Assembly: GCF_013315695.1 (NCBI RefSeq)
Contig: NZ_CP054353.1
Direction: 5' to 3' (one strand)
Length of the DNA: 64,000 bases
From: Escherichia coli
Lineage (GTDB): Bacteria; Pseudomonadota; Gammaproteobacteria; Enterobacterales; Enterobacteriaceae
In this document: one piece after another, positions 1 through 64,000 of the stretch
How positions within the stretch are numbered: position 1 is the stretch's first letter
Layout of the letters: each line of letters opens with the position of its first letter
Program-made: the position numbers and the translations under genes
Notes under the pieces: model-generated
Seen by the model: the letters and a program-made list of their open reading frames with translations, nothing else
What the model was told of the DNA's origin: nothing
The model's database searches: none

Positions 1-3000
1 CCCGCGCCAGATACACCAGCGTTACCGGTTGGTATTCATCAACGGCAACCGCCGCCACAAAGCGATCGTCACGGAACTCAATGTGCTTAATACTCGCCTG
101 CTGCATCTGGTTCAGTAAGTTCTGCACTTCGCCACCACTTTGCTCCAGGCTGGCGCTACCGTTCGCCAGATTCTGGTTTTCCAGTTCCAGACCCGCTGGC
201 AGCAGATCCACGACCAACGCATCCGGCACGCTGTTACTGGCTTTAACCTGCAACCACACCAGCACCAGATCGCCGCTACGTAACGAGTCCAGCGATTTGC
301 TCTTACCATCAGTACCAAGAATATGACGCTCGATTTGCAGCACATTGTTCGCCGGTAAAGGTGCGGATTGCGGATAACCGCTGGCATCCACACGCAGCCA
401 TAACGGCTGATCGCCACTGTTGCTCACCTGCAAGGTGGCAAGTTGATCGCTATTCAGATTGCTGTTTTGCGCTTTCTCGCCTGTCAGCGGCTCAGCTGAG
501 AAAGAGGTTTGCGCCTGCCATTTACCCGGTAAATCCTGAACCGTACGGGCAGCCAGGAACAACGCGTTACTTTCCTGCGTCGATAGCCAGCGTTCACCAA
601 ACGCCTGCTGCGAAAGCGTATTCAGCAAAGTGTTCTGCTCATCGGGTAGCAGTTTATTTTCTTCCAGCAAGGAGAGCATTAACGCGTTGTCGCGCAGTGG
701 GCTACCGTAATCACCCAGCCATTTCCGCTCATCATTACGCGGCGTTTTCAGCGCCAGCGCAATTGCTTCTTCACCACGCGTCGCATCACCCATGGTTTTC
801 AGCGCAACGCCAAGTTGCAGCAGCGGTAAACCAGAAGCGGCATCTGCACGATGCTCCCAGATTTCACGCAGCGCACCCAGTGGAGCTTTTTGCTGACGGG
901 CCAGCACCAGCGCAGCGTAAGACTGTACGGCGAATTTACTGGCTTTGAGATTATCCGCGTACGGGATCGACATCATGCCCGGATCTTGTAAATAGCGCAG
1001 CAGACGCTCATTTCCCCGGTTAATGGCGTCTGTCGGCACGCTGTAACCCTGCTCACCTGCGCGGACCAGGAAATCCATCACGTAAGCCGTCAGCCAGTAC
1101 TCTTCGTCACCGTTTTTATCCCACAGCGCAAAGCCGCCGTTATCACGTTGCATTTGCAGCAAACGGGAAATGCCGATATCGACCGATGCACGGCGTTTCT
1201 CATCACTGTCGCCTTTGATGCCCAACGCCTGCAGTTGGGCTGCGTTGGTATAAAGTGACGGGAACAGGCCGCTGGCGGTTTGCTCAAGACAGCCGTACGG
1301 ATACGCTTTTAACTCTTTGATATAACGTGCGATGTTCAGCGGTGGTTTGCCGCTCAACAACAATTGCCCTTCCAGCGTAACAGGCGAGAAGTTTTGCAAT
1401 CCATCCGCCGGAATCGCCCATGTCTCACCAGGCTGCAACGCCGTACCGTAATTGACCGTTTGTGCCGGGAACGCCGGACGGACGCCGATTTTCCACTGTT
1501 TATGCTGATCGGCAACGGTTTCCCCGGGTAACGCTAACCCGCTAATGGTGGCCTGAATTTCTCCATCGCCATAACCCGGCAATGCTCGCACCGGGATAAA
1601 CAGCGTAGTACGCACACCTGGCGCTAATTCAACGGCTGCGGGTGAATCGCTGACCAGTTCAAGCAAACCACTGGCGGTCAGGGCAACGTTCAGTTTTTGC
1701 GGTTTATCGGTAAGATTAGTGATATCCAGCGTCAGACGCGAGGTATCGCCACTCGCCATAAAGCGCGGCATGTTCAGTTCAGCAATCACCGGTGCGGCAA
1801 CTATCACTTTGCTTTCGTTGCTTCCGAAGTCATCTGCCGTCCAGGCTTGCGCCATGACGCGCAATTCACCGTTAAAATCGCCAATTGGCAGTGTAACCGA
1901 GCCTTCACCCTGTTCGTTGAGCGTTACCGGCAGCGCCTGCTGCGCGACAATATTGACGTGATTGACCGGCGGTTTACCACCACGTTTCAGCTCATCACCA
2001 TCACCACCAAAACGCAGAGCTGCCAGACGCCCCTGACCTTCAATGACCTGACCGTAAATATCGTAAATGTCTGCGCCATAGCGTTTCTGACCAAAGAACG
2101 CCTGCCACGGATCTGGCGTGACGTAATCAGTAATATTCAGCACACCGCTATCAACGGCAGACACCAGCACATTCACCTGTTTTGGCATCTCACCATTTTT
2201 AGTGCTGGCTTTAATTTTCACGGTTAATGGCTGATTGGGGCGCATTTTTGCTGGTGTTTCCAGCGCCAGATCGAGGCGACGGTTTTCATCACCAAGCGGC
2301 AGATGCAACACCCCAACTGCGCGTTTTGGCGTCGCAGAGCGAGATTTATCGCCAGGACGTACCACCAGCGTACTTAAATACAAATCATGACGATTCCAGG
2401 TTTTATCGACCGGAATCGTCAGATCCAGCCCTTGAGCCGGAACATCAATCTCTTGCCACCACAGCGGCCCTTCACTGGACTCGACCATCGCATAACCTTT
2501 ACCCGCCGTTGGCGCGGCAATATGCAACTTAATGGTATCGCCAAGGCGATAACTGGCTTTATCCAGTTTCAGCGTGACACGGTCGGGTCGCACGACACCG
2601 CTCCCGTCGCTGTTGTCCTGCCAGCTATAGCCAGCCCAGAAACGCACACTACTGACCGCTTCATTCGGCGCTTTGACTTCCAGACGATAAGCGCCCCACT
2701 CTACCGGGAAACTGACCTTACCGGTTTCGTCCGCTTTCAGATCCAGAGTTTGTTCATTTTCGATCAGATCTTTTTGATCAAACTGTGACTGCCAGCCTTC
2801 ATCTTCTGACCAGTTCCAGTAGTAATCGCGGCGTTCGCGAATCAAGCGCACCTGCAAGCCCGACACGGCTTTTTTTACGCCTTGCGCATCGCTATAAACG
2901 ATGTCAAAAGCGGCGTTACTGCCTTCATCAACAATGGGCTGTTTCACCGTGCTGTCAGTGCGATAATCGTAAACCGATTTCGAGGCGAACTGCGGACGGA

Positions 3001-4849
3001 TCCCCGGCAATGCATCGGCAGGCCAGATAGCCTGCTCAGCGCGGCGCGTCACCGGGCGACCGCCCGATTCCAGCAAACTACCCTGGAAAATAACCTGTAA
3101 TGGGGAATGCGTTTCCTTCCACTGGCTTTCTGTAGAAACTTCGCCACGCCCTTTATCATCCAGCGTCAACTGAACTTCATCCAGCGTGCGGGAAAGATTT
3201 TCGGCAGCTATCTCGCCGAATTCGAAACCAGGTAAGGCTGACACAGCTTCACGCAGTGGGCGCAGGAAAAGTTGCCCTTGCAAAGTATTACCATTAGCAG
3301 GCGCACCGTACAGGTAGTACCCCACCACGGAGAATTTCACTTCATCTTTCGGCGTTAGCGGGGTTTTCTCACCGGTCAGATTCAGCGCCATGCGCTCTGG
3401 CATAAAATCTTCGACGTGGAAATCCCACATCCGGTACTGGTTATCGCCCGTGTTAGCGCGAATATGCCACATACCGGTTGCCGCATTGCTATCGAGTGGC
3501 CAGGTAAAGTGGTAGAGGCCATTCTCCGGCTGACTAACGACGCTCCTGAGTACCTGCCCGTCGGGTTTAATCACGTCTAACTTGATGGGTTGATCGGGCA
3601 ATGCTTTACCATCTGCATCACGCAATAAACCATTGAGGATGACTGTTTCACCCGGGCGATAAAGATCGCGCGGGCCAAACATGAAAAACTGTTTGCTATA
3701 GCCTGGCGCGCCAGCAATGTTAAATTCTGCTAAGTCCAGCGCCGGAAGTTTTAAATCGAGTAGCGTTGTCTGACCGTCTTTACGCGCCAGCAGTAATGCC
3801 GCGTTTTTATCATTTTCCAGCTGCACATGCCCCTGAGCATCACTGGTTGCCTGAGTCAGAGTCTGCCCTTTCTCATTTAATAAAGAGACTTCTATTCCTT
3901 GCTGGGCCGCGCCGTTTTCCAGACTTTGGGTAAAGATATCCAGACGATTGTGATAACGGTGAGCTGAAACGCCGATATCACTTAACGTAAACAGCGTCGC
4001 GGGATTACTGTAATCGTAACGTCCAGCCTGATTCATCACAGCCAGATACACGCCTGCCTGCTGAAGCGGTTTGATATCGCCCAGCGGCAGCAATAATTTT
4101 TCACGGGTGTTACGCGCAGGATTGAGATCAAACCGTCCAGTGTAGACCAGATCCGCCATCTGCAGCAGTTTGTCTGACTGCCAGTTCGCCAGCGAATTGC
4201 GGTATTCCCATTGGCTAATGAAAGCGGGCAGTGATTCTGGTTTCACACGGAAGAAGTTAACATCGACATTGTTAACGTTGAGCGCCATTACCGGCAGCCC
4301 TTCAATAACTTTACCAGGTAACAACGAACCACGGCTGGCAAAACCGACGCTGGGTTGGATATCACGGGTAGTTATAGTTTTTTCGTAATCTTTACTGAAG
4401 GTTGCGTTGTTGAGTGCTTTGACCTCCTTGCCAATAGTGACGATCAAATCACGTTTCGGTTCGAGGTGGCGTAAACGCAACTCTTTAAGATTATCTGACA
4501 GCTCCCAGGCACCATCCACTTTGCCGCTTTTCTTATCGACGACATGGATAACGCGTGAGAAATCCTGATCCGGATCGAGAGGAATGGAGAACGTCAGCAC
4601 CAGCGTGGCTGCGCCATCAAGTTGAACTTCAGAGAGATCCAGCAATGTCAGCGCCTTACCGGCACTCTGTTGGGCCAGTTTTTGTCGCTCCGGCGCGGAA
4701 AGTTTTGCTGAACTCACGTTTTCTGAAGAGGCCGCTTTAGTAACTTCAGAAGGCGCATCTTTTTTCACCGCTGTTGGCGCGTTATCGTTGTTGTCGCACC
4801 CTGCCAGCGCCAGCATTAGCATGCAGGCGGCTACGCGTAACTTTTTCAT
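1..4849 (-). CDS. yfhM: Alpha-2-macroglobulin family lipoprotein; C-terminal end runs off the window start
   Basis: Minus-strand frame open from ATG at 4849 (AGGGA ribosome-binding site upstream) to the window edge. N-terminus reads MKKLRVAACMLMLALAGC with a lipobox. Position upstream of sseA matches K-12. Missing from the ORF track because no stop lies in the window. Confidence 0.85.
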   Translation of the reverse strand, partial: MKKLRVAACMLMLALAGCDNNDNAPTAVKKDAPSEVTKAASSENVSSAKLSAPERQKLAQQSAGKALTLLDLSEVQLDGAATLVLTFSIPLDPDQDFSRVIHVVDKKSGKVDGAWELSDNLKELRLRHLEPKRDLIVTIGKEVKALNNATFSKDYEKTITTRDIQPSVGFASRGSLLPGKVIEGLPVMALNVNNVDVNFFRVKPESLPAFISQWEYRNSLANWQSDKLLQMADLVYTGRFDLNPARNTREKLLLPLGDIKPLQQAGVYLAVMNQAGRYDYSNPATLFTLSDIGVSAHRYHNRLDIFTQSLENGAAQQGIEVSLLNEKGQTLTQATSDAQGHVQLENDKNAALLLARKDGQTTLLDLKLPALDLAEFNIAGAPGYSKQFFMFGPRDLYRPGETVILNGLLRDADGKALPDQPIKLDVIKPDGQVLRSVVSQPENGLYHFTWPLDSNAATGMWHIRANTGDNQYRMWDFHVEDFMPERMALNLTGEKTPLTPKDEVKFSVVGYYLYGAPANGNTLQGQLFLRPLREAVSALPGFEFGEIAAENLSRTLDEVQLTLDDKGRGEVSTESQWKETHSPLQVIFQGSLLESGGRPVTRRAEQAIWPADALPGIRPQFASKSVYDYRTDSTVKQPIVDEGSNAAFDIVYSDAQGVKKAVSGLQVRLIRERRDYYWNWSEDEGWQSQFDQKDLIENEQTLDLKADETGKVSFPVEWGAYRLEVKAPNEAVSSVRFWAGYSWQDNSDGSGVVRPDRVTLKLDKASYRLGDTIKLHIAAPTAGKGYAMVESSEGPLWWQEIDVPAQGLDLTIPVDKTWNRHDLYLSTLVVRPGDKSRSATPKRAVGVLHLPLGDENRRLDLALETPAKMRPNQPLTVKIKASTKNGEMPKQVNVLVSAVDSGVLNITDYVTPDPWQAFFGQKRYGADIYDIYGQVIEGQGRLAALRFGGDGDELKRGGKPPVNHVNIVAQQALPVTLNEQGEGSVTLPIGDFNGELRVMAQAWTADDFGSNESKVIVAAPVIAELNMPRFMASGDTSRLTLDITNLTDKPQKLNVALTASGLLELVSDSPAAVELAPGVRTTLFIPVRALPGYGDGEIQATISGLALPGETVADQHKQWKIGVRPAFPAQTVNYGTALQPGETWAIPADGLQNFSPVTLEGQLLLSGKPPLNIARYIKELKAYPYGCLEQTASGLFPSLYTNAAQLQALGIKGDSDEKRRASVDIGISRLLQMQRDNGGFALWDKNGDEEYWLTAYVMDFLVRAGEQGYSVPTDAINRGNERLLRYLQDPGMMSIPYADNLKASKFAVQSYAALVLARQQKAPLGALREIWEHRADAASGLPLLQLGVALKTMGDATRGEEAIALALKTPRNDERKWLGDYGSPLRDNALMLSLLEENKLLPDEQNTLLNTLSQQAFGERWLSTQESNALFLAARTVQDLPGKWQAQTSFSAEPLTGEKAQNSNLNSDQLATLQVSNSGDQPLWLRVDASGYPQSAPLPANNVLQIERHILGTDGKSKSLDSLRSGDLVLVWLQVKASNSVPDALVVDLLPAGLELENQNLANGSASLEQSGGEVQNLLNQMQQASIKHIEFRDDRFVAAVAVDEYQPVTLVYLAR

Positions 4850-5055
4850 TTTTCATCCCTGCCACAATGGCCCGTTAGCAACGTCGAATAATTATTATGC
4901 GTGAGAATTTACGTTATGTAATTCAGTATCACGCCCATACAATCCGAATTTTAGTGAGAATTGTGGCTCAGACAGCCAAATCAGCCTCTTTTGCTTGTCG
5001 CTTTTCACTAAACATCCGACAATTTAGCCTAACCCCGGCAAAAATGGAGATGCCT

Positions 5056-5901
5056 ATGTCCACGACATGGTTTGTAGGAGCCGACTGGCTCGCCGAACAT
5101 ATTGATGACCCGGAAATTCAGATTATCGATGCCCGCATGGCGTCGCCTGGACAGGAAGATCGTAACGTTGCTCAGGAGTATCTGAATGGACATATTCCCG
5201 GCGCAGTGTTTTTTGATATCGAAGCGCTTTCTGATCACACTTCCCCGCTTCCGCACATGCTGCCGCGCCCGGAAACGTTCGCCGTGGCGATGCGTGAATT
5301 AGGCGTTAACCAGGATAAGCACCTGATTATCTATGACGAAGGTAATCTTTTCTCAGCCCCACGAGCATGGTGGATGCTGCGCACCTTTGGTGTAGAGAAA
5401 GTGTCGATTCTGGGGGGTGGACTTGCAGGCTGGCAGCGCGATGATCTGCTGTTAGAAGAAGGTGCAGTAGAGCTGCCGGAAGGAGAGTTTAACGCCACGT
5501 TTAATCCTGAAGCCGTGGTGAAAGTCACCGATGTGTTATTGGCAAGCCATGAAAATACGGCGCAAATTATTGATGCCCGCCCGGCTGCACGTTTTAACGC
5601 AGAAGTTGATGAACCTCGCCCAGGTTTACGTCGCGGACATATTCCCGGTGCATTGAACGTTCCGTGGACGGAACTGGTGCGCGAAGGCGAACTAAAAACG
5701 ACCGATGAACTGGATGCGATATTTTTTGGTCGCGGCGTCAGCTATGACAAACCGATTATCGTCAGCTGCGGCTCTGGTGTAACGGCAGCCGTGGTTTTGT
5801 TGGCACTCGCGACACTTGATGTGCCAAACGTGAAACTGTACGACGGCGCATGGAGTGAATGGGGCGCACGAGCAGATTTACCGGTTGAGCCCGTAAAATA
5901 A
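5056..5901 (+). CDS. sseA: 3-mercaptopyruvate sulfurtransferase (rhodanese family), 281 aa
   Basis: Internal ATG at 5056 with GGAG 5 nt upstream; product starts MSTTWFVGADW. The track ORF 4897..5901 is a longer upstream extension. Confidence 0.93.
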   Translation: MSTTWFVGADWLAEHIDDPEIQIIDARMASPGQEDRNVAQEYLNGHIPGAVFFDIEALSDHTSPLPHMLPRPETFAVAMRELGVNQDKHLIIYDEGNLFSAPRAWWMLRTFGVEKVSILGGGLAGWQRDDLLLEEGAVELPEGEFNATFNPEAVVKVTDVLLASHENTAQIIDARPAARFNAEVDEPRPGLRRGHIPGALNVPWTELVREGELKTTDELDAIFFGRGVSYDKPIIVSCGSGVTAAVVLLALATLDVPNVKLYDGAWSEWGARADLPVEPVK

Positions 5902-5916
5902 GCTTTTTACAGGCAA

Positions 5917-5947
5917 TAAAAAACCGCCGAATTTGGCGGTTTTTTAT
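5917..5947 (+). terminator. Intrinsic terminator downstream of sseA
   Basis: GC hairpin CCGCC(gaattt)GGCGG followed by a run of six T. Confidence 0.7.
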
Positions 5948-6005
5948 TGCTGGTCTGGTTCGCGGCCTTTCCAGCAGGTTGTATTACTGCAAGTGTATCT
6001 CGTCT
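5917..6005. repeat. Intergenic repeat module, copy A (terminator hairpin + GGTTCGCGGCCTTTCCAGCAGGTT + GCAAGTGTATCTCGTC)
   Basis: Near-identical about 60-bp segment recurs at 6961-7025, and the 16-mer GCAAGTGTATCTCGTC recurs at 7206-7221. Confidence 0.75.
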
Positions 6006-6028
6006 ACTCAATACTCGCTTTATGCATC

Positions 6029-6037
6029 AACGATGTC
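6029..6037. repeat. IS1 copy 1 target-site duplication, left (AACGATGTC)
   Basis: Identical 9-mer directly flanks the other end of the element at 6806-6814. Confidence 0.9.
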
Positions 6038-6092
6038 GGTGATGCTGCCAACTTACTGATTTAGTGTATGATGGTGTTTTTGAGGTGCTCCA

Positions 6093-6368
6093 GTGGCTTC
6101 TGTTTCTATCAGCTGTCCCTCCTGTTCAGCTACTGACGGGGTGGTGCGTAACGGCAAAAGCACCGCCGGACATCAGCGCTATCTCTGCTCTCACTGCCGT
6201 AAAACATGGCAACTGCAGTTCACTTACACCGCTTCTCAACCCGGTACGCACCAGAAAATCATTGATATGGCCATGAATGGCGTTGGATGCCGGGCAACAG
6301 CCCGCATTATGGGCGTTGGCCTCAACACGATTTTACGTCACTTAAAAAACTCAGGCCGCAGTCGGTAA
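6093..6368 (+). CDS. insA: IS1 InsA (transposition inhibitor / N-terminal part of InsAB' transposase), 91 aa
   Basis: ORF translation [37 protein letters not shown]... matches IS1 InsA as I recall it. Confidence 0.95.
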
Positions 6369-6790
6369 CCTCGCGCATACAGCCGGGCAGTGACGTCATC
6401 GTCTGCGCGGAAATGGACGAACAGTGGGGCTATGTCGGGGCTAAATCGCGCCAGCGCTGGCTGTTTTACGCGTATGACAGGCTCCGGAAGACGGTTGTTG
6501 CGCACGTATTCGGTGAACGCACTATGGCGACGCTGGGGCGTCTTATGAGCCTGCTGTCACCCTTTGACGTGGTGATATGGATGACGGATGGCTGGCCGCT
6601 GTATGAATCCCGCCTGAAGGGAAAGCTGCACGTAATCAGCAAGCGATATACGCAGCGAATTGAGCGGCATAACCTGAATCTGAGGCAGCACCTGGCACGG
6701 CTGGGACGGAAGTCGCTGTCGTTCTCAAAATCGGTGGAGCTGCATGACAAAGTCATCGGGCATTATCTGAACATAAAACACTATCAATAA
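6287..6790 (+). CDS. insB: IS1 InsB reading frame (joined to InsA by -1 frameshift to make the transposase), 167 aa
   Basis: ORF translation [21 protein letters not shown]... matches IS1 InsB. A6C slippery motif at 6344-6350 lies in the insA/insB overlap. Confidence 0.93.
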
Positions 6791-6805
6791 GTTGGAGTCA
6801 TTACC

Positions 6806-6814
6806 AACGATGTC
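6806..6814. repeat. IS1 copy 1 target-site duplication, right (AACGATGTC)
   Basis: Matches 6029-6037 exactly. Confidence 0.9.
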
Positions 6815-6960
6815 AAGTAGATAAAAAAGGATAGATTTTGAATTCATTTGGCTTATCAGTCCGAATTCAGACAAATATAAACAAATCCCGCTTAATATTA
6901 AAATATACTAACTGGTAAAAGATATTACTTAAACGTGTAATTTCACTTTCTTTAAACAAC

Positions 6961-7030
6961 AAAAAACCGCCAAAATCAGGCGGTTATTTGTTGCTGGTTT
7001 GGTTCGCGGCCTTTCCAGCAGGTTCACTTG
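6961..7030. repeat. Intergenic repeat module, copy B (includes a terminator-like hairpin at 6961-6992)
   Basis: AAAAAACCGCCaaaatcaGGCGGTTATTTGTTGCTGGTTTGGTTCGCGGCCTTTCCAGCAGGTT is near-identical to 5917-5980. Confidence 0.75.
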
Positions 7031-7285
7031 TGTTGCATGAACAACGCAGGTGCCTCACAGCAAAAGAATACTCGCTGTTAAGAAATTTTGTGTCAAGTAA
7101 AAAACGAGTAATTATTTTTCGGTTAGCGTATTATTGACACCGACCCTTTCCGCCGTCTCGCAAACGGGCGCTGGCTTTAGGAAAGGATGTTCCTTGGCCG
7201 TAAATGCAAGTGTATCTCGTCGCTTGCTATCGCGGCAATATCGCCAGTGGTGCTGTCGTGATGCGGTCTTCGCATGGACCGCACA

Positions 7286-7411
7286 ATGAAGATACGGTGC
7301 TTTTGTATCGTACTTATTGTTTCTGGTGCGCTGTTAACCGAGGTAAATAATAACCGGAGTCTCTCCGGTAACAATTTATTGGTGGTTAACAACCTTCAGA
7401 ACAGCAGGTAA
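7286..7411 (+). CDS. Hydrophobic small ORF inside ryfA, 41 aa (45 aa from ATG at 7274): MKIRCFCIVLIVSGALLTEVNNNRSLSGNNLLVVNNLQNSR; candidate TimP-like small membrane toxin
   Basis: Open frame translated by hand. One predicted transmembrane helix. Lies within the terminated transcript. Weak ribosome-binding site. Below the 60-aa cutoff of the ORF track. Confidence 0.4.
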   Translation: MKIRCFCIVLIVSGALLTEVNNNRSLSGNNLLVVNNLQNSR

Positions 7412-7417
7412 GCCCGA

Positions 7418-7444
7418 ATGCCGCCCTTTGGGGCGGCATATTTT
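7418..7444 (+). terminator. Intrinsic terminator of the ryfA-like transcript
   Basis: ATGCCGCCC(tttg)GGGCGGCAT followed by ATTTT; overlaps the sseB stop codon on the other strand. Confidence 0.75.
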
Positions 7445-8219
7445 AGATTATCCGGTTCTGTTTAAAGTCACGCAAAAAACCACCCCAGCGACGTTCATAG
7501 AATGGCACAATATGTTCGGTAATAAAGTGGCTAATTCCTTTTTCCCCTTTTTTCACCTGACAAATATCGATGGGTTCATCGCCAGGTATTGTATCGGTCG
7601 CTACACTTCCCGCCGCCTGAATAATTTCTTCGATATCACCATCGGCTTCAATGCCAATAAGTAAATTAGGCTGTGCCTCTTCGTTCTCTTTAATTGAACA
7701 AATAAAAGCACGCTTCACCGGCTTAATAGTTTTAAATAAGGTGGTGAGTGAATCAATCATTTGTGCTGGTGGCTCTGCGACTTCCGATAATATCAGCGAT
7801 TCACCGCCCTCCAGTACTTCCTGGCTGCTCAGCGGATTTCCTTCTTCACCAATCAACAAACTGATTTCACGCGGCATAAATTCTTTACCGGTTGGCAGTT
7901 TGGCATTAAGGAAGAGCGTTTCGCCAAGGGTCATCTCAAACAATGTGCGAACGGGCATTACGACAAATGCCTGTTCGTCTTCAACCGCCTGTTGAAGTGC
8001 TTCTAACGAGGTGAAAAAAGGAATGACGCTGGTGCCGTCTTCTTTTTCCCAGTGCTGTAAATCAAGTGCGCTATCTTCAACCACAGCCTCGCCCTGCGCC
8101 GCCGTACCAGGCACCCAGACGGTGGATTCCAGTAGAGTACGGAAAAAGGCCGGGCGGTGCGCCGGTTCGGTTGCTGCTTTTTCCAGCAGGTCTTCAAGTT
8201 CGTTTTTTATTTCTGACAT
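7443..8219 (-). CDS. sseB: Enhanced serine sensitivity protein SseB, 258 aa
   Basis: Track ORF 7443..8228 begins at a GTG; ATG at 8219 gives MSEIKNELEDLL..., which is the N-terminus I recall. Confidence 0.85.
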   Translation of the reverse strand: MSEIKNELEDLLEKAATEPAHRPAFFRTLLESTVWVPGTAAQGEAVVEDSALDLQHWEKEDGTSVIPFFTSLEALQQAVEDEQAFVVMPVRTLFEMTLGETLFLNAKLPTGKEFMPREISLLIGEEGNPLSSQEVLEGGESLILSEVAEPPAQMIDSLTTLFKTIKPVKRAFICSIKENEEAQPNLLIGIEADGDIEEIIQAAGSVATDTIPGDEPIDICQVKKGEKGISHFITEHIVPFYERRWGGFLRDFKQNRII

Positions 8220-8255
8220 AAGAACCACAATTCATTCAACGTTCGGGGCACAAGT

Positions 8256-8326
8256 GCCTGATGCGCCACGCTTATCAGGCCTACAAGGGAGTCGCAATCT
8301 ATTGGATTTTCGCAATTTGTAGGCCA
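8256..8326. repeat. REP (repetitive extragenic palindrome) element
   Basis: GCCTGATGCGCCACGCTTATCAGGCCTACA followed by TGTAGGCC; typical E. coli REP sequence. Confidence 0.7.
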
Positions 8327-8336
8327 AATAAGACGT

Positions 8337-9620
8337 TTACGCCGTTAACAGATTAGCAATCGTGCGCACACCAAGTCCCGTAGCACCCGCAGACCACTGT
8401 TCAACCGGCGCTTTACGGTAAGTCGCCGAGCAGTCGATATGCAGCCAGCCTTGCTGATAGTTCTCAACAAAGTGCGACAGGAAGCCCGCCGCCGTGCTTG
8501 CACCTGCCGGATACGCCGCGCTTCCGGTATTGTTCAGTTCGGCAAAGTTAGACGGCAGCTGGCTGCGGTGGAACTCCGCCAGCGGCAGACGCCAGAACGG
8601 TTCATTCTCTTGTGAGGCACTCGCCAGCAAGCGAGCGGCAAGCGCATCGTCAAAACTGAACAGCGCGTGATAATCATTACCCAGCGCGGTTTTCGCCGCC
8701 CCGGTGAGGGTCGCCGCATCAATGATCAGTTCCGGTTTCTGCGCACTGGCATCAATCAGGCCATCGGCCAGCACCAGACGCCCTTCCGCATCGGTGTTCA
8801 TCACTTCAACTTTTTTACCGTTGCGATAGGTAATAATATCGCCCAGTTTGAACGCGTTGCCGCTGATCAGGTTATCCGCACAGCAGAGGAACAGCTTCAC
8901 GCGCTTGTTCAGTCCGCGCGTAATGGCAAACGCCAGCGCTCCGGTAACCGTTGCCGCGCCGCCCATGTCCGACTTCATCGAGTCCATAAATGCGGTCTGT
9001 TTGATGCTGTAGCCGCCGGAATCAAAGGTGATGCCTTTACCAACCAGGCACGCGTACACTGGCGCTTCTTTATCGCCAGTTGGGTTGTAATCCAGCGCCA
9101 GCAATACCGGGGAACGTTCTGAACCGCGCCCGACGGTGTGCAGCCCCATATAACCTTGATCACGCAGATCTTCACCTTTGGTGATCCGATAAGTCACACG
9201 ATCGCCTGCGACGTTGCTGATCAGATCAACAGCACGCTGTGCCAGTTGCGATGGCCCCAGCTCTTCCGCCGGTGCGTTAATGGTGTCACGCACCCAGTCG
9301 ATGATCATCAGGCGGTTATCCAGTTCCTGACGCTGGGCATCGTCCAGATCCGGCCACTCCACTTTACGTGTGCCTTTCGGAGCTTTGTAACCTTGCCAGA
9401 ATGCCCAGCAACGATCCGCATCCCAGCCTTCACCGCTTAGCTGAACATGTTTGATGCCCAGACCGTCAATCTTGCGCGCCGCACGCTGGATCAGCCCCAG
9501 ATCGTCCGCTCCGTTCAAGTGCAGGGTAATACCATCATTATTAATACTGTAAGTCGCTTTTTCTCCCCAGCGCGCATCGGCAGGTTGGGTCGAGAGGGTA
9601 ATCTTCATCGCTTCTGTCAT
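8337..9620 (-). CDS. pepB: Peptidase B (M17 leucyl aminopeptidase family), 427 aa
   Basis: Full-length ORF; NTDAEGR motif; synteny. Confidence 0.95.
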
Positions 9621-9678
9621 TTTAGTTATCCTTATTCGTTTAACAGCAAAACGGGCTACCCCCAGGCAGCCCGTTCAT

Positions 9679-9879
9679 TTACTCGGCCTCGTCAAGCCAG
9701 ACTAACAAAATCGCTTCGAGGATTTTCTCGTTGGATGCCTGCGGGTCGTCGTCGAAATCTTCCAGATCGCAAATCCACTGATGCATATCGGTGAATCGAA
9801 CCGTTTTCGGATCAAGATCGGGATACGCATCGTACAGTGCTTCGCCAATTTCGCGGCTATCGGTCCACTTAAGTCCCAT
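9679..9879 (-). CDS. iscX: Fe-S assembly accessory protein IscX, 66 aa
   Basis: [27 protein letters not shown]...; position after fdx. Confidence 0.93.
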
Positions 9880-9890
9880 ACTAACCTCTG

Positions 9891-10226
9891 TTAATGCTCA
9901 CGCGCATGGTTGATAGTGTAACGCGGGATTTCGACCACTAAATCTTCGTCGGTAACGCGCGCCTGGCAGCTTAAACGGCTTTCCGGCTCCAGTCCCCAGG
10001 CTTTGTCCAGCATGTCGTCTTCCTGCTCTGAGCTTTCCGGCAGCGAGTCAAAACCTTCGCGAACGATGCAGTGGCAGGTGGTGCAAGCACAGGATTTTTC
10101 ACAGGCGTGTTCAATCTCGATACCGTTACGCAGAGCTGCGTCGAGAATGGTTTCACCGCTATTAGCTTCCAGAACAGCGCCATCAGGACAGAGATCCTGA
10201 TGAGGCAAAATAACAATCTTTGGCAT
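9891..10226 (-). CDS. fdx: [2Fe-2S] ferredoxin of the isc operon, 111 aa
   Basis: Cysteine cluster [11 protein letters not shown]; synteny. Confidence 0.95.
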
Positions 10227-10227
10227 A

Positions 10228-12078
10228 TTAAACCTCGTCCACGGAATGGCCTTTCAGCGCACGACGAACCGACTGGTCCATGCGGCGAGCGGCGAAATCC
10301 TGGGTTTGTTTGTCTACGTTTTTAATCGCTTGTTCGATGGCGTCAACATCATCGCCCTGCGCCACTTCACTCAGGTGAGCGGCAGCATTGTCAATGACCT
10401 GACGCTCTGCGGCGCTTAACAGCGCGGCATCAGCAGCCAGCGCGCCGTGCAGACTTTCCAGCACACGCGCCGCTTCTACTTTTTGTTCTGCCAGCATACG
10501 GGCTTTTACGTCCTGCTCGGCATAGCTCATTGAGTCTTTAATCATCGAGGCGATTTCGCTGTCGGTCAGGCCGTAAGACGGTTTGACCTGGATAGACGCC
10601 TCAACGCCGGTGGATTTCTCCATCGCCGTCACGCTCAAAAGACCGTCGGCATCGACCTGGAACGTCACGCGAATATGCGCGCCGCCAGCCGGTAGCGCCG
10701 GAATACCTCGCAGCGCAAAACGCGCCAGCGAGCGGCAGTCCTGCACCAGTTCGCGCTCACCCTGCATTACATGGATAGACATCGCCGTCTGACCATCTTT
10801 AAAGGTGGTGAAATCCTGGGCGCGGGCCACCGGAATCGTGGTATTACGCGGGATCACTTTCTCCACCAGGCCGCCCATCGTTTCGAGGCCCAGCGACAGC
10901 GGGATCACATCCAGCAACAGCATTTCGCTGTCCGGCTTGTTACCCACCAGAATATCCGCCTGAATCGCCGCGCCAATAGCGACGACTTTATCCGGGTCGA
11001 TAGAAGTCAGCGGTGGACGACCGAAAAATTCGCCTACTCGTTCACGCACCAGCGGCACGCGAGTAGAACCGCCAACCATCACCACTTCCAGCACTTCATC
11101 AGCTTCTACGCCAGCGTCTTTCAGCGCACGACGACAAGCCAGTAAGGTTCGTTTTACCAGTGGCGCGATCAGTTCATTGAATTGTTCACGGCTGATTTCG
11201 CCCTGCCAGCCCGCAACGTTAACGGTCACGGAGTCCGCATCGCTCAGCGCGATTTTGGCCGCAATGGCAGCATCCAGCAGTTCACGCTGAACGCGGTTAT
11301 CGCTACGATCAGGAATGCCCGCCTGCTCGCGAATGTAATCCGCCAGCAGATGGTCGAAATCATCGCCGCCGAGCGCGGAATCACCGCCGGTTGCCAGCAC
11401 TTCAAACACGCCGCGACTTAAGCGCAGAATGGAAATATCAAACGTACCGCCGCCGAGGTCATAAACAGCGATCACGCCTTCCTGACCGGAATCCAGCCCG
11501 TAGGCAATAGCCGCAGCGGTCGGTTCGTTAAGTAAGCGCAGAACATGCAACCCCGCCAGACGCGCCGCGTCTTTGGTGCCCTGACGCTGGGCATCGTCAA
11601 AGTACGCCGGAACGGTGATAACGACACCATCCAGCTCGCCTGTCAGGGCTTCAGTTGCCCGCGCCGCCAGTGCTTTGAGGATGTCCGCAGAAACGCGCAC
11701 TGGGTTCAGCAGTCCCGCCGCCGTTTCAATCATCGGCAGGCCGTTTTCGCTGGCCTGGAATTGATAAGGCAGATGCGGATAGCGTTGCTGGATATCAGCC
11801 AGCGAGCGCCCCATCAGACGTTTAACAGAACTAATGGTGTTGGCGGTATCGAGCGCTGCATTAGTACGCGCGTCATAACCCACCGAATGCCCTTGCTGTT
11901 GATAGTGAACAACAGATGGCAGCAGGTGACGGCCTTCATGGTCGGCTAACGTTTCGGCCTGACCGCTGCGCACTGTCGCCACCAGCGAGTTGGTTGTGCC
12001 CAGGTCAATACCGGCCGCCAGACGACGCTGATGCGGCGCAGCACTCAAACCAGGTTCACTAATTTGTAATAAGGCCAT
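10228..12078 (-). CDS. hscA: Fe-S cluster chaperone HscA (Hsp70 family), 616 aa
   Basis: ATG at 12078 gives [10 protein letters not shown]...; IDLGTTNS motif. Track ORF extends 18 codons further upstream. Confidence 0.95.
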
Positions 12079-12094
12079 GTTTAGCTTCCAGAAA

Positions 12095-12610
12095 TTAAAA
12101 ATCGAGCAGTTTTTCTTCGAGTTGTTCGGCACTGCTCCGCAGTTTATCGAGAAAACGCAGCTTACGCACGGTATCCGCCGCCGCGTCCCACGTCTCGTTG
12201 TCTAACTGTTCAACCATCAACTGATGGCGGGTATCAAACATCTTTTTCACACGTTTGATAAAGCTTTCCAGCCGCGCTTCATCTTTCGCCTGTTCGATCT
12301 CGTCCAGCTCTTCGCGCAGCTCCAACTGTTCCATCAGGAACGCGGTGTCGCGCACAGTATGCTGCTCGCTGGCGAGATCAAAGCCGTGCAAAGAAAGCAA
12401 ATATTCCGCGCGCATTAACGGATGACGCAGCGTTTGCCAGGCCTGGTTAATGGTTGCAGATTGCTGTACGGCGGCGAGTTGTTCCGCCTGGCTTCCGCTG
12501 GCGAATTTATCAGGATGATACTGACGTTGTAGATCCTGAAAACGCAGGCTCAGTGCCTGGGTATCGAGTTGATAACGGGCAGGCAAGCCAAAGAGGGTGA
12601 AGTAATCCAT
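12095..12610 (-). CDS. hscB: Fe-S co-chaperone HscB (J-domain), 171 aa
   Basis: HPD motif; [16 protein letters not shown]... Confidence 0.95.
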
Positions 12611-12705
12611 AACATTCTCAGGGCTGCGATCCGCCGCGATAACGGCGAATCAGGTAAAACAAACCCCACGCGCAGGCGACCACGGTGGGGTTATCGGTAT
12701 GCGCA

Positions 12706-13029
12706 TCAAACGTGGAAGCTTTCGCCGCAACCACACTCATCTTTAACGTTCGGGTTGGTGAATTTAAACCCTTCGTTCAGGCCTTCTTTTACGAAGTCCA
12801 GCTGCGTACCGTCCAGAAATTGCAGGCTTTTGCCATCGACCACGACTTTCACGCCTTTGTCTTCAAACACGATGTCTTCCGGCGTCGGTTCGTCAACAAA
12901 TTCCAGTACATAAGCCATACCTGAACATCCGGAGGTTCTCACGCCCAGACGCAGGCCAAACCCTTTGCCGCGGTTAGCCAGAAAGGTATTTACTCGCGCT
13001 GCTGCACTGTCGCTCAGTGTAATCGACAT
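12706..13029 (-). CDS. iscA: Fe-S carrier IscA, 107 aa
   Basis: [13 protein letters not shown]... and C-terminal CGCGESF. Confidence 0.95.
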
Positions 13030-13045
13030 AACCAAACCTCAACTC

Positions 13046-13432
13046 TTATTTTGCTTCACGTTTGCTTTTATAGTCCGCAATGGCGGCTTTGATCGCGTCT
13101 TCTGCCAGAATAGAACAGTGAATTTTCACCGGCGGCAGTTCAAGTTCTTCAGCAATATCGGTGTTTTTGATCGCCTGCGCTTCGTCGAGAGACTTCCCTT
13201 TCACCCATTCGGTGACCAGGGAGCTGGAAGCGATAGCAGAACCGCAGCCGTAAGTTTTAAAACGCGCGTCTTCAATGATACCTTCATCGTTGACTTTAAT
13301 CTGCAACTTCATCACGTCGCCACAGGCCGGTGCACCCACCATGCCGCTGCCGACGTTCTCGTCGTTGTTGTCAAAGGAACCCACGTTACGCGGATTCTCG
13401 TAATGGTCGATAACTTTTTCGCTGTAAGCCAT
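13046..13432 (-). CDS. iscU: Fe-S scaffold IscU, 128 aa
   Basis: MAYSEKVIDHYENPRNVG... and conserved cysteines. Confidence 0.96.
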   Translation of the reverse strand: MAYSEKVIDHYENPRNVGSFDNNDENVGSGMVGAPACGDVMKLQIKVNDEGIIEDARFKTYGCGSAIASSSLVTEWVKGKSLDEAQAIKNTDIAEELELPPVKIHCSILAEDAIKAAIADYKSKREAK

Positions 13433-13459
13433 TATAAATTCTCCTGATTCCGATACCGA

Positions 13460-14674
13460 TTAATGATGAGCCCATTCGATGCTGTTCAGATCCACGCCCT
13501 GCTTGTACATTTCCCACAGCGGAGAAAGGTCACGCAGACGACCGATGGATTTACGAACTAACTCGATGGTGTAGTCGATCTCTTCTTCAGTAGTAAAACG
13601 ACCTAAAGAGAAACGGATAGAGCTATGTGCCAGCTCGTCGTTCAGCCCCAGCGCGCGCAGCACGTAGGACGGTTCGAGGCTTGCTGACGTACAGGCGGAA
13701 CCGGAAGAAACCGCGAGGTCTTTCAGCGCCATAATCAGCGACTCACCTTCAACGTAGTTGAAGCTGACGTTGAGAATGTTCGGCGCACCGTGTTCCAGGT
13801 CACCGTTCAGGTAAACTTCTTCGATATCTTTGATGCCGTTCCACAGACGGTTACGCAGGCCGCGCAGACGTTCCATCTCGGTCGCCATCTCTTCTTTTGC
13901 TATGCGATAGGCTTCGCCCATACCGACGATCTGGTGAACAGGCAGAGTACCGGAACGCATACCGCGCTCGTGACCGCCGCCGTGCATTTGCGCTTCGATA
14001 CGTACGCGCGGTTTACGACGCACATACAGCGCACCAATACCTTTCGGGCCATAGATTTTGTGACCGGAGAAAGACATCAGGTCAACTTTCAACTGGCTCA
14101 GGTCGATAGGCAGTTTGCCCACGCTCTGGGTTGCATCAACGTGATAGATAATGCCGCGAGCACGGCACATTTCGCCGATAGCCGCGATATCCTGCACCAC
14201 GCCGATTTCGTTATTTACGTGCATGATGGAAACAAGGATGGTGTCGTCACGCATCGCTGCTTCGAGTTCTTTCAGGTCGATAATACCGTTACGCTGCGGT
14301 GCCAGGTAAGTGACTTCAAAACCTTCGCGCTCCAGCTGACGGCAGGTATCCAGTACCGCTTTGTGTTCGGTTTTGCTGGTGATGATGTGCTTGCCTTTTT
14401 TCTGATAAAAGTTAGCAGCACCTTTGATCGCCAGGTTGTCAGATTCGGTAGCACCAGAGGTAAAGACGATTTCACGCGGATCAGCGCCAACCAGATCGGC
14501 AATCTGATTACGAGCGATATCTACCGCTTCTTCAGCCTGCCAGCCGAAACGGTGAGAACGGGAGGCCGGGTTACCAAAGGTTCCGTCCATCGTCATAAAC
14601 TGCATCATTTTCTCGGCAACACGCGGGTCCACCGGCGTGGTTGCGGAGTAGTCGAGATAAATCGGTAATTTCAT
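13460..14674 (-). CDS. iscS: Cysteine desulfurase IscS, 404 aa
   Basis: ATG at 14674 gives [14 protein letters not shown]...; PLP-lysine motif [10 protein letters not shown]. Confidence 0.96.
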
Positions 14675-14785
14675 TGCTCTATAAACTCCGTACATCACTC
14701 AATGCAAGGAACCAGGCTGCCGGCTGGATGTACGACCGTGTTTACGGAGTGTTTAGCACTCCGGCCTGATTCTGAATTCTTTTTA

Positions 14786-15274
14786 TTAAGCGCGTAACTT
14801 AACGTCGATCGCGTCTTGTGTGCGGGTGCGTGGCGCGTCGTGAGTATGCTGACGACCAGACACATCCAGCACTTCCTGGTTATTAACCAGTTCGCCTAAA
14901 GTAATGTTATTGAGAAAACCGGTAAGACGGTCGCTCAAATCACGCCACAGCGCGTGGGTCAGGCATTTATCGCCGCCCTGGCAGCCGCCTTTACCCTGAC
15001 AACGGGTGGCATCTACAGATTCGTCAACGGCGCTAATCACTTCGCCAACGGCGATGCTGCTGGCATCTTTGCCTAACAGATAACCACCGCCTGGTCCACG
15101 TACGCTGGAAACCAGACCATTTTTACGCAGACGGGAAAACAGTTGTTCCAGATAAGAAAGGGAAATTCCCTGACGTTCGGAAATATCAGCCAACGGTACC
15201 GGGCCCGCTTCAGAGTTGAGCGCAACGTCAAGCATTGCGGTCACGGCATAGCGCCCTTTAGATGTCAGTCTCAT
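14786..15274 (-). CDS. iscR: Fe-S responsive transcriptional regulator IscR (Rrf2 family), 162 aa
   Basis: [19 protein letters not shown]...; cysteine ligands near C-terminus. Confidence 0.96.
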
Positions 15275-15343
15275 GTCTTACTTCACCTCAAACTCGCCCC
15301 TGCCCGGGGTTTTTTATTGTAAAAGTGGGGGTATTGCATAGCA

Positions 15344-15408
15344 GGGTCAAGTCTGACATTCCCGAGTAAATTGGTCAACTATTTACTTGACTGATTTAGT
15401 CGGGTATT
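15344..15408 (-). promoter_or_regulatory. iscR promoter region with IscR autoregulatory operator sites
   Basis: Minus-strand sequence ATAGTTGACCAATTTACTCGGGAATGTCAGACTTGACCC matches the isc promoter/operator as I recall it; lies directly upstream of iscR. Confidence 0.6.
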
Positions 15409-15451
15409 TAACCTTCAGTGCCATTTTTTTATCGTGGCGTTTGTACCTGTT

Positions 15452-15536
15452 GTCGGATGCGGTGTGAACACCTTATCCGACCTGGGATTCCGTGCACTTA
15501 CAAGCCTGATAAGACGCGTTAAGCATCGCATCAGGC
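15452..15536. repeat. Two REP elements (BIME) between iscR and trmJ
   Basis: GTCGGATGCGGTGTGAACACCTTATCCGACC and GCCTGATAAGACGCGTTAAGCATCGCATCAGGC. Confidence 0.7.
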
Positions 15537-15544
15537 AACCACTG

Positions 15545-16285
15545 TTATTCGGCCTTATTACCTTTATTCTGCTGCTCTATAGAAGCCAGAATCCCGCGCA
15601 GGATATTCAATTCCTGGCTTTCCGGGCGTGCACGGGTAAACAGACGGCGCAATTTATTCATCACCTGCCCCGGATGGTTTTCACGGATAAAACCGGTTGC
15701 CAGCAGCGTTTGTTCGAGATGACCGTAAAAACGCTCCAGATCATCGACCAGCGGATACGGCGTCTCTTCATGCTCGACCTGCTCGCCATTTTCCTGAGTT
15801 GCCAGCCAGGCCATGCGCACTTCATAGGCAATAACCTGAACCGCCATCGCCAGGTTCAGCGAACTGTATTCCGGGTTAGCCGCAATCGCGACATGATAAT
15901 GGCATTTCTGCAGCTCTTCATTGGTCAAGCCGACGCGCTCGCGACCAAACACCAGCGCCACCGGGGTATTTGCCGCTTCAGCGACGCTTTTCAGACCGCA
16001 TTCGCGCGGGTCGAGCATCGGCCACGGCAGCGTGCGGGAGCGAGCGCTGGTGCCCACCACCAGGCTACAACCGGCTAACGCTTCGTCGAGCGTATCGACG
16101 ATGTGAGCATTACCAATCACATCGCTGGCCCCTGCTGCCAGGGCAATCGCCTGGGAGTCAGGTTTCACCAGTGGATTAACCAGCCACAGATTGGTTAATC
16201 CCATTGTTTTCATGGCACGGGCAACAGAACCCATATTGCCGGTGTGTGACGTCTCCACCAGCACAATTCGAATATTTTGCAGCAT
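15545..16285 (-). CDS. trmJ: tRNA (cytidine/uridine-2'-O)-methyltransferase TrmJ, 246 aa
   Basis: SpoU-type [22 protein letters not shown]...; synteny. Confidence 0.93.
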
Positions 16286-16403
16286 TGTCTTTCTTCATCT
16301 AAAGATTATTCACGCATCTTATCATAAAACGAAGACAGATGCCGATCTCGCTGCTATACTCTGCGCCGTTTTCCCGTTCTTTAACATCCAGTGAGAGAGA
16401 CCG

Positions 16404-17207
16404 ATGCATCCGATGCTGAACATCGCCGTGCGCGCAGCGCGCAAGGCGGGTAATTTAATTGCCAAAAACTATGAAACCCCGGACGCTGTAGAAGCGAGCC
16501 AGAAAGGCAGTAACGATTTCGTGACCAACGTAGATAAAGCTGCCGAAGCGGTGATTATCGACACGATTCGTAAATCTTACCCACAGCACACCATCATCAC
16601 CGAAGAAAGCGGTGAACTTGAAGGTACTGATCAGGATGTTCAATGGGTTATCGATCCACTGGATGGCACTACCAACTTTATCAAACGTCTGCCGCACTTC
16701 GCGGTATCTATCGCCGTTCGTATCAAAGGCCGCACTGAAGTTGCTGTGGTTTACGATCCTATGCGTAACGAACTGTTCACCGCCACTCGCGGTCAGGGCG
16801 CACAGCTGAACGGCTACCGTCTGCGCGGCAGCACCGCTCGCGATCTCGACGGTACTATTCTGGCGACCGGCTTCCCGTTCAAAGCAAAACAGTACGCCAC
16901 CACCTACATCAACATCGTCGGCAAACTGTTCAACGAATGTGCAGACTTCCGTCGTACCGGTTCTGCGGCGCTGGATCTGGCTTACGTTGCTGCGGGTCGC
17001 GTTGACGGTTTCTTTGAAATCGGTCTGCGCCCGTGGGATTTCGCGGCAGGCGAGCTGCTGGTTCGTGAAGCGGGCGGCATCGTCAGCGACTTCACCGGTG
17101 GTCATAACTACATGCTGACCGGTAACATCGTTGCTGGTAACCCGCGCGTTGTGAAAGCCATGCTGGCGAATATGCGTGACGAGTTAAGCGACGCCCTGAA
17201 GCGTTAA
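16404..17207 (+). CDS. suhB: Inositol monophosphatase family protein SuhB, 267 aa
   Basis: WVIDPLDGTTNF motif; full-length. Confidence 0.95.
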   Translation: MHPMLNIAVRAARKAGNLIAKNYETPDAVEASQKGSNDFVTNVDKAAEAVIIDTIRKSYPQHTIITEESGELEGTDQDVQWVIDPLDGTTNFIKRLPHFAVSIAVRIKGRTEVAVVYDPMRNELFTATRGQGAQLNGYRLRGSTARDLDGTILATGFPFKAKQYATTYINIVGKLFNECADFRRTGSAALDLAYVAAGRVDGFFEIGLRPWDFAAGELLVREAGGIVSDFTGGHNYMLTGNIVAGNPRVVKAMLANMRDELSDALKR

Positions 17208-17351
17208 TGACTCTGGCGGGTGATGTCACTCACCCGCCCTCGCCTTTCAGGCGCTATTCCGAAATACTTCCTCACCGCTTTACTTTCTTTCGTCACTCTC
17301 CCACCATCTTTCCCCGATTAATGGATGATAAAGAAGTCGCAAGGAAAGGTT

Positions 17352-18206
17352 ATGGCGCTGCCAGTGAACAAACGCGTTCTCAAAATTCTGTTTATTCTCT
17401 TTGTTGTTGCCTTCTGCATTTATTTAATACCGCGCATCGCCATCAATTTTTTCTATTACCCTGACGACAAAATCTACGGTCCCGAACCCTGGTCGGCGGA
17501 ATCCGTCGAATTTACGGCTAAGGACGGTACTCATCTGCAAGGCTGGTTTATCCCTTCTTCGACGGGCCCTGCTGATAACGCCATTGCTACCATTATTCAT
17601 GCTCACGGCAATGCCGGAAATATGTCCGCCCACTGGCCGCTGGTCAGTTGGTTACCCGAGCGTAATTTCAACGTTTTTATGTTTGATTATCGCGGGTTTG
17701 GTAAATCAAAAGGTACGCCGTCCCAGGCCGGATTGCTGGACGATACGCAAAGTGCCATCAATGTGGTGCGCCATCGCAGTGATGTAAACCCACAACGGCT
17801 GGTGCTGTTCGGGCAGAGTATTGGCGGGGCGAATATTCTGGATGTTATTGGTCAGGATGATCGTGAAGGCATACGTGCGGTGATCCTCGACTCCACATTT
17901 GCCTCTTATGCGACCATCGCCAACCAGATGATCCCCGGCAGTGGCTACTTACTTGATGAGAGTTACAGCGGCGAAAATTACATCGCCAGCGTCAGCCCGA
18001 TCCCGCTTTTACTCATTCACGGTAAAGCTGATCACGTTATCCCATGGCAGCACAGCGAAAAGTTGTATAGCCTGGCAAAAGAGCCAAAACGGTTGATCCT
18101 AATCCCGGATGGCGAACACATTGATGCTTTTTCTGATCGTCACGGCGATGTTTATCGCGAACAGATGGTGGATTTTATCCTTAGCGCGTTGAATCCGCAG
18201 AACTAA
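17352..18206 (+). CDS. yfhR: Alpha/beta-hydrolase family membrane-anchored protein YfhR, 284 aa
   Basis: ATG at 17352 preceded by AAGGAAAGG; GQSIGG nucleophile motif. Track ORF starts 9 codons earlier at 17325. Confidence 0.85.
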   Translation: MALPVNKRVLKILFILFVVAFCIYLIPRIAINFFYYPDDKIYGPEPWSAESVEFTAKDGTHLQGWFIPSSTGPADNAIATIIHAHGNAGNMSAHWPLVSWLPERNFNVFMFDYRGFGKSKGTPSQAGLLDDTQSAINVVRHRSDVNPQRLVLFGQSIGGANILDVIGQDDREGIRAVILDSTFASYATIANQMIPGSGYLLDESYSGENYIASVSPIPLLLIHGKADHVIPWQHSEKLYSLAKEPKRLILIPDGEHIDAFSDRHGDVYREQMVDFILSALNPQN

Positions 18207-18396
18207 CCAATGATCGCTAGCACGATAATCATTCACAAAACCACCTTAAGACATGCTAATCCACTGGTCAGAACAGTTTAAGATGAGAAAAATTCTGTGA
18301 CGCTTGCCAACATTTCTGATGATTAGCATTCCCTTCGCCATTTCCCTGAGCAAACTTTAGCTATTCTTATCAATTATGCTTATGGGAGATCTACAG

Positions 18397-19677
18397 ATGA
18401 TGCCTACGCTTGCTCCACCATCTGTCCTTTCGGCTCCCCAGCGCCGCTGCCAGATCTTGCTGACACTCTTTCAGCCGGGGTTGACCGCCACCACGGCAAC
18501 TTTCAGCGAGCTTAATGGTGTGGATGATGATATTGCCAGTCTTGATATCAGCGAAACAGGACGGGAGATCCTGCGCTATCATCAACTCACACTGACTACT
18601 GGTTATGACGGTAGCTACCGGGTTGAAGGTACAGTGCTTAACCAACGTTTGTGTTTATTTCACTGGCTACGACGTGGTTTCCGTCTGTGTCCGTCATTTA
18701 TTACCAGCCATTTCACCCCCGCCCTGAAGAGTGAACTGAAGCGGCGCGGAATTGCGCGTAACTTTTACGACGATACCAATCTACAAGCGTTAGTGAATCT
18801 CTGCTCCCGACGGCTGCAAAAACGCTTTGAAACACGCGATATTCATTTCCTGTGTCTGTATCTGCAATATTGTTTGCTGCAACATCACGCTGGAATTACG
18901 CCTCAGTTTAATCCGCTCCAACGTCGCTGGGCGGAATCCTGCCTTGAATTTCAGGTAGCGCAGGAAATTGGACGCCACTGGCAGCGTCGGGCACTCCAGC
19001 CTGTACCGCCTGATGAGCCACTGTTTATGGCTCTACTGTTTTCCATGTTGCGGGTTCCCGATCCACTGCGGGATGCGCATCAGCGGGACAGACAACTGCG
19101 TCAGTCTATCAAACGTCTGGTAAACCATTTTCGTGAGCTGGGAAATGTTCGTTTTTATGATGAACAGGGGTTATGCGATCAGCTTTATACCCACCTCGCC
19201 CAGGCGTTAAATCGCAGTTTGTTTGCCATCGGTATTGATAACACCCTGCCGGAAGAGTTCGCCCGCCTGTATCCACGCCTGGTGCGTACCACCCGCGCGG
19301 CGCTGGTCGGATTTGAAAGTGAATACGGCGTCCATCTTTCTGATGAGGAAAGCGGTCTGGTCGCGGTGATTTTTGGTGCCTGGCTAATGCAGGAAAACGA
19401 CCTGCATGAGAAACAGATTATTCTACTAACCGGGAATGACAGCGAGCGAGAAGCGCAGATTGAGCAGCAGCTACGCGAACTAACGTTACTGCCGCTCAAC
19501 ATTAAACATATGTCGGTAAAGGCATTTTTGCAGACAGGCGCTCCGCGCGGCGCGGCACTGATTATTGCGCCTTATACCATGCCGTTACCGCTCTTTTCAC
19601 CACCGCTGATCTATACGGACCTGACGTTGACAACACATCAACAGGAGCAGATCCGCAAAATGCTCGAATCAGCATGA
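18397..19677 (+). CDS. csiE: Stationary-phase inducible protein CsiE, 426 aa
   Basis: ATG at 18397 preceded by GGGAG; MMPTLAPPSVLS... Confidence 0.9.
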   Translation: MMPTLAPPSVLSAPQRRCQILLTLFQPGLTATTATFSELNGVDDDIASLDISETGREILRYHQLTLTTGYDGSYRVEGTVLNQRLCLFHWLRRGFRLCPSFITSHFTPALKSELKRRGIARNFYDDTNLQALVNLCSRRLQKRFETRDIHFLCLYLQYCLLQHHAGITPQFNPLQRRWAESCLEFQVAQEIGRHWQRRALQPVPPDEPLFMALLFSMLRVPDPLRDAHQRDRQLRQSIKRLVNHFRELGNVRFYDEQGLCDQLYTHLAQALNRSLFAIGIDNTLPEEFARLYPRLVRTTRAALVGFESEYGVHLSDEESGLVAVIFGAWLMQENDLHEKQIILLTGNDSEREAQIEQQLRELTLLPLNIKHMSVKAFLQTGAPRGAALIIAPYTMPLPLFSPPLIYTDLTLTTHQQEQIRKMLESA

Positions 19678-20808
19678 GGGAACAACTTTCGGGCGCAAAA
19701 ACATTGCCGGAAGCGCCACCAGCGCCATCACCCAGAACACGCCGTGGCCGAGATATTGATACAGGAAACCGGCGAAAACGGTCATGATGGCGATACTGCC
19801 GCCCATCGCGACGGCAGAGTAAACCGCCTGTAAACGGATGACTTCGCTACCCTGGCGAGCAGCAATGTAGCGCATAGCGGCCAGGTGGCAGACCGTGAAG
19901 GTGCCGCAATGCAGAATTTGCACCACTATCAACCACGGCAACGCCGTAGTTGCTCCCATAATGCCCCAGCGCACTACGCCGCAAATCGCCGAGATCAACA
20001 GCATATCGCGTGCACTACAACGGCGGAAAAGTTTATTACTCAGCGCAAAGATAATGACTTCCGCCACCACGCCCAGCGACCACAAATAGCCCACCGCCGA
20101 GGCCGAGTAGCCAGCAGCCTGCCAGTAAATGGCGCTAAAACCGTAATAGGCCGCATGCGCCCCCTGCAATAAACAAACGCAGGCCAGAAAGCGCCAGTTC
20201 TGGCGAACCAGCGCCAACCACGCAGACCAACCGGTGCTCTCCTGCTGGCGGCTTGCCCCTTGTGGCTGAATCGTCGGACGGATGAGAAAGCCGAGCAGCA
20301 TGGATGCCACGCCCAACGTCAACAGCGCGAGGATCACCCGATAATCAAACATACTGACCAGTTTGCCCGTCAGCGCCGAGCCAATGACAAACGCCACCGA
20401 GCCCCACAGTCTCACTTTGCCGTAATCAAGCGGGAACTGCTTTTGCCACGTATTCGCCAGTGCATCGGTCAACGGTACCAGCGGTGAGAAAAAGAGGTTA
20501 AAACCAATCATCACCAGCATCAGCCACGCTACGTGCGCCCCCGCCCAGAAGGCGACAGCAAAGAGAAGTGTCAGCAGTGCCAGCACGCGCAAGGCGGAAA
20601 TCAGGCGGGAAGGATCGCTGACGCGGGGCGCGATGAGCAAACTCCCGAGGAAACGGGCAACCAGACCCGCCCCCAATAACAGGCCGATGGTTTCTGGCGT
20701 TAAACCAATCCCTTTAAGCCAGACGCTCCAGAAAGGTAGAAAAATGCCGTAACTAAAAAAGTATGTGAAATAGCCGAGCGCCAACCAGCGCGTGGATTGC
20801 AAAACCAT
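19669..20808 (-). CDS. hcaT: MFS-family 3-phenylpropionate transporter HcaT, 379 aa
   Basis: Multi-pass hydrophobic ORF; synteny with hcaR. Confidence 0.92.
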   Translation of the reverse strand: MVLQSTRWLALGYFTYFFSYGIFLPFWSVWLKGIGLTPETIGLLLGAGLVARFLGSLLIAPRVSDPSRLISALRVLALLTLLFAVAFWAGAHVAWLMLVMIGFNLFFSPLVPLTDALANTWQKQFPLDYGKVRLWGSVAFVIGSALTGKLVSMFDYRVILALLTLGVASMLLGFLIRPTIQPQGASRQQESTGWSAWLALVRQNWRFLACVCLLQGAHAAYYGFSAIYWQAAGYSASAVGYLWSLGVVAEVIIFALSNKLFRRCSARDMLLISAICGVVRWGIMGATTALPWLIVVQILHCGTFTVCHLAAMRYIAARQGSEVIRLQAVYSAVAMGGSIAIMTVFAGFLYQYLGHGVFWVMALVALPAMFLRPKVVPSC

Positions 20809-20967
20809 GAGTCCCTCCCGTCAGGAGGCGTTAGTCTGGGGTTAATCGAATGTTGGTGCAAGTTGAAAAATAAGAATATTCGAGCCTGCTTCCTGATGTC
20901 TGTAACGCCAGTTCACAAGCACTAAAAAACTGCGAGCCGCGACGCATGTTGCAAAAATAATGCGTAA

Positions 20968-21858
20968 TTATGCCGTTACGCATGCCAAACGTTCCTGCAC
21001 AATGGCGATGAAATCGCGTAATGCCGGCTTCATCTCCCCTTTCTTCCACGCCATCAGTAAAGCAATGGCAGGCACATTTCCGGCAATGGGTCGAAATACC
21101 ACCTGGCCGGTATTAAAATTATTCATATAACCGGGTATCAAAGTGACGCCCAGCCCCATCCCCACCAGATTCATGGTCACCAGAATATTCGTTGCCACCT
21201 GGACGATATTTGGCTGGCTGTTTTCTTGCGCAAACCACGCTTTAACGATCGGCGCAAGCGAACCGGAATACGCTGGATCAGTACTGACGAAATTCACGCC
21301 ATCCAGTTGCGCGGCAGTGATCTCTTTTTCATGTGCTAAAGGGTGATCAACCGGTAACACCACCACTAATGGTTCGTCAAAAAGCTCCAGATAATCAATC
21401 TCCGGGCTATAAACGGGATGGCGCATTAAGCCGACGTCGAGTTCACCACGGCGAATTTTTTCTTCCTGTTCCGTGGTGATTAAACTCACCAGCTCAATTA
21501 AGGTGTCTGGCTGTCTGAGACGAAACATCGGTAATACTTTTGGCAGTAAATTCACTTCCGCCGATGGCACAAAGCCAATGGTTAATTGTCTGTCTTCCTG
21601 AACAATTTTCCGCGCCCGTAATTTGGCATTTTCCGCTTGTTCGAGGATTGCCAGCGCGTCCTGGAGAAAACATTCTCCCGCCGCCGTCAACGCGACTTTG
21701 CGCTTATCCCTCACCAGTAACGGAACACCGACACAGTTTTCAAGATCGCGGATCTGGCTGCTTAACGAAGGCTGTGAGGTATGCAGTTTTTCCGCCGCAC
21801 GGGTAAAGTTCAGTGCCTGCGCCACTGCGACGAAATAGCGTAAATGCCGTAGTTCCAT
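20968..21858 (-). CDS. hcaR: LysR-type regulator of the hca operon, 296 aa
   Basis: ATG at 21858 with AAGGGGAAGG upstream; MELRHLRYFVAVAQ... helix-turn-helix N-terminus. Divergent from hcaE. Confidence 0.93.
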   Translation of the reverse strand: MELRHLRYFVAVAQALNFTRAAEKLHTSQPSLSSQIRDLENCVGVPLLVRDKRKVALTAAGECFLQDALAILEQAENAKLRARKIVQEDRQLTIGFVPSAEVNLLPKVLPMFRLRQPDTLIELVSLITTEQEEKIRRGELDVGLMRHPVYSPEIDYLELFDEPLVVVLPVDHPLAHEKEITAAQLDGVNFVSTDPAYSGSLAPIVKAWFAQENSQPNIVQVATNILVTMNLVGMGLGVTLIPGYMNNFNTGQVVFRPIAGNVPAIALLMAWKKGEMKPALRDFIAIVQERLACVTA

Positions 21859-21957
21859 CACCTTCCCCTTGTTATCGAAAAAACGTCTCAGCTGGTAGAA
21901 ATTAACTATTTCACATATCAGCAACCAACCAGCAACATCCTTATGGCACAAAAATAG

Positions 21958-23869
<1,912 letters not shown>

Positions 23870-23870
<1 letters not shown>

Positions 23871-24190
23871 TGAATCGAATTTATGCGTGTCCCGTTGCGG
23901 ATGTGCCGGAGGGTGAGGCTCTCCGGATCGATACCTCGCCCGTCATCGCCCTGTTCAACGTAGGCGGCGAGTTTTATGCCATTAACGATCGTTGCAGCCA
24001 TGGTAATGCGTCGATGTCAGAAGGGTATCTGGAAGATGACGCCACGGTGGAGTGCCCGCTGCACGCCGCCAGTTTTTGCCTGAAAACGGGGAAAGCATTA
24101 TGCCTGCCCGCCACCGATCCGCTAACCACTTATCCAGTACACGTTGAAGGTGGTGACATCTTCATCGACTTACCGGAGGCGCAGCCATGA
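23870..24190 (+). CDS. hcaC: Rieske ferredoxin component, 106 aa
   Basis: CSHGN...CPLHAASF motif. Confidence 0.93.
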
Positions 24191-24999
24191 GCGATCTGCA
24201 TAACGAGTCCATCTTTATTACCGGCGGCGGTTCGGGATTAGGCCTGGCGCTGGTCGAGCGATTTATCGAAGAAGGCGCGCAGGTTGCCACGTTGGAACTG
24301 TCGGCGGCGAAAGTCGCCAGTCTGCGTCAGCGATTTGGTGAACATATTCTGGCGGTGGAAGGCAACGTGACCTGTTATACCGATTATCAACGCGCGATCG
24401 ATCAGATCCTGACTCGTTCCGGCAAACTGGATTGTTTTATCGGCAATGCGGGCATCTGGGATCACAATGCCTCACTGGTTAATACTCCCGCAGAGACGCT
24501 CGAAACCGGCTTCCACGAGCTGTTTAACGTCAACGTACTCGGTTACCTGCTGGGCGCAAAAGCCTGCGCTCCGGCGTTAATCGCCAGTGAAGGCAGCATG
24601 ATTTTCACACTGTCAAATGCCGCCTGGTATCCTGGCGGCGGTGGCCCGCTGTACACCGCCAGTAAACATGCCGCAACCGGACTTATTCGCCAACTGGCTT
24701 ATGAACTGGCACCGAAAGTGCGGGTGAATGGCGTCGGCCCGTGTGGTATGGCCAGCGACCTGCGCGGCCCACAGGCGCTCGGGCAAAGTGAAACCTCGAT
24801 AATGCAGTCTCTGACGCCGGAGAAAATTGCCGCCATATTACCGCTGCAATTTTTCCCGCAACCGGCGGATTTTACGGGTCCGTATGTGATGTTGGCATCG
24901 CGGCGCAATAATCGCGCATTAAGCGGTGTGATGATCAACGCTGATGCGGGTTTAGCGATTCGCGGCATTCGCCACGTAGCGGCTGGGCTGGATCTTTAA
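24187..24999 (+). CDS. hcaB: cis-dihydrodiol dehydrogenase (SDR family), 270 aa
   Basis: [13 protein letters not shown]-binding motif. Confidence 0.93.
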
Positions 25000-26211
<1,212 letters not shown>

Positions 26212-26286
26212 CCAGGATAATTAGCGAATATCTCAACTCCTGGGGCGTGGCGAGGTGCCAGAGTGTGTATTACGTTTAAATCACAT

Positions 26287-26295
26287 TATCTTGCA
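26287..26295. repeat. IS1 copy 2 target-site duplication (TATCTTGCA)
   Basis: Identical 9-mer at 27064-27072 directly flanking the other end. Confidence 0.9.
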
Positions 26296-26310
26296 GGTAA
26301 TGACTCCAAC

Positions 26311-26814
26311 TTATTGATAGTGTTTTATGTTCAGATAATGCCCGATGACTTTGTCATGCAGCTCCACCGATTTTGAGAACGACAGCGACTTCCGTCCCAG
26401 CCGTGCCAGGTGCTGCCTCAGATTCAGGTTATGCCGCTCAATTCGCTGCGTATATCGCTTGCTGATTACGTGCAGCTTTCCCTTCAGGCGGGATTCATAC
26501 AGCGGCCAGCCATCCGTCATCCATATCACCACGTCAAAGGGTGACAGCAGGCTCATAAGACGCCCCAGCGTCGCCATAGTGCGTTCACCGAATACGTGCG
26601 CAACAACCGTCTTCCGGAGCCTGTCATACGCGTAAAACAGCCAGCGCTGGCGCGATTTAGCCCCGACATAGCCCCACTGTTCGTCCATTTCCGCGCAGAC
26701 GATGACGTCACTGCCCGGCTGTATGCGCGAGGTTACCGACTGCGGCCTGAGTTTTTTAAGTGACGTAAAATCGTGTTGAGGCCAACGCCCATAATGCGGG
26801 CTGTTGCCCGGCAT
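26311..26814 (-). CDS. insB: IS1 InsB reading frame, 167 aa
   Basis: Identical protein to the 6287..6790 ORF. Confidence 0.93.
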
Positions 26815-27008
26815 CCAACGCCATTCATGGCCATATCAATGATTTTCTGGTGCGTACCGGGTTGAGAAGCGGTGTAAGTGAACTGCAGTTGCCATGTTTT
26901 ACGGCAGTGAGAGCAGAGATAGCGCTGATGTCCGGCGGTGCTTTTGCCGTTACGCACCACCCCGTCAGTAGCTGAACAGGAGGGACAGCTGATAGAAACA
27001 GAAGCCAC
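26733..27008 (-). CDS. insA: IS1 InsA, 91 aa
   Basis: Identical protein to the 6093..6368 ORF. Confidence 0.95.
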
Positions 27009-27063
27009 TGGAGCACCTCAAAAACACCATCATACACTAAATCAGTAAGTTGGCAGCATCACC

Positions 27064-27072
27064 TATCTTGCA
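27064..27072. repeat. IS1 copy 2 target-site duplication (TATCTTGCA)
   Basis: Matches 26287-26295. Confidence 0.9.
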
Positions 27073-27084
27073 AAGGGATTGGTT

Positions 27085-27507
27085 ATGAACACACTACGTT
27101 ATTTTGATTTTGGAGCTGCCCGCCCCGTTTTGTTATTAATTGCCCGTATCGCCGTGGTCTTAATTTTCATTATTTTTGGTTTTCCCAAAATGATGGGCTT
27201 TGACGGTACGGTCCAATATATGGCCTCGCTGGGCGCGCCGATGCCGATGCTGGCAGCTATTATTGCGGTAGTTATGGAAGTGCCCGCCGCGATATTAATC
27301 GTGCTTGGCTTTTTCACCCGTCCGCTGGCGGTGCTGTTTATTTTCTACACGCTGGGTACAGCGGTAATTGGTCACCATTACTGGGATATGACCGGCGATG
27401 CGGTTGGGCCAAATATGATTAATTTCTGGAAGAATGTCAGTATCGCTAGCGCATTCCTGCTGTTGGCAATTACCGGGCCGGGGGCGATTTCTCTCGATCG
27501 CCGTTAG
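27085..27507 (+). CDS. yphA: DoxX-family inner membrane protein YphA, 140 aa
   Basis: ATG at 27085 with AAGGGA 6 nt upstream; four predicted transmembrane helices. Confidence 0.88.
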
Positions 27508-27513
27508 GAAAGA

Positions 27514-27544
27514 TGCCGGATGTGGCGTGAACGCCTTATCCGGC
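27514..27544. repeat. REP element
   Basis: GCCGGATGTGGCGTGAACGCCTTATCCGGC. Confidence 0.7.
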
Positions 27545-27554
27545 ATTTTATAAA

Positions 27555-28427
27555 TTACAGCAACGCAACCCGCAACGACATCTCTGAAGTTGTTGATTCC
27601 CCTGGTGCAAGCGCAATGAGGTCACCACCTTCCGGACGATGATGGTCATCCGGCGCATGGCTCATCGGTTCCAGACAGAAGAAATCAAACGCATATCCTT
27701 TATCAAACGCCGGGTCGGAAACAAAGATGAAATAACACGGTGCAGGTGGCGTCGTTTCCATGATGATGGCATAACCCTCCTGCGGCTGCTCGATGCGGGC
27801 CTTACCATTCCATCCGGCAAAACCATTGTTTACCCACTGGCGCGGCAACGGCGTGAGCTGGTTAAAATCCAGTTCCTGCGGTAGCTGCTCGCAAAACTCA
27901 CCCGCCAGCCACTGCTCCCGCTCCAGCCAGTAACCGCTCGCCTGTGCCTGAATCCGCGTTTGCGGCGACAACGGAAAATAAGGATGCCAGCCGGTACCAA
28001 ATGGCAGCGTCTCTGCCCCTTGATTGGTGACAGCGAGCGTCACCGTCAGCGTATCCGCCGTTAAATGAAATGCCTGGCTTACCCGATAGTGATAAACACC
28101 GCTGAGATGTTCATACACCAGACACAAGCTATCATCGCTGCGCGAGACACATTGCCACTCGCCCAACCAGCCATCGCCGTGTAGATAATGCGCATCCCAC
28201 TCAACATTCGGTTGCAGTTGATACTCACGCCCCTGCCAGACAAAACGGTTGCCGCTCACCCGGTTTGCAAATGGTACCAGCGGAAAACAAGAGGCATCGG
28301 TTGCCACACCGCTTTTTTTACCAGGACGTAGCAGCGGCGTCGTATCGCGCCAGAAGCCTTCGATTACGCCGCCCTGATCAGAAACGTCCAGCTTTAGCGG
28401 CCCGTGAGATAAGGTATAGATGGTCAT
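27555..28427 (-). CDS. yphB: Aldose 1-epimerase (mutarotase) family protein YphB, 290 aa
   Basis: Full-length ORF; family assignment from memory; synteny. Confidence 0.85.
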   Translation of the reverse strand: MTIYTLSHGPLKLDVSDQGGVIEGFWRDTTPLLRPGKKSGVATDASCFPLVPFANRVSGNRFVWQGREYQLQPNVEWDAHYLHGDGWLGEWQCVSRSDDSLCLVYEHLSGVYHYRVSQAFHLTADTLTVTLAVTNQGAETLPFGTGWHPYFPLSPQTRIQAQASGYWLEREQWLAGEFCEQLPQELDFNQLTPLPRQWVNNGFAGWNGKARIEQPQEGYAIIMETTPPAPCYFIFVSDPAFDKGYAFDFFCLEPMSHAPDDHHRPEGGDLIALAPGESTTSEMSLRVALL

Positions 28428-28438
28428 CCGCAGACTCC

Positions 28439-29500
28439 TTAATCCGGGAAATTAATCACAACTTTCCCACATTTGCCGCTTGCCATCAGTGCATAAGCAT
28501 CTCCCGCCTGTTCCAGCGAGAAACGGTGGGTAATGGCGTTACGCGGCCACAGTTTCCAGTCCGTTAAATCGTGGGCGCATTTTTCCATATGGAACAGACT
28601 GGTCACCCAGGAGCCGATAATCCGCCGTTGATGGTGCATCAGGTCGGCGCTAACCTCGAACTCGACTTTTCCGGTTTCACCAATGTAAACCACGCGTCCC
28701 CAGTCAGCAGTGGATTGCAGTGCCAGCAAGCGACCTGCGGCATTACCGGAACAATCGAGCGCAACATCCGCGCCGCCGTGGGTGAGTTCGGCGATAATCT
28801 GCGACAGACCTTCGGTCGTTGCTAAATAGCCGTGATCCATCACCCCTAACTGTTTCGCCATCGCCAGACGTTCCGGCAGCATATCAACGCCGATGATCCG
28901 TTTTGCACCGCGACCTTTCGCCAGCATCATCGCCATCATGCCGACCGGCCCCAGACCGACCACCAGCACGTTATCACTGCCGGAAACTTCGCCGCGCAAA
29001 ATCCCTTCATACGCTGTACCAACGCCGCAACTGATAAACGCACCATCTTCATAGCTCAGCGCGTCCGGGAGCAGGATCAGATCTTTTTCTTCCGCCAGCA
29101 GGTATTCAGCATGGCCGCCGTCACGCTGCCAGCCGTAAGCCGCTTTTCCTTCGCCAGTACAAGAGATAGGAAAACCACGACGGCAGTTCGGGCAAAAACC
29201 ACAGCCAGAAATGTGATACACCAGCACACGGTCGCCCTCTTTAAAATGGTGGCAGCCTAGCCCCATCGCCACAATTTGCCCGCACGGTTCATGACCGTTG
29301 ATAAATCCCTGGTATAACGGTTTATCGGGTGCCGCCGCCGTAGCGCGGTGCTGGTGGTAGATATAGTGGACATCGCTTCCGCAAATTCCGGAGGATTTCA
29401 TTTTGATCAGTACCTGGTTAATACCCGGCGTCGGCACCGCAACTTCCCGCAGATCGACGGTCGAATTTCCTGGTAAATAAGCTGCCAGCATCGTTTTCAT
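28439..29500 (-). CDS. yphC: Zn-dependent alcohol/polyol dehydrogenase family protein YphC, 353 aa
   Basis: ATG at 29500 with GAGGG upstream; GICGSDVH, GHEPCG, CGFCPNCRRG and VVGLGPVG motifs. Confidence 0.9.
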   Translation of the reverse strand: MKTMLAAYLPGNSTVDLREVAVPTPGINQVLIKMKSSGICGSDVHYIYHQHRATAAAPDKPLYQGFINGHEPCGQIVAMGLGCHHFKEGDRVLVYHISGCGFCPNCRRGFPISCTGEGKAAYGWQRDGGHAEYLLAEEKDLILLPDALSYEDGAFISCGVGTAYEGILRGEVSGSDNVLVVGLGPVGMMAMMLAKGRGAKRIIGVDMLPERLAMAKQLGVMDHGYLATTEGLSQIIAELTHGGADVALDCSGNAAGRLLALQSTADWGRVVYIGETGKVEFEVSADLMHHQRRIIGSWVTSLFHMEKCAHDLTDWKLWPRNAITHRFSLEQAGDAYALMASGKCGKVVINFPD

Positions 29501-29565
29501 AAATCCCTCATTAACAATACGATTAATTTTCATCCCTGCCGCACCCGCGCCAGGGGCGTTTAGGT

Positions 29566-30564
29566 TTAGCGTTTCGCTTTACTGCTTCGCTGAGTCAGCA
29601 AGATATTCGCCAGCACCGCCACCACGATGATGACGCCGCGCACCACCTGCTGGAAAAAGGAGTTAATCCCTAGCAGCACCAGACCGTTACCGATTAGCGT
29701 AATCACCAGTACGCCAAGCAGCGTACCGAACAACGAGCCGCGACCGCCGGAAAGCGCCGTACCGCCGACCACGACCGCGGCGATGACGTCAAACTCCAGA
29801 CCGTTTGCGGCACCTGCGTTACCGGAACCGAGGCGCGCCGCCAACAAAATGCCGGTCACCGCCGCTAATAATCCCGAAAGGGTAAAAATAAGAATGCGTA
29901 CCCGACGAACGTTAATACCGCACAACTGCGCTGCAGTGGCATTACCGCCAACAGCAAAAACCGAGCGCCCGAAAGCGGTTTTGCGGCTAATGAACACAAA
30001 CAGCGCAAATAACACCATCATGATCAGCGCGGATACCGGCACACCGAGAAATTGTCCGCCCAGCCAGTCCAGCACTTCGTTTTCGTTAATTGGCACTGGC
30101 AAGGCGTTCGTCATAAACAGCCCCATTCCGCGCAGGGCGCTCCATAAACCCAGCGTGGCAACAAAACTTGGCACATTAAACACGCCGCGCAGCACCCCGG
30201 CGAGCGTTCCCATCAGCGCACCTAACAGCAACACCAGCAGACAAGCAATCGCCAGCGGAACTTCAAATTGCAGCAAAAACGCCAGGCACACTGAAACAAA
30301 AGCCACCATCGGCCCAACGCTGACATCAATTTCACCGGAGATAATAATCAGCGTCATCGCCCAGGCGGCGATCCCGATGGTGGCAGCATCGCGCAGCACG
30401 TTCATCTGGTTATTCAATGAGATAAAGCCAGGCGCGTTCAGGGAGAAGACCAGATAAAGAATGGCAATCACCACCAGCAAACCGATCTCATTAATATGGC
30501 GACTGACAAATTGTTTGAGCGAGACGCTCTTGCCCTGCGGCAATGGTAATGACGAAGCAGACAT
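29566..30564 (-). CDS. yphD: Sugar ABC transporter permease YphD, 332 aa
   Basis: Multi-pass hydrophobic ORF; synteny with yphE/yphF. Confidence 0.9.
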   Translation of the reverse strand: MSASSLPLPQGKSVSLKQFVSRHINEIGLLVVIAILYLVFSLNAPGFISLNNQMNVLRDAATIGIAAWAMTLIIISGEIDVSVGPMVAFVSVCLAFLLQFEVPLAIACLLVLLLGALMGTLAGVLRGVFNVPSFVATLGLWSALRGMGLFMTNALPVPINENEVLDWLGGQFLGVPVSALIMMVLFALFVFISRKTAFGRSVFAVGGNATAAQLCGINVRRVRILIFTLSGLLAAVTGILLAARLGSGNAGAANGLEFDVIAAVVVGGTALSGGRGSLFGTLLGVLVITLIGNGLVLLGINSFFQQVVRGVIIVVAVLANILLTQRSSKAKR

Positions 30565-30588
30565 CTTCAGGTTCCTCGGTAAAATTCA

Positions 30589-32100
30589 TCAGTGCACAGA
30601 CAGAATGGCGGACATCAGCTCATCCACATTGACCGGCGAGTGAAACTCCTGCGAGAACGTACCGTGCTGTAATAACAGGATGCGGTCACACACCAGCGGC
30701 AACTCCTCCACTTCACTGGAGATAAACACCACGCTTTTTCCTTCGGCAGCCAGCTCGCGGACAATACGGTAAATCTGCTGTTTGGCTTCGATATCGACGC
30801 CACGCGTTGGCTCGTCGAGCAACAAAATCTGGCTGGCGGCATAGACCCAACGACCGATCACCACTTTTTGCTGATTGCCGCCAGAAAGCGTGCCGATGGG
30901 CGTTTCGCTACTGGCGGCCTTGACCGTCATCCGCTGCATCACCTCTTCGGTCAGGCGGCGGATGGTGGACCATTGCAGCACACCGTTGGCGCTGATTTTT
31001 TGCCGATTGGTCAGCACTGTATTTTCGTCAACGCCCAGCCAGGGAATGATCCCCGCTTCTTTGCGGTTTTCTGGCGTATAGCCAATGCCGCGTTTCAGCA
31101 TGTCGTCGTAATCGGGGCGCGTGATTTTCTCGCCGTTGATAACAATTTCGCCCTGTTCATACGTCTCCAGCCCAACTATGGCTTTCAACAATTCACTGCG
31201 CCCTGCCCCCAGCAGGCCAGCAATGCCGAGCACTTCGCCGCGACGTAGCGTAAAGCTGATATCCTCCAGCTTGGGCTTATGGCGTAACGCACGGACTTCC
31301 AGCACGGCTTGATCCATAATTTCCTGAGGGGCAACCGGCGCAATATCAACGTGATCGCGCCCGAGCATTAGCGACACAATATGATGCGTAGAGGTGTTTT
31401 CGAGCATCACATCGCCCGCTACCTGACCATCGCGCATAACGGTGGCACAGGAGGCAATGCGGCGAATTTCTTCCATCCGGTGGCTGACATAAATCACCGC
31501 CACGCCCAGTGCCGACATCTTTTTCACCGCGCTGATCACCAGTTCAACTTCCGCACTGGCAAGCGAGCTGGTGGGTTCATCAAGAATGACCACGCGCGGC
31601 TCGCCCTTCATCACCCGCGCAATTTCCACCAGTTGCTTTTGCGCCGGGCTTAGCGTTGAAACAAGTTGTTCAGGGCTAACGTCAACGCCCAACGCCTGCA
31701 AGCAACGTTGGGCGTCCTGCGCCATTTGCAGGTAATCAATCATGCCGTTGCGGCGGGGCCACTGACCGAGGCAGAGGTTTTCCGCCACCGTCAGCCCTTC
31801 CACCAGACTTAACTCCTGATAAACCGCACGAACCCCCAGTTCAGCGGCACGGCGAGTCAGCGTAGCTTCGTCACCTTCCAGTCGCGTCTCGCCAATCCAG
31901 ATATCACCGCTATCCGGACGTTCACTGCCGGTAAGCATTCGAATGAGGGTCGATTTGCCCGCGCCGTTTTTGCCTAACAGCGCACGAACTTCGCCTTTAT
32001 TGAGCGTGAAGTTAACGTTATCCAACGCAACGACGCCGGGATAACGCTTATTTCCTGCCACCACTTTTGCTACCGGGACTGCTTCTGTTGCCGTGAACAT
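30589..32100 (-). CDS. yphE: Sugar ABC transporter ATP-binding protein YphE (two nucleotide-binding domains), 503 aa
   Basis: Two Walker A motifs (GKNGAGKST, GLLGAGRSEL) and two signature motifs (LSPAQKQ, LSGGNQQK). Confidence 0.92.
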   Translation of the reverse strand: MFTATEAVPVAKVVAGNKRYPGVVALDNVNFTLNKGEVRALLGKNGAGKSTLIRMLTGSERPDSGDIWIGETRLEGDEATLTRRAAELGVRAVYQELSLVEGLTVAENLCLGQWPRRNGMIDYLQMAQDAQRCLQALGVDVSPEQLVSTLSPAQKQLVEIARVMKGEPRVVILDEPTSSLASAEVELVISAVKKMSALGVAVIYVSHRMEEIRRIASCATVMRDGQVAGDVMLENTSTHHIVSLMLGRDHVDIAPVAPQEIMDQAVLEVRALRHKPKLEDISFTLRRGEVLGIAGLLGAGRSELLKAIVGLETYEQGEIVINGEKITRPDYDDMLKRGIGYTPENRKEAGIIPWLGVDENTVLTNRQKISANGVLQWSTIRRLTEEVMQRMTVKAASSETPIGTLSGGNQQKVVIGRWVYAASQILLLDEPTRGVDIEAKQQIYRIVRELAAEGKSVVFISSEVEELPLVCDRILLLQHGTFSQEFHSPVNVDELMSAILSVH

Positions 32101-32122
32101 AGGGACCTCTGCGAATCAGCGA

Positions 32123-33106
32123 TTAGGGCAGACCATCAACGTGCGTTGCCAGCCACTGTTTACCGTCTTCCGTTTTGGTATAGAGATCGATAGGCACCTG
32201 AATCACTTTTTCACCGTCGGCTTGTTTATTGATAACCTTCAAAGTTTGCGCGAAAACAGCATTGCCCATTTTCTTACCGGAAATATCCACCACCGCTTTC
32301 AACACCTGATTGTTTTCCAGCTCCTGAGCAATTTCAGTGGTCATATCCGAACCGAAAACAGCAATTTTTCCGGCCTGATTTTGATTACGTACCGCTTTTA
32401 CCGCGCCGAGTGTCGCTCCGCCCGATTCCCCCATAATGGCGTTGAGATCCGGCGTGGAGATAATCAGTTTTTCACCAACGGAAATCGCTTTATCTAAAAC
32501 AGTCCCTTCCTGATTAGCGACTATTTGCGCGCCGGGAACGCGGGATTTTAATACTTCTTCAAATCCTTTACGTCGCTGCACACAAACTTCAAAGGCTTCG
32601 CAATTGATGACGGCAATTTTCGGCTGGTCAATTTTGTTGGCAATAAAATAATCGGCGGCAGCATTACCCAGTTTTTTACCAAATTCCAGCGGATCGCCGA
32701 CCAGATACGCCGAGACATATTTATCGACGCCTTTTTGATTAATACAGGTGTTGTAGCAAATCACCGGAATACCCGCTTCACTGGCGCGACGAACGGTACG
32801 GCTACTGCCATTTTCAGACACTGCCGATAAAATAATGGCATCGACATTACGCGCCACGAGGGTATCAACAAAGGTACTTTCTTTCGAAATATCACCCTGG
32901 GCGTTAGTTTCAATTAACTGTACCTGTACTGAAGAATCTTTTGCCGCATCCTGAACGCCCTGACGCACGCCAGCGTAATATCCCTGGGTATCAAGGTATA
33001 TTGCGCCAATGGTCATTTCTTTATCCGCAGCCCTGGCAAATAGTGCGCTACCTAATAGCGTAGCCATTAATAATAGATTACGGGTTGTTCTCATTTTTTT
33101 AGGCAT
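32123..33106 (-). CDS. yphF: Periplasmic sugar-binding protein YphF, 327 aa
   Basis: Signal peptide MPKKMRTTRNLLLMATLLGSALFARA; periplasmic binding protein family by position and size. Confidence 0.9.
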   Translation of the reverse strand: MPKKMRTTRNLLLMATLLGSALFARAADKEMTIGAIYLDTQGYYAGVRQGVQDAAKDSSVQVQLIETNAQGDISKESTFVDTLVARNVDAIILSAVSENGSSRTVRRASEAGIPVICYNTCINQKGVDKYVSAYLVGDPLEFGKKLGNAAADYFIANKIDQPKIAVINCEAFEVCVQRRKGFEEVLKSRVPGAQIVANQEGTVLDKAISVGEKLIISTPDLNAIMGESGGATLGAVKAVRNQNQAGKIAVFGSDMTTEIAQELENNQVLKAVVDISGKKMGNAVFAQTLKVINKQADGEKVIQVPIDLYTKTEDGKQWLATHVDGLP

Positions 33107-33202
33107 AGTGCCTCCTGTAGGGTTTTTATTTACAACGGCTTATTTTAATTATTTGAGCGTGAGCGGCAGCGCGTGCCGCTCAAATATTACAGTTAATAAG
33201 GT

Positions 33203-36200
33203 TTAGTGAACGCGGTTAAAAATAAAAGGCATCACGGTGGTGAATAATGCTGCTTTCGGCCAGGCCGGATTAATCGCCGTCAATTCAGCGCGAGCAGATT
33301 CATAGTGCGCAACCTCCCCGAGTCCCGCGGACGCCAGCATCGCCACCATCAGGCATTTTTCTTTATGCTGCTGTTGTAAATCGCCATACAGCGACAACAG
33401 GTCAGGTTGTGAAACAGCAAAGAAATCCGCCTCAATACTGGTTTTCGCCATCTCTTGCGCCCACTGTTTCATTTCACTAAACAGTTGCTGTGCGGTTTGC
33501 TGTTCACCCAGCAGTCGCAGCGCCATTCCTTGCCAGAAGAGATAATCAACCGGCTGATCGTTGTAATAACTGTGAATGTTAATGGTGCGATCGCCAGTCG
33601 CCGCCAGACGTAAACAACGCATCGCTTCAGTTTCATCACCCTGCGCGTTGGCGCATATCGCCTGCCAGAACCAGATGTCGTTATCAGTTTGCCCCGGTAA
33701 ACGGCCTTCGCTTAAATTCTCCGGATAATGCAGCGCGGCATGAAGCAGTTCGCTGGCCTGCTGCGACTCTCTGGCATCAAGATGCTGCCAGGCGCGTAAT
33801 AACTGGTTGAGGATAAACTGACTGGTGATCTTCCCTTCCCCGCCTTCCCACGGGTGGAATTTGCGCGTGGCGAGAATGTCCGCCGCTTTGTCTGCCTGCC
33901 CCGTGAGATGCCACAAATTGAGCAGTTCTGCGGTCATGTCGTCGCGTTTCAGCGCAATTTCCAGATTATTTTCCAGACGCGCCAGTCGTTTCTCCGGTGT
34001 GGCTCCGCTTAACTTATCCAGCAAATCCCGTTCGAAAAGCAGACGTGCATCCTGCGGCGCAAGCTGATAAGCATTATCAAGATAACGCGCGGCCAGCTCA
34101 TAATCGTGCTGCTTATTCCACGCATGGATCGCTAACCCGCGCCAGCCGTCGGCAAACTCCGGCGACATCTCTACGCAACGTTGCCATAAGGCAATGGCTT
34201 TGCCGTAGCTACGCTTGTTGTAGTAGAAGCAGGCCAATAAATGACGGGCAAACCAGCACTCTTCAATACTCTCCAGCGCCGCCACTTCTTCCAGCGTATT
34301 CGGGAAACGGACAAACTGTGGGAAGACATCAATGGCTTTTGCGACCAGTTCGCCGCGTTTAGCTTTCGGCAATAAACTCGCCTGCAGATAAAGCGGCAGC
34401 GTGCGCTGGCAGTCCAGTGCGTTCAGCATCTCTGCCGCCAGGGCGGGCATGCCCCAGTTAATCAGTTGCCCGGCGGTCATCAGGGCGTTAACGTCTCGTC
34501 CCTGACACAGACCGCGCCACTGCGCGAGGGCTGATTCGCTACGACCATCGAACCAGTTCAGCCACCACAGAGTGGCGTTCAGCGGATAATCGCGCAGCAG
34601 TTTCTCGCGCTGCAAACGCGCGTTGTCCTGACGACCACTTAACACCAGCAGCAGATTATGCAGGCAAAGCACTTCCTGATTGGTTGGGCAGGCGCGAAGA
34701 CTTTGTTGGCAAAAATCCAGACCAGCGTCGAAGTGACCATTACGCGCCGCCAGTCGTGCCAGACCATAATAGCCACCGGCTTTGCTGTTGCCGCTCCAGA
34801 CCGCCCGCCAGAAATCCTCTTCGGCTTGTTGATATTGTCCCTGACGTTCGTAAGCACTGGCGCGAATCAAACTGGCCTGTCCGCACTGCGGATTTTTGTT
34901 CAGCGCATGTGCGCGTTTTAGCGCCTGAGTGGCATACGCCACCGCTTGCGGGAAATCGGCGCGGTTATATTCCAGCATCGCCAGCGCCAGGTTACAGCGA
35001 TAATCCAGCGGATCCAGCGCCACGCCGCGCAGGTAGTAATCGAACGGTGAACGGCTGGCGTGATGATATTGCTCCAGATGCTGACCGATAAACCAGGCTT
35101 CATCTGTACTGGTAATGTCTTGTGCTGACAGTGGCGCTTTGGCGACGTCCGGCAACGGCAACGCTTGCGGCTGATGTTCCTGATAACTCAGTATGATATT
35201 GCCGTCGGCATCGGAGAGCTCAATGGTTAGTCTGTCAGGATTGATACCGTGCAACACGCCCTGGATGGCGGTCGCTGGCATCAGTGCCACGGCATCATCA
35301 AGTAACGCGTTGCATTTGCCGATTTCGCGGATCGCCAGGCGGTATCCGTTCAACGGAGAGATGGCATACAGCCCCCACTCAATCCCCCGCTCGCTACGCT
35401 GGAGTTTTATCACCGCATCGCGGGAGGCATTTTGCACCATGCCCAGAGAATGGTAAGGCAGGAAATACTGCTCGAAACGCTTCTCTTCGTACGCATCAAG
35501 CCAGGTAAAATCAGGCTGGTTATCGGCAAAAATACCGGTCATCAGTTCGATATATGGGCCGTTATTGTCGGTCAGGCTCTTATCCCACGCCTGGCCGAAT
35601 TCACTGTGTCCCCAGCTCCACTGTTTTTTACCTGGCGCGATGTGGTGGTTGGCAACGTGTAGCAAACCGCCATCTTCATCGTGACACCATGCGCCAACAA
35701 AATCGTACTGCGATTTTTCGGCCATATACGAAGTCGGCACTGGCACATTTTTATAGCGAGAGATGTCCACTCCGGCGGAGTAGTCCACTTTGTAGTAAGT
35801 GCCGGTGGCGATGGGGAAAGCGGAGACGGCCCGTTTGCCGTGATCAAACACCGCCGTTACATCCGGCGGGAAGACGCTCTGATGCCCTTCACCCCCTTTC
35901 ACTGCCGGGTTGGCCCACCACAAGAAATGACGCGGCGTGGCGTTGCCGTTATAGACGCGGCTGGCGATTTCCAGCGCCGCCCGGTCAGGGCGCAGGGTGA
36001 AACCTGTCATCACCTGTAAACCATGCATCGGCTCCGTTTCGCCTACCCACACCGTCTGTGCGCCGTCTTCATGGGCTTCGAGGGTGAAATCAACGGGCAT
36101 AAAGGTGGTCGGGCGATGGTGTTGCGGCCAGTTAAACTCAATCCCGCCGGAGATCCACGGTCCCAGCAGCCCCACCAGCGCAGGTTTAATGACTTCATTG

Positions 36201-36484
36201 TGATAGACAAAATCGCGCTGTTTCACTTTATCCCATGCGCGATGCACCCGACCGCCCAGTTCCGGCAGGATCATCACTTTGATGTAGTCGTTTTCCAGCC
36301 ACACCGTCTGCCAGGATTTCAGGGTTTTCTGCTCGCTCAGCGTATCGGTCACGCCGTAGGGATAAACCGCGCCGGACGATCCCTGATAAACGCGATTTTC
36401 CAGGAACATGGGATGTATATCCTGCGGCCCGGTTTCATAGGTCGGGATCTCAACGCGCTCTTGCCACACTTTTACTGGAGTCAT
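33203..36484 (-). CDS. yphG: Large uncharacterised cytoplasmic protein YphG with C-terminal TPR-like repeats, 1093 aa
   Basis: ATG at 36484 with GAGGG upstream; product starts MTPVKVWQERVEIPTYETG. Repeated helical TPR-like segments in the C-terminal half. Track ORF extends 31 codons upstream. Confidence 0.88.
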   Translation of the reverse strand: MTPVKVWQERVEIPTYETGPQDIHPMFLENRVYQGSSGAVYPYGVTDTLSEQKTLKSWQTVWLENDYIKVMILPELGGRVHRAWDKVKQRDFVYHNEVIKPALVGLLGPWISGGIEFNWPQHHRPTTFMPVDFTLEAHEDGAQTVWVGETEPMHGLQVMTGFTLRPDRAALEIASRVYNGNATPRHFLWWANPAVKGGEGHQSVFPPDVTAVFDHGKRAVSAFPIATGTYYKVDYSAGVDISRYKNVPVPTSYMAEKSQYDFVGAWCHDEDGGLLHVANHHIAPGKKQWSWGHSEFGQAWDKSLTDNNGPYIELMTGIFADNQPDFTWLDAYEEKRFEQYFLPYHSLGMVQNASRDAVIKLQRSERGIEWGLYAISPLNGYRLAIREIGKCNALLDDAVALMPATAIQGVLHGINPDRLTIELSDADGNIILSYQEHQPQALPLPDVAKAPLSAQDITSTDEAWFIGQHLEQYHHASRSPFDYYLRGVALDPLDYRCNLALAMLEYNRADFPQAVAYATQALKRAHALNKNPQCGQASLIRASAYERQGQYQQAEEDFWRAVWSGNSKAGGYYGLARLAARNGHFDAGLDFCQQSLRACPTNQEVLCLHNLLLVLSGRQDNARLQREKLLRDYPLNATLWWLNWFDGRSESALAQWRGLCQGRDVNALMTAGQLINWGMPALAAEMLNALDCQRTLPLYLQASLLPKAKRGELVAKAIDVFPQFVRFPNTLEEVAALESIEECWFARHLLACFYYNKRSYGKAIALWQRCVEMSPEFADGWRGLAIHAWNKQHDYELAARYLDNAYQLAPQDARLLFERDLLDKLSGATPEKRLARLENNLEIALKRDDMTAELLNLWHLTGQADKAADILATRKFHPWEGGEGKITSQFILNQLLRAWQHLDARESQQASELLHAALHYPENLSEGRLPGQTDNDIWFWQAICANAQGDETEAMRCLRLAATGDRTINIHSYYNDQPVDYLFWQGMALRLLGEQQTAQQLFSEMKQWAQEMAKTSIEADFFAVSQPDLLSLYGDLQQQHKEKCLMVAMLASAGLGEVAHYESARAELTAINPAWPKAALFTTVMPFIFNRVH

Positions 36485-36601
36485 GGTGCCCTCAATATTA
36501 ACAAGACATACTGAATTAAAAGATTTGTGGCAGTGTATTGAACAATCTGGCAATGTTTTCGCGGAATAATCACGCAATTAACTAAACAAGGTTTAGTGAA
36601 G

Positions 36602-37795
36602 ATGAGAGCCTGCATTAATAATCAACAGATTCGCCACCATAACAAATGCGTGATTCTGGAACTGCTGTACCGGCAAAAGCGCGCCAATAAATCAACGCTG
36701 GCCCGGCTGGCGCAAATTTCGATTCCGGCGGTCAGTAATATTTTGCAGGAACTGGAAAGCGAAAAACGGGTGGTGAATATCGACGATGAAAGTCAGACGC
36801 GCGGACATAGTAGCGGTACATGGCTGATTGCGCCGGAAGGTGACTGGACGCTGTGTCTGAACGTGACGCCCACCAGCATTGAGTGTCAGGTCGCTAATGC
36901 CTGTTTAAGTCCGAAAGGCGAATTTGAGTATTTACAGATTGATGCACCGACGCCGCAGGCGCTGCTGTCCGAAATCGAAAAATGCTGGCATCGCCACCGT
37001 AAATTGTGGCCGGACCGTACCATCAACCTGGCGCTGGCAATCCACGGTCAGGTTGATCCGGTGACTGGCGTGTCGCAAACCATGCCGCAAGCGCCGTGGA
37101 CAACGCCGGTTGAGGTAAAGTATCTGCTGGAAGAGAAGCTCGGCATTCGGGTGATGGTCGATAATGACTGCGTGATGCTGGCGCTGGCGGAGAAATGGCA
37201 AAATAATTCGCAGGAACGGGATTTCTGCGTGATCAACGTTGATTACGGTATTGGCTCGTCGTTCGTGATTAACGAGCAAATTTATCGCGGCAGTTTGTAT
37301 GGTAGCGGACAGATTGGTCACACCATCGTTAATCCGGATGGTGTCGTCTGCGACTGCGGACGTTACGGCTGCCTGGAAACCGTCGCCTCGTTAAGCGCAT
37401 TAAAAAAACAGGCGCGGGTATGGCTAAAATCACAACCGGTTAATACTCAGCTTGATCCTGAAAAACTGACAACAGCGCAGTTAATCGCTGCCTGGCAGAG
37501 TGGAGAACCGTGGATCACCAGTTGGGTTGATCGCTCTGCCAACGCCATTGGTTTGAGTCTGTATAACTTCCTCAACATCCTCAATATTAATCAGATTTGG
37601 TTGTACGGTCGCAGTTGTGCCTTTGGTGAGAACTGGCTTAATACCATTATTCGCCAGACGGGATTTAACCCGTTCGACCGCGACGAAGGACCGAGCGTGA
37701 AAGCGACGCAAATTGGCTTTGGGCAATTAAGCCGCGCACAGCAGGTGCTGGGAATTGGCTATTTGTATGTTGAGGCGCAGTTACGGCAGATTTAA
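36602..37795 (+). CDS. yphH: ROK-family (NagC/XylR-like) transcriptional regulator YphH, 397 aa
   Basis: N-terminal helix-turn-helix; CDCGRYGCLE zinc motif typical of ROK proteins; divergent from yphG. Start at ATG 36602 (track ORF starts at GTG 36596). Confidence 0.88.
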   Translation: MRACINNQQIRHHNKCVILELLYRQKRANKSTLARLAQISIPAVSNILQELESEKRVVNIDDESQTRGHSSGTWLIAPEGDWTLCLNVTPTSIECQVANACLSPKGEFEYLQIDAPTPQALLSEIEKCWHRHRKLWPDRTINLALAIHGQVDPVTGVSQTMPQAPWTTPVEVKYLLEEKLGIRVMVDNDCVMLALAEKWQNNSQERDFCVINVDYGIGSSFVINEQIYRGSLYGSGQIGHTIVNPDGVVCDCGRYGCLETVASLSALKKQARVWLKSQPVNTQLDPEKLTTAQLIAAWQSGEPWITSWVDRSANAIGLSLYNFLNILNINQIWLYGRSCAFGENWLNTIIRQTGFNPFDRDEGPSVKATQIGFGQLSRAQQVLGIGYLYVEAQLRQI

Positions 37796-37972
37796 CTGAT
37801 ATAACAATGAGATGACTATTCTACAGAACTGCGATTGGTATATCCGCTGAAACATGATGCTGCAGATGTCACAAAGCAATTATCTGAAAAAATGAAGATT
37901 ATCAATTTTATCTTTAAAAAATCTTAGATGCCCGGTTATTATAAGTGATATTTTAAATACGGAATTATTGTT

Positions 37973-38170
37973 ATGGATAACCCTGGTCCTCTTGCTGCGC
38001 TTATGTTTGGCTTTGTTATGTTGGTGTTACTAATTTTCATGTTCGCCTTTTATTTCATTGGGCGCTCAATTAAAAATAAAATAATATCTACAATATTTAT
38101 TGTTCTCTCTACCATTTCATTAATATTGATAATTACATTTGCTTTTTTTATTATTCATATATTGCAATAA
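37973..38170 (+). CDS. Hypothetical small membrane protein, 65 aa, two predicted transmembrane helices
   Basis: ORF MDNPGPLAALMFGFVMLVLLIFMFAFYFIGRSIKNKIISTIFIVLSTISLILIITFAFFIIHILQ; AT-rich; followed by a hairpin terminator; weak ribosome-binding site. Confidence 0.35.
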   Translation: MDNPGPLAALMFGFVMLVLLIFMFAFYFIGRSIKNKIISTIFIVLSTISLILIITFAFFIIHILQ

Positions 38171-38187
38171 ACTTCACCTTTTTAGTC

Positions 38188-38216
38188 AAAAGGCTTCCCG
38201 AAGGAAGCCTTTTTTC
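38188..38216. terminator. Bidirectional intrinsic terminator between the small ORF and glyA
   Basis: AAGGCTTCC(cgaa)GGAAGCCTT flanked by A-run and T-run. Confidence 0.75.
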
Positions 38217-38235
38217 AACAGATTAACCGTTTCGC

Positions 38236-39489
38236 TTATGCGTAAACCGGATAACGTGCGCAGATGTCGAGAACTTTACCTTTGATGCGCTCGATAACAG
38301 CTTCATCATTGATGCTGTCCAGCACGTCACACATCCAGCCAGCCAGTTCTTTCGCTTCGGCTTCTTTAAAGCCACGACGGGTAATCGCCGGAGTACCTAC
38401 ACGAATACCGGAAGTCACAAATGGGCTCTTCGGATCGTTCGGTACGCTGTTTTTGTTGACAGTGATGTTAGCACGGCCCAGAGCGGCGTCTGCTTCTTTA
38501 CCGGTCAGGTTTTTATCAACCAGATCAACCAGGAACAGGTGGTTATCAGTACCGCCGGAAACCACTTTGTAGCCGCGTTCGAGGAACACTTCTACCATCG
38601 CTTTGGCGTTTTTCGCGACCTGCTGCTGGTAAGTTTTGAACTCAGGTTCCATCGCTTCTTTCAGAGCAACCGCTTTACCGGCGATTACGTGCATCAACGG
38701 ACCGCCCTGACCACCAGGGAAAACGGCAGAGTTCAGTTTTTTGTACAGCTCTTCGCTACCACCTTTCGCCAGGATCAGGCCGCCGCGCGGACCCGCCAGG
38801 GTTTTGTGAGTGGTGGTAGTAACAACGTGAGCATGAGGAACCGGGTTCGGGTAGACGCCAGCAGCAACCAGGCCCGCAACGTGCGCCATATCAACGAACA
38901 GGTAAGCACCGATGCTGTCAGCGATTTCACGCATTTTCGCCCAGTCCACCACGCCGGAATATGCAGAGAAGCCACCGATAATCATTTTCGGTTTGTGTTC
39001 TTTGGCTTGTTTTTCCAGATCGGCGTAGTCGATATGACCGGTAGCATCGATACCGTAAGGAACGATGTTGTACAGTTTACCGGAGAAGTTAACCGGAGAA
39101 CCGTGAGTCAGGTGACCGCCATGCGCCAGATTCATACCCAGAACGGTATCGCCTGGTTCCAGCAACGCAGTGTACACCGCAAAGTTAGCCTGGGAGCCGG
39201 AGTGCGGCTGGACGTTAGCGTAGTCAGCGCCGAACAGTTCTTTCGCACGATCGATCGCCAGTTGTTCAACGATATCAACATACTCGCAACCGCCGTAGTA
39301 GCGTTTGCCCGGATAACCTTCAGCATATTTGTTGGTCAGCTGAGAACCCTGAGCCTGCATTACGCGCGGGCTGGTGTAGTTTTCGGAGGCGATCAGTTCG
39401 ATGTGCTCTTCCTGACGTACTTTTTCCTGCTCCATAGCCTGCCACAGTTCGGCATCATAATCGGCAATGTTCATTTCACGCTTTAACAT
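38236..39489 (-). CDS. glyA: Serine hydroxymethyltransferase, 417 aa
   Basis: ATG at 39489 gives [16 protein letters not shown]...; PLP-lysine motif [14 protein letters not shown]. Confidence 0.96.
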
Positions 39490-39767
39490 CCGCATCTCCT
39501 GACTCAGCTAACAATAAAATTTTTGGCCTTTATAGGCGGTCCTGTTGGACAACGGCGAACAGTATAACCGAATCATTGTGCGATAACAGGTCTTGACAAA
39601 GGAATTTACGCAAACGATTACCTTCAGGCTACGCAAGGCTTTGGAGAATAAAGAGCTTGCAACCGGAAACGGATTTCTTTTCAGGTTTGTGATGCAAATT
39701 TTTCACTTCATCACATTCTTTCTGAAAAACACCAAAGAACCATTTACATTGCAGGGCTATTTTTTAT

Positions 39768-39800
39768 AAGATGCATTTTAGATACATCAATTAAGATGCA
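39768..39800 (+). promoter_or_regulatory. hmp promoter with NsrR-type operator
   Basis: AAGATGCATTTTAGATACATCAATTAAGATGCA directly upstream of the hmp start; resembles the NsrR inverted-repeat motif from memory. Confidence 0.55.
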
Positions 39801-39817
39801 AAAAAAAGGAAGACCAT

Positions 39818-41008
39818 ATGCTTGACGCTCAAACCATCGCTACAGTAAAAGCCACCATCCCTTTACTGGTGGAAACGGGACCAAAGTTAACCGCCCATTT
39901 CTACGACCGTATGTTTACTCATAACCCAGAACTCAAAGAAATTTTTAACATGAGTAACCAGCGCAATGGCGATCAACGTGAAGCCCTGTTTAACGCTATT
40001 GCCGCCTACGCCAGCAATATTGAAAACCTGCCTGCGCTGCTGCCAGCGGTAGAAAAAATCGCGCAGAAGCACACCAGTTTCCAGATCAAACCGGAACAGT
40101 ACAACATCGTCGGTGAACACCTGTTGGCAACGCTGGACGAAATGTTCAGCCCGGGGCAGGAAGTGCTGGACGCGTGGGGTAAAGCCTATGGCGTCCTGGC
40201 TAATGTATTTATCAATCGCGAGGCGGAAATCTATAACGAAAACGCCAGCAAAGCCGGTGGTTGGGAAGGTACTCGCGATTTCCGCATTGTGGCTAAAACA
40301 CCGCGCAGCGCGCTTATCACCAGCTTCGAACTGGAGCCGGTCGACGGTGGCGCAGTGGCAGAATACCGTCCGGGGCAATATCTCGGCGTCTGGCTGAAGC
40401 CGGAAGGTTTCCCGCATCAGGAAATTCGTCAGTACTCTTTGACTCGCAAACCGGATGGCAAAGGCTATCGTATTGCGGTGAAACGCGAAGATGGCGGGCA
40501 GGTATCCAACTGGCTGCACAATCACGCCAATGTTGGCGATGTCGTGAAACTGGTTGCTCCAGCAGGTGATTTCTTTATGGCTGTCGCAGATGACACACCA
40601 GTGACGTTAATCTCTGCCGGTGTCGGTCAAACGCCAATGCTGGCAATGCTCGACACGCTGGCAAAAGCTGGCCACACAGCACAAGTGAACTGGTTCCATG
40701 CGGCAGAAAATGGCGATGTTCACGCCTTTGCCGATGAAGTTAAGGAACTGGGGCAAGCACTGCCGCGCTTTACCGCGCACACCTGGTATCGTCAGCCAAG
40801 CGAAGCCGATCGCGCTAAAGGTCAGTTTGATAGCGAAGGTCTGATGGATTTGAGCAAACTGGAAGGTGCGTTCAGCGATCCGACAATGCAGTTCTATCTC
40901 TGCGGCCCGGTTGGCTTCATGCAGTTTGCCGCGAAACAGTTAGTGGATCTGGGCGTGAAGCAGGAAAACATTCATTACGAATGCTTTGGCCCGCATAAGG
41001 TGCTGTGA
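39818..41008 (+). CDS. hmp: Flavohemoprotein (NO dioxygenase), 396 aa
   Basis: N-terminal globin domain plus FAD/NAD reductase domain (RQYS motif). Confidence 0.96.
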
Positions 41009-41014
41009 TTTGAT

Positions 41015-41038
41015 GTTGCCGGATGGAAACATCCGGCA
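41015..41038. terminator. Bidirectional terminator between hmp and glnB
   Basis: TTGCCGGATG(gaaa)CATCCGGCAA hairpin. Confidence 0.7.
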
Positions 41039-41052
41039 ACCCTTGACGCGGT

Positions 41053-41427
<375 letters not shown>

Positions 41428-41451
41428 CTAAACGTAACACATAACGCCAAT

Positions 41452-42786
41452 TCATTCCTTGAAATCGTTTGCATCCAGCTCGTGTCGGGAAAGCAGTTTA
41501 TAAAATTCTGTCCGGTTGCGCCCCGCCATTCTCGCCGCGTGGGTGACGTTGCCTTTGGTAATTTGCAGCAGCTTACGCAAATAGTTGAGTTCAAACTGAT
41601 TACGTGCCTCAACAAAGGTTGGCAGCGCCGTATTTTCACCCTCCAGCGCCTGCTCCACCAGCGCATCACTAATCACCGGAGATGAGGTCAGCGCCACGCA
41701 CTGTTCAATCACGTTGACCAACTGGCGCACATTACCCGGCCAGCTAGCGGTCATCAGGCGTTTCATCGCATCGGTGGAGAACGCGCGGACAAACGGTTTA
41801 TGTCGCTCTGCCGCCTGGCGCAACAGGTGATTTGCCAGTAGCGGAATGTCTTCTGTGCGCTCCGCCAGTGCCGGAATTTTCAGGCTGACAACGTTGAGGC
41901 GGTAATAGAGATCTTCGCGGAATTCCCCGCGCGCCATCGCTTTTGGCAGGTCGCGGTGAGTGGCAGAAATAATCCGCACGTCGATATCAATATCGCGGTT
42001 ACTGCCCAGCGGGCGCACTTTACGCTCCTGCAACACGCGCAGCAGTTTGACCTGCAACGGTGCGGGCATATCGCCAATCTCATCGAGAAATAGCGTACCG
42101 CCTTCCGCCGCCTGGAATAAACCTTCGCGATTGCTGACAGCGCCAGTAAACGCGCCACGCGCATGACCAAACAGCTCCGACTCCAGCAATTGCTCGGGCA
42201 ATGCGCCACAGTTAATAGCAATAAATGGTTTGCTGTTGCGCGGGCTGGCGTTGTGGATAGCCTGGGCGAAAATCTCTTTCCCGGTGCCGCTCTGGCCGTT
42301 AATCAAAACGCTAACGTCTGATTGCGCCACCAGCCGCGCCTGTTCCAGCAAACGCAGCATCAGCGGGCTGCGGGTGACAATCGCCTCGCGCCAGCGTTCG
42401 TCGGTGGCTGGCGCGGATTGTTCCAGCGCATCGTCAATTGCCTGATATAGCGCGTCTTTATCGACAGGCTTGGTGAGGAAACTAAAAACGCCCTGCTGTG
42501 TTGCTGCAACGGCATCGGGAATAGAACCATGCGCGGTAAGAATAATTACCGGCATTCCAGGCTGCACTTTCTGGATTTCAGCAAATAGCTGCATACCATC
42601 CATTTCATCCATTCGCAGGTCGCTGATGACTAAATCTACTTTTTCGCGATTCAGTACCCGTAATCCTTCAGCGCCACTTTCCGCTGTGACCACGCTGTAG
42701 CCTTCGCTGGTCAGACGCAGGCCAAGCAGTTTCAGCAATCCCGGATCGTCATCGACCAATAATAAATGCGCAGGTTTATGGCTCAT
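41452..42786 (-). CDS. glrR: Sigma54-dependent response regulator GlrR (YfhA/QseF), 444 aa
   Basis: ATG at 42786 gives [18 protein letters not shown]...; AAA+ Walker A GQSGTGKE and ESELFGH motif; C-terminal helix-turn-helix. Confidence 0.93.
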
Positions 42787-43489
42787 CAGGAGTGACCTCA
42801 TCGGTGGATGGCGCGGGCTTTTCACTCTCGTGCGGCGTATCCGGCGAGAAATTTCCAGCCGGTTTGCGGGTCGAGAGCTGGCGTTCAATATCAGTCAGGT
42901 TTTCCAGCTTGCGGGTGGTGAGTTCCAGTTGCTGCTGTAGAACGTGATATTGCTGGCGCAAAGTATCCAGCTCGCTGTCGCTGGACTGCTGGAGTTTACT
43001 GTAGCGTTGGCGCTCTTCCGCCAGTTGCAGTTGCAGCGCCTGACCGTCGCGCCAAAGTTGATACAGAGGGCGAACCTGTGCCGGGATCTCGGTACTTAGC
43101 GCATCAATGCGCGCGACCAGCTGGCGGCACTCATACGGCGTAATTTTGGCGTCGGCGAGCAAAATCCCTTGTTTAAAGGTATTTTGCCAGCTGCCGTCGT
43201 CATATTGGCGGGCTTGCTGACGCGACTGCGCAGGCATTAAACGATCAGCACAATCCATCGCCCGCAGCCAGTAAAGCGGATTGGTTTCGGTTGATTTACC
43301 TTGCAGCGCCCAGATGTCGCTACATTCAGTAGAAAGATAGTCAGCCAGTTGATAAACCGGAATTTTTTCTTCTGCTGGCGTATCAATGGCTGGCTTATTG
43401 TGACTCTGCACGCAACCCAGCAATGCCAGACATGGCAGCCCTGCCAGCCACAGCCGTCGGGGCAATAATCGTTGAAAAATGTGTCGCAT
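42776..43489 (-). CDS. qseG: Outer-membrane lipoprotein QseG (YfhG), 237 aa
   Basis: MRHIFQRLLPRRLWLAGLPCLALLGC lipobox; 11-bp overlap with the glrR start. Confidence 0.9.
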   Translation of the reverse strand: MRHIFQRLLPRRLWLAGLPCLALLGCVQSHNKPAIDTPAEEKIPVYQLADYLSTECSDIWALQGKSTETNPLYWLRAMDCADRLMPAQSRQQARQYDDGSWQNTFKQGILLADAKITPYECRQLVARIDALSTEIPAQVRPLYQLWRDGQALQLQLAEERQRYSKLQQSSDSELDTLRQQYHVLQQQLELTTRKLENLTDIERQLSTRKPAGNFSPDTPHESEKPAPSTDEVTPDEP

Positions 43490-43653
43490 ATTCACCAGAC
43501 TTAATGCCTATCCCAGTGGGCGTAATTGTTGCAGGCAGTTTGGACATGGACAGCGCGGAGAAACCGGAGCGTACACGTCGTACGTGAGGATTTCGAGCAC
43601 TGCCCGGGGCCGAACTGGCAAATAAAATAGCCTGATGGGATAGGCTGTTAGCA

Positions 43654-45081
43654 TTATTTCGTGTTTTTCGACGACGGTAATTCAATGCGGAAACAAACAT
43701 CTTGCCCGCTCTCGTCGACCAGATACAGTTCCCCTTGCATACGGCGAATACAATCCCTGGCAATGCTTAATCCCAGACCGCTGCCCTTCACCGCCCCTTT
43801 TCGCTGGTGGCTTCCCTGAAAAAAGGGTTCGAAGATCATGGCGCGTTCCTCTTGCGGAATGGGCGTGCCTGTATTGATGACATCAATATAAACCCGCGCA
43901 CCATGTAAACTGCTGCGAAGGCAAATGTTACCGGATTCAGCCCCGTAGTGCACCGCATTGGAGTAAAGATTATCCAGTACGCTCATCAGCAGCATTGGCT
44001 CCGCCAGGCAAGCTGTTGCTTTGAGATCAACGTCGGTATGCATCATTTTAGCCCGTGCGGGCAGGCTATGAGCAGAAACCACAGTCTCCACCAGCGGTGC
44101 TAACTCAACATTCTCCAGTTCCACCGCACTGTCCGCCTGTTTACGGTTGTAATCAAGCAGTTGTTCGATCAGTTTTTGCAAATTGCGGCTGCTGCTATCA
44201 AGAATGCTCACCACCTCTTTTTGCTCTGGCGTAAGCGGCCCGACAACCTGGTCAGCCAGTAATTCAGTGCCCTCGCGCATACTCGCCAGTGGCGTTTTTA
44301 ATTCATGAGATAAATGTCTTAAAAATTGATGGCGTTGGGATTCCAGCCATGACAGGCGCTCACTTAACCAAAGAATACGTTGCCCAACCGAGCGTAACTC
44401 GCTCGGTCCACTGAACGAAACGCTATTGCCCAGAGAACGCCCTTCCCCCAGCCGGTTGATCATGCGCTCGATATTTTTCACCGGACCGATAATCATCCTC
44501 GTGAAAAGCAGTACCATCACCAGACTCACCAGAAATAGCACCAGCGATTGCCAACCAAAATATTGCCCACGTTCGGCGATTTCACGCTGAAGTTGCTGCC
44601 CACGAGAGAACACCACTGTGCGCGTGGCCTGCACCATTTCGGTATTGGCACTGGCAAAGGCTTCAAGACGTGCGGCGGCAGCAGCATCGGGACCGCTGTT
44701 GTTACACTGAAGTTGAGCCAGATTATTCAAATCCTGACGTAATGCCTGGTAGAGTTTATCGTCCGGCAGCACGCCTGCGTGGGCATCGAGCATTTCGCTG
44801 TAACGCTTGCGCTGGCTTTGATAAACCTTCGCAAGCGTAGGGTCGTCCAGCACGCAATACTGACGGTAGCTACGCTCCATCTCCAGCGCCGCGTTGGTCA
44901 TCGCTTCACTACGCCGGGCATCAATAAGCGTAGTGCGGTTAACCAGCGCCGCCTGATCGCTAAGCGCATTCAGGCTTTGCCAGGCTTGCCATGCCAGCAC
45001 CAACAGGGGTAGCAGAATCAGCAAAAATGCCAGCATTACCAGTTGTCGTAATGAGCGGGGAAAAACGGGCCAGCGTTTCAA
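43654..45081 (-). CDS. glrK: Sensor histidine kinase GlrK (YfhK/QseE), 475 aa, TTG start
   Basis: TTG at 45081 gives MKRWPVFPRSL...; H-box HELKTPL; two transmembrane segments. Confidence 0.9.
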   Translation of the reverse strand: MKRWPVFPRSLRQLVMLAFLLILLPLLVLAWQAWQSLNALSDQAALVNRTTLIDARRSEAMTNAALEMERSYRQYCVLDDPTLAKVYQSQRKRYSEMLDAHAGVLPDDKLYQALRQDLNNLAQLQCNNSGPDAAAAARLEAFASANTEMVQATRTVVFSRGQQLQREIAERGQYFGWQSLVLFLVSLVMVLLFTRMIIGPVKNIERMINRLGEGRSLGNSVSFSGPSELRSVGQRILWLSERLSWLESQRHQFLRHLSHELKTPLASMREGTELLADQVVGPLTPEQKEVVSILDSSSRNLQKLIEQLLDYNRKQADSAVELENVELAPLVETVVSAHSLPARAKMMHTDVDLKATACLAEPMLLMSVLDNLYSNAVHYGAESGNICLRSSLHGARVYIDVINTGTPIPQEERAMIFEPFFQGSHQRKGAVKGSGLGLSIARDCIRRMQGELYLVDESGQDVCFRIELPSSKNTK

Positions 45082-45137
45082 GGTGTTACTCTCGTCAGAC
45101 GCGAATAGCCTGATGCTAACCGAGGGGAAGTTCAGAT

Positions 45138-45323
45138 ACAACAAAGCCGGGAATTACCCGGCTTTGTTATGGAATAAGGCGGTGCCTAACTCGACGTTTC
45201 GCCCGAGGGTTGATATAGCTACGCTGATATCAGAAGTTGGACGGCAGGCACCTTGTTGTGCGTCATTCGAATTTTATGTAGCACGTCCCGAAGGGGCTGA
45301 CATAAGTCGGTGAATGAGCCACT
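45138..45323 (-). ncRNA. glmY: GlmY small RNA
   Basis: Minus-strand sequence AGTGGCTCATTCACCGACTTATGTCAGCC...AAAGCCGGGTAATTCCCGGCTTTGTTGT matches GlmY as I recall it; terminator hairpin at the 3' end; lies directly upstream of glrK. Confidence 0.85.
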
Positions 45324-45334
45324 GGTTACTATTA

Positions 45335-45350
45335 TGCAGTAACTGTGCCA
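45335..45350 (-). promoter_or_regulatory. Sigma54 (-24/-12) promoter of glmY
   Basis: Minus-strand TGGCAC-N5-CTGCA placed about 12 nt upstream of the glmY 5' end. Confidence 0.75.
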
Positions 45351-45439
45351 ATAAAGAAAATAGTTTGGTAACGTACTGATTATACGCTGCTTTGAGGGGT
45401 TTATGGCTTCTCCGCTATTTGAATGTAAATCAGCCACTG

Positions 45440-45553
45440 TGTCGCTAAAAAGAGACAACTTAAGATAATTTTATTAGATAATATTAAAATCAATGAGTTA
45501 AGTGTCGCCAGAAAGCGACATGGCAAACCACCCATTGTCGTGATTTACAGACA
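45440..45553. promoter_or_regulatory. Three TGTC-N10-GACA boxes (GlrR-type binding sites) upstream of glmY
   Basis: TGTCGCTAAAAAGAGACA (45440-45457), TGTCGCCAGAAAGCGACA (45503-45520), TGTCGTGATTTACAGACA (45536-45553). Confidence 0.8.
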
Positions 45554-45602
45554 CAAAAAAGCTCCCGGAGTTGGGAGCTTATGATAGTGGTTGGTGCTTA
45601 AT

Positions 45603-45633
45603 GCCGGATGCGGCGTGAATGCCTCATCCGGGC
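45603..45633. repeat. REP element downstream of purL
   Basis: GCCGGATGCGGCGTGAATGCCTCATCCGGGC. Confidence 0.7.
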
Positions 45634-45657
45634 TGCAAAACCAATGAGTTTGACGGC

Positions 45658-48600
45658 TTACCCCAACTGCTTACGTGCATTGCGGAAAATGCGCATCCAT
45701 GGGCCATCCTCGCCCCAGTTTTCCGGATGCCAGGAGTTGCTGACAGTACGGAAAACACGTTCCGGGTGCGGCATCATAATAGTGACTCGACCACTTTCAG
45801 TCGTGACCGCCGTAATACCATTCGGAGAACCGTTCGGGTTAGCCGGGTAGGTTTCAGTGACTTTGCCGAAGTTATCGACATAGCGCAGTGCCACCAGCCC
45901 TTTACTTTCCAGCGCCACCAGATGCGCCGCATCACGCACTTCCACGCGCCCTTCACCATGAGAGACAGCAATCGGCATTTGCGAGCCCACCATCCCCTGC
46001 AATAGCAGCGACGAGCTTTGGGTTACTTCAACCAGGCTGAAACGCGCTTCAAAGCGATCGGAGGTATTGCGCACAAAACGTGGCCACAACTCACTACCTG
46101 GGATCAGTTCGCGCAGATTAGACATCATCTGGCAACCGTTACATACCCCCAGCGCCAGCGTTTGCGGACGGTGGAAGAAGGTTGCAAACTCATCGCGTAC
46201 ACGGTCATTGAACAGGATAGACTTCGCCCAGCCTTCACCAGCACCCAGCACGTCACCGTAGGAGAATCCGCCGCACGCTACCAGAGCGTGGAAATCCTCC
46301 AGGCCCGTGCGTCCAGCCAGCAGGTCGCTCATATGCACATCGATTGCATCGAAGCCTGCACGGTGGAAAGCTGCCGCCATTTCAACATGCGAGTTCACCC
46401 CCTGCTCACGCAGCACGGCAACTTTCGGACGCGCACCAGTGGCAATATACGGTGCTGCCACATCTTCGTTGATATCGAACGACAGTTTCACATTCAGGCC
46501 CGGATCGGCGTCGTTTGATTTCGCCTGGTGCTCCTGGTCGGCACACTCCGGGTTGTCACGCAGGCGCTGCATCTGCCAGGTAGTTTCTGCCCACCAGACA
46601 CGCAACGTAGTGCGGCTTTCGCTGAATACAGTCTGCCCGTTGGCGGTAATCACAAAACGGTCACCGGAAACCGCCTGCCCTACATAATGGACGCAATCCG
46701 CAACCCCATGCAGTGCCAGTACGGACTCGACCGCTTCACGGTCAGCGGCACGAACCTGAATCACCGCACCCAGTTCTTCGTTAAACAACGCCGCCAGGCG
46801 ATCGTCACCCAGAGAGGCGATATCTGCGTCAATGCCACAATGACCAGCAAACGCCATTTCCGCCAGCGTTACCAGCAGGCCGCCATCAGAGCGGTCGTGA
46901 TACGCCAGCAGCTTACGCTGTGCTACCAGCGCCTGAACCGCGTCATAGAAACCTTTCAGTTGCGCGACATCGCGTACATCTGCCGGTTTGTCGCCAAGCT
47001 GACGATAAACCTGCGCCAGCGCCGTTGCACCCAACGCGTTATTGCCTTTGCCCAAATCAATCAGCAACAGTGCGTTATCTTCGGTAGAAAGCTGCGGCGT
47101 GATGGTGTGACGCACATCTTCCACACGGGCAAATGCGGAAATCACCAGCGACAGCGGCGACGTCATTTCGCGCTCTTCGTTACCTTCCTGCCAGCGGGTT
47201 TTCATCGACATAGAGTCTTTACCCACCGGGATCGTCAGGCCCAGCGCCGGACAAAGTTCTTCGCCCACAGCTTTAACGGCTTCATACAGGCCCGCATCTT
47301 CACCAGGGTGGCCTGCCGCCGCCATCCAGTTGGCGGAAAGTTTAATGCGTTTGATATCGCCAATCTGTGTTGCGGCAATATTGGTTAACGCTTCACCGAC
47401 CGCCAGACGGGCAGAGGCGGCGAAATCCAGCAGCGCAACCGGCGCACGCTCGCCAATCGCCATCGCTTCGCCGTAGTAGCTATCGAGGCTGGCGGTAGTG
47501 ACCGCGCAGTTAGCGACCGGCACCTGCCACGGACCCACCATCTGATCGCGCGCTACCATGCCGGTTACGCTGCGATCGCCGATGGTCACCAGAAAGGTTT
47601 TCTCCGCCACAGTCGGCAGATGTAACACACGTTTCACCGCGTCAGCGATGGTGATCCCTTCACGGGCCAGCGCGTCGCCTTTCGCTTTCAGCGTTTGTAC
47701 ATCGCGAGTCATCTTCGGCGTTTTGCCGAGTAGCACGTCCAGCGGCAGATCGATGGGTTGATTATCAAAATGACGATCGTGCAGAGAAAGATGTAATTCT
47801 TCGGTGGCCTCGCCAATCACCGCGTAGGGTGCTCGTTCACGCTTACACAGTTCGTCAAACAGCGGTAACTGATCGGCAGCAACCGCCAGCACGTAGCGTT
47901 CCTGGGATTCGTTACACCAGATCTCCAGCGGGCTCATGCCCGGTTCGTCGCTCAGGATATCGCGCAGTTCAAATTTACCGCCGCGCCCGCCGTCGCTCAC
48001 CAGTTCCGGCATGGCGTTAGAAAGACCGCCTGCGCCAACGTCGTGGATAAACAGGATTGGGTTGGCATCACCAAGCTGCCAGCAACGGTCGATCACTTCC
48101 TGGCAGCGACGCTCCATCTCCGGGTTGTCGCGCTGTACGGAAGCAAAGTCGAGGTCCGCATCAGACTGACCAGATGCCATAGAAGACGCCGCGCCGCCGC
48201 CAAGACCGATGTTCATTGCCGGGCCGCCGAGAACGACCAGCTTCGCACCAACGTTGATCTCGCCTTTTTGTACGTGATCGGCGCGAATGTTGCCGATCCC
48301 ACCCGCCAGCATGATCGGTTTGTGATAACCGCGCAGCTCTTCGCCATTGTGGCTGTTCACTTTTTCTTCATAGGTACGGAAGTAGCCGTTCAGTGCCGGA
48401 CGACCAAATTCGTTGTTAAATGCCGCGCCGCCCAGCGGACCTTCTGTCATGATGTCCAGCGCGGTGACAATGCGCTCAGGCTTACCGAAATCTTCTTCCC
48501 ACGGTTGTTCAAAGCCAGGAATACGCAGGTTGGATACGGAGAAACCGACCAGGCCAGCTTTCGGCTTCGCGCCGCGGCCGGTGGCACCTTCATCGCGGAT

Positions 48601-49545
48601 TTCACCGCCGGAACCGGTCGCCGCGCCCGGCCACGGAGAAATCGCCGTCGGGTGGTTGTGGGTTTCAACTTTCATCAGAATATGCGCCGGTTCCTGATGG
48701 AAATCGTAGCGGCCCGTTTCGTGGTCGGCAAAGTAGCGACCCACTTCAGAACCTTCCATTACGGCGGCGTTATCTTTATAAGCAGAGAGAACGTGGTCTG
48801 GCGTGGTTTCGAAGGTGTTTTTGATCATCTTGAACAGCGATTTCGGCTGCTGTTCACCGTCGATAATCCAGTCGGCGTTAAAAATTTTGTGACGGCAGTG
48901 CTCGGAGTTCGCCTGCGCGAACATATACAGCTCGATGTCGTTCGGGTTACGACCAAGCTTTGTGAACGCATCCTGCAGATAGTCAATCTCATCTTCCGCC
49001 AGCGCCAGACCAAGACGCAGGTTAGCGTCGATTAGCGCCTGACGGCCCTGCCCCAGCAAATCAATGCTGGTGACCGGGGTTGGCTGATGATGAGCAAACA
49101 ACTGCTCTGCATCATCTAAAGCAAAAAAGACCGTTTCCATCATGCGGTCGTGCAGTTCAGCGGTCACCTGCTGCCATTGTTCATTGGTCAGCGTACCGGC
49201 TTCTATATAGTAAGCCACGCCGCGCTCAAGGCGGTTAACCTGTTGCAGCCCGCAGTTATGGGCAATATCGGTCGCTTTCGAAGACCAGGGAGAGATGGTG
49301 CCAGGACGCGGGGTCACCAGCAGGAGTTTGCCTTGCGGGGCGTGGCTGGCGAGTGCCGGGCCATATTTCAGCAGGCGTTCAAGTTGTGCGTGCTCATCAT
49401 CGTTTAACGGCGCATTGAGGTCAGCAAAATGGACATACTCGGCGTAAATAGTGTGAACCGGGAGCCTGGCAGCCTGAAAACGTGCCAGCAGTTTGTTGAT
49501 TCGGAATGCCGACAATGCAGGCGAACCACGCAGAATTTCCATCAT
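45658..49545 (-). CDS. purL: Phosphoribosylformylglycinamidine synthase, 1295 aa
   Basis: Full-length [23 protein letters not shown]... Confidence 0.97.
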
Positions 49546-49619
49546 AAGTCTCTCGTCTTCTAAGCTTTCGGTGTACCCAAGGGGGGGAAACGGGCGTCAT
49601 TATAAAGAATCTGATGCGC

Positions 49620-49635
49620 TGACGAAACCGTTTGC
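49620..49635. promoter_or_regulatory. PurR box in the purL leader
   Basis: Palindrome ACGAAACCGTTTGCGT (minus strand ACGCAAACGGTTTCGT) matches the PurR operator consensus. Confidence 0.65.
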
Positions 49636-49802
49636 GTGGAAATAAAATCACCATCGTGAATTAGCAACGCGTGCCGCCAATGGCTGTAATAAGTTGCCAA
49701 CTGGCGCAGGTTTACGCAAAATGCCGCTCATTTATGAGTAAACCTTTCACTATTATTACGTTTTTTCAAGCTGGGACGCGCACGACACAGAGAATTAACT
49801 AA

Positions 49803-51904
<2,102 letters not shown>

Positions 51905-51916
51905 CTATGCTTTACT

Positions 51917-52552
51917 CTATTCCAGTTGCTGGAGTTCACCGCGCGGGGTTACTCGCCAACGATGCTGACAGAAATAAAGCAGCGGGTTGTCCTGATTACT
52001 GTCGCTATAGCCACTGTACAGCCGCAGCGGCGTGCCGATTTTGCGCTCCAGTTGCGCGACCTTCTCATGCCCGAGGCAACGCATCGTCAATACCCAACCA
52101 CCATAGCCACGCTGAATCTGACTGGCGATAAGATTAACCCGCGGCAGCCAGGGCGTATCGAAATAAACCGCTTCAACCAGCGGCTGCGGAGAGCCGGTAA
52201 TCAACCAGATATCAGCATCGGAACTTAACAGGTAGGTGGTTAATCGCTCCTGAACCAGCGGAAAGGCGGTAACATTGTCACGAAACCAGCGTACGAAATC
52301 GGCCTGCAACGCCTGCAAACGCGCTTCATTGTGACCAAAAGTGCATCCCCACAGAAGCAGACTCATCGGCCAGCGTGCCGCACGGCCTTTTATCAATAAC
52401 GCAATGGCTATGATCGGCAACAACGGCAGGACAAGCAACGCATTCAGCGGTTGGCGACGCAGTAAATAACGCAAAAAACTGCCGAACATATCCTGCTGAT
52501 GCAATGTTCCATCTAAGTCAAAAAACACCACACGACGCTCGTGAGTTGCCAA
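51917..52552 (-). CDS. pgpC: Phosphatidylglycerophosphatase C (HAD family), 211 aa
   Basis: DLDGTL motif near the N-terminus; N-terminal region followed by transmembrane segment. Confidence 0.9.
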   Translation of the reverse strand: MATHERRVVFFDLDGTLHQQDMFGSFLRYLLRRQPLNALLVLPLLPIIAIALLIKGRAARWPMSLLLWGCTFGHNEARLQALQADFVRWFRDNVTAFPLVQERLTTYLLSSDADIWLITGSPQPLVEAVYFDTPWLPRVNLIASQIQRGYGGWVLTMRCLGHEKVAQLERKIGTPLRLYSGYSDSNQDNPLLYFCQHRWRVTPRGELQQLE

Positions 52553-52760
52553 ACCATACTCCTCTGGACTGAAACATCCTGATTAATTTTCGCTACTACA
52601 TAGCCTAACAGATAGATCATCACTTTTCCGGCAACAATCGACCGCATCATGGCTAACTGGAATTTTTAATTCATGGCAATTAGCGGCAATGGAATATAAA
52701 ATTCACTCGCGTGTGTCTCATATTGCCTGTTGTCGCCATTATTTCATCGCGAGGAAAGAT

Positions 52761-53609
52761 ATGAACGGCTTACTTCGTATCCGTCAACGTTACCAGGGGC
52801 TTGCCCAGAGTGATAAAAAACTGGCGGATTATCTGCTGCTACAACCTGATACGGCGCGCCATTTAAGCTCTCAGCAACTGGCCAACGAAGCCGGAGTCAG
52901 TCAGTCCAGCGTCGTGAAGTTCGCGCAAAAACTCGGCTATAAAGGTTTTCCGGCGCTTAAGTTGGCGTTGAGTGAAGCGCTGGCAAGCCAGCCGGAATCT
53001 CCCTCCGTGCCCATTCATAACCAAATCCGCGGTGATGATCCGTTACGGCTGGTCGGCGAAAAACTGATTAAAGAAAATACTGCCGCTATGTATGCAACGT
53101 TAAACGTTAATAGTGAAGAGAAACTGCATGAATGCGTAACAATGTTGCGCTCTGCGCGGCGGATAATTCTGACCGGTATTGGCGCTTCGGGTCTGGTGGC
53201 GCAAAACTTTGCCTGGAAGCTGATGAAGATTGGCTTCAATGCTGCCGCAGTGCGCGATATGCATGCGCTACTCGCTACAGTACAGGCGTCGTCCCCTGAC
53301 GATCTGTTATTAGCCATTTCCTACACCGGTGTACGGCGCGAGTTAAACCTGGCGGCAGATGAGATGCTGCGAGTGGGCGGAAAAGTGCTGGCGATTACCG
53401 GCTTTACTCCCAATGCCCTGCAACAGCGTGCTTCTCATTGCCTGTATACCATTGCCGAAGAACAAGCGACAAACAGTGCTTCAATCTCTGCTTGTCACGC
53501 GCAGGGAATGTTAACGGATTTGCTGTTCATTGCGCTGATTCAGCAGGATCTGGAACTGGCACCAGAACGTATTCGTCATAGCGAAGCGCTGGTGAAAAAA
53601 CTGGTCTGA
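52761..53609 (+). CDS. yfhH: RpiR-family transcriptional regulator YfhH, 282 aa
   Basis: ATG at 52761 with GAGGAAAG upstream; helix-turn-helix and SIS domain layout. Confidence 0.88.
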   Translation: MNGLLRIRQRYQGLAQSDKKLADYLLLQPDTARHLSSQQLANEAGVSQSSVVKFAQKLGYKGFPALKLALSEALASQPESPSVPIHNQIRGDDPLRLVGEKLIKENTAAMYATLNVNSEEKLHECVTMLRSARRIILTGIGASGLVAQNFAWKLMKIGFNAAAVRDMHALLATVQASSPDDLLLAISYTGVRRELNLAADEMLRVGGKVLAITGFTPNALQQRASHCLYTIAEEQATNSASISACHAQGMLTDLLFIALIQQDLELAPERIRHSEALVKKLV

Positions 53610-53628
53610 GTAAAGAATGCGCGTATAA

Positions 53629-53925
<297 letters not shown>

Positions 53926-54118
53926 TATTCTGCTCTGGAAGTAGAGTGTTAATTATCTTATAGAGAAACCTTAACGCTATTATATTTATTTGATTGATGA
54001 AATTAGCATAATCATTCACTAAGTAAATTTATATAGTATCTGCCCAGACACTTATTTATAGTTATTAAAGGCGCGTCCGATTGGTTCACCGAACGCACCT
54101 TAAGTACGTTTCCTTGTG

Positions 54119-54199
54119 TTATAAGAACAGAAGGATCAGCTGTAAAACAGCAATGATGATTTTGATAACCCGTTTAATCAGGTATCGGCAATCAGTCAT
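54119..54199 (-). CDS. shoB: Type I toxin ShoB, 26 aa (MTDCRYLIKRVIKIIIAVLQLILLFL)
   Basis: Hand translation of the minus strand from ATG 54199 to TAA at 54119-54121. Confidence 0.85.
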   Translation of the reverse strand: MTDCRYLIKRVIKIIIAVLQLILLFL

Positions 54200-54520
54200 T
54201 CGTTTTTCCTTAAACAAGGAATGCAGCCGTTCAGATTAGCCCTTAATCACCCCAAAACTGAACGTGCGAGTTATTGGAATCGAGTGCTGCACTCCACACC
54301 AGAGCTTTGACGACACCACTCGTTTCAATGGGGGAATTCAGTGGCATGGTGTAAAGCACAGCAATATTGCCAATAACGAAACCGATTTTAATGTACTTAT
54401 CAAAAAGCGGTCACGTTAATCTTTTCATCAATGTCGATTTCTTCGTAAAGGCTCGCGTTTTTTATGTCAGAGATTGCAAGTTGCTTGTACAGGATAACGA
54501 AATTGATCCATAATCATTTC

Positions 54521-54595
54521 TGTTGGAATCGTGTGCTGCACAAAATTAAAGTTGTAAAGTGAACCCCCCCGTTCCTTACCAGTTCGGGGGTTTTA
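54521..54595 (+). ncRNA. ohsC: OhsC antitoxin small RNA (boundaries approximate)
   Basis: Promoter TTGTAC-N18-CATAAT; the 19-nt element TTGGAATCGTGTGCTGCAC at 54523-54541 is a direct repeat of 54274-54292 in the shoB leader, giving antisense pairing; intrinsic terminator at 54564-54594. Confidence 0.7.
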
Positions 54596-54619
54596 CTTTA
54601 TAAAGAGAACGGTATTTTT

Positions 54620-55000
54620 TTAACTTTCAATAATTACCGTGGCACAAGCATAGTGGCGTTCATCTGCCAGCGTTACATGCATATTTACAACGCCGAGCTT
54701 TTCCGCCAGTTTTAATGCCTCACCCCATAGCCGTAGCCGTGGTTTGCCGAGCTCATCATTGAATACTTCAAACTGATTAAACGCCAAACCATTGCGGATC
54801 CCGGTGCCAAACGCTTTTGCCGCCGCTTCTTTCACAGCAAAACGCTTTGCCAGAAAACGCACCGGCTGGTGGTGCGTTTTCCAAATTTCCCATTCGTTAT
54901 CGCTTAATACGCGGCGTGCCAGGCGCTCACCGGATCGGGCGATCACCGATTCAATGCGAGCGATCTCCACAATATCCGTACCTAAACCTAATATTGCCAT
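54620..55000 (-). CDS. acpS: Holo-ACP synthase, 126 aa
   Basis: [17 protein letters not shown]... Confidence 0.95.
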
Positions 55001-55731
55001 TAGCCACGCGCTTCCAGCATCAAACGCTTCATTTCTGCCACCGCATCTTTCAGTCCAGTCATCACTGCACGACCAATAATGGCATGACCGATATTCAGTT
55101 CATGCATCTCAGGGATGGCGGCAATGGCTTTCACGTTGTGATAGGTCAGACCGTGACCAGCGTTAACTTTCAGACCGAGACTAGCGGCAAAGGTCGCGGC
55201 TTTGGCGATACGCGCCAGCTCTTGCGCCTGTTCGGCGTCAGTTTTGGCATCAGCATAGCAACCGGTGTGGATCTCGATAAACGGTGCGCCAACCTCTGCC
55301 GCAGCTTTGATCTGCTCTTCATCGGCGTCGATAAACAGAGAAACCTGGATCCCGGCCTCCGCCAGACGTTTGCAGGCATCGCGCATTTTTTCACGCTGTC
55401 CAGCGACGTCCAGGCCGCCTTCGGTTGTTACTTCCTGACGCTTTTCCGGTACCAGACAGCAAAAATGTGGCTTCGTCTCAACGGCGATCGCCAGCATCTC
55501 TTCGGTCACCGCCATCTCCAGATTCATGCGGGTATCCAGCGTCTGACGCAGGATGCGCACATCGCGGTCGGTAATGTGGCGGCGATCTTCACGTAAATGC
55601 ACGGTAATGCCGTCTGCTCCCGCCTGCTCGGCAATAAACGCCGCCTGCACCGGATCCGGGTAAGCAGTACCGCGTGCGTTACGCAGCGTTGCAATATGGT
55701 CAATGTTGACGCCTAACAGTAATTCAGCCAT
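55000..55731 (-). CDS. pdxJ: Pyridoxine 5'-phosphate synthase, 243 aa
   Basis: ATG at 55731 gives [21 protein letters not shown]... Confidence 0.95.
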
Positions 55732-55742
55732 GACAATCCTCA

Positions 55743-56471
55743 TCATTCATAATGTGTTTTCACCGTTCGCTTAGGCATAAACTGCCGGAACAGTTCCCTG
55801 CTCTTTAATGGTTTACCGCCAAGATACGGCTTAAGCGCCATGCGGGTAAAGCGTTTCGCGGCGCGCAGTGTGTCTGCGTCAGGAAATTCCCGCACGTTTA
55901 ACGCTTTTAACTGCCTTCCGGTGAATGTTTTATTGTCGATAACGACGCTTGCGATAAACCCTTTTTCTTCGCGATAACGATACGTCATGGTGTCATCTAC
56001 CGGCTCGCCGCTACCCGCACAATGAGTAAAATTGACGCCATAGCCCAGATGCCCGAGCAGTGCCAGTTCAAAGCGGCGCAGCGCGGGTTCTGGCGTACCA
56101 GTGGCACCTGCAAGTGACTGAATGCAGTGCAAGTAATCGAAAAAGAGTTCAGAGAAGCGCGTCTCGTATTCCAGTACGCGGGAGAGAAGTTCGTTGATGT
56201 ACAGACCGCTGTAAAGCGTGATACCGCTTAATGGCAGCGCCAGCGAGACAGCTTCAGCACTGCGCAGCGTTTTGACTTCGCCACGCCCGCCAAAACGTAG
56301 CAAGAGAGGGGTGAAAGGCTGTAATGCACCTTTCAGAGTAGAGCGTTTAGAGCGTGCGCCTTTGGCAACCAGACGCACGCGACCCGATTCCTCCGTGAAG
56401 ACGTCCAGCATCAGGCTGGTTTCGCTCCACGGGCGACTATGCAGGACAAATGCGCGCTGCCAGCCTTCCAT
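55743..56471 (-). CDS. recO: DNA repair protein RecO, 242 aa
   Basis: Full-length ORF; synteny in the rnc-era-recO operon. Confidence 0.95.
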
Positions 56472-56482
56472 CGGAGTTACTC

Positions 56483-58095
<1,613 letters not shown>

Positions 58096-58293
58096 TCAGC
58101 ACACGAAACAGACCTGATATACATGGCTCTGCTAACTGCTTCGCTGCAGTTTCAGTTTACCGGTATATGGGGACCAACGCTGTTTCGTGTGCCGTGGCAA
58201 CCTGGAGGTGCCAACCTTAAACTTCGGGGGAATATTCTATACACAACGACGGGGGATGTCGTTAGCCACGGGAGATTTATCTCATAAATAATT

Positions 58294-58322
58294 CACGTTG
58301 TCGCCATAACGGCGACAACGTG
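58294..58322 (-). terminator. Hairpin downstream of lepB / within the rnc leader
   Basis: CACGTTGTCGCC(ataa)GGCGACAACGTG perfect inverted repeat. Confidence 0.5.
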
Positions 58323-58337
58323 AACGAAGATGGGCTA

Positions 58338-59312
58338 TTAATGGATGCCGCCAATGCGGCTTAAGCGCACACCTGTCGGCCATTCGCCTTCTTGCTTATC
58401 GAAGCTCATCCAGATAGCCGTTGCCCGACCGACCAGATTCGCTTCCGGCACTAAGCCCCAGTAACGGCTGTCCGCGCTGTTGTCGCGGTTGTCACCCATC
58501 ATGAAGTATTGTCCCGGCGGAACAATCCAGGTTGCCAGTTGTTGCCCTGGCTGCTGGTAATACATCCCCACCTGGTCCTGCGCAATCGGCACTGTCAGAA
58601 TACGATGCGTCACATCACCCAGTGTCTCTTTACGCTCGGAAAGACGAATTCCATTTTCTTTGGTTTCGTTTTTCGGCACTTCAAAGAATCCGCTGGTCGC
58701 TTCCCCACCATTACGGCGTGAGAAGGTCTGAACGAAATCGCTCGGTTCCACGTTGGAGTAGGTGACCGGCAGCGCGTTTTCACATGCCTGGCCGGAACTG
58801 CATCCCGGTTGAATCGTCAGCTCTTTCGAGACCGGATCATAAGTGACTTTATCGCCCGGTAAACCCACCGCGCGCTTGATGTAATCAAGCTTTGGATCTT
58901 CCGGATATTTAAAGACCACGATATCGCCGCGTTTCGGATGACCGGTTTCGATCAGCGTTTTCTGGTAGATAGGATCTTTAATGCCATAAGCAAACTTCTC
59001 TACCAGAATAAAATCACCGATTAACAGAGTCGGCATCATCGAACCTGACGGGATCTGGAACGGTTCATAAATAAACGAACGCACAATCAATACGATAGCC
59101 AGTACCGGAAAAACAGAAGCACCGGTTTCCAGCCAGCCAGGCTTCGGCGCAACCTTTTTCAGTGTTGCTTTATCCAGTGAATCCCCGGCAGCAGCTTGCG
59201 CCGCTGCCTGACGTTCCCGTCGTTTAGGTGCGAAAAAGAATTTATCCACGCACCATAAAATGCCCGTCACCAGTGTGGCAATCACCAGAATCAGGGCAAA
59301 CATATTCGCCAT
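58338..59312 (-). CDS. lepB: Signal peptidase I, 324 aa
   Basis: Catalytic serine box SGSMMPTL; two N-terminal transmembrane segments. Confidence 0.96.
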   Translation of the reverse strand: MANMFALILVIATLVTGILWCVDKFFFAPKRRERQAAAQAAAGDSLDKATLKKVAPKPGWLETGASVFPVLAIVLIVRSFIYEPFQIPSGSMMPTLLIGDFILVEKFAYGIKDPIYQKTLIETGHPKRGDIVVFKYPEDPKLDYIKRAVGLPGDKVTYDPVSKELTIQPGCSSGQACENALPVTYSNVEPSDFVQTFSRRNGGEATSGFFEVPKNETKENGIRLSERKETLGDVTHRILTVPIAQDQVGMYYQQPGQQLATWIVPPGQYFMMGDNRDNSADSRYWGLVPEANLVGRATAIWMSFDKQEGEWPTGVRLSRIGGIH

Positions 59313-59327
59313 GCCAACTCCTAAGGG

Positions 59328-61127
<1,800 letters not shown>

Positions 61128-61324
61128 AAAGTATGATTATTGTGCCTTAATGCCCGGTTAACCAGGCTTTTAGAAGTCGCTGTTCTGAGCTTAACGTCTG
61201 TATTAATAGAAACGCCGCATTCTACACTACAACATTGAGGCGAGGAAATGTTCATACCGTATGGATTGTGGTATCTGGAAACGTCCTCGCATTTGTTATG
61301 CAAAATGCAACAAAGCCAGTGAAA

Positions 61325-61804
61325 TCACTGGCTCGCGTCTTCCGAAGATGTTTCAAATCGCACAAGGCCAGGCGGCAAGGCCACGCTTAAGATGATCGGT
61401 TGCCATTCTGCCCGGGCAGCAAACTTACGCGAGTAGCCACGTGCAATCAGGAATCCACCAACGCCACCGAGAATCGCACCGCATAATGCTGCAATATCTG
61501 AAGCAAAGAGTAGCTGAAATAGTGAAGCGATGAGGAATAGTCCCACCAACGGCGACATATAAACCAGTAATGCGGAGCTAAGCAGGCTGCCTTCGGCGAT
61601 TCCTAATTCTACTTTTTGCCCCGGCACTAACGGTTCATCACAGGGTACGACAATGGTATGCGTAGTTTGCGGGCCAAGTTTATTCAACACGCGGCTACCG
61701 CAACCGGCGCGTGAAGCGCAGCTGCTGCATGAGGCTTTAACATCACAACTAACCAGCGCCTGCCCGTTTTCCCAGGAGACGACGGTAGCCCACTCTTTGA
61801 TCAT
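61325..61804 (-). CDS. rseC: SoxR-reducing system / sigma-E regulatory protein RseC, 159 aa
   Basis: Synteny downstream of rseB; 4-bp overlap. Confidence 0.92.
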   Translation of the reverse strand: MIKEWATVVSWENGQALVSCDVKASCSSCASRAGCGSRVLNKLGPQTTHTIVVPCDEPLVPGQKVELGIAEGSLLSSALLVYMSPLVGLFLIASLFQLLFASDIAALCGAILGGVGGFLIARGYSRKFAARAEWQPIILSVALPPGLVRFETSSEDASQ

Positions 61805-62757
61805 TGCGCTGCCCCGAACTTAATATTCTCGGCAATGCGTTTCGCCGTTTGCGGCGGCAGTTCACCGACAATGGTGATTTCGGCGTTATCACGTACGCTT
61901 GTACTGACGGTTCTGCGTCCGGTGCGCAACATCTGATCGGTGCTCGATGGCGTAGCGCGGTTAACGTTTACCGAAAAGCTGAATAATCCGTCGGAATAGA
62001 GACGTGATTCGATAGGCATGTTGTCCATCGTCGGTAGCGGACGTCGACTACTGGAAACTTCGCTAAAACCCTGTGGCAACCAGGTTGGCGTCCAGCTGAA
62101 TTTAGCTTTTTCACCTACAGGAACAGAAAGCAACGGCGGCAAATTTGCCTTCGCCAGCGTCTGCATACTGCTGCTGATATCCTGATTGACATTAAAAGCA
62201 ATCACGCGAAATTGTTCCAGCGTTTCACCATCGCGATCAAGGAGATCAACCCTCATCGGTAATTTCGATTCGGTGTCCATCCACACGATGTAGCTGTAGC
62301 GTGTACCATCTCGGGCAACCACGCGAATAACTTCGCAAAGACGATCAGCAATACGCGTGCGCCCGACGGAGATAAAGTCGTAGTAAGGAGAAAGGCGTTT
62401 GAAATCGGTATAGATGAGCGATGGCAGAGAATCAACAATGTAATCGCCATTAAGCGTGAACGGTTCAAGTCCCGGTTCAAAATAGCTGATCTCATTGCCG
62501 CGCTGTACCACTTCCCGGCGCGGGCCATCCATTTGCAACAATTGTGCAAGAGGACGGTTATCGAGGCGTGCATGTCGATAACGCAGAGACTCAACACCCT
62601 GTTTATTGATGCTGATGAATGACAGCTCGTAATTCAGTGACTGACTGGCCAGGTTCATCTGCTGTAATAACGCCCCGGACGCGGGAGTGGCCGAGGCGTT
62701 AGCAGAGAATAACAGGCTACCTGTCACTAATGACATGGCAAACCAAAGTTGCTTCAT
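61801..62757 (-). CDS. rseB: Sigma-E regulatory periplasmic protein RseB, 318 aa
   Basis: Signal peptide MKQLWFAMSLVTGSLLFSANASA. Confidence 0.95.
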   Translation of the reverse strand: MKQLWFAMSLVTGSLLFSANASATPASGALLQQMNLASQSLNYELSFISINKQGVESLRYRHARLDNRPLAQLLQMDGPRREVVQRGNEISYFEPGLEPFTLNGDYIVDSLPSLIYTDFKRLSPYYDFISVGRTRIADRLCEVIRVVARDGTRYSYIVWMDTESKLPMRVDLLDRDGETLEQFRVIAFNVNQDISSSMQTLAKANLPPLLSVPVGEKAKFSWTPTWLPQGFSEVSSSRRPLPTMDNMPIESRLYSDGLFSFSVNVNRATPSSTDQMLRTGRRTVSTSVRDNAEITIVGELPPQTAKRIAENIKFGAAQ

Positions 62758-63407
62758 TACTGCGATTGCGTTCCTAAAGTTTGAATTCCTGGCACCTGTA
62801 CAGCGGCTTGCTGAGTTTGCGCCTGCTCAAACTGAAGCTGTTCAGAGTGGAGTCGGCGTTGCAGTTCGTAATCCTGCAACATTGCATTAATGCGACGACG
62901 CTGCTCCTGTACCTGCTGCTGTTGACCATTGTTTGCGGTCGCTTCAGAAGGTACTCCCAGGCTTACCGGGCTGGCTTTACCCATCATCGGCAGTGTATTA
63001 AATACCGGCGTTTCGGGCTGCTGGGACGTTTCAGATTGTCCATTATAGTGCTGGACGCCAACGATAACTGCAAGCGATACGCATGCGGCTACGCCCATTT
63101 GGGTAAGCTGTGCCGCCCACGGACGTACTTTCTGCCAGAATGGCATTTTCTGCCATTGATGCGGCGCAGGCTGGGCTTCCGGGATCAATGTCGCCGGTTG
63201 ACGTACTGGCTCTTCTTCAATGGCGGCCATCACGCGTGAAGAGATATCGAAATGGAGCACCTCGGGAGTATCACCCCGCATTGAGTCACGGATTAAGTGA
63301 TAGTTTTCCCAGGTTTTCTGCATTTCTGGGTTATGAGCCAGTTCGTTAAGCAGCTCACTATCCAGCGTTTCGCCATCCATTAAAGCGGAAAGTTGTTCTT
63401 TCTGCAT
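62757..63407 (-). CDS. rseA: Anti-sigma-E factor RseA, 216 aa
   Basis: ATG at 63407 gives MQKEQLSALMDGETLD...; single transmembrane segment. Confidence 0.95.
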   Translation of the reverse strand: MQKEQLSALMDGETLDSELLNELAHNPEMQKTWENYHLIRDSMRGDTPEVLHFDISSRVMAAIEEEPVRQPATLIPEAQPAPHQWQKMPFWQKVRPWAAQLTQMGVAACVSLAVIVGVQHYNGQSETSQQPETPVFNTLPMMGKASPVSLGVPSEATANNGQQQQVQEQRRRINAMLQDYELQRRLHSEQLQFEQAQTQQAAVQVPGIQTLGTQSQ

Positions 63408-63439
63408 GCCTAATACCCTTATCCAGTATCCCGCTATCG

Positions 63440-64000
63440 TCAACGCCTGATAAGCGGTTGAACTTTGTTATCAATAGCTTCCCTCGCTCGGAAGATACGT
63501 GAACGCACCGTACCTACCGGACAATCCATGATAGCGGCTATCTCTTCATAGCTCAGGCCATCCAGCTCCCGCAAGGTTATTGCCATGCGTAAATCTTCCG
63601 GGAGGGACTCAATAGTTCGGAAAACTATCTGTCTCAGTTCTTCTGACAACATTAAGTTCTCAGGGTTCGAAATTTCTTTCAACGCGCCGCCACTTTCGAA
63701 GTTTTCAGCTTCAATGGCATCCACATCACTGGAAGGTGGACGACGCCCCTGAGCAACCAGGTAATTTTTCGCTGTATTTACAGCAATCCGATACAGCCAT
63801 GTATAAAAAGCGCTATCTCCCCGGAACGAATCCAGCGCACGATAGGCTTTAATAAAAGCTTCTTGTACCACATCGGGAACATCACCCGACGGCACATAGC
63901 GGGAAACCAGACTCGCCACTTTATGCTGATAGCGCACTACCAGTAAGTTAAAGGCTTTCTGATCTCCCTTCTGGACCCGTTCAACCAGGACCTGGTCCGT
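63440..64000 (-). CDS. rpoE: RNA polymerase sigma-E factor; N-terminal few codons lie beyond the window end
   Basis: Frame open to the window edge; sigma-70 region 2 and region 4 motifs (…YRIAVNTAKNY…, …LSYEEIAAIMDCPVGTVRSRI…). Confidence 0.93.
   Translation of the reverse strand, partial: TDQVLVERVQKGDQKAFNLLVVRYQHKVASLVSRYVPSGDVPDVVQEAFIKAYRALDSFRGDSAFYTWLYRIAVNTAKNYLVAQGRRPPSSDVDAIEAENFESGGALKEISNPENLMLSEELRQIVFRTIESLPEDLRMAITLRELDGLSYEEIAAIMDCPVGTVRSRIFRAREAIDNKVQPLIRR

Follow-up and report, generated by a model that had tools for sequence, protein, structure and literature searches.

A 26-codon frame on one strand and a small RNA gene on the other, each associated with a copy of the same 19-nt element, raise the question of whether they constitute a toxin–antitoxin pair and whether the two RNAs remain matched where the element differs between strains. 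The stretch of E. coli DNA analyzed here (hereafter, the window) is 64 kb long. With a probability of approximately 0.93, this locus on the E. coli chromosome is the shoB/ohsC type I toxin–antitoxin pair, present as an allele carried by ~31% of complete genomes, in which OhsC, by its 5' end, represses ShoB through the shoB leader. The system itself is already known, as the sequence-only reading had recognized, and the identity of ShoB, the Rfam match RF02495, the gene order, the promoters, and the ribosome-binding site (RBS) all agreed with that assignment. The genes and their signals are as follows.

54119..54199, minus strand: shoB coding sequence for a hydrophobic toxin, 26 amino acids plus stop (MTDCRYLIKRVIKIIIAVLQLILLFL), with a translation identical to that of K-12 b4687.
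54206..54221, minus strand: small hairpin predicted by RNAfold, holding the Shine–Dalgarno (SD) sequence (UUCCUUGUUUAAGGAA).
54385..54414, minus strand: shoB promoter from the consensus scan, −35 GTGACC (54414-54409) and −10 TAAAAT (54390-54385), 18-nt spacing.
54068..54101, minus strand: predicted shoB 3' terminator from folding, a 14-bp hairpin followed by UUUAAUAAC.
54522..54601, plus strand: OhsC antitoxin sRNA of 80 nt (Rfam RF02495), with ends transferred from the K-12 ncRNA via alignment.
54485..54514, plus strand: ohsC promoter from the consensus scan, −35 TTGTAC (54485-54490) and −10 CATAAT (54509-54514).
54554..54601, plus strand: OhsC 3' stem-loop and terminator, AAAGUGAACCCCCCCG...CGGGGGUUUUACUUUAU, from the Rfam consensus structure and RNAfold.

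The minus-strand frame described from the letters as a hydrophobic toxin of 26 residues was found to be intact, and its peptide is that of K-12 ShoB. An NCBIfam HMM search with this peptide matched no family; ShoB was identified by the peptide identity with K-12 and by the RefSeq annotation (WP_000128776.1) that a genome with 100% identity over 54000-54700 carries at the corresponding place. The SD sequence AAGGAA lies at 54211-54206, six bases 5' of the ATG. The RBS was reported to be 100% conserved (PMC11264685 Table 2), and the unpaired probability of the SD in the window allele was predicted to be 0.08-0.10 in both the full-length and the 5'-truncated mRNA. The promoter hexamers are identical to those tabulated for shoB (PMC11264685 Table 2), and the position of the −10 hexamer would place the transcription start near 54378. 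The hairpin at 54101-54068 and the following UUUAAUAAC are, from folding, likely the shoB terminator; the predicted length from start to terminator (~320 nt) agrees with that of the published full-length shoB transcript (PMC5668327). The stem differs from that of K-12 at three positions (54072, 54081, and 54092), and at each of these, read directly off the sequence, a Watson–Crick pair in one corresponds to a G·U pair in the other. A strict terminator scan over 53900-54700 returned no canonical terminator, and the terminator hairpins were taken instead from folding and the Rfam structure.

On the plus strand, the Rfam model ohsC_RNA (RF02495) matched 54522-54599 over its full length (1-77) with 88 bits against a gathering score of 50. 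The sequence-only reading had given this RNA its own promoter and terminator. The promoter was recovered (the consensus scan returned TGTACA-17-CATAAT at 54486-54514), and its elements have been surveyed among strains, with −35 TTGTAA in 66.8%, −35 TTGTAC in 33.1%, and −10 CATAAT in 100% (PMC11264685 Table 2). The terminator was recovered only in part: the 3' end forms a long imperfect hairpin followed by UUUUACUUU, which the strict scan did not call as a canonical terminator. The long, near-palindromic hairpin at 54554-54601 faces the converging end of acpS, whose stop lies at 54620 on the minus strand, and may serve as a terminator for transcription from either side.

The two genes are divergent and do not overlap, and they lie between yfhL and acpS, the usual position of this pair; the neighbors were read from MG1655 and from the genome identical over 54000-54700. 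The gene order is that of MG1655 (yfhH-yfhL-shoB-ohsC-acpS-pdxJ-recO), in which shoB is annotated as b4687 and the ncRNA ohsC as b4608. When the coordinates were compared, the features of the window aligned with the K-12 annotation, and the RefSeq shoB fell at the same position. A 701-nt query of the locus found a match in 5,425 of 5,426 complete E. coli genomes, all chromosomal and none on a plasmid, with a median of one place per genome. Every feature of the family that can be tested in sequence was present, namely the toxin frame, the OhsC homologue, the arrangement, the complementarity, and the promoters with the RBS. Further Rfam matches above threshold in the window were IS128 and ryfA (plus strand), the iscRS stability element (minus), GlmY (minus), rncO (minus), and AsrC, the antisense RNA of rseC (plus), at positions 6825-7444, 14676-14785, 45176-45323, 58011-58225, and 61009-61840; together they indicate that the window is an ordinary E. 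coli chromosomal segment.

The elements through which the two RNAs would pair are as follows.

54274-54292, plus-strand letters: repeat copy 1 (TTGGAATCGAGTGCTGCAC), in the shoB leader.
54523-54541, plus strand: repeat copy 2 (TTGGAATCGTGTGCTGCAC), nt 2-20 of the Rfam ohsC_RNA match.
54273..54292, minus strand: OhsC target site in the shoB 5' UTR (copy 1 extended by one G·U position), with the AUG 74-93 nt downstream.
54522..54541, plus strand: OhsC 5' pairing region (copy 2 plus the 5' G), with the allele-specific core at 54526-54533.
54277..54284, minus strand (letters of the plus strand): allele-specific 8-nt core of the target site, GAATCGAG here and AGGGTGCA in K-12.

The coordinates at which the 19-nt element had been reported were exact. 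It occurs in exactly two copies in the 64-kb window with up to three mismatches allowed, and a repeat search independently returned the same pair with a spacing of 249 nt. Such a repeat might be a product of chance or a duplication remnant with no regulatory role, as two-copy short repeats often arise by chance and a 14-nt repeat nearby looks like such a case. This explanation is scarcely credible here: in 100 dinucleotide-preserving shuffles, the expectation was 0.02 matches per window and none contained two or more copies, copy 2 lies exactly at the 5' end of an sRNA supported by Rfam, both copies have co-varied between strains (described below), and OhsC has been published to repress ShoB toxicity (Fozo et al. 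2008, as summarised in PMC5668327). The co-variation effectively refutes it. The 14-nt repeat (ATAACGAAACCGAT at 54373-54386 and ATAACGAAATTGAT at 54494-54507, 86% identical) was set aside as probably due to chance because it is not conserved in K-12 (~8 of 14 positions match). It overlaps the shoB start region and the spacer of the ohsC promoter.

Because the two genes are transcribed from opposite strands, shoB from the minus and ohsC from the plus, the direct repeat makes the two RNAs complementary. The near-perfect complementarity that had been anticipated, with RNA–RNA duplex prediction as its check, was confirmed by RNAduplex. For the OhsC 5' end and the leader site by themselves, 19 pairs were predicted for the window RNAs, 18 of them Watson–Crick and one a terminal G·U at OhsC nt 1, with a single U·U mismatch in the middle and an energy of −34.2 kcal/mol. 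The cognate duplex of K-12 was perfect (−41.4 kcal/mol), and duplexes across the two alleles were predicted to reach −21.5 to −23.0 kcal/mol with at most 11 contiguous pairs. Going by these predictions, the alleles may not cross-react. A duplex between the whole of OhsC and the whole shoB region (−51.1 kcal/mol against a mean of −42.4 kcal/mol for shuffled OhsC) was dropped as non-discriminating because long sequences always find pairs, and site-restricted duplexes and pair counting were used in its place.

The window and MG1655 are 95% identical over 54050-54640, with the differences unevenly spread. The two share the ShoB peptide, the position and divergence of the genes, the shoB promoter hexamers, the RBS, the OhsC −10 and 3' scaffold, and the pairing of the OhsC 5' end with the shoB leader over 19-20 nt. 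K-12 carries TTGAGGGTGCATGCTGCAC at both repeat copies, and the core of the window (allele W, GAATCG(A/T)G) is replaced by AGGGTGCA (allele K) at both sites, so that the alleles differ at seven of the eight central positions, and these substitutions occupy corresponding places in the two genes. The window further differs from K-12 in its internal U·U as against a perfect duplex, in the OhsC −35 (TTGTAC as against TTGTAA), and at 17 more fixed positions in the spacer between the promoters.

We fetched 80 further loci (7 species-representative genomes and 73 metagenomes) via the conserved core of the OhsC terminator. The region was complete in 74 sequences, which fell into a K class (n = 45) and a W class (n = 29, window included). 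The K class takes in K-12, Escherichia sp. E1V33, Escherichia sp. MOD1-EC7003, and a metagenome contig (QZLQ01000519.1) without the leader site, in which shoB is deleted; E. whittamii, typable at OhsC only, is also K-type. The K types of these other Escherichia suggest that K is the ancestral allele. No discordant locus was found among the metagenome and species loci typable at both sites, and exact-pattern scans for relatives beyond Escherichia returned only Escherichia. The deletion in QZLQ01000519.1 (~54070-54345) begins within the 5' hairpin of shoB and extends as far as the terminator of that gene, removing the toxin gene and leaving a K-type ohsC. A 231-nt contig from a marine alphaproteobacterial assembly (CACVCF010000286.1, labelled Terasakiella sp. 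PR1) carries a K-12-type ohsC 5' end and terminator, and E. coli has almost certainly contaminated that assembly.

Pairing across this variation was counted over seven distinct allele combinations in a 20-pair intermolecular helix. Standard pairs occupied 99.3% of the cells, the sole non-pair being the U·U of the W class. Five pairs were changed on both sides, and three were changed on one side in a wobble-compatible manner; none of 500 shuffles reached these values, and sliding the partner by 1-3 columns left 21-54% of the cells paired. All five double-sided changes derive from one W/K split. Every minor variant in the K class is a transition, and each leaves a Watson–Crick or G·U pair in place.

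Between the classes, fixed differences number six in each patch, at 54277-54281 and 54283 of the leader and at 54526-54530 and 54532 of OhsC, and the spacer (54368-54517) contributes 17. None was found in the shoB coding sequence, in the leader close to the RBS, in the 83 nt of leader that separate the patch from the promoter, or in the 3' half of OhsC. The leader patch is an island of change within otherwise constrained sequence, and the 8-nt core most likely comprises the nucleotides that set pairing specificity. The 5' arm of the shoB hairpin was also considered as holding a third co-varying site (54365-54370); this was not supported, as only 54368 is class-fixed and the K class has three versions of the 5' arm with the same core.

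The spacer holding the promoters (54368-54517) carries its 17 class differences in ~150 nt (~11%), a divergence unusually deep for a segment of the E. coli core genome. A CpxR box described in the literature (CB2) overlaps the ohsC −35 (54485-54503 in the window), and this stretch has several class-fixed differences from K-12 (54490, 54492, 54501, and 54503). From these sequence differences, CpxR control of ohsC may differ between the W and K alleles.

The alleles were then typed in the 5,426 complete E. coli genomes using 71-nt composite queries, each a 39-nt stretch around the leader site fused to OhsC nt 1-32, with the following results.

W leader with W OhsC: any match in 1,696 genomes, both sites in 1,693.
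K leader with K OhsC: any match in 3,729 genomes, both sites in 3,689.
W leader with K OhsC (chimeric query): any match in 5,407 genomes, both sites in 0.
K leader with W OhsC (chimeric query): any match in 5,419 genomes, both sites in 1.

The any-match counts of the two cognate queries sum to 5,425, the number of genomes with the locus, and correspond to ~69% K-type and ~31% W-type genomes. Carriers of the W allele include O157:H7 and Nissle. Alleles were matched in all but one of the 5,383 genomes typed at both sites. Partial matches numbered 3 for W/W and 40 for K/K. The two that were inspected (NZ_CP135595.1 and NZ_AP027800.1) account for at least some of these and are IS1 insertions that removed shoB and left ohsC, with IS1A in place of shoB between yfhL and acpS. 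One is W-type and the other K-type, and their IS1 elements have opposite orientations. These cases agree with the "interrupted" and "antitoxin-only" shoB/ohsC strains reported previously (PMC11264685).

The sole discordant genome, strain Z1323CEC0015 (NZ_CP148423.1), has a K-type leader, a W-type OhsC, and an intact shoB. A short W patch covers the ohsC promoter and the 5' end (seed) in a locus that is otherwise K-type; W markers extend over 54490-54533 and are bounded by K markers at 54470 and 54554, which gives a patch of roughly 44-83 nt. The non-cognate OhsC beside an intact shoB in this strain means that cells can live without a matched OhsC.

The U·U mismatch is fixed in the W class: megablast queries with a W site repaired at either gene matched 0 genomes, while the unmodified control matched 1,696. 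The W allele could thus be read as weakened or decaying, with the mismatch splitting the duplex into two halves of 9-10 bp and the control of shoB by OhsC lost, as the W cognate duplex is 7 kcal/mol weaker than that of K-12 and no W genome has a perfect one. We consider such decay improbable. The W class retains an intact ShoB frame, RBS, both promoters, and the OhsC scaffold, both W sites are kept in the 1,693 genomes, and the duplex still has its 19 pairs around a single mismatch; one specific mismatch that is fixed and followed by no further decay points to a tolerated or tuned state.

The matched alleles could also reflect linkage and history only, that is, two old haplotypes of ~250 nt whose repeat copies were homogenized by short-patch gene conversion. 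Because the sites are only 249 nt apart, the concordance at the genome level is partly plain linkage, and the fixed differences in the spacer between them, the single split underlying all five compensatory pairs, and the mosaic patch of Z1323CEC0015, which shows that short-tract recombination happens at this locus, all fit such a history. Linkage leaves unexplained why the two cores agree within a haplotype (at 7 of 8 positions in W and 7-8 of 8 in K) when 7 of 8 positions differ between haplotypes. The same patch sequence within a haplotype requires either selection for complementarity or conversion between the copies. Conversion is hard to square with stable differences between the copies (A/T fixed in all W and A/G common in K), and 19 nt equals or falls short of the minimum repeat length that RecA-dependent exchange usually needs. 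The independent minor variants of the K class, being transitions that keep the pair, likewise argue against linkage as the sole cause, which we regard as unlikely. We retain the reading in which the OhsC 5' end acts on the shoB leader and the pairing is kept through two matched alleles.

For K-12, OhsC was reported to repress ShoB toxicity, the full-length shoB mRNA (~320 nt) to be translationally inert, and a 5'-processed form of ~280 nt to be active (Fozo et al. 2008, as summarised in PMC5668327 and PMC5397157, for the repression; PMC5668327 and PMC5397157 for the mRNA forms). Folding of the shoB mRNA predicted one further element relevant to these forms.

54270..54377, minus strand: predicted long 5' hairpin of the full-length shoB mRNA (mRNA nt 2-109), with the OhsC site in its 3' arm.

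The predicted fold of the whole shoB mRNA had a z-score of −5.67 against shuffles. The architecture of the 5' hairpin was predicted to be alike in both allele classes, and as its helices are nearly invariant, it is a thermodynamic prediction to which covariation adds no support. In 12 of 13 variants, the allele-specific 8 nt lay in or at the edge of a predicted internal loop, with a 17-bp helix above it and a conserved 8-bp helix at its base; in the remaining variant, shoB is deleted. The predicted 5' arm (mRNA nt 2-33) falls within the published stretch of ~40 nt that is removed, and the inactive full-length and active processed forms fit a hairpin with this arm. When 28-45 nt were removed in silico, the accessibility of the site rose from 0.25 to ~0.30 in the window and from 0.13 to 0.29-0.42 in K-12, a modest and inconsistent effect. 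In the predicted fold of OhsC alone, nt 1-9 were unpaired.

These elements are consistent with the following mechanism. The shoB gene would be transcribed leftwards from ~54378 into the ~320-nt mRNA with a leader of ~179 nt, and OhsC would be transcribed rightwards from 54522 as the 80-nt sRNA. In the primary transcript, the target site would be locked in the 3' arm of the 5' hairpin and the SD sequence held in its small local hairpin. Once ~40 nt were cut from the 5' end, the other arm would be gone and the region freed as a ribosome-loading (standby) site, a mechanism proposed for shoB (PMC5397157). OhsC nt 1-9 would nucleate on the loop nucleotides and block the loading site, with the first 20 nt of OhsC pairing with the leader at 54273-54292, ~75-90 nt upstream of the start codon, and repressing ShoB synthesis. 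OhsC may compete at the standby site and/or trigger cleavage, as shown for tisB/IstR-1 and zorO/OrzO, and the 8-nt center of the site would act as a specificity code changed together in both genes.

The placement of the sRNA site in the distal 5' UTR is common to shoB/ohsC, tisB/istR-1, zorO/orzO, and dinQ/agrB (PMC5397157). The tisB/istR-1 pair resembles shoB/ohsC as a divergent, non-overlapping type I pair in which the sRNA 5' end pairs over ~20 nt far upstream of a sequestered RBS (for shoB, predicted to be sequestered), and in which the primary transcript is inert and the 5'-processed form active (PMC7708055, PMC5668327). It differs in having no sequence relationship to shoB/ohsC and in the control of tisB by LexA/SOS; moreover, the standby site and pseudoknot of tisB were shown experimentally, whereas standby has only been proposed for shoB (PMC5397157). 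The zorO/orzO and zorP/orzP pairs of O157:H7 have the same architecture, with the sRNA 5' end as the specificity determinant, and their pairing region differs from copy to copy and from strain to strain, with complementarity preserved inside each pair (PMC3919570, PMC11264685). Of the zor/orz loci, 99.8% were verified to have cognate pairing (PMC11264685), and ohsC of EDL933 was cloned and used as a chimera scaffold (PMC3919570). The zor/orz pairs often occur in two or more copies per genome, and their variation was explained as insulation between paralogues. This explanation is inapplicable to shoB/ohsC because the latter is single-copy.

The new part of this analysis is incremental and consists of the matched allelic dimorphism, the fixed internal mismatch, and one natural mismatched strain. 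Matched strain alleles may have been shown earlier, in Fozo 2008 or the 2012 review (doi 10.4161/rna.22568); the allele strings were not found when searched for in the supplement of the 2024 paper. According to a 2024 paper, the pairing potential across shoB/ohsC variation had yet to be validated, a gap that the present census addresses by computation only. A 26-codon toxin and an 80-nt sRNA proved recognizable from raw sequence, and a structural proposal is offered for why 5' processing activates shoB. Strain Z1323CEC0015 and the fixed mismatch of the W class provide ready-made test cases.

By computation, the pairing of OhsC with the shoB leader is kept in essentially every genome via two discrete matched alleles. 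We tentatively propose, as a possibility of less than even odds, that these are two non-cross-reacting alleles defined by a co-changed 8-nt code in or beside an internal loop of the inhibitory 5' hairpin, that they make lineages incompatible at this locus, and that the U·U mismatch is a tuned attenuator and not damage. If this were true, a recombinant that swapped only one partner would lose repression, and the locus would constitute a small built-in incompatibility between E. coli lineages despite being a single copy without a paralogue.
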